Assembly (NCBI GenBank): GCA_949294555.1
Contig: CASFHP010000001.1
Coordinates: forward strand, 19,070 to 83,069
Direction of reading: 5' to 3'
Length of the DNA stretch: 64,000 bases
DNA from: an uncultured Eubacteriales bacterium
GTDB lineage: Bacteria; Bacillota; Clostridia; TANB77; CAG-508
A program made the position numbers and the translations under genes. Positions 1 through 64,000 of this stretch are shown piece after piece. Each line of letters starts with the position of its first letter. Position 1 is the first letter of the stretch. The notes under the pieces were generated by a model. The model ran no database searches. It worked only from the letters and a program-made list of their open reading frames with translations, and was not told where the DNA came from.

Positions 1-1042
1 AAAGCACTTATTTCAGCAATTATTGCAGGTGGATGGGTGGCAATTGTAATAATTATAGTTATTTGTTTAATTGCAATGTTGTGTACCTCTATTTTTGGCA
101 TATTTTTTTCCAATGAAGATGAAGTAGGCGAAATGAATATGAGTTCTGTTATAAGAGAACTAAACACAGAATTTACAAATAGAATAACAGAAATTCAAAA
201 AAATACAGGACACGACGAATTTGAAATAAATTCAAATAAAGCACAATGGAAAGATATACTTTCACTATATACAGTTATTATAAGCAATGGAGAGGAACAG
301 ACAGAAGTTGTTACATTAGATGACAATAAAATTAACAAACTGAAGGAAATATTTTGGCAAATGAATACAATAAATTCTAGAGTAGATGAAATAGAAAAAG
401 AGTATGAAATAACAGACGAAAACGGAAATACAAAAATAGAAAAGAAGAAAATAAAAATGTTACATATTGATGTAACAAGTAAAGCATTACAAGAGATGAT
501 TGAATTATATAATTTGAATCCGAAACAAAAAGAACAGTTAGCAGAACTTCAAAAAGAAGAATATAACTCAATGTGGTCATATATGCTAGCAGGAGCAACA
601 GGAGGTAGTAATGATATTGTAGAAGTAGCAAAACAATATATAGGAAATGTAGGAGGACAGACATTTTGGTCTTGGTATGGTTTTAGTAATAGAGTTGAAT
701 GGTGTGCTTGTTTTGTAAGTTTCTGTGCTAATGAATGTGGATATATTGAGGCAGGAATAATACCAAAATTCGCTAACTGTCAAAGTGAGGGTGTGGCTTG
801 GTTTCAAACTTGTGGATTATGGCAAGATAGAAGTTATACACCAAAAGCACGGAGATATAATATTTTTCGATTGGGCAGATAGTAATGATGGAAAAGCAGA
901 CCATGTAGGAATTGTAGATAGAGTAGAAAATAACAAAGTTTATACTATTGAGGGTAATACAAGTGGAGATATGTGTAAACAAAATGTGTATGATATTGGA
1001 AGTAGTGTGATTTTAGGATACGGAACACCTGCATATCAGTAA
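1..1042 (+). pseudogene. CHAP/NlpC-P60-type cell-wall hydrolase of a conjugative element (Tn916 Orf14-like), 5'-partial and frameshifted
   Basis: The frame is open from base 1 (TM helix AGGWVAIVIIIVICLIAML). ORFs 37..882 and 785..1042 are two halves of one CHAP domain (..VEWCACFVSFCANECGY.. then ..GDIIFFDWADSNDGKADHVGIVD..YTIEGNTS..). A +1 shift near 848-852 joins them. Confidence 0.7.
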
Positions 1043-1056
1043 AGGAATGATATAGT

Positions 1057-1245
1057 ATGAAAATAGATAAATTTTATGTAGTAAAATTAAAAGATAATAA
1101 CAAAGCTATTATTTTAACAAAAGATAAAAGAAATCGATATTTAGCTGAAATAATAGACAAAAAAGGGATGACAGTAGATAAACGAATAATCACAAAAGAT
1201 GAAATAAATAGAGTTATTTATAGTAAAAAAGAAAAAATGAAATAA
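1057..1245 (+). CDS. hypothetical small protein (62 aa)
   Basis: ORF begins 15 nt after the hydrolase stop and is followed by a hairpin terminator. No motif recognised. Confidence 0.4.
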   Translation: MKIDKFYVVKLKDNNKAIILTKDKRNRYLAEIIDKKGMTVDKRIITKDEINRVIYSKKEKMK

Positions 1246-1248
1246 AAA

Positions 1249-1282
1249 ATGGTACTAGCTATAAATTGTTAGTACCATTTCT
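1249..1282 (+). terminator. intrinsic terminator-like hairpin
   Basis: ATGGTACT (1249-1256) pairs with AGTACCAT (1271-1278), followed by TTTCT. Confidence 0.5.
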
Positions 1283-1405
1283 GACAATTATGTGAAGGTT
1301 TTAGAAAAACTAGAAAATATTAGATTCCATTAATGAGAGTATAGAAAAAGTTGTGTAAATAAATCCTTCCGTGATAAAATAAAAATATCAAGGAGGGATT
1401 TTTCT

Positions 1406-2071
1406 ATGGGTAAAAAAGTAGAAAAAGAAAAAAATGAATTAGTAGAGGAATTTTTTAGAAGGAATGATCCAAAGAACATTAAATCCATGAGCGATATGTA
1501 TGCTGCATGGAAGGATTTCTTTGCTCCTGCTTTTCAACAATTGCTAGACGCAGAAATGGAGGCTAAAATTGGTTATTCGAAAAATGAAAGAACGGACAAC
1601 AATAATTATCGAAATGGATATTATCCAGAAAGAACTGTAGCAACAGAAATGGGAGACATTCCAGTAAAAGTACCTAGAGATAGAAATGGAGAAATTGACT
1701 CTGACTTAGTTCCTAAATACTCACGAACGGCTAATGGATTTGATGAAAAAGTAATATCCATGTATGCATTAGGAATGTCTGATAAAGACATTCAAGAACA
1801 AATACAAGAAATATTTGGATGCAATCTTTCATCAGATATGATAAGCGATATAACAGATAAAATCATACCAGAAATACAAGAATGGCAAAAAAGAAAATTG
1901 GATAGTGTTTATCCTATCATATTCATTGATGCAACACATTTTCATGTAAGAGATAATGGGCAAATAGTAAAGAAAGCAGCCTATGTAGTGCTAGGAATAG
2001 ATAAAGACGGTATGAAAAAAGTTTTAACAATAACAATAGGAGAAAATGAAAGTGCAAAATATTGGATGACA
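1406..2071 (+). CDS. IS256-family (Mutator-type) transposase, exon 1, interrupted by a group II intron
   Basis: Typical IS256 Tnp N-terminal half (..FQQLLDAEMEAKIGYSKNER..YRNGYY..DIPVKVPRDRNGE..KVISMYALGMSDKDIQE..YPIIFIDATHF..AYVVLGIDKDGMKKVL..ESAKYWMT). The tracked ORF then runs into intron sequence, which starts GTGCG at 2072. Confidence 0.8.
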
Positions 2072-3940
2072 GTGCGCCACGAATGTACAACAAGTAAGAT
2101 AAAATTACTTGAAAGATACAGTAATTGTATAGATGATGGTAGTAGGTCTACCGAAAACGTCATACAGGTGGAGTTTTCAAACCACTCTAAGGTGCTGTAT
2201 TCAAAAGATATGGTATTGAGCGTTAGAGAAAAGGCAACAAAAGTTGTCAGGTGGGTATTAAGGAGATGAATGAGCAAGTGAACCACTTACGAAAGCATCG
2301 AAAAGTATAGATTTCATCAAAACCAGGGGGTTGTCGTTAATCTGGGATAAGTCTAGTGGAAACCTGTTTACTGACTAGATGGTGAACGGTGCAGAGGTGG
2401 CATGAACTTAATACAGGCATTTATACGAAACGTGGGAACCTACGGGCTAATGATAAGGGAGAATATCAAGTGGAAGAACCATAAGATAAGAGTACCAATG
2501 TAGTCATAGGGGCAGATTAAATCGTAGTAGTGAAGAAGCTTCTGTAATGGAAGTGGAGCGAAGGGTTTAAAATTACTAGTTTAAGAAATAAGTCAACTTT
2601 GAAAGGAGGAGGAGCTTATGGAAGAAACAAAGCCGTTTAAAATTTCAAAACAAATAGTCAAAATATCATTCGAAAGAGTAAGAGCAAACAAAGGAACATA
2701 TGGAATTGATGAACAGTCAATAACAGATTTTGAAATAAATTTGAAAGATAATTTATATAAAATATGGAACAGAATGTCATCAGGAACATATTTTCCAAAA
2801 CCAGTAAAAGCAGTAGCAATACCTAAGAAGAATGGTGGAACTAGAATACTAGGAATACCAACGGTTGAAGATAGGGTAGCGCAGATGGTAGCTAAAATAT
2901 ACTTTGAGCCAAATGTGGAGAAAATATTCTATGAAGATTCTTGTGGCTATAGACCAAATAAGTCAGCAATACAGGCAGTTGGAGTATTAAGAGAAAGATG
3001 CTGGCGAAAAGATTGGGTGGTTGATTTTGATATCAAAGGATTGTTTGATAATATAAGGCACGATTACTTAATTGAAATGGTTAAAAGACATACAAATGAG
3101 CAATGGATAATTCTATACATAGAAAGATGGCTAAAAACACCATTTAAAATGCAAGATGGAACAATAGTTGAAAGACCAGCAGGAACACCGCAAGGAGGAG
3201 TAATAAGTCCAGTATTGGCAAATTTATTTATGCACTATGTATTTGATGACTTTATGAGTAAAAAGTTTCCTAATATACCTTGGGTAAGATATGCAGATGA
3301 CGGAGTTTTAAATTGTGTGTCAATTAAGCAAGCAAAATATATAATTAAAGTTTTAGATAAAAGATTTAAACTTTTCGGCTTAGAATTAAATTTAGACAAA
3401 ACTAAAATTGTGTACTGCAAGGATGAAGATAGACAGGGAGATTATGAAAATACGAGTTTTGACTTTCTAGGATATACATTTAAAACAAGAGGAGCAAAGA
3501 ACAAATATGGAAGATTATTTAGAAATTTCTTACCAGCAATGAGTGATAAAGCACAAAAAGAGATAATAAAAGAGATAAGAAGTTGGAAACTACAATTAAA
3601 GTCAGATAAAACAATAAATGACATAGCGAATATGTTTAATAGCAAAATACAAGGGTGGATAAATTATTACACACATTATTATAAATCTGGAATAACCAAA
3701 GTATTAAGATATATAAATAGATGTTTAATAAAATGGGCAAGAAGAAAGTATAAGAAGCTAAAATCAAACAAAAGAGCAGTAAACTGGTTAATGACAATAG
3801 CACAAAGAGAACCAAAATTATTTGCACATTGGAAATTTGGAATTATGCCAACGGTATGGTAATTGGGAGCTGTATGATGGGAGACTATCACGTACAGTTC
3901 TGAGAGAGGCTTGAGGGGAGGTTCCTCTTGCCTACTCACT
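2072..3940 (+). mobile_element. Bacterial group II intron (~1.87 kb) in sense orientation inside the transposase gene
   Basis: 5' GTGCG at 2072. Domain V-like GAGCTGTATGATGGGAGACTATCACGTACAGTTC at 3867-3900, followed by a short domain VI. RT/maturase ORF sits in domain IV. Joining 2071 to 3941 restores ..YWMT-VLNELKNRGVQDIL.., the conserved IS256 Tnp sequence. The exact 3' boundary is uncertain by 1-2 nt. Confidence 0.85.
2618..3862 (+). CDS. group II intron reverse transcriptase/maturase (414 aa, no obvious HNH endonuclease domain)
   Basis: RT motifs: IPKKNGGTRILGIPTVEDRVAQ, GTPQGGVISPVLANLFMHYVFD, YADDGVL. Maturase X-like C-terminus (GWINYYTHYY). RBS AGGAGGAGG lies upstream. Confidence 0.9.
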   Translation: MEETKPFKISKQIVKISFERVRANKGTYGIDEQSITDFEINLKDNLYKIWNRMSSGTYFPKPVKAVAIPKKNGGTRILGIPTVEDRVAQMVAKIYFEPNVEKIFYEDSCGYRPNKSAIQAVGVLRERCWRKDWVVDFDIKGLFDNIRHDYLIEMVKRHTNEQWIILYIERWLKTPFKMQDGTIVERPAGTPQGGVISPVLANLFMHYVFDDFMSKKFPNIPWVRYADDGVLNCVSIKQAKYIIKVLDKRFKLFGLELNLDKTKIVYCKDEDRQGDYENTSFDFLGYTFKTRGAKNKYGRLFRNFLPAMSDKAQKEIIKEIRSWKLQLKSDKTINDIANMFNSKIQGWINYYTHYYKSGITKVLRYINRCLIKWARRKYKKLKSNKRAVNWLMTIAQREPKLFAHWKFGIMPTVW

Positions 3941-4498
3941 GTATTAAATGAACTAAAAAATCGAGGAGTACAAGATATCTTAGTATTATGTGCTGATGGA
4001 TTAACAGGGCTAAAGGATGCAATATCTGCAATTTATCCTAAAACAGAATATCAAAGATGTATTGTACATCAAATAAGAAACTCTTTAAAGTATGTTCCAT
4101 ACACAGACAGAAAAGAATTAGCCAATGATTTAAAAACTGTTTACAAAGCAAATACAGAAGAATTAGGCTATACAAATTTATTAGAGTTAGAAGAGAAATG
4201 GAAAAACAAATATCCTGGTGCAATACAAAGTTGGATAGACAATTGGGATGTATTGTCCGTATTTTTCAAATTTTCACCAGAGATAAGAAAAATCATGTAT
4301 ACAACGAATGCAATAGAAAGCTTAAATAGTACATACAAAAGGATTAATAGAAATAGAAATGTTTTTCCAACAGACATGTCTTTATTAAAAGTTCTTTATC
4401 TATCAACAATAAAAGCAGAGAAAAAATGGTCTAGAATGGTAGATAAATGGGATTTATGTTTATCGCAATTTAAGATTATGTATGAAGGAAGAATATAA
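3941..4498 (+). CDS. IS256-family transposase, exon 2
   Basis: LNELKNRGVQDILVLCADGLTGLKDAISAIYPKTEYQRCIVHQIRNSLKYV..YTTNAIESLNSTYKR is the conserved IS256 Tnp C-terminal half. The two exons together give about 407 aa. Confidence 0.8.
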   Translation, partial: VLNELKNRGVQDILVLCADGLTGLKDAISAIYPKTEYQRCIVHQIRNSLKYVPYTDRKELANDLKTVYKANTEELGYTNLLELEEKWKNKYPGAIQSWIDNWDVLSVFFKFSPEIRKIMYTTNAIESLNSTYKRINRNRNVFPTDMSLLKVLYLSTIKAEKKWSRMVDKWDLCLSQFKIMYEGRI

Positions 4499-4673
4499 AT
4501 AAAAGCCTAAAAATAATAGGCTTAAGAAGCAGTTTTCTTAAGTCCTATTAAATTTACACAACTTTTTCTAAAGTATTGATTTTTTAGAAAAGTTCAATTA
4601 AAATAAAATTAATTATAAAATTATTAATTTTTTCTAAGTTATCAATCGGAAGGAAATCCGATTTACACAACTT

Positions 4674-4946
4674 TTACGATAGTCTCCCATTAATATTTTT
4701 TATAAAGTCTTTTAATAAATCATCTGTTTTAACACCAAGAGATATTGCAATGGAAGATAATTCATAATCTCTAACAGACCTTTTATTTTGTTCTATTCTA
4801 TATAAAGATTGTTTTGAAATATCAACCCCCATCAGCATTAGTTTATTTGATAAAGCAGATAGGGAGATATTTTTATTTTTTCTTAATTCTTTTAAATTAT
4901 CAGCAATAACATTTAATTTATTTTCATATTTTTTATGCAAACTCAT
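4674..4946 (-). CDS. XRE-family helix-turn-helix transcriptional regulator (90 aa)
   Basis: LKELRKNKNISLSALSNKLMLMGVDISKQSLYRIEQNKRSVRDYEL is a Cro/C1-type HTH. The stop codon abuts or overlaps the outer IS inverted-repeat copy. Confidence 0.75.
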   Translation of the reverse strand: MSLHKKYENKLNVIADNLKELRKNKNISLSALSNKLMLMGVDISKQSLYRIEQNKRSVRDYELSSIAISLGVKTDDLLKDFIKNINGRLS

Positions 4947-4991
4947 AATTAACCATCCTTTTTTTTATTGTATAATAGTTTGAAAAATAAC

Positions 4992-5015
4992 TTGTAAACA
5001 CCGTAATGTTTACAA
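4992..5015. promoter_or_regulatory. perfect palindrome TTGTAAACA-N6-TGTTTACAA, candidate operator
   Basis: Read directly. Lies between the divergent XRE gene and the 5156 gene, just upstream of the -35. A related palindrome lies at 8832-8855. Confidence 0.45.
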
Positions 5016-5031
5016 TAATAAGAAAAAATTA

Positions 5032-5060
5032 TTGAAATGTTTTATTCAGTGTGTTATAAT
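5032..5060 (+). promoter_or_regulatory. sigma-A-type promoter (TTGAAA-17-TATAAT)
   Basis: TTGAAA at 5032-5037, 17-nt spacer, TATAAT at 5055-5060, about 95 nt upstream of the 5156 start. Confidence 0.55.
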
Positions 5061-5155
5061 AGAAAACAGTAATTATTAAACTGATGAATAACCTAATAAT
5101 AAGAATCACATAAGAGAATGAGAATAGAACTATATGGAATGGAGAATATAAAATT

Positions 5156-6049
5156 ATGATAAGACTAAACGAAACAGAGGAAATAATAAGGTTAATTCAT
5201 AAAGGATTTGATTTAGAACTATTGTCTTTTGAATTAGATGTTCCAATTGAACAGTTAGAAGAAGATAAAAAAAGATTAGAACTTCGACAATTTGCAAAGG
5301 AATCAATAAATAATGGCAAAATTGCAGAAGCTGTCAATAGATTAAATGATTTTGTTAAGAATACAGACAATGGCATTATAGAAAAAACAATGTTATTAAA
5401 GTTAGAGGCATATGCTAATAGGACAAATATTAGTGAAGAAAATTTGCAAAAGATAGAAGAAGAAAGAAAAAGATTAGGGTTGTTTAGTAATATAGATAAA
5501 GTATTAGAAGAATTACAAGTACAAATTCCTAAAAGGAAAAGAAGTAATATTAGAAAAAAAGAGAAACAGAATATGGGGGAACAACCAAGCCAAGAAGAAT
5601 ATGTAGAAGAAGTACAAGAAGAAACAGTTAAGCCAGATTATGAAGAAATAATAAATAAATATAAGACTGAAATCGAGTCTAATTCACAGAATACACAAGA
5701 AAAAAGAAATTTATTAGCATTTGCATATTTTAGAGCAGGAAGAATAGATGAAGCAAGAGATGAATTGATGACCTTAATAGAAGAAACAAATAGTTATATG
5801 GCATATAGACAGTTAGTACATATTGAAAAGGTAGAAGGAAATTTTGAAGACGCAAAATTATGGGCTTATGAAGCACTTGATAAATTTCCTAATAGTATTG
5901 AGATTCGAGAGCAACTAATATCAATAGCAAGAATAGAAAAAGATGACCAAGAAATAATAAAACAATTAAAAGATATTATTAGTATAGAACCAGAGAGTGA
6001 AAAAAACAGAAAGAGATTACAATCAATGATAGATAAAGGGGAAAGATAG
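5156..6049 (+). CDS. hypothetical protein with a conserved HTH-like N-terminal module and TPR-like C-terminus (297 aa)
   Basis: N-terminus MIRLNETEEIIRLIHKGFDLELLSFELDVPIEQLEEDKK is paralogous to the N-terminus of the 8984 gene. C-terminus has TPR-like helices (AFAYFRAGRIDEARDEL..EGNFEDAKLWAYEALDKFP). Confidence 0.6.
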   Translation: MIRLNETEEIIRLIHKGFDLELLSFELDVPIEQLEEDKKRLELRQFAKESINNGKIAEAVNRLNDFVKNTDNGIIEKTMLLKLEAYANRTNISEENLQKIEEERKRLGLFSNIDKVLEELQVQIPKRKRSNIRKKEKQNMGEQPSQEEYVEEVQEETVKPDYEEIINKYKTEIESNSQNTQEKRNLLAFAYFRAGRIDEARDELMTLIEETNSYMAYRQLVHIEKVEGNFEDAKLWAYEALDKFPNSIEIREQLISIARIEKDDQEIIKQLKDIISIEPESEKNRKRLQSMIDKGER

Positions 6050-6249
6050 TTATAATAGTGTGATTATAGCTATCTTTTAACATATGTTGAAAATTATGTA
6101 AAATTATAGTATAATATAAGATGTATTGGAATATTTCCAAGTATTTATTGTATTTTAGCAATTCTTTTAATTTGCTAAATATCAAAAAATTGTGGAAATA
6201 CCAAGATACATTTGTACCTATTAAACTTTTTAACAATGAAAGGAGAAAC

Positions 6250-7758
6250 ATGATGAGTAAGTTTTGGGCAAAGGTAAAGTTTAAACAGGAAAAAAATGCT
6301 GAACACTTAATTAGGGCATTTTTCCAGAACTTTAATCCTGAAAGTAGTATTGTAGTAAGAGGCACGGAGGCAAAACTGGAAATTATTTTTCGGGAGCCTC
6401 CTATGGCAATTGTCGATGCAATAAACCATTGCGAAATCATTGAGCTGAACTACGGTAAGAACTTAAAAGAGTACGAAGAAGATGAAACCGTGCAGGTTGA
6501 AACTGAATTTGACTCTGAACAGGAAAGTGAAGAGAATGAAAACTCTGAGCAGACCGAACAGGAAAGCGAAGAGAATGAAAATTCTGAACAGACCGAACAG
6601 GAAAGTGAAGAGATTGAAAACTCTGAACAGACCGAACAGGAAAGTGAAGAGAATGAAAACTCTGAGCAGACCGAACAGGAAAGCGAAGAGAATGAAAATT
6701 CTGAACAGACCGAACAGGAAAGTGAAGAGAATGAAAACTCTGAGCAGACCGAACAGGAAAGTGAAGAGAGTGAAAACTCTGAACAGACCGAACAGGAAAG
6801 TGAAGAGAATGAAAACTCTGAGCAGACCGAACAGGAAAGCGAAGAGATTGAAAACTCTGAACAGACTGAAAAAACTAGAAAGAAAAATGGCAGACCAGCT
6901 ACCAAAAAGAAAGAAGCTACAAAGACAGAAAGTAAAATTATTAACATTCCAGAATTAAAAGAAATTGCTGAAAAAGCAACTTCATTTGATAATTTTGCAG
7001 AATTGATAGCAAAATGGCTGGAAATGGATAAAAGGCAGGAATTCTTTAAAAATTTAATAATCGTATCAGCTGATGTTGATAAGATTACATGGAAAGAATT
7101 AGAAAAGGCTTTAAAGAATAATAATATTGCTTATACACAGTGGGATAAAATTTGGTCTGGTCAGCAGGTTTCTGAAAAACTTAAAGAAAAATCTGTAACA
7201 ATGTTGCCTCTTTTGAATGCAATCGTAGAGTATAAAGGGTATTCTTTTAAACAAAAAGAAGAACAATCCGAAAAAGAAAAATCTACTGAACAATCTACAG
7301 AAGAAGCAACAGAAAATGCTGAAGAAAATTCAGAAGAGGCTAATGAAACCGTTTTTTCAAGACCAAGAGTAAAAATGGAATGTATGCCTGAGATTAAGGA
7401 TTTTGAGGAAACTTTAGCAAGTGTTGATAAGACACAGCCTGTTGAAGAAAGAGTTCGATATGTTCTGGAAGCTATGGGATTAAGCGAGTTGCCTGCTAAA
7501 GAGCAAAAACAGATTATTGAAATCGCAAGTACAGCTGTTAGAAAGGGAAGAATGGCTTTTGACATTATTTTTGTTGAGGCAAAGATTCCTATTGAACAGA
7601 CAATGACAGCTCGTATGACATTCTCGAAGTTTGTCAATGATTTTGTGCAGAAATATGAAAGTGATAGAAAAGTAAAACTTTTGACATTCCTTTCAGAATT
7701 GCAGAAAATTATTATGTTTGAGAGTGAAATAGAAAATTTCTCAGACTTTACCGACTGA
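6250..7758 (+). CDS. acidic tandem-repeat protein (about 502 aa), function unknown
   Basis: Start chosen at ATGATG after RBS AGGAGA; the tracked ORF start at 6121 has no RBS. Contains about nine SEQTEQESEENEN repeats, a basic patch (TRKKNGRPATKKKEATK) and a second acidic stretch. Followed by a strong terminator. Confidence 0.7.
   Translation: MMSKFWAKVKFKQEKNAEHLIRAFFQNFNPESSIVVRGTEAKLEIIFREPPMAIVDAINHCEIIELNYGKNLKEYEEDETVQVETEFDSEQESEENENSEQTEQESEENENSEQTEQESEEIENSEQTEQESEENENSEQTEQESEENENSEQTEQESEENENSEQTEQESEESENSEQTEQESEENENSEQTEQESEEIENSEQTEKTRKKNGRPATKKKEATKTESKIINIPELKEIAEKATSFDNFAELIAKWLEMDKRQEFFKNLIIVSADVDKITWKELEKALKNNNIAYTQWDKIWSGQQVSEKLKEKSVTMLPLLNAIVEYKGYSFKQKEEQSEKEKSTEQSTEEATENAEENSEEANETVFSRPRVKMECMPEIKDFEETLASVDKTQPVEERVRYVLEAMGLSELPAKEQKQIIEIASTAVRKGRMAFDIIFVEAKIPIEQTMTARMTFSKFVNDFVQKYESDRKVKLLTFLSELQKIIMFESEIENFSDFTD
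6514..6869 (+). repeat. about 9 tandem copies of a 39-bp in-frame coding repeat
   Basis: Unit TCTGAGCAGACCGAACAGGAAAGCGAAGAGAATGAAAAT with a few point variants (ENEN/EIEN/ESEN). No spacers, so it is not CRISPR. Confidence 0.9.
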
Positions 7759-7780
7759 TGTTAAAAAATCTTGGTATTAA

Positions 7781-7823
7781 GGCAAAACACCACTAGATGT
7801 ATCTGGTGGTGTTTTGCCGTTTT
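7781..7823 (+). terminator. rho-independent terminator
   Basis: GGCAAAACACCAC..GTGGTGTTTTGCC stem followed by GTTTT. Confidence 0.75.
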
Positions 7824-7998
7824 ACATAACTTTACAAAATTGTAAATAAATGATATAATAAATGTATTGTTTATATATATAAAGATGAAGAATTTATTTC
7901 TTAATTTGAACATACACAGAATTTTGTATGTAAACAATTTAGAATATTCTTCTACTTAATGTACTATAAACAAAAAAATAAACAGGAGGAAAAGTACA

Positions 7999-8739
7999 AT
8001 GTCAGATGAAACAGGAGTAGCAAGACGGGAAAACAATGTCATAACAAGACGAGAGGAAAACTCACTTACAGAAAAACTTTTTAGTGAGTTTAACAAAGTA
8101 TTTGTTAGTGGCAGGATTGAGGCTGAATTTGATTTCAGTCATGAGGTACTGTGGGAAAAATTCTATCGGACAAGAGTCAGAGTAGAAAGATTAAGTGGGA
8201 CAGAAGATTTAGTTCCAATAGTAGTATCTGATTTACTGATAGGACGAGAAAGGATGAAGACATCACTCGAAGGTAAATGGGTGGAAGTAGCAGGACAGTT
8301 CAGGTCTTATAACAAATTAGGTGAAGATGGTCGAAAACATTTAGATTTATTTTTGTTTGTAACGGCAATTAACATCTATGATGATGAAGATGAACTGGAA
8401 GAAGTTACAAATGCAAACTTAATTTATCTTGATGGATATCTTTGCAAACCACCAGTATTTAGAAAGACACCTTTAGGAAGACAGATAACAGATTTGCTTA
8501 TTGCAGTCAACAGACCGTATGGAAAATCGGATTATATTCCGTGTATTGCATGGGGAAGGGTTGCTCAATGGGCAAGCGAATTTGAAGTAGGAAACCGAGT
8601 GAAACTCTATGGAAGAGTCCAAAGCAGAGAGTATTTTAAAAGATTTTCGAAAGATACAGAGGCAGGAGAATACAGAGATGCCTATGAGATTTCAGTAATG
8701 AGAATGCAAAAAGTAGAGGACTTGAGATTAGAGGGATAA
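7999..8739 (+). CDS. single-stranded DNA-binding protein-like protein with two OB-fold-like halves (246 aa)
   Basis: Two SSB-like segments (VFVSGRIEAEFDFSHE..VRVERLSGTEDLVPIVV..VEVAGQFRSYN, and IYLDGYLCKPPVFRKTPLGRQITDLLIAVNR..IPCIAWGRVAQWA..VGNRVKLYGRVQSREY). This kind of protein is typical of Firmicute ICE SSB-like genes. Call is by resemblance only. Confidence 0.55.
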   Translation: MSDETGVARRENNVITRREENSLTEKLFSEFNKVFVSGRIEAEFDFSHEVLWEKFYRTRVRVERLSGTEDLVPIVVSDLLIGRERMKTSLEGKWVEVAGQFRSYNKLGEDGRKHLDLFLFVTAINIYDDEDELEEVTNANLIYLDGYLCKPPVFRKTPLGRQITDLLIAVNRPYGKSDYIPCIAWGRVAQWASEFEVGNRVKLYGRVQSREYFKRFSKDTEAGEYRDAYEISVMRMQKVEDLRLEG

Positions 8740-8770
8740 AATCTGACGGTAGAAGAAATTTTCTAAAGAG

Positions 8771-8806
8771 AAAGAGGGGAGCAAATGCCAATGCTCCCCT
8801 CTTTCA
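8771..8806 (+). terminator. terminator-like hairpin
   Basis: AGAGGGGAGC (8773-8782) pairs with GCTCCCCTCT (8793-8802). The U-tail is weak. Confidence 0.55.
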
Positions 8807-8831
8807 AAAAATAGAGAAGATTATATTTATA

Positions 8832-8855
8832 TCATAAACATTATAATGTTTATGA
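8832..8855. promoter_or_regulatory. palindrome TCATAAACAT-TATA-ATGTTTATGA, candidate operator
   Basis: Read directly. Shares the TAAACA/TGTTTA half-sites with the 4992-5015 palindrome and occupies the same position relative to a near-identical promoter. Confidence 0.45.
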
Positions 8856-8862
8856 CAAGATA

Positions 8863-8891
8863 TTGAAAAATCAATAAGTTTATGCTATAAT
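8863..8891 (+). promoter_or_regulatory. sigma-A-type promoter (TTGAAA-17-TATAAT)
   Basis: TTGAAA at 8863-8868, 17-nt spacer, TATAAT at 8886-8891, about 93 nt upstream of the 8984 start. Confidence 0.55.
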
Positions 8892-8983
8892 TTCAATAAA
8901 TTTATGATATTAACAAAAGATATATTCTAAATGCACATAGATAAAATTTGATAAAAAAGCAAAAAATAAGGAAAAGTGGTAAT

Positions 8984-10351
8984 ATGATGAAACTTAATGA
9001 AATAGAAGAAGTTAAAAAATTGATAAAAAACGGATTTAATTTAGAATTGATATCTTTTGAATTAGATATACCAATTGAAGAAATTAAACAGTGTAAGTTG
9101 GAATTAGAAACGATGAAACAACCTAATTCAACTAGAACTTATAGTGCTAAAGAAATAATTGATAGTGAAAACAAACAGGCTCATTCAAAAATGCAACAAA
9201 TGAAAGAAAGATATAGAAAATTGTATTTTACAAGCAATAAAATTGAAGTTAAGCAACCAAAAGAATTACCAAGACAAAAGGTTGAACAAATAAATTTAGT
9301 TATAGCAGAAATTGAAGAAATAGTAGAAAGTATTAAAGAACTACCTAAAAAAGAAAGGAGAAAAGAAGTTAATGCAATTTTAAGCAAACTAAAACAAATA
9401 GAAGAATATCAATTGACTATTGAGCAAGCAGAAAAGTTGCATTATATATTGCAGTCAGAAGAATTAAAAAAATTGAATTCGAGTATAACAGATAAAATTG
9501 ATTTTTACATGAATAGAAGTAGAAAAATAGTAATTAAAAAATTAGCAGAAGCTATTGATATAGCACAAGCTCAAAGTGATGAATTAGAAGAATTAAAAGG
9601 ATTAGAGAGAAAACTAACGATGGGAATGCAACAAAATAATCAAATAGTTGTAGGAGCAGTAAAAAGTAGAATAGGAAATAAAATATCAAAAATAATTCAA
9701 CAGAAAGCAATTGATAGAATTAGAAACGATGTTCCTGAAGATATAGAATTTATAATAAGAGAGATAGCAAATGGTACATTAAATATTCAAATAGCAAATA
9801 AAATTATTGATAAAGAAGCTAAAAAAAGAGTACAGAAAAAACCAAAAACCAGATTTAGTTTAACAGAAGAACAAGAAAAAAGGCAAATTTTAATACAAAT
9901 AAGAACGGTGTTAATAGAAAAGTCAGAACAATATCATATAGATAATCCAGAAAAAACTATTCTGCAAATACAAGAGTTATGTGATGGGGAATTAGAACAA
10001 GCAATAAGGACAGTAGTAAAAAATTTGACTAATGTAAAAGATTTTGAAAGAGCAAAAGAAGTTTGTAATAAATTTTCTAGCAAAGATAATGAAAGTTCAC
10101 TTTCAGCTTATATAAGAAAATTAAGGAAACAAATAAGAAACGAGGAGATTAGTGATATTGTATTGAAAGGATTAAATATGAATGGAACTGAAAGAGAAGA
10201 AAGGACATATTTTGAGTTAATAGAAAAAGGAATAAAAATGGGAAATATTAAATTAGGTGCAGTATCTTTAGGAAAAAGTCAAGACGGATTAAGAAATATA
10301 ACTTTAGCTGATATATGGGTAGATGAAAATCAAAAGGAAAAATCACGATAA
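8984..10351 (+). CDS. hypothetical protein, paralogous N-terminal module plus a long helical region (455 aa)
   Basis: Start at ATGATG 8984, with RBS AAGGAAAAG upstream. N-terminus MMKLNEIEEVKKLIKNGFNLELISFELDIPIEEIKQCK matches the N-terminus of the 5156 gene. Confidence 0.6.
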   Translation: MMKLNEIEEVKKLIKNGFNLELISFELDIPIEEIKQCKLELETMKQPNSTRTYSAKEIIDSENKQAHSKMQQMKERYRKLYFTSNKIEVKQPKELPRQKVEQINLVIAEIEEIVESIKELPKKERRKEVNAILSKLKQIEEYQLTIEQAEKLHYILQSEELKKLNSSITDKIDFYMNRSRKIVIKKLAEAIDIAQAQSDELEELKGLERKLTMGMQQNNQIVVGAVKSRIGNKISKIIQQKAIDRIRNDVPEDIEFIIREIANGTLNIQIANKIIDKEAKKRVQKKPKTRFSLTEEQEKRQILIQIRTVLIEKSEQYHIDNPEKTILQIQELCDGELEQAIRTVVKNLTNVKDFERAKEVCNKFSSKDNESSLSAYIRKLRKQIRNEEISDIVLKGLNMNGTEREERTYFELIEKGIKMGNIKLGAVSLGKSQDGLRNITLADIWVDENQKEKSR

Positions 10352-10397
10352 AGTATATAAAAAATATAGGTGTTTCGATAGTATGAACCACCTATAT

Positions 10398-10649
10398 TTA
10401 ATCATTTACTTCAACATCATCAAATAATTTATCATCAAAAAAATCTTTTAAAGAAATATTAAGAGCCTGACAAATTAAAGTAATAGTTTCTATTTTGATA
10501 GACTTATTTTGACCTCTTAAAAATCTATTTATAGTAGCACGGTCTATACCAGAAGATAGTGCTAACTTATTACCATTAACTTTATTTTCAGTCATTAAAT
10601 TTTTTATTCTTAATCTCATTGCTTTTGATAAATCCATTGTATTCTCCAA
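10398..10649 (-). CDS. XRE-family HTH regulator (83 aa), Tn916 Orf9-like position and orientation
   Basis: NKLALSSGIDRATINRFLRGQNKSIKIETITLICQALNISLKDFF is HTH_3-like. Similar to the 53723 gene. Confidence 0.7.
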   Translation of the reverse strand: MENTMDLSKAMRLRIKNLMTENKVNGNKLALSSGIDRATINRFLRGQNKSIKIETITLICQALNISLKDFFDDKLFDDVEVND

Positions 10650-10785
10650 TCAAAAAAATATTTATAATAAATATAGCAAATAACGAAATAAAACAAGGGG
10701 ATTACAAACAACAAAAATTGGCAAAAGTATTGAATTCCAAAAAGAAAAGTGCTATCATATATAAAAATATGAAAGGAAGAAAGAT

Positions 10786-11013
10786 ATGAAACAAGAAAAG
10801 CTAATAAATCCAGAGTTTGACATTCCATATTATATATTTGATGAAATAGTGGAATATATAGAAAAAACAGCACAAGGGAGATGTAAAACAATGAAATGGG
10901 AAAATATAAAATCGTTATTAAAATGTGCTGTGATAAATGAAAGACTAACTGAAAGACAGGCAGAATATATTGAAGAAAAGTATTCTAGAGAGAAAGAAGA
11001 TAAAGAAAAGTAG
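10786..11013 (+). CDS. hypothetical small protein (75 aa)
   Basis: RBS AAAGGAAGAAAG precedes the ATG. No motif recognised. Confidence 0.4.
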   Translation: MKQEKLINPEFDIPYYIFDEIVEYIEKTAQGRCKTMKWENIKSLLKCAVINERLTERQAEYIEEKYSREKEDKEK

Positions 11014-11131
11014 TTTATTTTTTTTACCTGCAATGTTACTATAAGCAACAATTTTGTTCAAACGTATTTATTCTAAAATTATGTCAAAAATAATATTATA
11101 TAACTATTATTAGAATAAATGAGGTAATATT

Positions 11132-11485
11132 ATGGAGAACAATGTAGGTAAAAGAATTTTAGAAGTAAGAAATAAAAGAAATTTAACACAAGAAGAATTA
11201 GCAGAGAAGGTGGGTAGTGTACCAAGTTATATATCAAACATAGAAAGAAAAAACAAATGCCCATCATTATCATTATTAAGAAAAATAGTAAAGGAATTAG
11301 ATACATCTTATGATTATCTTTTAATGGATGATTTTGATATGGATAAAAAGTTGGAAATTAAATATAAAGAAATGTTTAAAGAAATTAAAAAACTTGATAA
11401 AAAAACACAAGAAGAATTTTTTAACGTAGCAAATAATATTATCAAGAGTTTTAAAAGTATTGAGAATAATAGTAAAAATAAATAG
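11132..11485 (+). CDS. XRE-family HTH regulator (117 aa)
   Basis: RILEVRNKRNLTQEELAEKVGSVPSYISNIERKNKCPSLSLLRKIVKEL is a Cro/C1-type HTH. RBS GAGGTAA. Confidence 0.75.
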   Translation: MENNVGKRILEVRNKRNLTQEELAEKVGSVPSYISNIERKNKCPSLSLLRKIVKELDTSYDYLLMDDFDMDKKLEIKYKEMFKEIKKLDKKTQEEFFNVANNIIKSFKSIENNSKNK

Positions 11486-11853
11486 AAAATGCAAATAATA
11501 AAATCTTTAAATATATAAAAATGTCAAAAAAAGACTTTTTTATATATTTTTTTTGCGTTTTCACAAAATACAACAAATTTCGACAAAGACATTATGATAA
11601 AATTCTACCAGATATTTACACCCAAAAACAAAAGATAAAAAAATTAAAATATAAACTGTTTTAATTGTGAATCAAAAATTGACGAAAAAGTTTTATAATT
11701 TTAAATTTTAAGTTTTAAGTTTTAAGTTTGGCTAGTTACACCAACTTATAATACTTTTTCTTCCACTATAACAGGTGTTACTTACCATAGTGGGAGAGTG
11801 TGAATGAATTGGTGGACAATAGATAAAAGTTCTTCAATTAAATATGTATGCCT

Positions 11854-11912
11854 AAAAAAAGAGGTTGCGATTATTTCTATAAGTTTTAGAGGTAATCGTG
11901 ACCTCTTTTTTT
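11854..11912 (+). terminator. long hairpin plus T-run in the leader of the sigma-like gene (possible attenuator)
   Basis: AAAAAAAGAGGT (11854-11865) pairs with ACCTCTTTTTTT (11901-11912), with an inner GCGATT/AATCGT stem. Lies about 95 nt upstream of the 12008 start. Confidence 0.55.
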
Positions 11913-12007
11913 GTCCAATTAGAAAGACTACTCTAACTTTTTGTAGTGGTTGTCGCAGTCCTCCCGAGTTCGATTTAAAAAATTTTAAATCGAATGGAGG
12001 AAATAAA

Positions 12008-12484
12008 ATGGACAAAAGACCAAAAAGAAGTAGGGATAAATATAATCCATATACTTTACATAGTGATAAATCAAAAAACATATATAAAGTTACTTTCTCA
12101 AACTTAAACAAAATAGCAAAAGTAAAAATCTCTAAAAAGATATTTGAACAATTAGATGAATTTGAGAAAGAAGACGCAAGACAAATACAGGAAATAAAAA
12201 GACATTATGAACAAAATGAAGTAACAGAAATTACTTTAAATAAAAGGGCATTTGATAAGCCAGAAGATGTTGATGAAATAGTTATAAAAAACATATATAG
12301 CGAAAAGCTAGAACAAGCAATGAAAACACTAACCAAAGAACAGAGAAGGAGAATTCTTTTATATTACGATTATCAATTAACAATGGAAGAAATAGCCAAA
12401 ATAGAAGGTTGTGCAAAACAATCGGTACAAGAGAGTATTGAATGGGGAATTAAAAAATTAAAGAAATTTTTTGAAAAATTTTAA
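12008..12484 (+). CDS. sigma-70 region-4-like DNA-binding protein (Tn916 Orf7-like), 158 aa
   Basis: Start at ATG 12008 after RBS GGAGGAAA; the upstream part of tracked ORF 11804.. has no RBS and crosses a terminator. C-terminus LTKEQRRRILLYYDYQLTMEEIAKIEGCAKQSVQESIEWGIKKLK is a sigma r4/LuxR-like HTH. Confidence 0.65.
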   Translation: MDKRPKRSRDKYNPYTLHSDKSKNIYKVTFSNLNKIAKVKISKKIFEQLDEFEKEDARQIQEIKRHYEQNEVTEITLNKRAFDKPEDVDEIVIKNIYSEKLEQAMKTLTKEQRRRILLYYDYQLTMEEIAKIEGCAKQSVQESIEWGIKKLKKFFEKF

Positions 12485-12940
12485 AAATATACCCTGACAA
12501 AATTCAATTTTCTGCACAAACAAGTGAGAGGGTAATTCTCGTGATGTTTTTCTTAAAAGAAATTTATAAGTAGTACATTGAAAATTGAATATCAATTCAT
12601 TAGATACAGTCCTTTGATTACTTGAGCTAGTAATAATTATATTACTTAAATATTAGCTTGCAACTAATAAGGCGAAGAAAAGTGTAAAAGGAAAGAAACT
12701 TTTGTATAGTCATAGAACGAGCGTTAAAAGCGTCCTACGCAATGAGTACAAGTCGGTTAGAAACGGACAGGGGTATGCCGAATACCACCTATGAAGATGT
12801 CTGCAAAACATCTGTCTAATGAATTATGAAAAGGTATAAATGAAAAAGAAAGAACTCTAAAATATGGTATAGCAATGTTTATCAATATACCCTCAAACAT
12901 TTTTAGAGTTCTTATAACATATAAGAAAGGAAACGAAACA

Positions 12941-13111
12941 ATGATATTAAAAATTTTATTGATAGATATGATAATTGTTGCTGTTCTTATGTATTTAGTG
13001 CTATTAGGAGCGAATATGTCTAAAACAGCAGAAGAAAGAGAAATGGAAGATAAAGAACAAATAAAATACTTGAAAAAATATAATAGCAGGAGGAAAAAGA
13101 ATGGTAAATAA
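12941..13111 (+). CDS. small membrane-anchored protein (56 aa), translationally coupled to mazF
   Basis: RBS AAGAAAGGAAA. MILKILLIDMIIVAVLMYLVLLGA is a TM helix, followed by a charged tail. Overlaps the MazF start by 11 nt. Confidence 0.45.
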   Translation: MILKILLIDMIIVAVLMYLVLLGANMSKTAEEREMEDKEQIKYLKKYNSRRKKNGK

Positions 13112-13478
13112 AATTAGAAGAAATGAAATATATTTAGCAAATTTAGGACATACAGTAGGAAGTGAAGAAAGAGGAAAAAGACCAGTTTTAATCATCCAAA
13201 ATAATTTAGGAAATAGGTACAGTCCAACAACAATAGTTATTCCAATAACAAAAAGAGTAGAAAAAGGGTATCACATACCAACACATATAAAAATAAAGCC
13301 ATTTGGAAAGATGAAATATGAAGCAACAATAATGGCAGAACAAATAAAAATTATAGATAAAAGAAGATTGATAAGTTTTATGGATAAATTGCCTAAAAAA
13401 TATATAAAGTCAGTAAACAATGCTTTAAAAATAGCAATTGATTTACAAGAAAGGAAACGATATGGAATTTATAGATGA
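13101..13478 (+). CDS. MazF/PemK-family type II toxin endoribonuclease (125 aa)
   Basis: RRNEIYLANLGHTVGSEERGKRPVLIIQNNLGNRYSPTTIVIPITK..MAEQIKIIDKRRL is the classical PemK/MazF signature. Confidence 0.8.
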   Translation: MVNKIRRNEIYLANLGHTVGSEERGKRPVLIIQNNLGNRYSPTTIVIPITKRVEKGYHIPTHIKIKPFGKMKYEATIMAEQIKIIDKRRLISFMDKLPKKYIKSVNNALKIAIDLQERKRYGIYR

Positions 13479-14352
13479 TGAACACGAAAAATTCTGGGAT
13501 GAAAAAAGTTTTATATTGCTGAAGCATAAAAAAACAGATGTATATTATAAATCAATAGTTTATACATTAGGAATATGCGAAACAACAAGAAGTAACTTTG
13601 ACAAGATATTTAATATAGAAAAAGGAGAAATAAATATTGATTCTATAAATAGTGCTTTTCAAACAGGAACAAGTGAAAAGGTTACTAGAATGGCATTTTC
13701 ATTATGGAATAGATGTAATTATGATAGTGCTAAAGATAGACAAAAAGGAAAAGTATCAATATATTATAATCCAAGTGAAATATTTTGTTGCAGTTATGCT
13801 CCATACTTTGTTGAGGCTCTAAAGATAAGATATCCAGAATATTTTAGAGAATATCAAAATAGTAAAACAATAGAAATTAGTAATGCTGAAGAAAAGAACA
13901 ATTGTAAAAAATATGGAATATATTCCAGAAGTAGTGTGAAAAATAAATGTTTAGCTGATATAGAAGTGAATGAAAGCGTAAAAGATTTGTTAGATTTAGC
14001 AAGAAAAAACGAATATAACGTAGTAGAAATTTATGTAGACGAAGGCTTTTCAGGTAGAATAAATGGAAGAACATCATTACATAAACTTTTAAATGATATA
14101 GATAATAGTAAAATAGATGGTGTTATAACACAGAATTTAGAGCAACTTGTAAGAGATGATTTTACAAATACTCAAATGTTGCTACATAAGATAAAAAATA
14201 AAGGAGCAGAAATTATAGTAACACAAGACGAAAAACTACAAAATTTGTTTGAGTTATATGAAAAAAGCAATAAAGAAATAGAACAAGAAATAAAGAAATC
14301 CACACAATCTGAAAAGAAAAAAACAAAAAGGAAAGATGACAAGTCCAGATAG
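13462..14352 (+). CDS. fusion protein: DUF6075-like N-terminal domain plus a degenerate serine-recombinase (resolvase) catalytic-like domain
   Basis: Start at ATG 13462 (RBS AAGGAAA). C-terminal half reads YGIYSRSSVKN..VDEGFSGRINGRTSLHKLLNDIDNSKIDGVITQNLEQLVRD, which follows the resolvase pattern Y.R.S..(n)..D.G.SG....R..l..ll..(n)..dRl.R with partial degeneration. No DNA-binding domain follows it. Confidence 0.5.
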   Translation: MEFIDDEHEKFWDEKSFILLKHKKTDVYYKSIVYTLGICETTRSNFDKIFNIEKGEINIDSINSAFQTGTSEKVTRMAFSLWNRCNYDSAKDRQKGKVSIYYNPSEIFCCSYAPYFVEALKIRYPEYFREYQNSKTIEISNAEEKNNCKKYGIYSRSSVKNKCLADIEVNESVKDLLDLARKNEYNVVEIYVDEGFSGRINGRTSLHKLLNDIDNSKIDGVITQNLEQLVRDDFTNTQMLLHKIKNKGAEIIVTQDEKLQNLFELYEKSNKEIEQEIKKSTQSEKKKTKRKDDKSR

Positions 14353-14380
14353 GGCTTGTTTTTAGTTAGGAGGAAAATCA

Positions 14381-14779
14381 ATGAAAAAGAATATTAGAAA
14401 TAAGGAATATACAATGGAGGAGGCAGTAGCATACTTTATTTTAGGTTATAAAAGATGTAATGAAAATAATCAGAAAAGAGGACTAGAAGATATATTAAAA
14501 AATATATTAGAAATTGCAAAAGAAAATATTGATACAAACGAAATACAAGGTGTTAATACTAACTTACTGAAAAGAATAAATTTTAGTTGGACATTAACAA
14601 GTGATGATTTTGTATCTTATGCAACTTGTATCTTTTATGTGCTTATAAATAGAGAACAAAAAATAACAGATGAAAAAATAGTTAAAGAATTTTTGAGAGA
14701 ATTACATTCACACCACCCTAGAAGGACAATGAAAGAAGCAGAACTAATACTTACAAAAATGTTTCCAGATTTGTTATAA
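14381..14779 (+). CDS. hypothetical protein (132 aa)
   Basis: RBS AGGAGGAAAA. No motif recognised. Confidence 0.5.
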   Translation: MKKNIRNKEYTMEEAVAYFILGYKRCNENNQKRGLEDILKNILEIAKENIDTNEIQGVNTNLLKRINFSWTLTSDDFVSYATCIFYVLINREQKITDEKIVKEFLRELHSHHPRRTMKEAELILTKMFPDLL

Positions 14780-14863
14780 AAATACATTGAAACTATTTAA
14801 CAAAAATTATTCATAATTTTGGACTTGCAAAAATATTTTTAAATAGACAAGGAGGATAAGATT

Positions 14864-15001
14864 ATGGAGAATACAGAAAATGAAAAAAATACCGTAAAAA
14901 AGATATATGGAACTGAAAATTTAAAAGATATATTAACTGATTTACTTGAAAAAATGTTTATAAAAGAAATTAAAAATGTGGAAAAATCAAAAAATAATTA
15001 A
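14864..15001 (+). CDS. small ORF (45 aa) just upstream of the recombinases; possible accessory or directionality factor
   Basis: Not in the ORF track (<60 aa). Strong RBS AAGGAGGATAAG lies 5 nt before ATG 14864. Encodes MENTENEKNTVKKIYGTENLKDILTDLLEKMFIKEIKNVEKSKNN. Confidence 0.4.
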   Translation: MENTENEKNTVKKIYGTENLKDILTDLLEKMFIKEIKNVEKSKNN

Positions 15002-15081
15002 ATTTGCACATTTTACTGAATAATAAAAACAAAATAGAATGGAATAGCAAAATGGTTATTTATTCTAGGGGAGGAGGGAAA

Positions 15082-16707
15082 ATGTTAAGAATAAATAATT
15101 ATAAAGTAGCCAAATATTTGCGTTTATCAAGAGATGACGGAGATGATAGAGAAAGTGAAAGTATAGAAAATCAAAGAGACATAGTAGACAGTTATATAAA
15201 AGAACACGAAGAATTAGAGGACTGTGGAGAATATGTTGATGATGGTTATACTGGAACAAACTTTAATAGACCTGGATTCAAAAAAATGCTAGAAGATATA
15301 GAAAATGGAAAAATAGATTGCATTATAACAAAGGATTTATCAAGGTTTGGCAGAGACCATATAGATACAGGATATTACCTTGAAAGATATTTACCAACTA
15401 ACAATATAAGATATATAGCAATAGGAGATAATGTTGATACAGCAAAGCCTGATGGATTACAATTTTTGACTTTCAAATTGAGTTTTAATGACTATTATGC
15501 ACAAGATATATCAAACAAAATAAAAAGTGTAAAAAACAGAAAAATAGAAAAAGGAGAATTTCAAGGAGGAATTGCACCTTATGGTTATAAAAAAGATTCA
15601 GAAATAAAAAATCACTTAATAATAGATGAATATGCTTCTGAAATTGTGAAAGAGATATTTGATATGTATGTAAATAAAGGAATGTCTACGATAAAAATAG
15701 CTGAAAAGTTAAATGAAAGAAAAATTGAAGCACCAGCAGTCTATTTAAAAATACCTGTGTGTATGAAAAGAAAAAGCAAAAATCCAGAAGGTTATATATG
15801 GCAGAGTCCACAAATTGCTAAAATGTTAAAAAATGAAGTTTATATAGGTAATATAGTGGGAAGAAAATTTCAAAAGATAAGTCATAAAGTCGAAAAAGTA
15901 AGAGCAACACAAAAAGATGAATATGTTATTGTAAAAAATATGCACGAGCCTATTATAGATGAACTAACTTGGAGAAAAGCACAAGACAAATTAAATAAAA
16001 GAGGCACAACAATAATAAGAACAAATAATGAGCCATTAAAAGAATTTGTATATTGTGCAGAATGTGGAGGAAAAGCAACATACAGAATAAGAAAAAGTGT
16101 TAGAAAAAGTGGTTATATATGGGAACAAAGAACTTTTATATGTTCAAACAAAAATATTCATAAAAATAATTGTACTTGCAAACCAATAGAAGAAAATATA
16201 ATAGTAAATAAAGTAAAAGAGGCAATTAAAGAAGAAATTGAGCAAGTAGGATATACAGAAGATGAAATAATAAATATTTTCAAACTAGCTGAAGAAAAGG
16301 TTGAAAGTAAAAAGAATATTTTGAAAAAGCAGGAAATGCAATTACAGGAAAAAGTAGAACAAAATGAAAAAGCTATGGAAGAGGTATATACTGATAAAAT
16401 AAAAAAGATTATATCAGCAGATGATTTTGGAATATTCTATAATAAGTTACAAAAGGAAAAAAAGGAATTGCTTGCAAAAATTCATCAGATAGAAACAGAG
16501 CTAATAGAACTGCAAAAAGATAATAATGAAGAAAAATATTTAAACAGTATAAAGTTAGCCAAAAAATTATTAACACTTGAAAATCCCACCAAAGAAATAT
16601 ATTCAAATTTAATAAAGAAAATCGAATTTGATAGCAAGAAAAATGTTAGAGTTACACTCACTTTCGGAAAAGTACAATTACAAGAACAACTTAAGGAAGT
16701 AATATAA
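15082..16707 (+). CDS. large serine recombinase (541 aa), intact
   Basis: Start at ATG 15082 after RBS GGGGAGGAGGG. Resolvase catalytic motifs (AKYLRLSRDDGD..DDGYTGTNFNRPGFKKML..ITKDLSRFGRD), recombinase domain (GIAPYGYKK), Cys-rich zinc-ribbon region (CAECGG..C..C) and a coiled-coil C-terminus. Confidence 0.9.
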   Translation: MLRINNYKVAKYLRLSRDDGDDRESESIENQRDIVDSYIKEHEELEDCGEYVDDGYTGTNFNRPGFKKMLEDIENGKIDCIITKDLSRFGRDHIDTGYYLERYLPTNNIRYIAIGDNVDTAKPDGLQFLTFKLSFNDYYAQDISNKIKSVKNRKIEKGEFQGGIAPYGYKKDSEIKNHLIIDEYASEIVKEIFDMYVNKGMSTIKIAEKLNERKIEAPAVYLKIPVCMKRKSKNPEGYIWQSPQIAKMLKNEVYIGNIVGRKFQKISHKVEKVRATQKDEYVIVKNMHEPIIDELTWRKAQDKLNKRGTTIIRTNNEPLKEFVYCAECGGKATYRIRKSVRKSGYIWEQRTFICSNKNIHKNNCTCKPIEENIIVNKVKEAIKEEIEQVGYTEDEIINIFKLAEEKVESKKNILKKQEMQLQEKVEQNEKAMEEVYTDKIKKIISADDFGIFYNKLQKEKKELLAKIHQIETELIELQKDNNEEKYLNSIKLAKKLLTLENPTKEIYSNLIKKIEFDSKKNVRVTLTFGKVQLQEQLKEVI

Positions 16708-16708
16708 A

Positions 16709-25174: not shown

Positions 25175-26886
25175 GAAAACCAATACATGAATTTATGAAA
25201 TTCACAGATTTAAGAGATATGTTAGAAAAATCAGGAGAGCTTTATGGGAATAGACCAGCTTATGTATTTAAGACGGAAGAAGAAGGAAAATTTAGAGAAA
25301 TTACGCATAAAGAATTTAGAGATGATGTAAAAGCTTTAGGTACCAAATTTGTAAATATGGGATTAAAAGATAAAAGAGTTGCAGTTATCTCAGAAAATAG
25401 ATATGAATGGGGAATTGTTTATTTAGCAGTAGTTAATGGAACAGGTGTTATTGTTCCATTAGACAAATCTTTGCCAGAAAATGAAATAGAAAGTCTAATT
25501 ATTCGTTCAGAAGTAGAAGCTATTGTGTATTCTGAAAAATACAACGATGTCATGAATAAAATAAAGAAAGAAAACAATACAAACGTAAAATACTTTATTT
25601 CAATGGATTTAGAAAAAGAAGAAAATGGTATATACTCTGAACATGAATTAATTAAACAAGGAAAAGAATTGCTAGAAGCAGGAAATAGAGAATTTTTAGA
25701 TGCAAAAATAGACCCAAAAAAAATGGCAATTATGTTATTTACATCAGGAACAACTGCTATGTCAAAAGCAGTTATGCTATCACATAAAAATATATGTGCA
25801 AACATCATGGATATCACATCTGTTTTGAGAATTTATGATACAGATAGATTTTTGTCTTTCTTGCCATTACATCACACATTTGAATGTACAACTGGATTTC
25901 TATATCCATTATCAAGAGGCTCTTCAATTGCATTTTGTGAAGGTATTAGACACATAGCAGATAACTTAAAAGAATATAAAGCAAGTGTCATGGTTTCTGT
26001 TCCAATTTTATTTGAAGCTATGTATAAAAAAGTAATGAAAACGATAGAAAAGAAAGGCAAACTAGAAACTGTACAAAAAGGGATTAAAATTAGTCAATTT
26101 TTATTAAAATTTGGAATAGATATTAGAAAAAAATTGTTTAAAGAAATTCATGATACTTTGGGCGGAAATATAAGAGTATTTGTTGCAGGAGGAGCCGCAC
26201 TTGACCCAGAAGCAGAAAAAGGATTTAATGAATTAGGATTTACATTGCGTCAAGGATATGGATTAACAGAAAGCTCACCAGTTATTTCTGTAGAAGATGA
26301 TAAGTATCAAAGACTAGGCTCTATCGGAAAAGCATTTCCAAGTTTAGATGTAAAAATAGAAGACCCAAATGAAGAAGGCATTGGAGAATTACTTGTAAAA
26401 GGTCCATCTGTTATGCTTGGATATTACAATAATGAAGAAGCAACAAAAGAAACAATAACAGAAGATGGATGGCTACATACAGGAGATTTAGCAAGAATTG
26501 ATAAAGATGGATTTATCTTTATTTCTGGAAGAAAGAAATTTGTAATAGTCCTAAAAAACGGAAAAAATATTTATCCAGAAGAAATTGAAACACTAATTAA
26601 TAAGATAGAAGGTGTAAAAGAATCTTTTGTCTATGGAAAACCAGAAGATGATGGGGATTATAAAATTTGTGCCAAAGTTGTGTATGACGAAGAATTAGTA
26701 GAAGAAGTATTTGGAACAAAAAATCCAGAAGAGTTAAAAGAAAAAATCTGGCAAGAAGTTAAGAAAATGAATAAAACAATGCCAGCATATAAATATGTAA
26801 GAGAAATTAGTGTAACAAATAAAGAACTAATCAAAACAACAACACAAAAGGTAAAAAGATTTGAAGAAATAAAGACAGTACTATAA
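25171..26886 (+). CDS. long-chain fatty acid-CoA ligase / AMP-binding enzyme
   Basis: AMP-binding motifs LFTSGTTAMSKAVMLSHKN, GYGLTESS, TGDLARIDKDGFIFISGRKK. Confidence 0.85.
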   Translation: MRKPIHEFMKFTDLRDMLEKSGELYGNRPAYVFKTEEEGKFREITHKEFRDDVKALGTKFVNMGLKDKRVAVISENRYEWGIVYLAVVNGTGVIVPLDKSLPENEIESLIIRSEVEAIVYSEKYNDVMNKIKKENNTNVKYFISMDLEKEENGIYSEHELIKQGKELLEAGNREFLDAKIDPKKMAIMLFTSGTTAMSKAVMLSHKNICANIMDITSVLRIYDTDRFLSFLPLHHTFECTTGFLYPLSRGSSIAFCEGIRHIADNLKEYKASVMVSVPILFEAMYKKVMKTIEKKGKLETVQKGIKISQFLLKFGIDIRKKLFKEIHDTLGGNIRVFVAGGAALDPEAEKGFNELGFTLRQGYGLTESSPVISVEDDKYQRLGSIGKAFPSLDVKIEDPNEEGIGELLVKGPSVMLGYYNNEEATKETITEDGWLHTGDLARIDKDGFIFISGRKKFVIVLKNGKNIYPEEIETLINKIEGVKESFVYGKPEDDGDYKICAKVVYDEELVEEVFGTKNPEELKEKIWQEVKKMNKTMPAYKYVREISVTNKELIKTTTQKVKRFEEIKTVL

Positions 26887-26892
26887 AAACAA

Positions 26893-26927
26893 AATGTTCA
26901 TTTGGAGACGTTTCCAATGGACATTTT
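26893..26927 (+). terminator. imperfect terminator hairpin after the acyl-CoA ligase gene
   Basis: AAAATGTTCATTTGGA..TCCAATGGACATTTT. The core TTGGAGACGTTTCC resembles the arm core of the 50384 element. Confidence 0.55.
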
Positions 26928-27117
26928 GTTCTTGTATAGGAAAAATCAAGTTTTTCCTATACAAGAACATCGCTTCGCTCTAACGATTGCACACAAATTT
27001 TACTAACGTAAAATTTGGCGCCGAACAATAACGCGGGATTTAAAATGTCATAAACAGATAAAATATAAAAAAAAGCCCGCTATTGTTCTTGTATAGAAAA
27101 AATGAAGTTTTTCCTAT
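26928..27117. repeat. composite intergenic repeat: 40-nt hairpin, GC-richer structured core, and a partial second copy of the hairpin arm
   Basis: GTTCTTGTATAGGAAAAA-TCAAG-TTTTTCCTATACAAGAAC (26928-26967). GTTCTTGTATAGAAAAAATGAAGTTTTTCCTAT recurs at 27085-27117. Core has GAACAATAACGCGGG / CCCGCTATTGTTC pairing. GAACATCGCTTCGCTCTAA recurs as GAACATCGCTTAGCTCTAA at ~53512. Confidence 0.7.
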
Positions 27118-27318
27118 TAAAAAAGCTATCATTTTTCTCTTACGGAATAAAGAAAATTAAAATAAAAATCAAAAAAGAAACAATGTAACAAAAATGTAAC
27201 AATTCTGTAACAAAAACTTAAAGAAAAAATCTTCCGTTAGGCTTGTAGTTTTTTGTAGGTTAATGTATAATTATAAATGTATAAAATCATATGCTTAAGA
27301 TAAAAGGAGGTAATTTAC

Positions 27319-28170
27319 ATGTCTAGGTCTGGCATAGTAAATGTGAGAATGGTTATCACTGAGGAGAAAATATTATCAAATATAGATAAAGTACATAAGC
27401 TAATTAATCCAAACAGTAAAAAACAAATTGTACAATTAGAAGATGATTCATATTTTAAAGATTTAATTGAATCTATCAAAACATATTTAATTGAATATCC
27501 AAAAAAGAAAAACTTTCCAGCAAGTGTTTATAAAGCAGCTTATGGATTAGTTGAATATGCAACAAATCAATTTGAAGAAAATACCAAAAAAATTGAAGAA
27601 TTAATTAGACAAAGAGAACAAAATATTGCTTTATCAGGAAGATTAAAAGAATTAATTGATGTTGTGGACAACAAAGAAAAAGATTGGAAAGATCAAGTAA
27701 AAAATGCAGAAGATGAATTTCCAGAAGATATTATTGATACACTAAATATTGTTGGGAAATCAAAAGGAAAAAAATCTCAAAATTACTTAGACGCAATGAA
27801 ATTATTAAATGCTAGAGTAACCAATCTTGAATCAAACTTACATATAGAAATTGATATGGAAAGAATAGAAGATAGGTCAAAAGCATTAAGCTATATAGGA
27901 ATTGAAGTAGCAGACGCATTGAAATCTATACCAACACCAGTAGAAGAAGTAACACCAGTTGTAGAACAAGTTCAAGCAGAACAAAATGTAGAGCAAGTAA
28001 ATGTAGCACAGCAACAATATGAACAATCAGTAACCTTTGAAAAGAAACCAAGTTTATGGCAAAGATTTAAAAATAGTAAACTTGTAAGAGCAATTAGATA
28101 TATTACAAAAATCAGAATTGTTATACAATACCCAGCATTACCAGAAGGAAAAGGTTCAGATAATTTTTAG
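27319..28170 (+). CDS. hypothetical protein (283 aa)
   Basis: Strong RBS AAAAGGAGG. No motif recognised. Confidence 0.55.
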   Translation: MSRSGIVNVRMVITEEKILSNIDKVHKLINPNSKKQIVQLEDDSYFKDLIESIKTYLIEYPKKKNFPASVYKAAYGLVEYATNQFEENTKKIEELIRQREQNIALSGRLKELIDVVDNKEKDWKDQVKNAEDEFPEDIIDTLNIVGKSKGKKSQNYLDAMKLLNARVTNLESNLHIEIDMERIEDRSKALSYIGIEVADALKSIPTPVEEVTPVVEQVQAEQNVEQVNVAQQQYEQSVTFEKKPSLWQRFKNSKLVRAIRYITKIRIVIQYPALPEGKGSDNF

Positions 28171-28248
28171 AAAGAAACTTGATAAAGTAGGAGTTAGTAT
28201 AAAAACTAACTCCTTATTAGATTATATAAATCTTTTTTTAAAAATGTC

Positions 28249-28277
28249 TTGACAACTGCATAAAAATAGTTTATACT
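28249..28277 (+). promoter_or_regulatory. sigma-A-type promoter for the tRNA pair (TTGACA-17-TATACT)
   Basis: TTGACA at 28249-28254, 17-nt spacer, TATACT at 28272-28277, about 34 nt upstream of the tRNA. Confidence 0.6.
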
Positions 28278-28310
28278 GTATCTTGCGTCAAGGAAAAAAA
28301 CTTTATATAT

Positions 28311-28387
28311 GCTCCCTTAGCTCAGTTGGTCAGAGCAACCGGCTCATAACCGGTGGGTCCAAGGTTCGAATCCTTGAGGGAGCACCA
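28311..28387 (+). tRNA. tRNA with CAT anticodon (Met, or Ile2 if lysidine-modified), CCA encoded
   Basis: Acceptor GCTCCCT/AGGGAGC, D-arm AGCTCAGTTGGTCAGAGC, anticodon loop CT-CAT-AA, T-arm GGTTCGAATCC. Confidence 0.9.
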
Positions 28388-28404
28388 TTTTAAAAAATAT
28401 ATAT

Positions 28405-28490
28405 GGGTAGGTGGCCGAGTGGCTAAAGGCGGCAGACTGTAAATCTGTTCTCATTTGAGTACGAAGGTTCGAATCCTTCCCTGCCCACCA
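28405..28490 (+). tRNA. tRNA-Tyr (GTA), long variable arm, CCA encoded
   Basis: Acceptor GGGTAGG/CCTGCCC, anticodon loop CT-GTA-AA, long variable arm, T-arm GGTTCGAATCC. Confidence 0.9.
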
Positions 28491-28574
28491 AGACGAGTTT
28501 TTGTCGAACTCTATGTAATACTTGATATAACTTGATTTCAAGATTATGAGAATTTGACAACACAAAAACTTTAA

Positions 28575-28605
28575 ACCGTTTCAAAAAAGAAGCGGTCTTT
28601 TTTTG
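28575..28605 (+). terminator. rho-independent terminator after the tRNAs
   Basis: ACCGTTTC-AAAAAA-GAAGCGGT followed by CTTTTTTT. Confidence 0.7.
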
Positions 28606-29099
28606 ACCAAAAATATTGAAAAAAGGAGGTTTTTGTGGTATTATGTTACAAATAACAAAAAAAGAAATCAATATGAGTAAGTAATTACTCTCTAAAATCG
28701 AATGGGCGTGCCGTTTAAAATTTAAAGGAAAAGAACAGCCACAAATAATAAATGGTTGTTTAAGAATTATTGACCATAGCAATTTAGCGTATGTAGAGCC
28801 CCATAGAGTAATTATTAAAGATAGCTTGTACCTATTCTTTAATGAACACGATTATTTCTATGTAAATGATTTAAGTACAAAGTATCCGTTATCCAAATTA
28901 CAAGAACATATCAGCGGAAATACATAACATAGAACGGCAAAGCATTTTAGAGTTTTTAAAAAATTATACTATATTGGTTTATTTGTGTTATTAAAAAAGA
29001 AAATTAAAGAGATAGTAATAATAAATATAAAAACTCTAAAAGTGCTAATAGCTAAAACTATGCTATGTGGCACTTTTTTAGTTGCATTTCTATTCATAA

Positions 29100-30942
<1,843 letters not shown>

Positions 30943-30970
30943 AAAAATTTAATAAATGGAGGAATTGAAA

Positions 30971-31363
30971 ATGGAAAATAAAGAATTAAAAGAAAACAAA
31001 ATCGAAAATAAATATGGAATTGAATACACAAAAGTTGGAGATTATTTTATGCCTAATTTAGTTTTAGAGAAAGAAGAAAAAATTATATTAAATAAATATG
31101 GAAGAATGAGATTAAAATTTTTAAAAGAAAACAGGAAAGCAGAGTACACAATAATGTTTATGAATGGAACTTTGAATAGACATTTAAAAGAGATTCAAGA
31201 AATAGCAGACAATAGAATTAATCTTATAGTTGAACAATTAAAAAAGAAAAATAATTTAACAGAAGAAATGAAAAATACAGAACAATTATATTGGTTTAGT
31301 ATGATGAATAATTTTAAGAATATAGCAGAAGAAATTATATTAAAAGAACTAATATATGCATAA
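30971..31363 (+). CDS. tnpV: TnpV-like transposon protein
   Basis: ..YTKVGDYFMPNL.LEKEE...LNKYGRMRLKFLKENRKAEYTIMFMNGTLNRHLKEIQEIADNR..QLYWFSMMNNFKNIAEEIILKELIY follows the TnpV family pattern of Tn4451-like elements. Confidence 0.65.
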   Translation: MENKELKENKIENKYGIEYTKVGDYFMPNLVLEKEEKIILNKYGRMRLKFLKENRKAEYTIMFMNGTLNRHLKEIQEIADNRINLIVEQLKKKNNLTEEMKNTEQLYWFSMMNNFKNIAEEIILKELIYA

Positions 31364-31606
31364 GAAATTACTGGTAGGAGCAAATAGGCAAATGTATTGC
31401 CAAATTTAATGTCTATAAGTGTAGCGAGCATAGGTTTTGTATTGCCACAAAACCGACAGCTTATGCTGAAAGGGGAAAATCTTCCCCTATAACCCCTACC
31501 TTATGAAACAAAAAAATAGAAATTAAAATTGAATAAGAAATTAAAAATTTTTTAAAAGATTTTATAAAAAATAGAATGGGAATTTATAAAAAGGAAGTGA
31601 AAAATT

Positions 31607-31930
31607 ATGAGAAATAGAACAATAGGAATTAATGTTAGAGTGAGTGAAAATGAGAAGAAAAAATTACAAAGAAATGCTAAAAAAAGTAACTTGAATTTGT
31701 CAGCTTATTTAAGAAAATCAGGATTGCAAAAAGAAATTTATTCAATACCAGATGAAGAACTTCGTAAAATTTACAATGGAATTGTTGAATTAAAAAATGA
31801 GTTTTCTTATATGAGTGATGAAGAAATAAAAGACAAGATAACAAAAATGCAAAGTGATTTTTTAGACATTTACAATTACAAAAAAGATGGAGATGATGTG
31901 AGTGGCAACAACGAAAATATGGGCAATTAA
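31607..31930 (+). CDS. mobC: MobC-like relaxosome accessory protein (ribbon-helix-helix)
   Basis: RTIGINVRVSENEKKKLQRNAKKSNLNLSAYLRKSGL is a MobC signature. Overlaps the relaxase start. Confidence 0.7.
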   Translation: MRNRTIGINVRVSENEKKKLQRNAKKSNLNLSAYLRKSGLQKEIYSIPDEELRKIYNGIVELKNEFSYMSDEEIKDKITKMQSDFLDIYNYKKDGDDVSGNNENMGN

Positions 31931-33275
31931 AGATAGTATCTCTCGAGTAATAAGCTATGCAAAAAATCCAGAAAAGACAACATTTTCTGATTTAAAACAA
32001 GTATTAAAATATGCAGAAAATGATGAGAAAACCATAGATAAAAATGAGAAGACTATGTATGTAACAGGAGTAAATTGTAAAGCCAAAACAGCTTATGAAG
32101 AAATGACAGTAATACAAAATAGATTTGATAAAATTACAGGAAATGTTGCATATCACGCATACCAAAGTTTTAAAACAGGAGAAGTTTCGCCAGAATTAGC
32201 ACACAAAATCGGAGTAGAATTAGCAGAAAAGATGTGGAGTGAATATCAAGTAGTAGTTGCAACACACTTTAATACTGGCACATATCATAATCATTTTGTG
32301 GTAAATTCAGTAAATATGTTTACAGGAAAGAAGTTTAATTGTAACAAAGAAGCATATTATCATTTCAGAGAGTTATCAGATGAACTATGTAGAGAATATG
32401 GACTAACAATTATTGAAAAGCCAAAAGGAAAAACACCAAGAAATATATACTTTGCAGAAAAACGAGGAGAGCCAACGAAATATAATCTAATGAGACAAGC
32501 TATGGATGAAGCAATGGGAATGTGTGTAACTTATTCACAATTTAAAAAGATAATGTATAAAAAAGGCTATATTATAAATGATGATAATAATCGAAAGTAT
32601 CCTACAATTCGTTCAATGAATGATAAAAAAGCAGTAAGAATGTATCAGTTAGGAGAAAAGTATTTGCCGAAAAATATTGCAGAAAGAGTTTTTCAAAATC
32701 CATATTATGTGCAAGATGAATATTATAAATTGATAAAACCAAAAAAGAATTATACAAAATATAAAGTTTATAAATATAAAGGAAATTTAAAAGATATTAG
32801 TAAAATGAGTGGAATTGATGTACTTTTTATATTACTATTTCATTTATTAGGCTTAATACCAAAACGAGAAAATTACAAACCACTATCTCCAGAAATGAAA
32901 CAAGAAGTCAGAAAAATGCAACGATATACTAATGAAATTAGACTTATTGTGACAGGAAAATTAAAAACATTTGATGATGTAAAAAACTATATTTCACAAA
33001 CTGAAAAAGATATAGAAAGTGTTATCAATTTAAGACAAAAATATAGAAATAAGCTAAGAAATTGTACAGATGATATTCTAATAAAAGAATACAAAACAAA
33101 GCGAGATGAATGTACTACTATGCTAGATAAATATAGAAAAAATCTAAAAATAGCAAATTATATTTTAGAAGATACACCAAAAGTTAAAGAAGTTATAAAA
33201 ATTGAAACACAAATGAAGAGAACTCAAGAAGATATTACCAAAACAGAGAAAAAGGATAGGAATTTAAACAGATAA
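31902..33275 (+). CDS. relaxase/mobilization nuclease (MobA/VirD2-type)
   Basis: GTG start. ..AIKDSISRVISYAKNPEKT..HAYQSFKTGEVSPELAHKIGVELAEKMW..VVVATHFNTGTYHNHFVVNSV is a histidine-triad-type relaxase motif. Confidence 0.8.
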   Translation: MATTKIWAIKDSISRVISYAKNPEKTTFSDLKQVLKYAENDEKTIDKNEKTMYVTGVNCKAKTAYEEMTVIQNRFDKITGNVAYHAYQSFKTGEVSPELAHKIGVELAEKMWSEYQVVVATHFNTGTYHNHFVVNSVNMFTGKKFNCNKEAYYHFRELSDELCREYGLTIIEKPKGKTPRNIYFAEKRGEPTKYNLMRQAMDEAMGMCVTYSQFKKIMYKKGYIINDDNNRKYPTIRSMNDKKAVRMYQLGEKYLPKNIAERVFQNPYYVQDEYYKLIKPKKNYTKYKVYKYKGNLKDISKMSGIDVLFILLFHLLGLIPKRENYKPLSPEMKQEVRKMQRYTNEIRLIVTGKLKTFDDVKNYISQTEKDIESVINLRQKYRNKLRNCTDDILIKEYKTKRDECTTMLDKYRKNLKIANYILEDTPKVKEVIKIETQMKRTQEDITKTEKKDRNLNR

Positions 33276-33428
33276 TAATACAAAGAGGTTGTTATATATA
33301 AAAGTGGCAATCTCTTTTATATTAATTTCTGGAAATAATTGTTTTTATACGGATTTTATGATATAAATAAGGAAAATACGAAATTTGCGACGTTTTTATA
33401 GCAAGTTTTAAAACGGAGGAAAATAAGA

Positions 33429-33998
33429 ATGGATAAAAAAACTATTATGATTGATATGGATGAAGTTATTGTAGTAGGGAATTTCTCAAATTATTTAATA
33501 GAATTTTTAGGAAAAGTAGATTTTGACAAACTACATAGTCAATATAGACAAGATTTAATAAAAGGAAAAGAGGAAGAATTTAAGACAATATATAAATATA
33601 AAAATTTATATAAAAATAATAATGGAGACTATATTGAGCCATTACCTAATTGTATAGAAGTAATCAAAGAATTAAATGAAAAATATGATGTTTATATTGC
33701 TACAACTTATATTTGGAAAGAAGATGTAATTGATGCAGCTACTAATTTAAAAAATAAATTTGAGTATTTACATTATTGGCTTCCTTTTATTGATACAAAT
33801 AATTTTATATTTATGACAGACAAAACAAAAATAAAATATGACATAGGAATTGATGATAGAGTATCAAATTTAGAAAATTGTGATAAAAAGTTATTATTTA
33901 CAGAATTTAGAAATAAAAAATTAACTGATAACGAACTTAAAGCTAAAGGAATAGTAAGAGTAAACAATTGGTTAGATGTAAAAGAAGAATTGATATAA
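33429..33998 (+). CDS. HAD-superfamily 5'(3')-deoxyribonucleotidase-like protein (NT5C-like)
   Basis: DxD motif in IMIDMDEVIV, later GIDDR. Size (189 aa) and layout resemble YorS/NT5C-type nucleotidases. Confidence 0.55.
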   Translation: MDKKTIMIDMDEVIVVGNFSNYLIEFLGKVDFDKLHSQYRQDLIKGKEEEFKTIYKYKNLYKNNNGDYIEPLPNCIEVIKELNEKYDVYIATTYIWKEDVIDAATNLKNKFEYLHYWLPFIDTNNFIFMTDKTKIKYDIGIDDRVSNLENCDKKLLFTEFRNKKLTDNELKAKGIVRVNNWLDVKEELI

Positions 33999-34047
33999 TT
34001 AAAGATATAAGGGATTCAGAATATATATAGGATTGGAGAGAAATATT

Positions 34048-34539
34048 ATGGACAAGCCAATAAGAAAGGCAGTACGATGCTATTTAATAAAAGACAATGA
34101 AGTAGTAGTAACAAAATATAAAAAAGGTAATAAAAAAGAAGGATATTACGATATACCTGGAGGCAAAATTGAGGAAGGAGAAAGCCCAAAACAAACAGCA
34201 ATAAGAGAAATGAAAGAAGAAACAGGAATAGAAATACAAAATTTAAAATATAAAGGAATTATGATAATAGAATATCCAAATAGAATGTTTATATTTGACA
34301 CATTTATCTCTAAGGAATATGAAGGAGAACCACAGGAGTTTGAGGAAAATACGTCAGAGTGGATAGATATAGATGAATTATTGAAAAAAGAAAAAATATT
34401 GTCGAATATAATATTATTAGATAAATTTCTTATAAAAGGATTAATAGATGATAATCGCGATTTTAACTTACATATAAAAGTAGATGAACAAGAGAATATT
34501 TTAGAAATAGACTATAAATTAGAAAAAAATAATAATTAA
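34048..34539 (+). CDS. NUDIX hydrolase (MutT-like)
   Basis: Nudix box GGKIEEGESPKQTAIREMKEETGIE. Start at ATG 34048 after GGAGAG. Confidence 0.8.
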   Translation: MDKPIRKAVRCYLIKDNEVVVTKYKKGNKKEGYYDIPGGKIEEGESPKQTAIREMKEETGIEIQNLKYKGIMIIEYPNRMFIFDTFISKEYEGEPQEFEENTSEWIDIDELLKKEKILSNIILLDKFLIKGLIDDNRDFNLHIKVDEQENILEIDYKLEKNNN

Positions 34540-34568
34540 AAATAAAATAGAATGGAGGTCATAAAAAA

Positions 34569-35405
34569 ATGAAAATAGCAGTTATTTCAGATATACATGG
34601 GAATTTAGAAGCATTAAAAGCAACTCTAAACGATATAGAAAAAAGAAAAGTAGATAAAATCATATGTTTAGGAGATATAATAGCAAAAGGAGTACATCCT
34701 AAAGAATGTATATCATTAATAAGAACAAACTGCGAAATAGTATTACAAGGGAACTGTGATGTCCATTTTTCAACAGAGCATAAGAATATTGAGGAAATGA
34801 ATGAGCAAGAGAAAAAAAGAATAAAATGGAATCAATCATTAATAGATAAAGAGGATAGAGAATATTTATTAAATTTACCGTTTTGCTATGAACTATATAT
34901 GAGTGGTAGTTTAATAAGATTATTTCATGCAACACCTACTGTTAATAATAAAGCAATATTAAATGTTGATAGTATTGAAACAAAATATCAAATGTTTTTA
35001 CCAAGTGAAAAAACACTATCTCAAGATATTGCAGATGTTGTAATATATGGTCATATTCATCATCCATATATGGACAGAATATACAATAAAACTATAATAA
35101 ATGTAGGAAGTGTAGGAAATTCTTTCGATGTTATAAGGAATAAAAATAAAGATAGCGACGTGTTAGAAACTACGAAAAGTAATTATCTAATAATTGAAGG
35201 AGAATACGGAAGTAGAGAATATTCGTCCGATATTTCTTTTCAGTTTATAAAAGTGCCTTATGATATTGACATGGAATTGGAAGATGAAAATTTGAATATT
35301 GAAAAAGAAAACTATAGATTTGAGTTAAAACAAGGTATGTATAGAGATATGACTAAAATTAACGAAAATTTTAAAAAATTAGGAATAGATGTGGATAAAA
35401 TTTAA
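34569..35405 (+). CDS. metallophosphoesterase (calcineurin-like; ApaH/PrpE-like)
   Basis: Motifs ISDIHGN, LGDIIAKG, GNCD, GHIHHP, and an approximately 80-aa C-terminal extension. Confidence 0.75.
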   Translation: MKIAVISDIHGNLEALKATLNDIEKRKVDKIICLGDIIAKGVHPKECISLIRTNCEIVLQGNCDVHFSTEHKNIEEMNEQEKKRIKWNQSLIDKEDREYLLNLPFCYELYMSGSLIRLFHATPTVNNKAILNVDSIETKYQMFLPSEKTLSQDIADVVIYGHIHHPYMDRIYNKTIINVGSVGNSFDVIRNKNKDSDVLETTKSNYLIIEGEYGSREYSSDISFQFIKVPYDIDMELEDENLNIEKENYRFELKQGMYRDMTKINENFKKLGIDVDKI

Positions 35406-35419
35406 GGAGGAAAATTGCA

Positions 35420-35851
35420 ATGGAAATTATTGTAGGAGGAATCATTGAAAAAGACAATAAAATATTAATGGTAAAAGAGGCAAAAAAGAAATGTTATGGA
35501 AAATGGAATGTGCCTGCAGGACATTTAGAAGATGGAGAAACAATATTCGAAGGAGCTATTAGAGAAATATTTGAAGAAACAGGATGTAAAGTTAGATTGA
35601 AAAATGTACTTCCAATAATAAATAAAGAATTGGAAAATGTTAAATTTTTATTAATAACTTTTACAACAGAATTATTAGAAGAGAATATATCTTTTAACAA
35701 AGAAGAAATTTTAGATGTAAAATGGATTTTAAAAGAAGAGTTAAAAAATATGACAAGTGAAAACTTAAGAGATGAGAAATTAATAAAAAGTACATTAAAA
35801 ATGCTTGAAGAAAATAAATTATATCCTTTAGATGTAATAGAAGTATTATAA
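35420..35851 (+). CDS. NUDIX hydrolase (second copy, divergent)
   Basis: Nudix box AGHLEDGETIFEGAIREIFEETGCK. Confidence 0.8.
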   Translation: MEIIVGGIIEKDNKILMVKEAKKKCYGKWNVPAGHLEDGETIFEGAIREIFEETGCKVRLKNVLPIINKELENVKFLLITFTTELLEENISFNKEEILDVKWILKEELKNMTSENLRDEKLIKSTLKMLEENKLYPLDVIEVL

Positions 35852-36016
35852 TATATCAATTTATGGAAATAACTAAAACGAGATGATTGATTTTAGAAAA
35901 GCAGAGGAAAGCTTCGAAGAATATTAAAAAGATTATGATTTAGAAAATAGCAGTTAAAAAATATACATAGAAAAACTAAAATGGTATGAAAATTGAAAGT
36001 GAGGCAAGTAAAAAAT

Positions 36017-37057
36017 ATGTCAAATGAAATTAAGTTATTAGATGATGATTTTATAAAAATTGTGAAAGCTATTGAACAAGATATATTAGAGACTAGATTT
36101 AACATCATAGCTAAAGCTAATAAAGAGGTCATAGATTTTTATTTGAGATTGGGAAAAATTATTAGTGATAATGCTAAATATGGTAATAATTTTATAAACA
36201 AATTATCAATAGCATTAAAATTAGATTTTCCTGGAGAAACAGGATTTTCTCCTCGTAATTTAGCAAGAATGAGAAAAGTTTATGAATCATATAAAGATTT
36301 AGATGAATTTCCAAAGGAATTAGAAATGATTTCGTGGTCTCAAAATTGTATATTAGTTGATAAAACTAAAGAGTTAGATAAAAGACTCTGGTATGCTAAA
36401 CAAGTTTTAGAAAATGGTTGGTCTAAAACTGTGTTAAGTCATCAAATTGATTTAGAATTATATGAAAGACAAGCTATTCCTGACAAGTTAACAAACTTTG
36501 ATAATAAACTACCTATTGCACAAAGTGAATTTGCTAGAGATATGATAAAAGACCCTTATATTTTTGAATTGGCTAATATAAGTAAAAAGGCAACAGAAAG
36601 AGACATTGAAAATGCTATGATAGAAAGAATAAAAAATGTATTACTTGAATTAGGAAAAGGTTTTAGCTTTGTTGGAAATCAATATAAAGTTTCAACAAAC
36701 AATAATGACTATTATATAGATTTATTATTTTATCATTTAGATTTAAGATGTTTTATAGTTGTCGAATTGAAAAATACTGAATTTAAGCCAGAGTTTATTG
36801 GACAACTAGGATTTTATGTAACAGCCGTTGACGAAACATTGAAGAAAGAAACTGATAATGACACAATAGGATTATTGCTTTGTGAAGATAAAGACAAATT
36901 AACTGTAGAATGGTCATTAAAAAATGTCAATGCTCCAATAGGAGTAGCTTCATATAAAGTAAAGAATGCAATTCCTAAAGAAATAATGGAAAAATTACCT
37001 ACTGAAGAAGAATTGAATTTGTATATAAATAGGTTACCAAATGAAGAAAATGAATAA
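36017..37057 (+). CDS. DUF1016/YhcG-family PD-(D/E)XK nuclease-like protein
   Basis: ..GFSPRNLARMRKVYESY..WSQNCILVDKTKELDKRLWYAKQVLENGWSKTVLSHQI..DPYIFE..GKGFSFVGNQYKV..DYYIDLLFYHLDLRCFIVVELK is the YhcG/DUF1016 pattern. Confidence 0.7.
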   Translation: MSNEIKLLDDDFIKIVKAIEQDILETRFNIIAKANKEVIDFYLRLGKIISDNAKYGNNFINKLSIALKLDFPGETGFSPRNLARMRKVYESYKDLDEFPKELEMISWSQNCILVDKTKELDKRLWYAKQVLENGWSKTVLSHQIDLELYERQAIPDKLTNFDNKLPIAQSEFARDMIKDPYIFELANISKKATERDIENAMIERIKNVLLELGKGFSFVGNQYKVSTNNNDYYIDLLFYHLDLRCFIVVELKNTEFKPEFIGQLGFYVTAVDETLKKETDNDTIGLLLCEDKDKLTVEWSLKNVNAPIGVASYKVKNAIPKEIMEKLPTEEELNLYINRLPNEENE

Positions 37058-37146
37058 GAAAATGATTGGTATTTTGAAATTTGCCACTGGTGGCAAATTT
37101 CATATATAAATATTATTACATATGGTTGTAGTATGAAGGAGTAATT

Positions 37147-38502
37147 ATGACCGAGATAGAAATGGATAAAATAGATATCACTAGAGAAAAAGCAAAAGAA
37201 TTTGTTGGTGCTGGAAATACAATTAAAGCAGAGGAAATATTAGAACAATTATGGACAAATTCTAGCAAGAAAGATGTATATTTATTATATGAATATGGAA
37301 ATGTACTTCGATCTAATAACAAGCAAATAGTATTTATAAATATTTGTAGAGAGTGTTATAAGAACAAAAGTATTATTAATAATACATACATTAAAAATTT
37401 ATTATGTTGGTGTATTTATGAAGTTTATATTAAAGATTTTGTAAAAGATGAAGATAGTGATTTTAATGAATTTATAAAAGAAGCAAATTTTATAAAAGAC
37501 AATATAATGCAATTACCTAAAGAACAAGAACATTATAATCCATATGTATTAACAATCTTTAAAGTGATTAGAGTTTATATGAAAAGTGCCAAAATTAACT
37601 ATAAGGAGATATTAAAGTGGCTTAATTGTCTAAATCCGAACGAATTACCAGAAGAAGTGTTTAAATTTCAAGATGTTAAAGGAAAAGAAAGAGAAAAAGC
37701 TTCAAAAAAAGAATTCTTTTATCAATACAAAACAAAAGCATTAGAAAAATTACATAGATATGAGGAATGTATAAATATATGCGAAGAAGCACTAAAAAGC
37801 ATTGAAAGATTTCATTATAGAAATGATGTATGGATTAAAGCAAGATTGTATTTTAGTAAATGCATGGAAGCTAATGATAATAACTTGGAATGTGAAATCA
37901 GAGAATATAAAAATCTAGCTTTAGAAGAAAATCATTGGTTTATGTATCATAAAATATCATCGATGTATTGGAGATATGGAAAAATGGAAGAAGCCTTGCT
38001 ATATGCAAACAAAGCATTAAGTTGTAATTTTAAATATGAAATGATGAATAGACTTTTGCAAGATATAGCACTTTTGTGGGAATATAAAGGAAATTTAGTT
38101 AATGCCAAAATCTATTATGAAGCAAGTGCTTATTATAGAAATAGAGAAGGATGGAAATTAACAGAAGAATTGGAATTTGCAATAAAAAATTATAATTTGA
38201 ATGTGAAAAATAAACCTAATGTCAAGTTACTACAAGAAATAGCTTCGAAGCATATTCAAAGTATTGAAGGAACTAAAAAAATTCACATAGGTAAAATATG
38301 TAATTTAGATAGAAATTTTGGCTTTATAAATTCACATGAATTTAAAGAAAATATATATTTTAAATTAAATGATATAAGGAATGATAAATTTTTAAGATTA
38401 AATAAAATAGTCGAATTTGAAATTATTGAAGCATCTAAAGGAAAACGAGCTATAAATATAGTAATTAGGGGGAATAAAAATGGCAGAAATATGTATCAAT
38501 GA
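37147..38502 (+). CDS. TPR-like helical-repeat protein with a C-terminal cold-shock (CSD/OB)-like domain (451 aa)
   Basis: Helical repeats (YEECINICEEALKS.., YGKMEEALLYANKALS.., KGNLVNAKIYYEASAYY). C-terminus IGKICNLDRNFGFINSHEFKENIYFKLNDI..VEFEIIEASKGKRAINI carries FGFI (RNP1-like) and IYFKL (RNP2-like) motifs. The stop overlaps the next gene by 23 nt. Confidence 0.55.
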   Translation: MTEIEMDKIDITREKAKEFVGAGNTIKAEEILEQLWTNSSKKDVYLLYEYGNVLRSNNKQIVFINICRECYKNKSIINNTYIKNLLCWCIYEVYIKDFVKDEDSDFNEFIKEANFIKDNIMQLPKEQEHYNPYVLTIFKVIRVYMKSAKINYKEILKWLNCLNPNELPEEVFKFQDVKGKEREKASKKEFFYQYKTKALEKLHRYEECINICEEALKSIERFHYRNDVWIKARLYFSKCMEANDNNLECEIREYKNLALEENHWFMYHKISSMYWRYGKMEEALLYANKALSCNFKYEMMNRLLQDIALLWEYKGNLVNAKIYYEASAYYRNREGWKLTEELEFAIKNYNLNVKNKPNVKLLQEIASKHIQSIEGTKKIHIGKICNLDRNFGFINSHEFKENIYFKLNDIRNDKFLRLNKIVEFEIIEASKGKRAINIVIRGNKNGRNMYQ

Positions 38503-39514
38503 AAAAGATATAAAATCACTTATCGAATCATATAAAAAGGAAAATAATACTTTTAACTTATACTCTTATTCTGAATTAAAGGGAAACAAAAGGGTGTGTA
38601 AATTTTTTATAAATAACCAAGAGTGTAGGATAGATATATGGATTAAAAAAAGTAGTGTAAAAGTGATTCCTACAAAAAATCCAAATTATGCAAATAAGTT
38701 AATAGAATTTATTACCAAAAACACTCAGAATGCGAATATCAGTGGAACACAAAGTGTTTTTCAATTTAGTAGGAGTATGCTAGATTATTTACTAAATAAG
38801 ATTGATGATGAATATTATGGTTTAATAACATATACAAGAAATGAAAATATAATTAGATTTAAAGGATATAATGGAGATATAGTAACATTTACCTATTATG
38901 AAAATAAAAACAAAGCAATGATTCAAGCTAAACCGTTAGTAACTTTTGGAATAATTGTTAATATCTTAACAGAAATAACGGATATATCTATTGATGAAAT
39001 AATAGATATAAATAAAGCACTAGCAAATGTTAATATGCCAACTGATAAGATTAGAGAGAAAATGAAAAATATATTGAAAAATTCATATACCTATTTAGAT
39101 GAAGCTATATTGAAATCAATCTCAGGATCAATGACTTTGTTGGAGCAAAATGATTATAGTGAAGATTATACTGGGCATATTACGGGAATTTTTAAAGCTC
39201 TAGAGGGATATTTAAAGAAAGTTTTAAGTAAAGAATTTAATTATAAAATTAAAAAGAAGCAAAGTTTTTCTATGTTCTATAAGGATAAAGGAAATAAAAG
39301 TGAAATAGATTTGGATAATAATTTGACACAAGATGAAAAAGATGCTTTAAACAGACTGTATTCAATTTATAGTGATAAAAGAAATGTTTATTTACATAGT
39401 ACAGTTGATCCATCTCAAATGAGAATAATTGAAAAAATAAGTGAAGCAAGAAATTTAGCAGATGAAATATTAAACAAAATTGAAAGTTCATATGATGTTT
39501 TTTTTAATAAATGA
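38480..39514 (+). CDS. RnlA/LsoA-like HEPN toxin (RNase LS-like), 344 aa
   Basis: Size and layout fit RnlA. It has two TBP-like N-terminal repeats (CRIDIWIKKSSVKVIP; IVTFTYYENKNKAMIQAKP). The C-terminal helical domain carries an Rx4H HEPN motif, R-NVYL-H, at codons 39380-39397. A small downstream gene occupies the rnlB position. Confidence 0.55.
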   Translation: MAEICINEKDIKSLIESYKKENNTFNLYSYSELKGNKRVCKFFINNQECRIDIWIKKSSVKVIPTKNPNYANKLIEFITKNTQNANISGTQSVFQFSRSMLDYLLNKIDDEYYGLITYTRNENIIRFKGYNGDIVTFTYYENKNKAMIQAKPLVTFGIIVNILTEITDISIDEIIDINKALANVNMPTDKIREKMKNILKNSYTYLDEAILKSISGSMTLLEQNDYSEDYTGHITGIFKALEGYLKKVLSKEFNYKIKKKQSFSMFYKDKGNKSEIDLDNNLTQDEKDALNRLYSIYSDKRNVYLHSTVDPSQMRIIEKISEARNLADEILNKIESSYDVFFNK

Positions 39515-39524
39515 GGAGATTAAA

Positions 39525-39872
39525 ATGGGAGAATATGAGATATTTGAATTTGAAGAAGATATTAATGAAAAAGTGGTATTTTTAAATACCACTGAAGATT
39601 TATATTTTTTACAAGATGAAATAATGGAAAAGGTATCTAGTAAAAATAAAACTGTATTGGTAGATTTATTTTTAAGAAATGGATTCACCTTTAATAGATA
39701 TGTACTGTTAAAAATGGATTCAAATAATAAATTTAAAAGCTTTATTATAAATCCAAGAGAAGTTTCAGAAAAAATAAAAAAGAAAGTTGAAAATTATTTA
39801 AAAGAGCATAATGAATTATTATATTCAAGTTCCCTTACTCAAAATGAAATTGAATTTATTATTAATAGATAA
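39525..39872 (+). CDS. RnlB-like antitoxin candidate (115 aa)
   Basis: RBS GAGGAG. Lies immediately downstream of the RnlA-like gene. VLVDLFLRNGFTFNRYV resembles, from memory, the RnlB-family core. Confidence 0.45.
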   Translation: MGEYEIFEFEEDINEKVVFLNTTEDLYFLQDEIMEKVSSKNKTVLVDLFLRNGFTFNRYVLLKMDSNNKFKSFIINPREVSEKIKKKVENYLKEHNELLYSSSLTQNEIEFIINR

Positions 39873-40502
39873 AAATATTTATTAAAATTATAAAGTATAT
39901 AGTTGCAATTTATAAAAAGTTATGTTAAATTAAAAACATAGTAATAGACAAAAAAATGCCAATGTGGGTATACATGTCCTTGAAACTATTGCTATAACTA
40001 ATTTTGAAACGGATAATAAGGTGCTTCTATGCGTGACGTTTTTCGAATACGTCCTTCGCTAAGGCACCATAAAATACAAGTTTAACTTGTATTTTATTTT
40101 ACAAGCAATAACGAACAAATGTTTAAAAGAAGAGATTATGCATTTTAATACTAATAAAGAAAAAGGAAATTCTGGATTAGGAATGGCAATAGCATATTTA
40201 AAATTTTATTATGTTGAAATTTTACAAAGATATGAATTATTAATAATCATAAAAATTTGATAATCTTTTATAAATATAATTGATAATATATGAAAGAGAG
40301 AATAAAATTAGTGATAGATGAAAAATTAACATATATCGATAAAAATACATTAGAAAATTATTACCTTACTTTAAAATTTTACTTTGTTCGCTTGTTTTTA
40401 ATTGTAAAATATTGTATAGTAGATAACATAGAAAATGAGATAGTAGATATGTGTTGCCACTTTACTAGATAGCATTTGCTATCAGAAAGTGAGGTGGTGT
40501 TT

Positions 40503-40616
40503 ATGAGTTTTATATTATTTTTAATAATTACTGTAATGGTATCATTAACCATAAACGTAGCCTTATTAGCGATTATATACATACAATATGTAAATACAAT
40601 TATAGATAAGGAATAA
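40503..40616 (+). CDS. 37-aa hydrophobic peptide, type I toxin-like
   Basis: Not in the ORF track. RBS GAGGTGG lies 6 nt upstream of ATG 40503. Encodes MSFILFLIITVMVSLTINVALLAIIYIQYVNTIIDKE (one TM helix plus a polar tail). Followed by a terminator hairpin at 40621-40661. Confidence 0.45.
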   Translation: MSFILFLIITVMVSLTINVALLAIIYIQYVNTIIDKE

Positions 40617-40712
40617 AAATAACGGCACATTCTACTTTTTGACCGAAGGGAATGTGTCGTTATTACTTGTATAAGTGGTAACCACAAACATCTGTGGTTC
40701 TCATTTTCTATC
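40617..40712 (-). ncRNA. candidate convergent antisense sRNA with its own promoter and terminator
   Basis: Minus-strand TTGACA (40739-40744) - 17 nt - TATAAT (40716-40721). Transcript would contain hairpin AACCACA/TGTGGTT and terminator hairpin AACGACACATT..AATGTGCCGTT plus ATTTTTATT. A homologous unit lies at 54155-54276. Confidence 0.4.
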
Positions 40713-40827
40713 TTTATTATACATACTTTATTATAAAATGTCAAATAATTTTATTTCAAAATATTGTTAAATCACACCTCCTATGATAAAACTGATTATA
40801 TAAAATATAATAAGGAGAATAATTTAT

Positions 40828-41691
40828 ATGGAAGAAAAGAAAGTAATAAAATTAAAATTGAATATTATAATAGCTATAATATTAGTTGCTTTAATAATTG
40901 TTGGAATGATACTATTTTGGATATTTTGGAAAAAAAAAGAAATCCCAATATCAAATAGTGAAATAAAGAAGATTGCAAATGACTATCAATATGAAATAGA
41001 GGATGAACAATTAAAAAAATTTTATAATGATTTGTTAGGAGAAGGAACGTTAATTGTCTCAAAAGAAAGTGCTAGTACATTAGATGAGGCTAAAAATCTT
41101 TCACTTGAATATAAAGACAAATTGAATGAAGGAATATCTAATGAGCTAAATACAAGTAGTTACGAATCTTATACAGAATTTGAATATATTGACTTGATAG
41201 AAACAACATACTATTATAAATATATAGGAGAATATACATATAAATATAGAAGAACAAGCACTCTTATAGAAGATCATTCGCAAAAATATACATTTTTAGT
41301 TTTTAAATCAGATTATTTTGATTTTCCTTATTTGAAAAAATATAGTGATTCATATGAAATAAAAGAGTTTGGAGATATTTTGGCAGTTATAAATTATGGA
41401 AATAAAAAGATTATAAAATCGGAAGTAGAAGATAATGGGGAAAGTTTTACTTATAATTTATATTATATTTCAAAATCATATAGTGGACCTAAGCCAGATA
41501 GCTCAGGACTAGCTCCAGCTGTTATAACAGGAGAACATTATTCTTTAGAAAGAGCTAGCTTTACAATAGATAAATCAACAGGAAAGTCAGATTTATCCAT
41601 TAAACAAAGTTCTTATCAAGGATATCTGGACTATAAAAATTCCTATTACCCTTATATGAATATTGAAATTATAGAAGCCTTTAGTGAGTGA
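40828..41691 (+). CDS. hypothetical membrane-anchored protein (287 aa)
   Basis: RBS AAGGAGAA. N-terminal TM helix (IIIAIILVALIIVGMILFWIFW). No motif recognised. Confidence 0.55.
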   Translation: MEEKKVIKLKLNIIIAIILVALIIVGMILFWIFWKKKEIPISNSEIKKIANDYQYEIEDEQLKKFYNDLLGEGTLIVSKESASTLDEAKNLSLEYKDKLNEGISNELNTSSYESYTEFEYIDLIETTYYYKYIGEYTYKYRRTSTLIEDHSQKYTFLVFKSDYFDFPYLKKYSDSYEIKEFGDILAVINYGNKKIIKSEVEDNGESFTYNLYYISKSYSGPKPDSSGLAPAVITGEHYSLERASFTIDKSTGKSDLSIKQSSYQGYLDYKNSYYPYMNIEIIEAFSE

Positions 41692-41843
41692 GGACAAGTA
41701 AATCATAAAATTTTTATTTTTGAGGTAAAAACATCAATAGAATTAGGTGAAGTTGAATTTGGAATATTTATAAATTCTAATAAATTTAAAGAGTGGAACG
41801 ATTTGATAAAGCTTATAAAAGAATATTTTAAAAAATAAAAAAG

Positions 41844-41880
41844 ACACTACATTTAGCTTTGATAAGCAATGTAGTGTTTT
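41844..41880. terminator. bidirectional terminator between convergent genes
   Basis: ACACTACATT (41844-41853) pairs with AATGTAGTGT (41868-41877), with an A-run upstream and a T-run downstream. Confidence 0.7.
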
Positions 41881-41895
41881 AATGTAATCTAATGT

Positions 41896-42885
41896 TTATA
41901 TTTTTTTTATATTTAAAGCAACTGCATATACATAGTATTTATCCCATAGATAAATATTATAAATATCATAGTTCTCAATATTGCTATAGTCAATAATATA
42001 TTGCTTCAAGCCTTTTATCATTTCACAAGCATTTGCTAGATTTGTTTTTTTCCTTTGGATGATATCATCAAATAAAATTATAATTGCCATAATTGCTAAA
42101 ATAAAGGAAATAGTTATTGCAATTGGTGCCCACATAAGAAATAGAGTATTTAGAAAAAATGAAGTTATGACAATAGAAGTAAGATAGGAACTACCACCTA
42201 GTATAGAAGATTTTATAAATGTTATTGCTATAATAAATAAGAAGAACGCTAGAATACTTTCAAAAAATATAGGTAATATTAGATTAGTAGTTGTAGAAAT
42301 TCCTTCCATATCTATTAGTAAGGCAAAGATTGCGATAAGAAATAAAATATAACATAATGCAATGTTTTTAGTATTAGTACTTTTAGTAATTTTCTTTATT
42401 TCTTGCTTGTTATCAAAATATTCTCTTATTTCGCTATTAAAACCTCTTTTTATTCTTCCATATTGTCCCCAAATTTTTTCTGTTTTCATTATTTTTTTGA
42501 ATTGATTTAAGCTTTGACTATAACCAACTTCTAAAAATTGACTATTAAAAAATATTTGTAATGCTTTTCCTTCAAGTGCGGTAGCCTTAATTTTTTTGAT
42601 TATAGTAAATATATAATCTGTTTCACTTTTATTCTTTTCTACTCTTATATATCCTTGACGTGCAAAATCTAATGCTGTGGCAATGAAATGTTCTTCCTTG
42701 ATTGTTTTATTATTTAAAAAACCAACTACTATTGTAGGGTATTTTACATTTTCGAAATCTCTAAAATATTGCAAAGTATATTCTGGTTTTTCTATTCCAG
42801 AGTATTTTACAATTAAATAGATAAAGTATATTAGTAAAAATACAATTATACCATAAATTATAAGCATTTTCATCACCGAAATCAT
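41896..42885 (-). CDS. multi-pass membrane protein, DUF2207 C-terminal-like
   Basis: N-terminal TM. ..YPTIVVGFLNNKTIKEEHFIATALDFARQGYIRVE.. and a C-terminal TM cluster ending ..YLWDKYYVYAVALN resemble the DUF2207 C-terminal region. Confidence 0.45.
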   Translation of the reverse strand: MISVMKMLIIYGIIVFLLIYFIYLIVKYSGIEKPEYTLQYFRDFENVKYPTIVVGFLNNKTIKEEHFIATALDFARQGYIRVEKNKSETDYIFTIIKKIKATALEGKALQIFFNSQFLEVGYSQSLNQFKKIMKTEKIWGQYGRIKRGFNSEIREYFDNKQEIKKITKSTNTKNIALCYILFLIAIFALLIDMEGISTTTNLILPIFFESILAFFLFIIAITFIKSSILGGSSYLTSIVITSFFLNTLFLMWAPIAITISFILAIMAIIILFDDIIQRKKTNLANACEMIKGLKQYIIDYSNIENYDIYNIYLWDKYYVYAVALNIKKI

Positions 42886-42941
42886 TTTACCATAGGTTGA
42901 TTATTTTTTCAATTTATATTAGAATATATTTGGTGATTTAG

Positions 42942-43277
42942 ATGATATTAGTTATTTTATATGTTATATGTTTATGGATTGAAATAAAATCATTAAGAAG
43001 AAAAAAAATAAATATTTTCTATAAAGAAAATCTATTATTGGTATTAATGACTTCTGTAAGATTTCCTTTAGCAGTACTTACATTATTCTTTGGATGTAAT
43101 GCAATTAAAGATTTCTATAAAGATGACATTGCTGCTGTGGGGTACTTTTTTACTTTTGCATTTGGGGCGTTGGCGTATATTTTTCTTTATATTAAAAAAC
43201 AAATCTATACGTTTATTCCGGATAAAAATAAATTAAGTTTTTTAGGAATTGGAACTATATATGATAGAGAAGACTAA
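42942..43277 (+). CDS. hypothetical small membrane protein (111 aa)
   Basis: Three predicted TM helices. No motif recognised. Confidence 0.4.
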   Translation: MILVILYVICLWIEIKSLRRKKINIFYKENLLLVLMTSVRFPLAVLTLFFGCNAIKDFYKDDIAAVGYFFTFAFGALAYIFLYIKKQIYTFIPDKNKLSFLGIGTIYDRED

Positions 43278-43326
43278 TAAGAAAATATAGTATAATCATT
43301 TTAAATAACCATTAAGAGGTGCAAAA

Positions 43327-44064
43327 ATGAGAAGAAAAAATAGTAAAAAACAAATGAAACAATTTTTAGGAATTATCATTGTTATAATTTGCTTAGCAAT
43401 TGGTGCTGTGTATGGAAATGATTTTTTAGAAGTAGCAAATGAAACAAATCAGGTATCTGCAAATCAAACAAGTACATATGTGAATTTAGCAGATATTCCA
43501 GAATATACGGATGAAATCTATGTTGAAATTAACAACAATATACCATATTTTGAAGAAAGTGAGTATACAACAGAAAGCTTTGAGAATTATAGTGAATTAG
43601 ATAGCTTGGGAAGATGTGGGGTAGCATATGCGAATATTTGTAAAGAAACCATGCCAGCTGATGGAGACGAAAGAGAAAGTATTAGCAGTATGAAGCCAAC
43701 TGGCTGGGTGCAAGCACAGTATGATGGCGAATATCTATATAATAGATGTCATTTAATAGGCTACCAATTGTCAAATGAAAATGCAAATGAATTAAATTTA
43801 ATTACAGGTACAAGGTATTTTAATGTAGAAGGTATGTTGCCATTTGAAAATATGGTGGCAGATTATATTGATGAAAATTCCAATAACCATGTACTTTATA
43901 GAGTGACACCAGTATTCCAAAATGACAATCTTTTAGCAAGTGGTGTCGAAATAGAAGCATATTCTGTAGAAGATAATGGACAAGGAATTTGCTTTAATGT
44001 ATTTGTATATAATGTACAACCAGGAATTACCATAGATTATAAAACTGGAGAAAGTTCCAAATAA
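43327..44064 (+). CDS. membrane-anchored/secreted DNA/RNA non-specific endonuclease (Endonuclease_NS_2, NucA/YncB-like)
   Basis: N-terminal anchor, then ..LDSLGRCGVAYANI..KPTGWVQ..YLYNRCHLIGYQLSNENANELNLITGTRYFNVEGMLPFENMVADYI..VLYRVTPVF... Confidence 0.75.
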   Translation: MRRKNSKKQMKQFLGIIIVIICLAIGAVYGNDFLEVANETNQVSANQTSTYVNLADIPEYTDEIYVEINNNIPYFEESEYTTESFENYSELDSLGRCGVAYANICKETMPADGDERESISSMKPTGWVQAQYDGEYLYNRCHLIGYQLSNENANELNLITGTRYFNVEGMLPFENMVADYIDENSNNHVLYRVTPVFQNDNLLASGVEIEAYSVEDNGQGICFNVFVYNVQPGITIDYKTGESSK

Positions 44065-44138
44065 AGAAATTTTAATTTGTATTATAACAGGGTTAGCCAT
44101 GGTTTGCGAACTTTTTATAATATGAATTAAAAAAATGA

Positions 44139-44167
44139 TTGACATAAATCGTTTTATCATATATAAT
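44139..44167 (+). promoter_or_regulatory. consensus sigma-A promoter (TTGACA-17-TATAAT)
   Basis: TTGACA at 44139-44144 and TATAAT at 44162-44167, about 90 nt upstream of the 44257 start. Confidence 0.6.
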
Positions 44168-44256
44168 GGTCCTAGTTTTATTCGTTTTGTTACAATTCTT
44201 AGTAACAAGTATTTCCCATAATAAACAAAAAATAAAATTAGGAAGGATGATGTTTA

Positions 44257-44847
44257 TTGAATTTAGACTTTTTTAATGATTTATTCAACAAAGTAAAAGA
44301 AAGTGACTTTGCACAAAAATTTACGGAGGAATTATCAAATTATTTAGAAAAAGCAAATGAGGAAGGGAGAGGACAGTTAGAGGTGCAAGAAAATAACAAA
44401 AATTTAGATACATATAGAGAAGAAAATGCACTGTATCAAGTAGTAGATTTTAGCTCCAAGGGTGTTTTTTTGCAAAATACAAATACGGGTGTGACTTTTG
44501 AAGAAACAGATATATCACAAGACATTTTAGACAAAATAGGAAATGATTATATTTTACGATATACAGATGGAAAATATGTCGTTGAGCAAGAATTAACAGA
44601 AGATTTTATGAATAGCATGGTAGGAATACAAGAATATAGAAAGATAAAAGAGCAATTTGAAAAAGAAAGCAACATATTACATATTGATGCAAATACAAGG
44701 TTTAATGTTTTATCACGAGATAATGACTATACAATGTTAAGTTATGGAGAAAAAGATACACTAAAAGTACCAAATGCATTAGTACCATTTTTTGCAAATG
44801 AACAATCTATTTTGTGTTATAAAAATGGAAAATTTGAAAAAGTTTAA
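44257..44847 (+). CDS. hypothetical acidic cytoplasmic protein (196 aa), TTG start
   Basis: RBS GGAAGGA lies 9 nt upstream of TTG 44257. No motif recognised. Confidence 0.5.
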   Translation: MNLDFFNDLFNKVKESDFAQKFTEELSNYLEKANEEGRGQLEVQENNKNLDTYREENALYQVVDFSSKGVFLQNTNTGVTFEETDISQDILDKIGNDYILRYTDGKYVVEQELTEDFMNSMVGIQEYRKIKEQFEKESNILHIDANTRFNVLSRDNDYTMLSYGEKDTLKVPNALVPFFANEQSILCYKNGKFEKV

Positions 44848-44863
44848 AAAAGAGATTAAAATT

Positions 44864-44903
44864 GTAACAGGAGGTGAACAAAACCATGTTCACCTCCTGT
44901 TAC
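44864..44903. terminator. perfect 16-bp hairpin, bidirectional terminator
   Basis: GTAACAGGAGGTGAAC-AAAACCAT-GTTCACCTCCTGTTAC. Sits between convergent genes and marks the left edge of the GC-rich cassette. Confidence 0.75.
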
Positions 44904-45206
44904 TTACCAGACAGACTTTGTCGCATCAACGTCCGCATAGTATCCAGCTCTGCTGGAATTTTCGCGGTTGTATCGACACTTGGGGTTAGTTGCATCAAAG
45001 CAACTTTTCCCACAGGCCCGAGTATTCATGCAGAATGCATGAAATGCTCCGTGTTCGTCTGTAGTGCCATAGTATCCATATACATGGCACCCATTATTCA
45101 GCAGGATATCCATACACATATCCCATGAGGGCTGGATTTCTCCAACCTTTTGTCTGGTCCCGGCGAGGAAAACGTCGGATCCAAAAAACTCAATCTTCCT
45201 CATCAT
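44904..45206 (-). CDS. Cys-rich hypothetical protein (100 aa) on a GC-rich cassette
   Basis: Strong RBS AAGGAGGGAG upstream of ATGATG. The coding region is clearly more GC-rich than its surroundings. No family recognised (..CHVYGYYGTTDEHGAFHAFCMNTRACGKSCFDATNPKC..). Confidence 0.6.
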   Translation of the reverse strand: MMRKIEFFGSDVFLAGTRQKVGEIQPSWDMCMDILLNNGCHVYGYYGTTDEHGAFHAFCMNTRACGKSCFDATNPKCRYNRENSSRAGYYADVDATKSVW

Positions 45207-45310
45207 GAGTTCTCCCTCCTTATTTCAGGAAGAAAGTCCATTGCTGGACTTGTTACACCACACAAATAAGTTGTGGCTAAGTTACAAAAGGCGAAAGCCT
45301 TATTCAATTT

Positions 45311-45339
45311 ATTATACCATAAAAAAGTAGATTTTTCAA
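45311..45339 (-). promoter_or_regulatory. minus-strand sigma-A promoter (TTGAAA-17-TATAAT with TGn) for the Cys-rich gene
   Basis: Plus-strand TTTCAA at 45334-45339 and ATTATA at 45311-45316, spacer 17. Leaves a structured leader of about 100 nt. Confidence 0.55.
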
Positions 45340-45431
45340 CGCATAAAAGCTAGTATTTAAAAACTATGTTCGTGAAATATAAGAAGATGAAGATTTATAA
45401 AATAAATAAAAGGCTATGATTAGCCTTAAAT

Positions 45432-45608
45432 TTAATAAGAATATAGAACATCTTCAATAATATCCGCAATTTCAGAAACAGAATGATCGGATTGAATTAA
45501 AAAATTTGGATGTCCTTTAAATTCTCCATTGTAAATAGAAATAGTGATTTGACCAGTCATATTACCAACAACTCTACTATCTTTATCATGCAATTTTACA
45601 ACATTCAT
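45432..45608 (-). CDS. small hypothetical protein (58 aa)
   Basis: Not in the ORF track. RBS AAAAGGGGG upstream of ATG (45606-45608). Encodes MNVVKLHDKDSRVVGNMTGQITISIYNGEFKGHPNFLIQSDHSVSEIADIIEDVLYSY. The overlapping plus-strand ORF 45510..45782 has no RBS. Confidence 0.5.
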   Translation of the reverse strand: MNVVKLHDKDSRVVGNMTGQITISIYNGEFKGHPNFLIQSDHSVSEIADIIEDVLYSY

Positions 45609-45778
45609 GGAATTACCCCCTTTTCATTGGTTCATAATTCCTATTATAGCAAAACAAAAAGTAAAAAAATGTCGAAACTTGTCATTAATGTAAAAAAATA
45701 TAAAAAATTTTATAAACTATGGCAAAAAAAAGAAAATATGCGGTATAATAAAATAAAAACTTTAGGAGAAGAATGCCA

Positions 45779-46474
45779 ATGAAAAAATTAGTCGTCATCA
45801 TTATTGTTTTATTAATCATATTTATCGGAATGTACATATATAGGCAAAATCAAATTACGATCAACAGGAACAATGAAATAACGGTTGATGAAATTAATAA
45901 AATTGAAACATACTTACAAAAAATATATATGTGGAAAGAAATTACAGGAGAAGCATTGCCGACTTTTGATAATATTAATAATGCACCAGATGTATGGCTA
46001 TGGGAAGTTGTTAAGAAAAACTTAGAAGAATATGAATTATCTTATGAACAATTGCAAGATAAAGCAAAAGAAATTTTTGGAAATGACTTACAAAAAGAAT
46101 TTCCAAAAGAAGGCTATGAATACATGGAATATAATGAAGAAACAGATACCTATTATGCGATAGGAAGTGGTTTAGATAATCAAGAAGACGTCTTTTTATT
46201 AGATACGATACAAAGAAAAGAAAATGGATATACTGTTCAAATTGTAGAATATTTAGAAGATTATTCAGAAGGAATTGAGACAACAAATACAGAATACAAT
46301 ATTCAAATAAAAAATTTGAATGATGAAATAATTGGTACAGTAAAAAACACAGAAGATGAAACTAATATACAACAAATTGTAAAAGATAATATAGATAGAT
46401 TTAGCAAAAAAGAAGTAACTTTAAAAACAGATGAAAGCGGAAATATATATGTAACAAGTGTGCAGAATGTTTAA
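45779..46474 (+). CDS. hypothetical membrane-anchored protein (231 aa)
   Basis: Start at ATG 45779, 9 nt after AGGAGA. N-terminal TM helix KKLVVIIIVLLIIFIGMYIY. Confidence 0.55.
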   Translation: MKKLVVIIIVLLIIFIGMYIYRQNQITINRNNEITVDEINKIETYLQKIYMWKEITGEALPTFDNINNAPDVWLWEVVKKNLEEYELSYEQLQDKAKEIFGNDLQKEFPKEGYEYMEYNEETDTYYAIGSGLDNQEDVFLLDTIQRKENGYTVQIVEYLEDYSEGIETTNTEYNIQIKNLNDEIIGTVKNTEDETNIQQIVKDNIDRFSKKEVTLKTDESGNIYVTSVQNV

Positions 46475-46551
46475 GAAAAATTGAAAGACTTTATAGATAT
46501 AGACATTGTAGTTAACCAGATTTGTGACTTATAAATGGAAAGGAAGAAAAA

Positions 46552-47436
46552 ATGGATTTAACAAAATGCGAAATATGTCCACATAAATGTGGTGTAAATA
46601 GAACGAAAAATGAAATTGGTAGATGTAAAAGTACAGACAAAATAAAAATTGCATTATATTCGTTACATCATTTTGAAGAACCTTGTATTAGTGGAAAACA
46701 CGGCTCAGGAACTGTGTTTTTTTCAAATTGTAATTTAAATTGTATCTATTGTCAAAACTATGAAATCAGTCAACAAGGAAAGGGAAGAGAAATCTCAATA
46801 GAACAATTAGCAGATATCATGATAGAACAACAAAATAGACAAGCAGAAAATATCAATCTGGTGACACCTACAAGTTATGCACTTCAAATTATAGAAGCAA
46901 TTAAAATTGCAAAGAAAAGCGGATTAACAATTCCCATTATCTATAACACAAATGGATATGAAAATGTAGAAACTTTAAAATTGCTAGAAGGATATGTTGA
47001 TGTTTATTTACCAGATTTAAAATATTATGATAATGCAATTGGCAAAAAATATTCTAAAATTGATAATTATTTTGAAATTGCAACAAAGGCAATTCAAGAA
47101 ATGTATAGACAAGTTGGAAGTCCTAAATTTGATGAACAGGGTATGATACAAAAAGGTTTGATGATAAGGCATTTGGTATTACCCAATAATATTGAAAACA
47201 GTAAGAAAATTTTGAAATGGTTAAAAGATAACATAGATGAAGATGTGTATATCGATATCATGGCACAATATTTTCCTACATATAAAGCAAAAGAATCAGA
47301 AGATTTGAATAGAAAGTTGACAAAAGAAGAATATGAGGAGATTGAAGAATTTGTGTATGTATTAGATATTAAAAATGGATATATGCAAGATTTGGGTGAG
47401 CATGAGGAAAAATTTGTTCCTAAATGGGAGGACTGA
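46552..47436 (+). CDS. radical SAM protein (PflX-like, pyruvate formate-lyase activase homolog)
   Basis: CEICPHKCGVNR N-terminal Cys cluster and radical-SAM CNLNCIYCQN (CX3CX2C). Confidence 0.75.
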   Translation: MDLTKCEICPHKCGVNRTKNEIGRCKSTDKIKIALYSLHHFEEPCISGKHGSGTVFFSNCNLNCIYCQNYEISQQGKGREISIEQLADIMIEQQNRQAENINLVTPTSYALQIIEAIKIAKKSGLTIPIIYNTNGYENVETLKLLEGYVDVYLPDLKYYDNAIGKKYSKIDNYFEIATKAIQEMYRQVGSPKFDEQGMIQKGLMIRHLVLPNNIENSKKILKWLKDNIDEDVYIDIMAQYFPTYKAKESEDLNRKLTKEEYEEIEEFVYVLDIKNGYMQDLGEHEEKFVPKWED

Positions 47437-47448
47437 AGTGCTTGAAAC

Positions 47449-47613
47449 ATAATTGCGTTTTGGCGTCGTTAAGCTTCATTTTGAATAAATTCAACGTGCA
47501 AAAAGCACGCCTCATTTATTCAAAATTCGCTTGCCAGCTATGCATACTGACCTTGTAACAGGCAAAGCCTTAACAAGCTCAGCATAGCCAAAATCACAAT
47601 TCTTTTTCAAGCA
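47449..47613. repeat. about 165-nt nested-palindrome intergenic element (structured RNA or MITE-like)
   Basis: Outer imperfect IR is GCTTGAAACATAATTGCGTTTTGGC / GCCAAAATCACAATTCTTTTTCAAGC. It encloses two hairpins. One is TTTTGAATAAAT..ATTTATTCAAAA with inner CGTGC-AAAAA-GCACG. The other is GCTATGC..GCATAGC with CTTGT..ACAAG and GGC-AAA-GCC. Confidence 0.6.
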
Positions 47614-47641
47614 AATTGTGATTTGAGAAGGGAATGCAAAA

Positions 47642-48892
47642 ATGAATATAAAAAATTATATAGAGAACTTAACAAATGGAAAAGCGGATAATTTGTCAGT
47701 GAAAAAGATGAAAAGAATAATGGGACTATTGGGAAATCCACAGGATAAATTGAAATTCGTTCATGTAACGGGAACCAATGGAAAGGGCAGTATTATTGAA
47801 ATGTTAAATAGCATTTTAGTAAATGCAAATTTAAAAGTGGGAAAATTTATTTCGCCACATTTAGTTAAATATAATGAAAGAATTAGTATAAATTATCAAA
47901 ATATACAAGATGAAGAAATACAAGAACTATATAAAGAATTAGAAAAAGTGCTAGAAAAAGAAAATATAGAAATCAGTTTTTTTGAGTTTTTTACAGTAAT
48001 AGCGTTTATGTATTTTTATAAGCAAAAAGTAGATATTGTTTTAATGGAAGTAGGATTAGGTGGTTTATATGATAGTACAAATGTAATTTATCCAATGATT
48101 TCTGTCATCAGTTCTATTGGATATGACCATATGCAAGTTTTAGGAAATACATTAGAAGAAATTGCAAAACAAAAAGCAGGGATAATCAAAGAACATTCTA
48201 TAACTGTATACATGGAGCAAAAACCAGAAATAGACAAAATTATGATAGAAACTTCTAAAGAAAAACAGAATACTTTGCATTTGATACAAAAAGAAGAAAT
48301 AAAAAATCCGAGATTAGAAAATAGCTTTGAAAAATTTGATTATAAACAATATCATGATGTAGAGGTAAATTTAAAGGGAAAAAGACAAATCCAAAATGCA
48401 ACAATTGTGTTAGAATGTTGTGATATTTTGAAACAGAAGGGATATCCTATTACAGAAGAAGCCATCAGGCATGGATTAAAAACAGCTATCCATAAAGCTA
48501 GATTTGAAATCATACACGAAAATCCAACAATTATATTTGATGGAGGACATAATGAACAAGCTATTCAAAATTTGAAAGAAACCATCAATCTGTATTACAA
48601 AAAAGAAAAGAAAATTTATGTGATTTCAGTATTGAAGTCTAAAGATTATAAAACAATTTTAGATGAGATGATAGAAGAGGAAAACATATATATTTTTACA
48701 AATGGAAATGATAAAAAGAGATATACAGATAATCATTTGATGTATGATTATACAAAACAAATTAATCAAAGTGTGGAAATATATCAGATGGAATTAGAAG
48801 AGGCTATCCAATTTTGCAAAGAAAAGACAGACTATGTTTCTTTTATTATTGGTTCATTTTATATTTATGAGGATGTGAAAAAAATAGTATAA
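47642..48892 (+). CDS. folC: folylpolyglutamate synthase/dihydrofolate synthase
   Basis: P-loop HVTGTNGKGS, ..EVGLGGLYDSTNV.., ..GYDHMQVLGNTLEEIAKQKAGIIK.. Confidence 0.9.
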   Translation: MNIKNYIENLTNGKADNLSVKKMKRIMGLLGNPQDKLKFVHVTGTNGKGSIIEMLNSILVNANLKVGKFISPHLVKYNERISINYQNIQDEEIQELYKELEKVLEKENIEISFFEFFTVIAFMYFYKQKVDIVLMEVGLGGLYDSTNVIYPMISVISSIGYDHMQVLGNTLEEIAKQKAGIIKEHSITVYMEQKPEIDKIMIETSKEKQNTLHLIQKEEIKNPRLENSFEKFDYKQYHDVEVNLKGKRQIQNATIVLECCDILKQKGYPITEEAIRHGLKTAIHKARFEIIHENPTIIFDGGHNEQAIQNLKETINLYYKKEKKIYVISVLKSKDYKTILDEMIEEENIYIFTNGNDKKRYTDNHLMYDYTKQINQSVEIYQMELEEAIQFCKEKTDYVSFIIGSFYIYEDVKKIV

Positions 48893-49005
48893 TGTTAGCA
48901 ATATTTAGTAATAGATATTGAATTGTAAAATTTGGACAAAAGAACTTGTAAAAAAATATAAAGTTTGATATATTGAAAAAAATAAAATAATAGGAGGAAT
49001 TAAAA

Positions 49006-49863
49006 ATGACACAGGCAGACGAACAATTTATAAAAACTTGCAAAGAAATCATAAAAAATGGGTATTCATCAAAAGGAACAAATGTAAGAACAAGATGGGA
49101 TGATGGAGAAGAAGCCAATTATTATTCAATTGTAGGTGTACAAAATAAATATGATGTTGGAAAAGAATTTCCAATGATAACATTAAGAAACAATACAAAA
49201 ACATATAAAAATGCTATAGATGAAATTTTATGGATATGGCAAAAAAAATCTAATAAAATCAGTGAATTACATTCTCATATATGGGATCAATGGGCAAATG
49301 AAGAAGGAACAATTGGAAAAGCATATGGATATCAATTAGGAAAAAAATATGAATTTAAAACAAAAGAAGGTATAAAAGTCATGGACCAAGTAGATTATGT
49401 TTTATATCTATTAAAACATGACCAATCAAGTAGAAGAATAATGACAAACCTATTTAACCATGAAGAATTAAAAGATATGGAATTAGAACCATGTGCTTAT
49501 GGAACGCAATGGTTAGTAAAAGAAGGAAAATTACATTTAATATTAAACCAACGTTCACAAGATATGTTAACAGCAAATGGCTGGAATTTAATGCAATATG
49601 CAGCTTTACAATATATGTTTGCACAAGTATCTGGTTTAGAAGTAGGAACATTAACACACAACATTGGAGATTGTCACATTTATGATAGACATATCCCATT
49701 AGTTGAAAAATTATTAGAAGCAGAACCAATGGATGTAACACCAAAATTAGTTATCAAAAATCCAACAAAAGATTTCTATGAATTCAAAGTAGAAGATTTT
49801 GAAGTAGAAGGATATGATTATAATAAAGAAGTAAAAATTGGTAAAATACCAGTTGCTATTTAA
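49006..49863 (+). CDS. thyA: thymidylate synthase (ThyA)
   Basis: Collinear with B. subtilis ThyA: ..ILWIWQKKSN..HIWDQWANEEGTIGKAYGYQLGKK..SSRRIMTNLFN..LEPCAYGTQWLVKEGKLHL..IGDCHIYDRHI... Confidence 0.95.
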   Translation: MTQADEQFIKTCKEIIKNGYSSKGTNVRTRWDDGEEANYYSIVGVQNKYDVGKEFPMITLRNNTKTYKNAIDEILWIWQKKSNKISELHSHIWDQWANEEGTIGKAYGYQLGKKYEFKTKEGIKVMDQVDYVLYLLKHDQSSRRIMTNLFNHEELKDMELEPCAYGTQWLVKEGKLHLILNQRSQDMLTANGWNLMQYAALQYMFAQVSGLEVGTLTHNIGDCHIYDRHIPLVEKLLEAEPMDVTPKLVIKNPTKDFYEFKVEDFEVEGYDYNKEVKIGKIPVAI

Positions 49864-49905
49864 TTTATAAAAAATAGAAAGGGATTAGACGAAAGGAAAA
49901 GTAAA

Positions 49906-50409
49906 ATGTTAAGTATCATAGTAGCAAAAGCAAAAAACAATGTAATAGGAAAAGACAACAAATTAATATGGCATTTATCAGATGATTTAAAAAGATTTAA
50001 AAAATTAACAACAGGACATACTATTATCATGGGGAGAAAAACATTTGAATCACTAGGAAGAGTACTACCAAATAGAAAACACATTGTATTTACACAAAAT
50101 CCAGATTTTAAAGTAAATGATGAAAATGTAGAAATTGTACATTCCATGTTACAAATACAAGAATATATCGAAAATGAAGAAGAAGCATTTGTGATAGGTG
50201 GGGCAGTCATTTATAATTTATTAATGCCATATGTGAAAAAAATGTATGTAACAGAAATTGATGAAGAATTTGACGGAGACGCTTTCTTTCCAAGAATAGA
50301 TGAAACAAAATGGAAAGAGGTTAGCAGAGAAAAAGGTCCAGAAGATGAAGAAAATAAATTTACATATGAATATGTAACTTATTGTCCAATTGGGGACGTT
50401 TCTTTTTGA
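49906..50409 (+). CDS. folA: dihydrofolate reductase
   Basis: MLSIIVAKAKNNVIGKDNKLIWHLSDDLKRFKKLTTGHTIIMGRKTFESLG..VIGGAVIY. The last ~9 codons lie inside the left arm of the 50384 palindromic element. Confidence 0.9.
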   Translation: MLSIIVAKAKNNVIGKDNKLIWHLSDDLKRFKKLTTGHTIIMGRKTFESLGRVLPNRKHIVFTQNPDFKVNDENVEIVHSMLQIQEYIENEEEAFVIGGAVIYNLLMPYVKKMYVTEIDEEFDGDAFFPRIDETKWKEVSREKGPEDEENKFTYEYVTYCPIGDVSF

Positions 50410-50659
50410 GACATTTTTATGTAAAGTTACAGCTGAGTCTAGATCAAAATTGAGGCTGAATAAATTCTAAAATAGAAAAATAAAAAATGAAATAATTTTA
50501 TATAAGTTGAATTTTTTAGATTAAATTTATATATATAAAATTATTTCATTTTTTGTGTTATATATTCTTTAATAATTTTTAGCAGAAAGAGTCAATTAAA
50601 TAATTTCAGAGTGCAACTTTACATAAAAATGTCTCAAAAAGAAACGTCCCCAATTGGAC
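50384..50659. repeat. MITE-like element: perfect 45-bp terminal inverted repeats around a 186-bp AT-rich core with an inner 23-bp palindrome
   Basis: GTCCAATTGGGGACGTTTCTTTTTGAGACATTTTTATGTAAAGTT (50384-50428) and its exact reverse complement (50615-50659). Inner palindrome AAAAAATGAAATAATTTTATATA / TATATAAAATTATTTCATTTTTT. Confidence 0.85.
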
Positions 50660-50711
50660 AGATTAAAAAGTCCGTTTTTTGGTTAAACTAAGTCCTGAAA
50701 GGATGATTTAG

Positions 50712-51710
50712 ATGTTTAAACCAAAAGCGATTTATTTTGAAAAAGATATTGTGAATTATGAACTAGGAAAAGAGTTAATGGAAAAATATAAAGAAGTTCC
50801 AAAAGTAGAAATTGAAAACCATAATAATATAGAAGAGATGAGAAAAAAATCGAATAAAGAATTTATGGATATGAAACGTAATTTAATTATTGGTGTTAGA
50901 AAAACACATAAATTTGTTCCTAATCATAAAACTTCAGATTTTTTAGTTCCATATACTTCTTCAGGCTGTACAGCTGCTTGTATGTATTGCTACCTAGTGT
51001 GTAATTATAATAAATGTGCATACTTAAGATTATTTGTTAATAGAGAAAAAATGCTAGAAAAAATTATTAAGACAAGTGAAACTTCGGAAAAAGAATTAAC
51101 TTTTGAAATTGGCAGTAATAGTGATTTGATATTAGAAAATACAATTACAAATAATTTAGTTTGGACAATAGAAAATTTTAAAGCTACGAAAAAAGGATTT
51201 TTAACATTGCCAACCAAGTTTTCTATGGTAGATGATATATTGGATTTAGACCATAGAGGAAAAGTCATTATTAGAATGAGTGTAAATCCTAAAGAAATTA
51301 TTAATCGTGTCGAGTTTGGAACTTCAAGATTAGATGAAAGAATAGAGGCAATTAATAAATTAAGTGAAGCAGGATATAAAGTGGGAATTTTAATTGCACC
51401 TGTTATTATGGTGGAAAATTGGAAAGAATTATATAAAGAATTAATTATAGAATTAGATAATAAACTTTCTAAAAAAGCAAAGCAACAAGTATTTTTTGAG
51501 ATTATTTTTATGACATATAGTTTTGTGCATACAAAGATTAATGAAGAAGCTTTTCCAAGTGCCATTCAAATATATGATAAAGAAAAAATGCAGGGAAGAG
51601 GAAAAGGAAAGTATATGTATAAAACAGAGTTAAGAGAAGAGGGAAAAAAGTTCTTACTAGAAGAAATGCAAAAGTATTTTAAAGATAATACAATTGAATA
51701 TATGGTGTAG
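50712..51710 (+). CDS. splB: spore photoproduct lyase
   Basis: 332 aa, radical-SAM cluster CTAACMYC (CX3CX2C), SplB-like N-terminus FKPKAIYFEKDIVNYELGKELMEKY. Confidence 0.8.
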   Translation: MFKPKAIYFEKDIVNYELGKELMEKYKEVPKVEIENHNNIEEMRKKSNKEFMDMKRNLIIGVRKTHKFVPNHKTSDFLVPYTSSGCTAACMYCYLVCNYNKCAYLRLFVNREKMLEKIIKTSETSEKELTFEIGSNSDLILENTITNNLVWTIENFKATKKGFLTLPTKFSMVDDILDLDHRGKVIIRMSVNPKEIINRVEFGTSRLDERIEAINKLSEAGYKVGILIAPVIMVENWKELYKELIIELDNKLSKKAKQQVFFEIIFMTYSFVHTKINEEAFPSAIQIYDKEKMQGRGKGKYMYKTELREEGKKFLLEEMQKYFKDNTIEYMV

Positions 51711-51744
51711 GTTGGACTGTTAGGGCTGACGTGTCAAAATGAAC

Positions 51745-51819
51745 AAAAGGTGACTTTGGGGCGGAACGATGATTTTTGCTCAGTCCCCAAATCATCGTTC
51801 CGCCCCAAAGTCACCTTTT
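51745..51819. terminator. 31-bp perfect-stem hairpin between convergent genes; its centre is a family-A repeat core
   Basis: AAAAGGTGACTTTGGGGCGGAACGATGATTT (51745-51775) pairs with 51789-51819. Centre GATGATTTTTGCTCAGTCCCCAAATCATC resembles GATGATTTTTTGCTCCGTCCCCAAAATCATC of the 18812/55230 elements. Confidence 0.8.
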
Positions 51820-53441
51820 TAATTTTCAAATACTGGGTATCCGTTATTTTCATTTTTAATATCTTGCTTCCATACAGTGGATTCATTCAATGTATTTAAT
51901 AAGTCTATAAAATCCGGTCCTTTCATAAAATCCTCATCCGCTGATTCGGCTTGATTTTCTATGTCTTCTCCGTTTATTCCACCATTATAAGTTCCTTGTA
52001 AATAGTAGCAATTTTTTACAGTTCCAGCATTTGTTCCTGCAATGGATCCTCCATTTGAATTAGCCGTTACTGTTCCGATGTTATAACTATAATACAATTC
52101 TCCTCCTGAGCCATTCCATATTTCAATACTTCCTGAAATTCCACCTATTGAGGATTCTCCCTTTATATTTCCAACGTTATAGCAATTTCTTACTATAACA
52201 CCAGAATTATAATACATTCTTCCAATGACACCGCCAATTTTGGTATTTCCATTTATTTCTCCGTAGTTTACTGATTTTTCTACTATTCCATAAGAAAGTC
52301 TACCTATGATTCCTCCAACTTCTGAGTTACCTGATATATTTCCATAATTTTTATTGCTTGAAGAAGGATGATAAGAACCCCAAGTGTTTCCTACGATACC
52401 ACCTACAAGAGTATTTCCTGTAACTGTTGCATAATTTATATTGTTAGCATTTAGAGCATCTAGTCTACCCGCAATTCCTCCAACTTGATTATTACCAGTT
52501 ATGTAGCCAGAAACAGAACAATCAGTTACAGGAACATATCCTGAAGCTTGTCCTATTATTCCGCCAACATAATTATTACCTTTTATTTGTACATCTTCTA
52601 AATTCAAATGTTCTATTCTACTACTATATGAATTTATATAACCAAAAAATCCAATATAATCATTTGAAGAATTTATAAAAAGATGGCCTATGGAATGACC
52701 ATTTCCTAAAAAAGAACCTTGAAAATAATTAGTAGTATTTCCAATTGAAACAAATCCTACATTTTCTGTCAATTCTTCCATTAATTCTTCTATTGATGAT
52801 TTACTTTCTATTTGACCAGCGACTGTAATACTGCCATTGATATATGAAAATGATGAGAGAAAATCTAAATCAATTGTTAATTCTATATATTTTTCAAAAT
52901 AGCTTTCACCAGAGTTTACAGCATTAGAAAATGCACATAGATCTTCTATACAGTTTATTTGGTATGGTTCATCGATAGTTCCAGCTAATGTTGCTCCTGT
53001 TGAACTTTTTGTTATATCTCCAGGATATTCATCTGTTACTTTACTGATTTCTACTGGTCCTGTTACATTTCCGTCAGTATCCACGTTATAAAATCTATTT
53101 GTTTCCTTAAAGTATACTATTAAATCATCGATATTTTTTACTACTTCTGTTACATTTGATCCAGTGTTGGAATCTAAGAAATTTTGTAAATCTTCTTTAG
53201 TTATATTTCCAAACTTATTTTGTCCCATAGCCTGTACTGTTGCAGTGTTTACAATTTCTTTTTCATCTGCAATTTCTGCTTCTTCTTTTGCATTTCCTGC
53301 ATTATTTATAATTCCATTGTCTCCAGTTATAGCACCAATAGTGATTCCTGCTAGAATTAATAAAACAATTATTGTTATAACAAGAGAAATCATTGTAATA
53401 CCAGTTTTATTGTATTTTAAATCATTAACAAATTTTCTCAT
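51819..53441 (-). CDS. prepilin-like N-terminus plus GLUG-motif repeat protein (540 aa)
   Basis: N-terminus NKTGITMISLVITIIVLLILAGITIGAI is type IV pilin/pseudopilin-like. C-terminal half has at least 6 GLUG-type repeats (VGGIIGQASG, VGGIAGRL, VGGIVGNT, VGGIIGRL, IGGVIGRM, IGGISGSI). Confidence 0.65.
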   Translation of the reverse strand: MRKFVNDLKYNKTGITMISLVITIIVLLILAGITIGAITGDNGIINNAGNAKEEAEIADEKEIVNTATVQAMGQNKFGNITKEDLQNFLDSNTGSNVTEVVKNIDDLIVYFKETNRFYNVDTDGNVTGPVEISKVTDEYPGDITKSSTGATLAGTIDEPYQINCIEDLCAFSNAVNSGESYFEKYIELTIDLDFLSSFSYINGSITVAGQIESKSSIEELMEELTENVGFVSIGNTTNYFQGSFLGNGHSIGHLFINSSNDYIGFFGYINSYSSRIEHLNLEDVQIKGNNYVGGIIGQASGYVPVTDCSVSGYITGNNQVGGIAGRLDALNANNINYATVTGNTLVGGIVGNTWGSYHPSSSNKNYGNISGNSEVGGIIGRLSYGIVEKSVNYGEINGNTKIGGVIGRMYYNSGVIVRNCYNVGNIKGESSIGGISGSIEIWNGSGGELYYSYNIGTVTANSNGGSIAGTNAGTVKNCYYLQGTYNGGINGEDIENQAESADEDFMKGPDFIDLLNTLNESTVWKQDIKNENNGYPVFEN

Positions 53442-53722
53442 AATCCATCTATTCCTTTCATTTTTCTTTTGATTTTTTGTGATATAAAAAATTGCTTTTA
53501 CATATATCAGAACATCGCTTAGCTCTAATACTTGTTCAGTAGATATAACTAGTTTGGCGAATTGAAGTAATTACATTGTAACACATCAAAATTTTCAATG
53601 CAACAAACTAGTTCGATAAATTGAAAATATTTTATATTTTTTTCAATGTGCCAAAGTAGTAGACAATTTCATTTATATATAATTTTATTGATTTTTAAGT
53701 TGTTTAAAGGAGAATTAATAAA

Positions 53723-53971
53723 ATGAAATTGTCAGATGCAATTCGAAAAAGAATTCAATTTTATTTGAAGGAAAAAAACATGAATGTATGGAAATTATGC
53801 AAAATGTCTGGGATACCATGTTCTACAATTTCAACTTTTATGAGTGGTAAAACAGAATTAATAAAATTAGATACGTTATTACATATGTGTGAAGGATTTG
53901 GTATTACATTAGGAGAATTTTTTACAGAGCCAATGTTTGATACTGCTGAACAAGATGAACAAAAAGACTAA
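53723..53971 (+). CDS. XRE-family HTH regulator (82 aa)
   Basis: NVWKLCKMSGIPCSTISTFMSGKTELIKLDTLLHMCEGFGITLGEFF. Same subfamily as the 10398 gene. Confidence 0.7.
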   Translation: MKLSDAIRKRIQFYLKEKNMNVWKLCKMSGIPCSTISTFMSGKTELIKLDTLLHMCEGFGITLGEFFTEPMFDTAEQDEQKD

Positions 53972-54154
53972 CATATAAAATTACAATATGTTAGCCTTAT
54001 TTTTTTATTATTTTTATTTTGTTCGCTTGAATTCTATTTTCGTAATATTGTATAGTAATATTCATAGGAAATGAAAAAGTAGATGTGTTCGTGTTACCAC
54101 CTACATACACAGTTTTACTGTGAGAACGGAGGTGGTGTCTATGATAGAATCAAC

Positions 54155-54240
54155 AATAAAAACGGCACATTTGCTTGGCAGAGCGATGTGTCGTTTATCC
54201 TTTTTATGTGGTAACCGCATTTCTGCGATTGTCATTTCCT
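54155..54240 (-). ncRNA. second copy of the candidate antisense sRNA (the plus-strand peptide ORF is apparently deleted here)
   Basis: Minus-strand TTGACA (54270-54275) - 17 nt - TATAAT (54247-54252). Hairpins AATCGCA/TGCGGTT and AACGACACAT..ATGTGCCGTT plus TTTTTATTG. The flanks are homologous to 40378-40745. Confidence 0.35.
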
Positions 54241-54509
54241 ATATTTATTATATTTAAATATCAAATGTTTGTCAAATTTTTTCAGAATATTTAACTACTA
54301 AAAGATAAAATAATAAAACTTGTTTTTAATAAAAGGTAATCTTAAAGTTCACTCAAAATTTACAAACAAAATGGAAAAAATTTCTTCTACTTTTTATTTC
54401 AATATGATATAATGTCATTAGAAAAATGTACAGAAATTTTTCTATACAATATATTTGTTAATCAATAGAAAATTTAATAGCAAAATCTCTTAGAGAAGGG
54501 AGAAAAAAT

Positions 54510-55211
54510 ATGGCATATATAGAATTTAAAAATGTTTGTAAAGAATATAAAATGGGAGAAATCATTATAAAAGCATTAGACAACACAAACTTTTCAATAG
54601 AAAAGGGAGAATTAGTTGTTGTTGTAGGACCATCAGGAGCAGGAAAAACGACAGCCTTAAATATATTAGGCGGTATGGATAGTGTAACTTCAGGAGATGT
54701 CATTGTTGATGGAAAAAATGTATCAAAATTAAAAAATAAAGCATTAATCAAATATAGAAGAGAAGATATTGGATTTGTATTTCAATTCTATAATTTAGTA
54801 CAAAATTTAACTGCAATTGAAAATGTAGAATTGGCAACGCAAATTTGTAAAGATTCTTTAAGTCCAGATGAGGTCATGGAAAAAGTAGGATTAGCAGATA
54901 GAAAAAAGAATTTTCCATCTCAATTATCAGGAGGAGAACAGCAAAGAGTAGCAATTGCAAGAGCGATTGCAAAGAATCCAAAATTATTATTATGTGATGA
55001 ACCAACAGGTGCTTTGGATTATAAAACAGGTAAACAAATTCTAAAATTGTTGCAAGATACAGCAAGAAAAGAAAATATGACAGTTATTATCATAACCCAT
55101 AATGCAGCAATTGCACCAATGGCAGATAAAATTATTAGATTTAAAAATGGAACTGCAGAGAGTATTGAAACCAATAAAAATCCAATTCCAGTAGAAAACA
55201 TAGAATGGTAG
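54510..55211 (+). CDS. ABC transporter ATP-binding protein (MacB/LolD-like)
   Basis: Walker [10 protein letters not shown], signature [14 protein letters not shown], Walker B LLLCDEPT. Confidence 0.9.
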
Positions 55212-55216
55212 CATGT

Positions 55217-55354
55217 CCATTTGGGAAAAGTGATGATTTTGGGGACGGAGCAAAAAATCATCACTTGTTGAAAATAAATTTATAATATAATTTTAAGAAT
55301 TATAAAATGATGATTTTTTGCTCCGTCCCCAAAATCATCACTTTTCCTAAATGA
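55217..55354. repeat. palindromic intergenic element, family A (second full copy), arms extended to about 47 bp
   Basis: Arms GTGATGATTTTGGGGACGGAGCAAAAAATCATCAC (55230-55263) and 55308-55341. Flanks CATTTGGGAAAAG / CTTTTCCTAAATG extend the inverted repeat. Confidence 0.85.
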
Positions 55355-55385
55355 GCAAAACAGTAACAAATGAACTTTGGAGGTG

Positions 55386-58300
55386 ATGCAGGTGAAAATA
55401 AAAAAAGCATTACTAAAAGATACTTTTAAAGAAATCAAGAAATCATATAAACGATTTATCTCCATTTTGCTAATGGCTTTATTAGGTGTAGGCTTTTTTG
55501 CAGGATTAAGGGCTTCTTCGCCAGATATGGTAGATTCTATTGATACATATTATAAAAATCAGAATGTCTATGATATAGAAGTCATGTCAACCTTAGGACT
55601 AACAGATAGTGACATAGAAGCTTTATCTAATATAGAAAATGTTGAAAATGTTTATGGTACATATAGTAGAGATGGGCTAATTAAAACAAATGACAAAGAA
55701 ATCGTTTCCAAAATCTTATGTGTAGATGATGTAAATAAACCAATTTTGATAGAAGGAAGCATGCCGGAAAATATTGATGAATGCGTTGTAGAAGAAAGCT
55801 TTTTAGAAGGAACAGATAAAAACATTGGCGACTATATTGATATTGAACCTGAAGCAACAGAGAGTACAGGAGCAACAGATGAAGAGGAGACGGAATATCT
55901 AAAAAATAAGACACTGAAGATTGTAGGTGTTGTTGAAAGTCCTTTGTATATATCAAGAGAAAGAGGAAGTACAAAATTAGGGACAGGTGTCATCAATTAC
56001 TATATCTATGTTAATAGAGAAAATATTAATTCAGAAGTGTATACAGAAATTTATATCACTTTAGAAAATAGGGATAAATATCAGACAGGAAGTAACAAGT
56101 ATGAAGATTATGTAGAAGAGACAAAGGACAAGATAGAAGAAATCAAGGAAGAAAGAGAAAATGCAAGATATCAAGAATTAATTGATGAAGCAAATGCAGA
56201 AATTGCAAAAGCAGAAGAAGAGTTTAATACAGAAAAACAAAACGGAGAAACACAACTTCAAGAAGCAGAAAATGAAATTAATGAAGGAAAGGCACAAATC
56301 GAATCTGGGGAATCAGAAATTAATAGTAATGAACGTACAGCAAATCAACAATTTGCAAATGCTGAGGCACAAATTGAAGCTGCAAAAACAGAAGTAGCTC
56401 AAAATGCCCTTAGATTAAATAATCAAAAAATTGAAGCTGAAAAAGGATTTGAAGAAGCAGAAACACAAAAGGCAGGTTTGCAAAGTACATTAGATAATAT
56501 TAATAATGCAATTAAAATTACAGATAATTCCATAGCAGAAAAACAAGCACAATTAGAAATAGCTGAAACGGAAGAAGAAATAGCAACAATTAATCAAGAG
56601 ATAGCTGAGTTGCAAGCCACAAAACAAGTATATGAAACCAATAAACAATCAGTTGAAGCGGGAATTACAGAAATCGATAATCAAATTGCAAGTGGAAGAC
56701 AAGAATTAGAAAATGCAGAAGCACAAATCAACAGTGCTAGAAATCAAATTACAAGTCAAGAAGCAACATTGGAGCAAACTAAAAATAGAACGTATGCACA
56801 AATTGCAAGTGCTAGAGCAGAATTAGAAAGTTCAAAAAATGAAATTGCAAGTGCAGAGGCAGAACTGGAAACGAGTAGGGCAGAATTTAATAGTAAAATA
56901 GAAGAAGCAGAAGGTAAATTAATTGACGCTAGAGAAAAGGTTTCTGAAATTGAAAAAGCAGAGTGGTATATTTTAGATAGACAACAAAATGCAGGATATA
57001 GTAGTTATATTCAAGATACAGAAAGTATAGAAAATTTAAGTATAGTATTCCCAATCGTATTTTTTGCCATTGCAGCTTTAGTTTCTTTAACATCTATGAC
57101 AAGAATGGTAGAAGAAGAAAGACAAGAAATTGGAACATTGAAGGCGTTAGGATATAATAAATTCCATATCATGCTAAAATATTTGATTTATTCTAGCTTG
57201 GCATGTATCATTGGTGGTATTATTGGTATGAATATTGGTTTCCAATTATTACCTAGAATTATATGGGATATGTATTCTATGATGTATACATTACCAGAAT
57301 TTATTGTATCATTTAATTATCAATATTCTTCAATCGGTTTAGGATTAATTTACATATGCATTGTAGGTGCAACTTTATATACTATTTTAAAAGAAGTCAA
57401 AGAAACACCAGCAACATTATTAAGACCAAAAGCACCAAAGTATGGAAAAAGAGTATTGCTAGAAAGAGTTACATTTATTTGGAAACGTTTAAAATTTTCA
57501 CATAAAGTTACGGTTAGAAATATCTTTAGATACAAAAAGAGATTTTTAATGACAATTATCGGCATTATGGGATGTACTGCCTTAATATTAGCAGGATTTG
57601 GATTAAAAGATTCGATATCTTCAATTTTGCCAAATCAATATGAAGATATATTTAATTATGATATGTTGGTTAGTTTAAAAACATCTTTAACAGATGAACA
57701 AAGAAATGGTTATATTGAGGAACTAAGACAGAAAGATGAAATACAAGAAGTTTTAGAAACCTATATGGAATCTGGAACAGCTGGAAAAGATAATAACAGT
57801 GAAACGGTTCAAATTGTTATTCCAAATGATAAACAAGAAATTGACAAAATGATAAAATTAAGAGATGTCAACACAGGAGAACCATTTACTCTATCAGAAG
57901 ATGGCATTATTATATCTGACAAATTGGCAGAATTAATTGGTGCAGAAGTAGGAGATACAATAACTGTTACAACTACTGATGATGTAGAAAAAGAAATAAA
58001 AGTTGCAGGCATAACTGAAAATTATATCAGTCATTATGTATATATGTCAAAAGAATTATATCAACAAGTATTTGGAGAAGAATATAGTACAAATGTATTA
58101 CTAATTCAAGACAATAATTTGAGCGAAGAACAACAAGACACAGTTATGCAAGAAATGGTAGCTGAAAATGAAGTGTCAACAGTCACACTAACATATACAA
58201 CAATGCAAACTTTAGATGATACAATGAACTCGTTAAATTATGTAGTAGTTGTGCTTATCGTATCAGCAGGATTACTAGCATTTGTTGTACTATATAATTT

Positions 58301-58634
58301 ATCAAATATTAATATTAGCGAAAGAGTTAGAGAACTTGCAACAATAAAGGTTCTTGGCTTTTACGATAGAGAAGTTTATGACTATGTAACAAGAGAAACC
58401 ATTATTTTAACAATAATAGGTATTATACTAGGATTGGTAGCAGGATATTTCTTGAATTTCTATATTTTAGGAACTTGCGAAATTAATATCTTACGATTTG
58501 AAAAAGTAATTCATCCAATCAGCTATGTATATGCAGTTGCGATAACACTTGTATTTTCAATTATTGTTAATATTGTTACCTATTTTGCCTTAAAGAAAAT
58601 TGACATGATAGGAAGTTTAAAAAGTGTAGAATGA
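55386..58634 (+). CDS. ABC transporter permease, double FtsX domain with a long coiled-coil extracytoplasmic insert
   Basis: Two FtsX-type 4-TM modules, plus a Q/E/A-rich coiled-coil region (~56150-56950). The true start may be GTG 55392, which has better spacing from GGAGGTG. Confidence 0.8.
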   Translation: MQVKIKKALLKDTFKEIKKSYKRFISILLMALLGVGFFAGLRASSPDMVDSIDTYYKNQNVYDIEVMSTLGLTDSDIEALSNIENVENVYGTYSRDGLIKTNDKEIVSKILCVDDVNKPILIEGSMPENIDECVVEESFLEGTDKNIGDYIDIEPEATESTGATDEEETEYLKNKTLKIVGVVESPLYISRERGSTKLGTGVINYYIYVNRENINSEVYTEIYITLENRDKYQTGSNKYEDYVEETKDKIEEIKEERENARYQELIDEANAEIAKAEEEFNTEKQNGETQLQEAENEINEGKAQIESGESEINSNERTANQQFANAEAQIEAAKTEVAQNALRLNNQKIEAEKGFEEAETQKAGLQSTLDNINNAIKITDNSIAEKQAQLEIAETEEEIATINQEIAELQATKQVYETNKQSVEAGITEIDNQIASGRQELENAEAQINSARNQITSQEATLEQTKNRTYAQIASARAELESSKNEIASAEAELETSRAEFNSKIEEAEGKLIDAREKVSEIEKAEWYILDRQQNAGYSSYIQDTESIENLSIVFPIVFFAIAALVSLTSMTRMVEEERQEIGTLKALGYNKFHIMLKYLIYSSLACIIGGIIGMNIGFQLLPRIIWDMYSMMYTLPEFIVSFNYQYSSIGLGLIYICIVGATLYTILKEVKETPATLLRPKAPKYGKRVLLERVTFIWKRLKFSHKVTVRNIFRYKKRFLMTIIGIMGCTALILAGFGLKDSISSILPNQYEDIFNYDMLVSLKTSLTDEQRNGYIEELRQKDEIQEVLETYMESGTAGKDNNSETVQIVIPNDKQEIDKMIKLRDVNTGEPFTLSEDGIIISDKLAELIGAEVGDTITVTTTDDVEKEIKVAGITENYISHYVYMSKELYQQVFGEEYSTNVLLIQDNNLSEEQQDTVMQEMVAENEVSTVTLTYTTMQTLDDTMNSLNYVVVVLIVSAGLLAFVVLYNLSNINISERVRELATIKVLGFYDREVYDYVTRETIILTIIGIILGLVAGYFLNFYILGTCEINILRFEKVIHPISYVYAVAITLVFSIIVNIVTYFALKKIDMIGSLKSVE

Positions 58635-59052
58635 GACAATTTGGGCCAGGTTGGCTTTTGTCTCATTTTTGTCGAAAAATGGCGAATAATATGTTTCATT
58701 TAAAAAAATTTTCAGTTTAATAAGAAAGGCATGCATAACGAAATCAAAGATTTCTATACAATAAAAAATAAGAAAAAATGTATATAATATTTTATTCATT
58801 AAATGGCTAACTATTTCCGAATAAATAAATTCTAATATTACCAGGCGTAAAATTGCTGGCACACCGCAACTTTTACACTTGATAATATAAAAATTTATAC
58901 GATTCTTTCATTTGCACATTTAATCTCATAAAATATTGCATACATTTTTTGTTTACTCTCAAATTTAATTAAAGATAAATCTCTAAAGAAAGAAACTTAT
59001 TCGCCATTTTTCGACAAAAATGAGACAAAAAGCAACCTGGCCCAAATTGTCT
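58633..59052. repeat. MITE-like element: ~56-bp near-perfect terminal inverted repeats around a ~307-bp AT-rich core
   Basis: GAGACAATTTGGGCCAGGTTGGCTTTTGTCTCATTTTTGTCGAAAAATGGCGAATAA (58633-58689) versus 58997-59052 (one substitution and one 1-nt indel). Each arm contains its own GAGACAA/TTGTCTC hairpin. The permease stop codon overlaps the left arm. Confidence 0.85.
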
Positions 59053-59157
59053 CAAACTTTTTATGAATTTTTAATGAAAACCTATACAAAAAGAAAAGGA
59101 AAATGATATAATAGCAACAAAGTTAAATTGTACAGACAAAGGAGGAAAGGTTGAAAA

Positions 59158-61722
59158 ATGGGAAACATCGTTTTATTAGATGATTTAACAATTAATAAAA
59201 TTGCAGCTGGTGAAGTTATTGAAAGACCAGCTTCTGTTATAAAAGAAATGGTAGAGAATTCAATTGATGCGGGAGCAACCAATATTACTGTGGAGATTAA
59301 AAATGGAGGAATTTCTTTCATAAAGGTAAGTGATAACGGAAAAGGGATTGCTCAAGATGATTTGGAGATTGCTTTTGAAAGACATGCAACTAGTAAAATT
59401 AGAAGTGCAGATGATTTAAATACAGTTACTTCTATGGGGTTTAGAGGAGAAGCATTGGCGAGTATTGCAGCAATTGCAAATGTTGAAATGGTGTCTAAAA
59501 CACAGGAACAAGATATTGGATATAGAGTAGTTGTAGAGGCAGGAAATGTCTTAGAGAAAGAAGAGGCAGGTTGTAAAACAGGAACAACCATTATTGTTAG
59601 AAATTTATTTTTTAATACGCCAGTTAGATATAAGTTTTTGAAAAAAGATTATACAGAATCAGGGTATATTGAAGATGTTATCACAAGAATTGCGTTAGTG
59701 AATCCAAATATTGCTATCAAATTGATCAATACAGGAAAAACAGTTATTCAAACAAATGGTAGTGGTGACATTAAAAGTGTTATATATAGCATTTATGGAA
59801 AAGATGTTGCAAATGGTGCAATGGAAGTTTCATATAATTATGAAGATATCCATATTCAAGGTGTGGTAGGAAAACCTGAGATTGCACGTTCTAATCGTTC
59901 CAACCAATTATTTTTTGTTAACAAACGATACATAAAAGATAAAACTTTAACAGCTGCGACAGAACAAGCATATAAAGGATTAATTCCTATTGGAAAATTT
60001 GGGTTTGTTATTTTAAATATTGAAATGAATCCAGCAAAAGTGGATGTCAATGTACATCCAGCAAAATTAGAAGTTCGATTTGAAGAAGAAAACAAAGTGT
60101 TTCAAGCAATTTATCATGCGATAAAAGATACTTTATTAAAAACAGAATTAGTAGCAAATTCTGAAAAAGCTTTACATGAAGAAAAAATGGAGACTGCAAG
60201 AGAATTAAGTTTTGAGGAAAGACTAAAAAAACTAAAAGAAGAAAAACAACAAAGAGAAGATGTTGGTGGACTATTTGCTTTTAGAAAACAAAATGAAAGG
60301 CAAATCGAAAACTATACTAATGAAGAAAGTAAAATAAAAACAAATGTAGCAGAAGATACGGAACACCAAGGTAGTTCTAATATTATAGAAGAAGTATTTC
60401 GTGCGAAGAACCACTTAGAAAATAAAGTAGATACAGTAGAAAATACGAAAATAAATGTTGGCGAACCAATTGACACATCTGATATATTAGCTAAATTGAA
60501 ACAAATGAAGGAAAATTTAGAAAAAGAAATTAAAGAAAAAAATTTAAAAATGCCTACATCTACTGTAGAGACCCTAAAAGAAGAAAAGGAAGAATATGTT
60601 GTAACAAGTACTGCAGATAATAATGAAACAGAAACATCTAACTTGGAAAATCAAGAAGAAAAACAAAATGACAAAGCACAAGAAAATGAATTGCCAACAG
60701 TAGAAGAATTTTCTCATGAAGAAATAAAAAATGAACAAAATAGTGACAATCAAAAAGATGAACAACAAGAAAATCCTATGGCAGATAAAGAGGCAATACT
60801 TGATAATACAAATTTGCAAAAGGAAACAGCTGAAGGAAGCGAAAAGCAAGAACAAGAATCCACAATAAGTGACCAAACAGTGGATAACACAAATGAAATT
60901 ATTGAAAATATAGAAAATCCAGAAATCAAACAAGAATTCAAAGAAATCAAAGAAAAAATGGAACAATTGAATGACAATCCAAAGGTGGTTTCAGATGATT
61001 TCAATGAAATGTATGCAAAGTTATTTGGTAGATTACCAATACAAGATGAGGAAGAAGTTAAACCAGAAGAAAAGAAAGAAGAAAAAGATATTGATATCTT
61101 AAAAGATAATGTATCTGTTTTTGAAGGCATAGAAGAATATCAAAAACCAACATATAAATTTATTGGAATTGTATTTAAAACCTATATCATTATTGAAATT
61201 GGACAAGAAATGTACATTTTAGATCAGCATGCAGCACATGAAAGAATTATGTATGAAAAAGTAAAAGAAAATTATTATAGTGATTCTAGTAAAGATTCTC
61301 AACTATTATTATTGCCAGATGTTATCACATTAACACATAAAGAAATGGATATTGCCAAAGACAATATGGATATGTTTAGAAAAGCAGGATTTACCCTAGA
61401 AGAATTTGGAGAAAACACCATTAAATTAACAGGTGTTCCAACCGTTTGTATTGACTTAGATACAAAAGAATTATTCTTAGAAACATTAGATGAAATCAAT
61501 ACAGTGGCAAGAACAGCAAAACAAGAAAAAGAAGAAAAATTTATTGCAACAGTTGCTTGTAAAGCAGCAGTAAAAGCCAATATGGCGTTAGATGAAAAAG
61601 AGGTAGAAAGTTTGATGGATAAATTGTTATCTTTACCAAATCCATTTACTTGTCCTCATGGTAGACCAACAGCTATCAAAATGACAAAATATGATATAGA
61701 AAGAAAATTTGCTAGAAAGTGA
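59158..61722 (+). CDS. mutL: DNA mismatch repair protein MutL (with a long acidic linker)
   Basis: N-terminus LDDLTINKIAAGEVIERPASVIKEMVENSIDAGAT. C-terminal dimerisation domain (QHAAHERIMYE..FTCPHGRPT). E/K/N-rich linker of about 280 aa. Confidence 0.95.
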   Translation: MGNIVLLDDLTINKIAAGEVIERPASVIKEMVENSIDAGATNITVEIKNGGISFIKVSDNGKGIAQDDLEIAFERHATSKIRSADDLNTVTSMGFRGEALASIAAIANVEMVSKTQEQDIGYRVVVEAGNVLEKEEAGCKTGTTIIVRNLFFNTPVRYKFLKKDYTESGYIEDVITRIALVNPNIAIKLINTGKTVIQTNGSGDIKSVIYSIYGKDVANGAMEVSYNYEDIHIQGVVGKPEIARSNRSNQLFFVNKRYIKDKTLTAATEQAYKGLIPIGKFGFVILNIEMNPAKVDVNVHPAKLEVRFEEENKVFQAIYHAIKDTLLKTELVANSEKALHEEKMETARELSFEERLKKLKEEKQQREDVGGLFAFRKQNERQIENYTNEESKIKTNVAEDTEHQGSSNIIEEVFRAKNHLENKVDTVENTKINVGEPIDTSDILAKLKQMKENLEKEIKEKNLKMPTSTVETLKEEKEEYVVTSTADNNETETSNLENQEEKQNDKAQENELPTVEEFSHEEIKNEQNSDNQKDEQQENPMADKEAILDNTNLQKETAEGSEKQEQESTISDQTVDNTNEIIENIENPEIKQEFKEIKEKMEQLNDNPKVVSDDFNEMYAKLFGRLPIQDEEEVKPEEKKEEKDIDILKDNVSVFEGIEEYQKPTYKFIGIVFKTYIIIEIGQEMYILDQHAAHERIMYEKVKENYYSDSSKDSQLLLLPDVITLTHKEMDIAKDNMDMFRKAGFTLEEFGENTIKLTGVPTVCIDLDTKELFLETLDEINTVARTAKQEKEEKFIATVACKAAVKANMALDEKEVESLMDKLLSLPNPFTCPHGRPTAIKMTKYDIERKFARK

Positions 61723-61777
61723 GAAATTTTCTATACATAGATGTGAAGAAATAAAATAGAAAATAAGGAGAAACAGG

Positions 61778-62218
61778 ATGACTTTAATCATAATTGGTGT
61801 GATTTTAATATTTGTAATAAGCATTGTATGGACATGGCATAATTTAGGAAATATAGAAAAGCCAAGAAAAGTGGCGTTTATCATAATAGGATTACTAATA
61901 ACTTATTTAGTAACAATGTTGTTATATAATCTTTCAAATCCAGATATTACATATCCAAGTGAAGAAATTCAAAAAACAGTATCTAATACACTTACATGGG
62001 TTTTTACAGGACTAAATGCATTAATATTTTTACCATTGATAGCAAATGTTTTAGATAAAATACTAGAAGAAGAAATTGAGAATACACAAGCAAAGAAAAG
62101 GATAATAATCATACTTGTTATATTTGTAGTATGTATATTTATAGAAAAAGGATATATAGAAAGTACACAAGAAGGAATTATGAATATATATAATGAGGTG
62201 CAAAATGCAGAAACATAA
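61778..62218 (+). CDS. hypothetical membrane protein (146 aa)
   Basis: RBS AAGGAGAAA. Four predicted TM helices. Confidence 0.55.
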   Translation: MTLIIIGVILIFVISIVWTWHNLGNIEKPRKVAFIIIGLLITYLVTMLLYNLSNPDITYPSEEIQKTVSNTLTWVFTGLNALIFLPLIANVLDKILEEEIENTQAKKRIIIILVIFVVCIFIEKGYIESTQEGIMNIYNEVQNAET

Positions 62219-63158
62219 AGTAATTGTAATATGTGGTCCAACCGCATCAGGAAAAACGGCATTATCAATTGAACTAGCAAAAAAAATAAATGGAGAAATT
62301 GTGTCTTGTGATTCTATGCAAATCTATAAAGATATGGATATAGGAACGGCAAAGCCAACAATTGAAGAAATGCAAGGAATTAAACATTACTTGATAGGAC
62401 ATGTATCTCCAGAACAACGATATAGTGTAGCAGATTACAAAAAAGATGCCAAAAAAGCCATAAAAGAAATTATTGAAAAAGGAAAAATGCCAATAATTGT
62501 CGGCGGTACAGGACTATATTTAGATAGTTTGATATATGAAATTGAATATCAGGATATAGAATTTGATGAAGATTACAGAAATCAATTAGAAAAGGAAGTT
62601 GAAGAAAAAGGGCTAGAGGTTTTATACGAAAAAGCAAAAGCAATTGATGAAGAAGCAGTAAAAAAAATAAGTCCGACAGATAAAAAAAGAATATTGCGCA
62701 TATTAGAAATATATCATGCAACAGGAAAAACAAAAACAGAGCAAGAAATAGAATCTAGGAAAAAAGAAGTAGAATATGATTACAATGTCTTTGCATTAGA
62801 TTGGGATAGACAAAAATTGTATGAAAGAATCAACAAAAGAGTAGATATCATGATAGAACAAGGACTAATTGAAGAGGTAAAACAGATTTTAAAAAAATAT
62901 GACACATTTCCAACAGCTATGCAAGGATTGGGATATAAAGAAGTGGTAGATTATCTAAAAGGAAATTTAACCAAAGAGGAAATGATTGAAAAAATAAAAA
63001 TGGAAACAAGGAGATATGCAAAAAGACAATTAACTTGGTTTAGAAAAAATAAACAAACAGTTTGGCTAGATGCAGAAGAAGGGATAGCTCAAAATATCAA
63101 TAGAATTATAGAAAATTTAAGAGTGAGAAAAGAGGATATTGTTACAATTCACAGTTAA
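62205..63158 (+). CDS. miaA: tRNA dimethylallyltransferase
   Basis: VICGPTASGKTALSIELAK, DSMQIYKDMDIGTAKP, IIVGGTGLY. Start at ATG 62205 after GAGGTG. Confidence 0.9.
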   Translation: MQKHKVIVICGPTASGKTALSIELAKKINGEIVSCDSMQIYKDMDIGTAKPTIEEMQGIKHYLIGHVSPEQRYSVADYKKDAKKAIKEIIEKGKMPIIVGGTGLYLDSLIYEIEYQDIEFDEDYRNQLEKEVEEKGLEVLYEKAKAIDEEAVKKISPTDKKRILRILEIYHATGKTKTEQEIESRKKEVEYDYNVFALDWDRQKLYERINKRVDIMIEQGLIEEVKQILKKYDTFPTAMQGLGYKEVVDYLKGNLTKEEMIEKIKMETRRYAKRQLTWFRKNKQTVWLDAEEGIAQNINRIIENLRVRKEDIVTIHS

Positions 63159-63289
63159 AAAATTATTTTATAGAATGTTGATATATAAATATTTTTTTCA
63201 AATTCTCGGCTCCCCTCCATTCCCGTTCAAAAAATATTTATATATCAACATTCTTATTAATACTCGTCTATAAGCTGTGAATTGTAACA
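63140..63289. repeat. nested palindromic element overlapping the miaA 3' end
   Basis: Outer IR TGTTACAATTCACAG (63140-63154, inside miaA codons IVTIHS) / CTGTGAATTGTAACA (63275-63289). Inner 26-bp IR at 63172-63197 / 63229-63254 around the GC-rich loop CTCGGCTCCCCTCCATTCCCG. Confidence 0.8.
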
Positions 63290-63361
63290 GGATATTTAAT
63301 AGAAGACCAGTTAAATGCTATACAATAGAAAAAATCAACCTTATAAAAGGAAGGTGAAAAA

Positions 63362-64000: not shown

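Follow-up and report, generated by a model that had tools for sequence, protein, structure and literature searches.

A TPR-cold-shock protein gene coupled to an RnlA/RnlB pair in an uncultured chicken-gut Clostridia bacterium: a probable TOTE-class toxin-antitoxin cassette

The RnlA-RnlB and LsoA-LsoB modules of E. coli (RNase LS; type II toxin-antitoxin, anti-T4) are textbook anti-phage toxin-antitoxin pairs, and their activation is usually ascribed to nothing more than decay of the labile antitoxin. In E. coli, RnlA requires RNase HI of the host. The catalytic set of E. coli RnlA comprises R255, E258, R318 and H323, and two other domains of the protein, NTD and NRD, are TBP-like (TBP1 and TBP2) (PMC8266594). 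In the free state RnlA is a resting, non-canonical dimer; to be active it must form the canonical HEPN dimer, and it needs the TBP1 domain to bind substrate. RnlB binds the HEPN dimer only, blocking the substrate groove; because this antitoxin is labile, the toxin is freed when host expression is shut off (PMC8266594). In a 2013 census of HEPN proteins, RNase LS was given only fusions to RNase H or TBP domains and an operon with RnlB (PMC3710099).

TOTE systems form a second class of relevance here. In PMC12458937, they are presented as TPR, OB, TBP, Effector conflict systems, frequently with RNase H domains. They are attributed, there and in the description of Pfam PF22721 (TBP-TOTE), to Aravind, Iyer & Burroughs 2022, a computational description. 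TPR-CSD (cold-shock domain) and TBP genes also occur in TALON (Bell et al. 2025 preprint, PMC12458937), which has a core of YprA helicase and NERD nuclease, and in the PADLOC candidate system PDC-M16, whose component A is an SF1 helicase with TBP-TOTE and whose component B is TPR-CSD-like.

The locus examined here lies in a stretch of 64,000 nucleotides (the window) from an uncultured chicken-gut Clostridia bacterium. An initial annotation of this DNA had proposed a TPR plus cold-shock protein gene coupled to genes for an RnlA-like HEPN toxin and an RnlB-like antitoxin. We found all three as ORFs on the plus strand, namely gene A (37147-38502, 451 aa), gene B (38480-39514, 344 aa) and gene C (39525-39872, 115 aa), together 2.7 kb long. 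The end of A overlaps the start of B by 23 nt, the start codon of C is 10 nt past the stop of B, and a GGAG-type ribosome-binding site precedes each of the three starts. C begins either at the ATG at 39525 or, as a protein of 130 aa, at a TTG further upstream, and ends at 39872 either way. Independent gene callers also predicted genes of 451, 344 and 115 aa on five other contigs, with a C of 126 aa on one contig. Upstream of gene A, past the stop of the YhcG gene, the sequence shows an inverted repeat with perfect 12-bp arms, GAAATTTGCCAC tg GTGGCAAATTTC (37076..37101), possibly an operator or a hairpin of the terminator type. A promoter scan of this 25% GC DNA was uninformative (48 sites against 44 expected), and Rfam yielded no RNA family within or adjoining the cassette. 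The sequence was found in DNA metagenome runs only.

Gene B encodes a member of the RnlA/LsoA family. It is matched by Pfam RnlA-toxin_DBD (PF19034; E 1.2e-13) and, more weakly, by RnlA_toxin (PF15935; E 9e-4), and both Pfam models also match its homologues, which RefSeq names 'RnlA family toxin'. The AF2 model (pLDDT 89.5) has a repeated beta-sheet plus helix pattern. In Foldseek, this model matched full-length E. coli RnlA (4i8o) with a TM of 0.63 and an E of 1e-13, and the RnlA structures 4i8o, 6y2q and 6y2r with TM 0.61-0.63 over about 360 columns; the significant matches were RnlA/LsoA chains only. The approximate limits of its domains are residues 1-85 for the first TBP-like domain (nt 38480-38734), 88-165 for the second (nt 38741-38974) and 170-344 for HEPN (nt 38987-39511). 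In the alignment to LsoA (5hy3; E 5e-4), the Rx4H motif RNVYLH (R301...H306; 39380..39397) falls on RHGLFH of LsoA, and the partner residues K239 and E242, in FKALEG (39194-39205), fall on the LsoA R..E residues. R301, H306 and E242 are invariant among 27 homologues, and K239 is at least 90% conserved. B is an RnlA-fold protein with two TBP-like domains and a HEPN domain in which the catalytic Rx4H and E residues are intact, as the initial annotation had suggested from size, layout and motif. Pfam TBP-TOTE (PF22721) did not match the N-terminal domains of B, and hhalign of B against the TBP-TOTE repeats of helicases was marginal (E 0.0076, probability 5%), so the TBP link of B rests on fold, through the match to RnlA (PMC8266594).

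Gene C encodes an RnlB homologue, again in line with the initial annotation. It matches Pfam RnlB_antitoxin (PF15933) with 37.5 bits against a cutoff of 27 (E 3e-9), its best PDB match is E. coli RnlB (6y2p_C, with a weak E of 0.014), and it is downstream of B in every complete cassette. PADLOC v2 had no model matching B or C. The pair shares with RnlAB and LsoAB a TBP1-TBP2-HEPN toxin with Rx4-6H plus E residues, a toxin gene placed before a small antitoxin gene, and carriage on mobile elements. It differs in that identity is only about 14-18% and the equivalent of RnlA R255 is K239. A further difference is that the enterobacterial systems are two-gene (3.3-kb plasmids), whereas here an obligatory, coupled TPR-CSD gene stands before the toxin gene. 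The premise that rnlAB modules are two-gene systems holds only for enterobacterial examples; elsewhere, RnlA is often found with RNase H and/or TPR-CSD partners.

The product of gene A combines a TPR-like solenoid with a cold-shock domain, and on this point too the first description of the locus stands. Pfam CSD (PF00313) matches residues 383-439 (E 2.5e-7, 30.9 bits against a cutoff of 27), while Pfam TPR models score under their cutoffs. In the AF2 model (pLDDT 89), residues 13-374 (37183..38268) form an all-helical solenoid, followed by a five-strand barrel at 380-440. Foldseek matched A to the TPR domains of OGT, BBSome, CTPR and IFIT1 with probability 1.0 and TM only 0.2-0.36. We considered IFIT-like binding of RNA 5' ends by the TPR region and rejected it, IFIT1 being just one of many generic TPR matches (TM ~0.3). 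The most conserved part of A is residues 166-195, ELPEEVFKFQDVKGKEREKASKKEFFYQYK (37642..37731), a beta-hairpin insert in the solenoid with strands at 172-175 and 181-184 in the model. Its block conservation of 0.62 is the highest in A, residues E183, A185, S186, K188, E189 and Y192 are invariant, and its signature D..GK.RE.AS.KE.YY recurs in the consensus of the distant family. The cold-shock (OB-fold) domain (residues 380-440; 38284..38466) has an RNP1-like NFGFI and a partly conserved RNP2-like IYFKL that is only partly canonical; G392, F393, I394 and F405 are invariant. Profiles of A match structures of CspA/B/C/E, Unr and CSDE1, and the domain is closest to the Csp antiterminators CspE and CspA. 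The PADLOC model PDLC01170, 'TPR repeats containing protein fused to cold shock-like domain', matches A with an E of 8e-39, and the PDC-M16B models do not match it at E<=1.

We found that A, B and C are inherited as one tightly packed operon. The order A-B-C was present in 25 of 25 relatives of A with downstream DNA, at identities down to 34%, and in 22 of 22 relatives of B with at least 37% identity and upstream DNA. The initial annotation had staked its proposal on co-conservation of the TPR-CSD gene with the RnlA-like gene, and these counts bear it out. Altogether there are 28 distinct cassettes with differing flanks, in which A-B spacing ranges from -29 to +4 nt and B-C spacing from 1 to 40 nt; the gene content common to the loci is A, B and C alone. 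Distance matrices of the three proteins were correlated at r = 0.90-0.94, with none of 2000 Mantel permutations as high. The locus is not a self-contained bicistronic module: a third gene overlaps B by 23 nt and accompanies it in every relative of the clade. One natural variant, in a single metagenome assembly, keeps B and C intact but has lost 22 bp of A, shifting the reading frame; it could be an assembly error, but otherwise fits A as an activator or sensor that is not needed to restrain the toxin. Another locus, L020, had appeared to carry a frameshifted A, but its two tblastn pieces lie in one frame and match representatives of 531-537 aa with duplicated N-terminal repeats.

The family of A extends well beyond these cassettes. 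At E<=1e-30, an exhaustive HMMER profile search recovered representatives of 281 clusters. It alone found the distant relatives; a word-indexed protein search with one of our profiles of A (A1) added none. For distant family loci we used a degenerate DNA pattern for FHYxNDIW, which returned chance matches along with about 45 true family genes. In 19 of these approximately 45 loci we found an SF1 helicase, in some cases with a NERD domain, that carries Pfam TBP-TOTE and corresponds to PADLOC PDC-M16A. The helicase and TPR-CSD genes are adjacent and codirectional, usually with the helicase immediately upstream, and the TPR-CSD gene is usually the last gene; RnlB is absent from all 19. Profiles A1 and A4 and PDLC01170 match both A and the TPR-CSD genes beside PF22721 helicases. 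Other family loci encode RNase H1-RnlA fusions with RnlB, or RNase HII/HIII with TPR-CSD, RnlA and RnlB. For some TPR-CSD genes, the 8-kb blocks examined did not contain a TBP effector that we could recognise. Effector types are interleaved in a tree of the TPR-CSD proteins, and the nearest outgroup of the window clade consists of two loci (L069 and L090) with an RNase H1-RnlA fusion and the TPR-CSD gene upstream. The common denominator of the partner effectors of A homologues is a TBP-like domain.

We next considered the genomic context. R-M systems, integrases, Schlafen-like helicases, AbiEii-like ATPases and Fic are over-represented in the flanks of the cassettes, and neighbours within the window include a resolvase, TnpV, a relaxase and a YhcG nuclease (PADLOC PDC-S02); the window has no helicase, NERD or RNase H gene. 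PLSDB plasmids contained no near-identical match to the 4.2-kb region, and tblastn of A against plasmids gave no match. Viral contigs scanned for relatives of A yielded none, and so provide no evidence of a phage-borne cassette. That the cassette is cargo on a mobilizable element of its host is part of the explanation that we favour.

We favour, with a probability of about 0.6, the reading that the cassette is a TOTE-class RnlA/RnlB toxin-antitoxin (abortive-infection) module carried as cargo of a mobilizable element, with A as a sensor or adaptor. It resembles TOTE, as characterised in PMC12458937, in several respects. A TPR-CSD(OB) gene stands beside the gene of an effector protein whose N-terminal domains are TBP-like at the level of fold, and A is homologous to the TPR-CSD proteins beside TBP-TOTE helicases; a HEPN RNase effector is fused to these N-terminal domains; and sister loci have RNase H domains, as stated for TOTE. 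It differs in that an RnlA-type HEPN RNase, guarded by RnlB, serves as the effector, and in that the TBP domains of B match RnlA Pfam models rather than PF22721. Other described systems share parts of this content. The TPR-CSD partner family, with PDLC01170 matching both, is shared with PDC-M16, but the window has no PDC-M16A helicase. TALON is similar in its TPR-CSD and TBP genes, but its helicase and NERD core is absent here. RNase H-RnlA fusions and operons of RNase H, RnlA and RnlB (PMC3710099) have the same HEPN and RnlB core, but the window toxin has TBP1 where the RNase H module sits, and no RNase H gene is nearby.

It is plausible that A acts as a sensor or adaptor. The TPR surface or the conserved beta-hairpin of A may form the docking site for the TBP-like domains of B, and the cold-shock domain of A may bind single-stranded RNA or DNA. 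Candidate ligands would be phage transcripts, replication intermediates or the strand displaced beside RNA:DNA hybrids, the last being in line with the RNase H genes of sister systems. By sensing infection, delivering substrate, or both, A would favour the active RNase state, and RnlB would serve as a safety catch that blocks the HEPN dimer. Many Bacillota and other phyla have RnlA-RnlB with an obligatory TPR-CSD gene, sometimes with an RNase H gene, and the same family serves helicase effectors that share only the TBP-like domain with RnlA, a pattern that suggests a layer dedicated to nucleic-acid sensing or to adaptor function. We would go one step further only tentatively, since we regard it as possible but doubtful: RnlA-type toxins in general might be sensor-driven effectors not released by antitoxin decay alone. 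The TPR-CSD protein would then be the missing infection sensor, which detects single-stranded nucleic acid of phages or intermediates resembling R-loops and switches RnlA, via its TBP domains, from the resting to the canonical HEPN dimer. Two-gene RnlAB and LsoAB would be reduced TOTE systems, with this step outsourced to host factors such as RNase HI. The compact A-B-C version, at 2.7 kb and with neither helicase nor RNase H, would be a convenient minimal system for the role of the TPR-OB component in TOTE. Annotation also gains, as 'TOTE-type RnlAB with TPR-CSD partner' replaces a hypothetical protein beside a toxin-antitoxin pair.

Alternatively, A could regulate expression of the operon, as third genes do in tripartite toxin-antitoxin systems, which we consider unlikely. 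Its cold-shock domain would act on the mRNA of the operon or on promoter-proximal ssDNA, by CspE-like antitermination or translational control, and the TPR region would receive a signal as in the TPR-containing RNPP regulators of Firmicutes. Such a role would suit a first gene that is translationally coupled to the toxin gene, preceded by a perfect inverted repeat and endowed with a domain most like CspE and CspA, and RnlB, having no DNA-binding domain, would have use for a separate regulator. However, the family also stands beside helicase-TBP effectors, which are not toxin-antitoxin pairs, and there its gene is usually the last. In addition, a conserved 375-residue solenoid with an invariant surface motif far exceeds what an autoregulator needs, and the top 50 structural matches of A include no RNPP regulator.

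A could also be a chaperone or co-antitoxin as in TAC systems, its TPR region holding RnlB or the RnlA-RnlB complex and keeping the antitoxin stable until A is drawn off by a phage trigger. TAC systems likewise have three genes and a third protein proposed to couple the pair to a trigger, TPR domains are classic protein-protein scaffolds, coupling enforces gene stoichiometry, and the three proteins co-evolve equally tightly (A-C r = 0.90). Nevertheless, this is distinctly improbable given the wider family: none of the 19 helicase-TBP loci with TPR-CSD has an RnlB-like gene, so RnlB cannot be its conserved partner, and the family is tied to TBP-domain effectors rather than antitoxins. The frameshifted A beside intact B and C would be hard to maintain if A silences the toxin. 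A is a TPR solenoid plus CSD, with no similarity to SecB-type TAC chaperones in Pfam or Foldseek.

The initial annotation had regarded the cassette as a previously undescribed extension of the two-gene rnlAB module. The literature searched gave no paper joining RnlA with TPR or cold-shock domains, the associations of RNase LS in the 2013 census are limited to RNase H or TBP fusions and the operon with RnlB (PMC3710099), and in the CoCoNuT paper TPR and CSD occur in other contexts only. Even so, novelty is very unlikely, because exactly these components define TOTE (PMC12458937), PF22721, PDLC01170 and PDC-M16 already model the parts, and RefSeq already annotates TPR/RnlA/RnlB trios, for example on a Bacillus plasmid. 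The claim of novelty thus falls: the cassette probably belongs to a known class with an existing computational description and is not a new kind of system. Finally, there is next to no chance that A is an unrelated neighbour of an ordinary rnlAB pair: two-gene RnlA-RnlB loci without TPR-CSD do occur in Paraclostridium, Stenomitos, Paracoccus and on E. coli plasmids, but conservation refutes this reading, since 28 distinct cassettes with otherwise unrelated flanks agree in gene order, have genes that overlap or nearly abut, and diverge congruently.

Three plus-strand genes make up the cassette, and ORF calls matched the positions that the initial annotation had given for them. Gene A (37147-38502) encodes 451 aa; gene B (38480-39514), whose start lies 23 nt ahead of the A stop codon, encodes 344 aa; and gene C (39525-39872), which begins 10 nt past the stop of B, encodes 115 aa from its ATG. 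A GGAG-type ribosome-binding site is found at the start of each. In five further contigs that carry the same B protein, other pipelines called identical 451- and 344-aa genes, with C being 115 aa in four and 126 aa, from an upstream start, in the fifth.

B is a predicted RnlA-family toxin according to its profile, alignment and structure matches. In Pfam it matched RnlA-toxin_DBD, the HEPN domain (E 1.2e-13), and RnlA_toxin, the repeated N-terminal domain (E 9e-4), and a phmmer search of PDB sequences found LsoA (5hy3, E 5e-4). The LsoA alignment places RNVYLH over the R-x4-H motif and FKALEG over LRAIEG. Across 27 homologues, R301, H306 and E242 of B are invariant and K239 nearly so; the functional residues of RnlA are R255, E258, R318 and H323 (PMC8266594). 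An AlphaFold2 model of B (pLDDT 89.5) aligned with full-length E. coli RnlA at a TM of 0.61-0.63 (E ~1e-13), and its only significant structural matches were RnlA and LsoA chains. Because the NTD and NRD of RnlA are TBP-like domains, and substrate binding requires TBP1 (PMC8266594), the match to RnlA also means that B was correctly described as two TBP-like repeats plus Rx4H.

The proposed identity of C was borne out by a score of 37.5 bits against Pfam RnlB_antitoxin (cutoff 27); its best PDB match, a weak one, was E. coli RnlB (E 0.014). For A, a TPR-like solenoid followed by a C-terminal cold-shock domain had been predicted, and both parts were recovered. The cold-shock domain lies above its Pfam threshold, while every individual Pfam TPR model lies below. 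In the model of A (pLDDT 89), about 20 helices cover residues 13-374, with a beta-hairpin at 172-184 breaking the helical run, and a five-strand barrel follows at 380-440. Foldseek matched A to generic TPR proteins only, at low TM. Searched against PDB sequences, the A profile found only cold-shock domains, which leaves the solenoid with no relative of solved structure. Conservation peaks in the hairpin region (D..GK.RE.AS.KE.YY, then FHYRN.IW.K.R), and the RNP1-like motif GFI of the cold-shock domain is invariant. Some TPR-CSD proteins of the RnlA-linked clade (L020 8001-9608, P0187 and P0190) are longer, at 531-537 aa, with the N-terminal repeats duplicated in frame, a duplication seen as two overlapping query stretches in tblastn.

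The A-B-C trio is a unit. A search from A recovered 28 genome loci, and in all 25 that reach downstream of it an RnlA-like and an RnlB-like gene follow in that order, with A identity as low as 34%. In the reverse direction, A was present at 22 of 22 loci found from B (B identity of at least 37%, upstream DNA available). The suggested linkage of TPR-CSD and RnlA-like genes therefore held from both sides. Among 28 distinct cassettes, A-B spacing runs from -29 to +4 nt and B-C spacing from 1 to 40 nt. The distance matrices of the three proteins are correlated (pairwise r = 0.90-0.94), a level reached by none of 2000 permutations. Flanking genes differ from locus to locus, with restriction-modification genes, integrases, resolvases, Schlafen-like helicases, AbiEii-like ATPases and Fic being frequent among them.

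A belongs to a larger family. It matches the PADLOC model [quoted passage not shown] at E 8e-39, and when the A profile was used in an exhaustive HMMER search, it recovered 281 cluster representatives (clustered at 50% identity) at E ≤ 1e-30 and 941 at E ≤ 1e-10. Most of these are 425-450 aa long and align with the profile from end to end. A degenerate DNA pattern for FHYxNDIW added about 45 family genes from many phyla. Nineteen of these have a same-strand SF1 (RecD/PIF1-like) helicase of 700-1000 aa as neighbor, usually immediately upstream, with an N-terminal NERD nuclease in some and two copies of PF22721 at the C-terminus. Pfam names PF22721 the [quoted passage not shown] and these helicases correspond to PADLOC PDC-M16A. 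Further TPR-CSD loci encode RnlA and RnlB, or an RNase H1-RnlA fusion and RnlB. A Bacillus plasmid (NZ_CP152438; L052, 646241-650000), which encodes a distant member of the family, is annotated in RefSeq with RNase HIII, a TPR protein, an RnlA family toxin and an RnlB family antitoxin, and a Neobacillus locus (L049 3519-7412) has the same four-gene array (RNase HII/HIII, TPR-CSD, RnlA, RnlB). Carnobacterium and Lactococcus plasmids carry RNase H, RnlA and RnlB without a TPR gene, and a Paracoccus plasmid carries RnlA and RnlB only.

Other arrangements were also seen. On one strand of L138 (3455-7998) lie a helicase-TBP fragment, a TPR-CSD gene, a 145-aa ORF, RnlA and RnlB, so that one TPR-CSD gene is common to two effector types. 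In L117 (1-5835), the helicase-TBP and TPR-CSD genes are separated by the gene for an additional 805-aa protein, which itself has a cold-shock domain. At L159 (1-3494) and L079 (5505-8000) a HAD-phosphatase/phosphoribosyltransferase-like fusion protein is encoded after the TPR-CSD gene, and at L159 a DprA-like (DNA_processg_A) protein comes next; these genes could form a further set of effectors for the putative TPR-CSD sensor family. No TBP-domain gene was recognized at L159.

The initial annotation, right in its gene identifications, had further proposed an undescribed extension of rnlAB. This was not borne out, as the TOTE class was already defined and parts of it are modeled in Pfam and PADLOC. 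TOTE stands for TPR, OB, TBP, Effector; Bell et al. 2025, who cite Aravind, Iyer & Burroughs 2022 for this family, give a TPR-CSD fusion and TBP proteins as the shared genes and describe RNase H domains as frequent (PMC12458937). The cassette can be assigned all four letters: A supplies TPR and OB, and B supplies the HEPN effector together with TBP-like domains. However, the TBP domains of B match RnlA-specific Pfam models rather than PF22721, and their profile-profile comparison with that family is marginal, so the TBP assignment rests on fold. The cassette is probably a member of this computationally defined class. The literature searched yielded no publication tying RnlA/RnlB to a TPR-CSD partner, nor any experiments on a TOTE component. 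There is room for a modest advance, namely that RnlAB may represent a reduced form within a family that is otherwise equipped with a sensor.

What does A act on? The effectors paired with TPR-CSD proteins (a helicase, in some cases with a nuclease; RNase H-HEPN; and HEPN) are enzymatically unrelated and have only a TBP-like module in common. RnlB is confined to loci whose effector is a HEPN RNase, and a rough NJ tree built from the TPR-CSD proteins shows the effector types interleaved. Together, these patterns make the TBP module the most likely conserved partner for A, and the HEPN domain or RnlB an unlikely one. Resting E. coli RnlA is a non-canonical dimer, cutting requires the canonical HEPN dimer, and RnlB clamps the latter (PMC8266594). 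In the cassette, the cold-shock domain of A would bind single-stranded nucleic acid and A would dock on the TBP domains of B through the conserved hairpin or a TPR surface, either reporting infection or feeding substrate to B, with RnlB as a safety catch on the toxin. By analogy with the RNase H genes of sister systems, the relevant ligand may be RNA:DNA hybrids with a displaced strand. E. coli RnlA requires RNase HI of its host, and this would be in keeping with such a ligand.

Alternatively, A could regulate its own operon through its cold-shock domain. A is the first gene, and a perfect 12-bp inverted repeat with a 2-nt spacer (37076-37101) lies 45 nt ahead of it and about 20 nt past the YhcG stop; the repeat could be an operator over a possible -35 element, or a terminator-like hairpin whose T tract is not clear. 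However, the family also occurs in helicase-type systems and the solenoid is large and well conserved; both points argue against regulation, which we consider improbable. Slightly less probable still is that A is a TAC-like chaperone for RnlB, since helicase systems have TPR-CSD proteins without RnlB. A frameshifted A also speaks against it: in ENA ERZ16268140 scaffold_7822 (L173 7646-8979), an otherwise identical A has lost 22 bp (nt 761-782) and is split into 253-aa and 172-aa fragments, with the RnlA-like and RnlB-like genes intact. This variant, from a single metagenome assembly, agrees with A not being needed to keep the toxin in check. Chance adjacency of A to an rnlAB pair is excluded by the conserved order and spacing, the correlated distances and the unshared flanks.

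The cassette lies 3' of two tRNA genes (28311-28384, 28405-28487), a small serine recombinase (29103-29621), TnpV (30956-31363), a NikA-like gene and MobA/VirD2 relaxase (31902-33275), a cluster of 5'-nucleotidase (NT5C), NUDIX protein, metallophosphoesterase and second NUDIX protein (33429-35851), and a YhcG/DUF1016 PD-(D/E)xK nuclease (35993-37057; PADLOC candidate PDC-S02, E 1.6e-121). This layout, at 28311-37057, suggests a mobilizable integrative element whose cargo would open with the nucleotidase/NUDIX/phosphoesterase cluster and the YhcG nuclease; the cluster could be a separate defense or counter-defense module. The cassette sequence was found in chicken-gut metagenomes; viral contigs scanned for relatives of A held no phage copy. 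The roughly 955 nt 3' of C (39873-40827) have no plus-strand ORF above 60 aa and no Rfam match, and could be decayed genes or an element edge; a 12/12 sigma-70-like promoter match lies there on the minus strand (40744-40716). Elsewhere in the window, a group II intron spans 2138-3940, with Rfam matches to group-II-D1D4-2 (110 bits, 2138-2252) and to Intron_gpII domain V/VI (62 bits, 3865-3940), and the 414-aa ORF between them (2618-3862) is presumably the intron-encoded protein.
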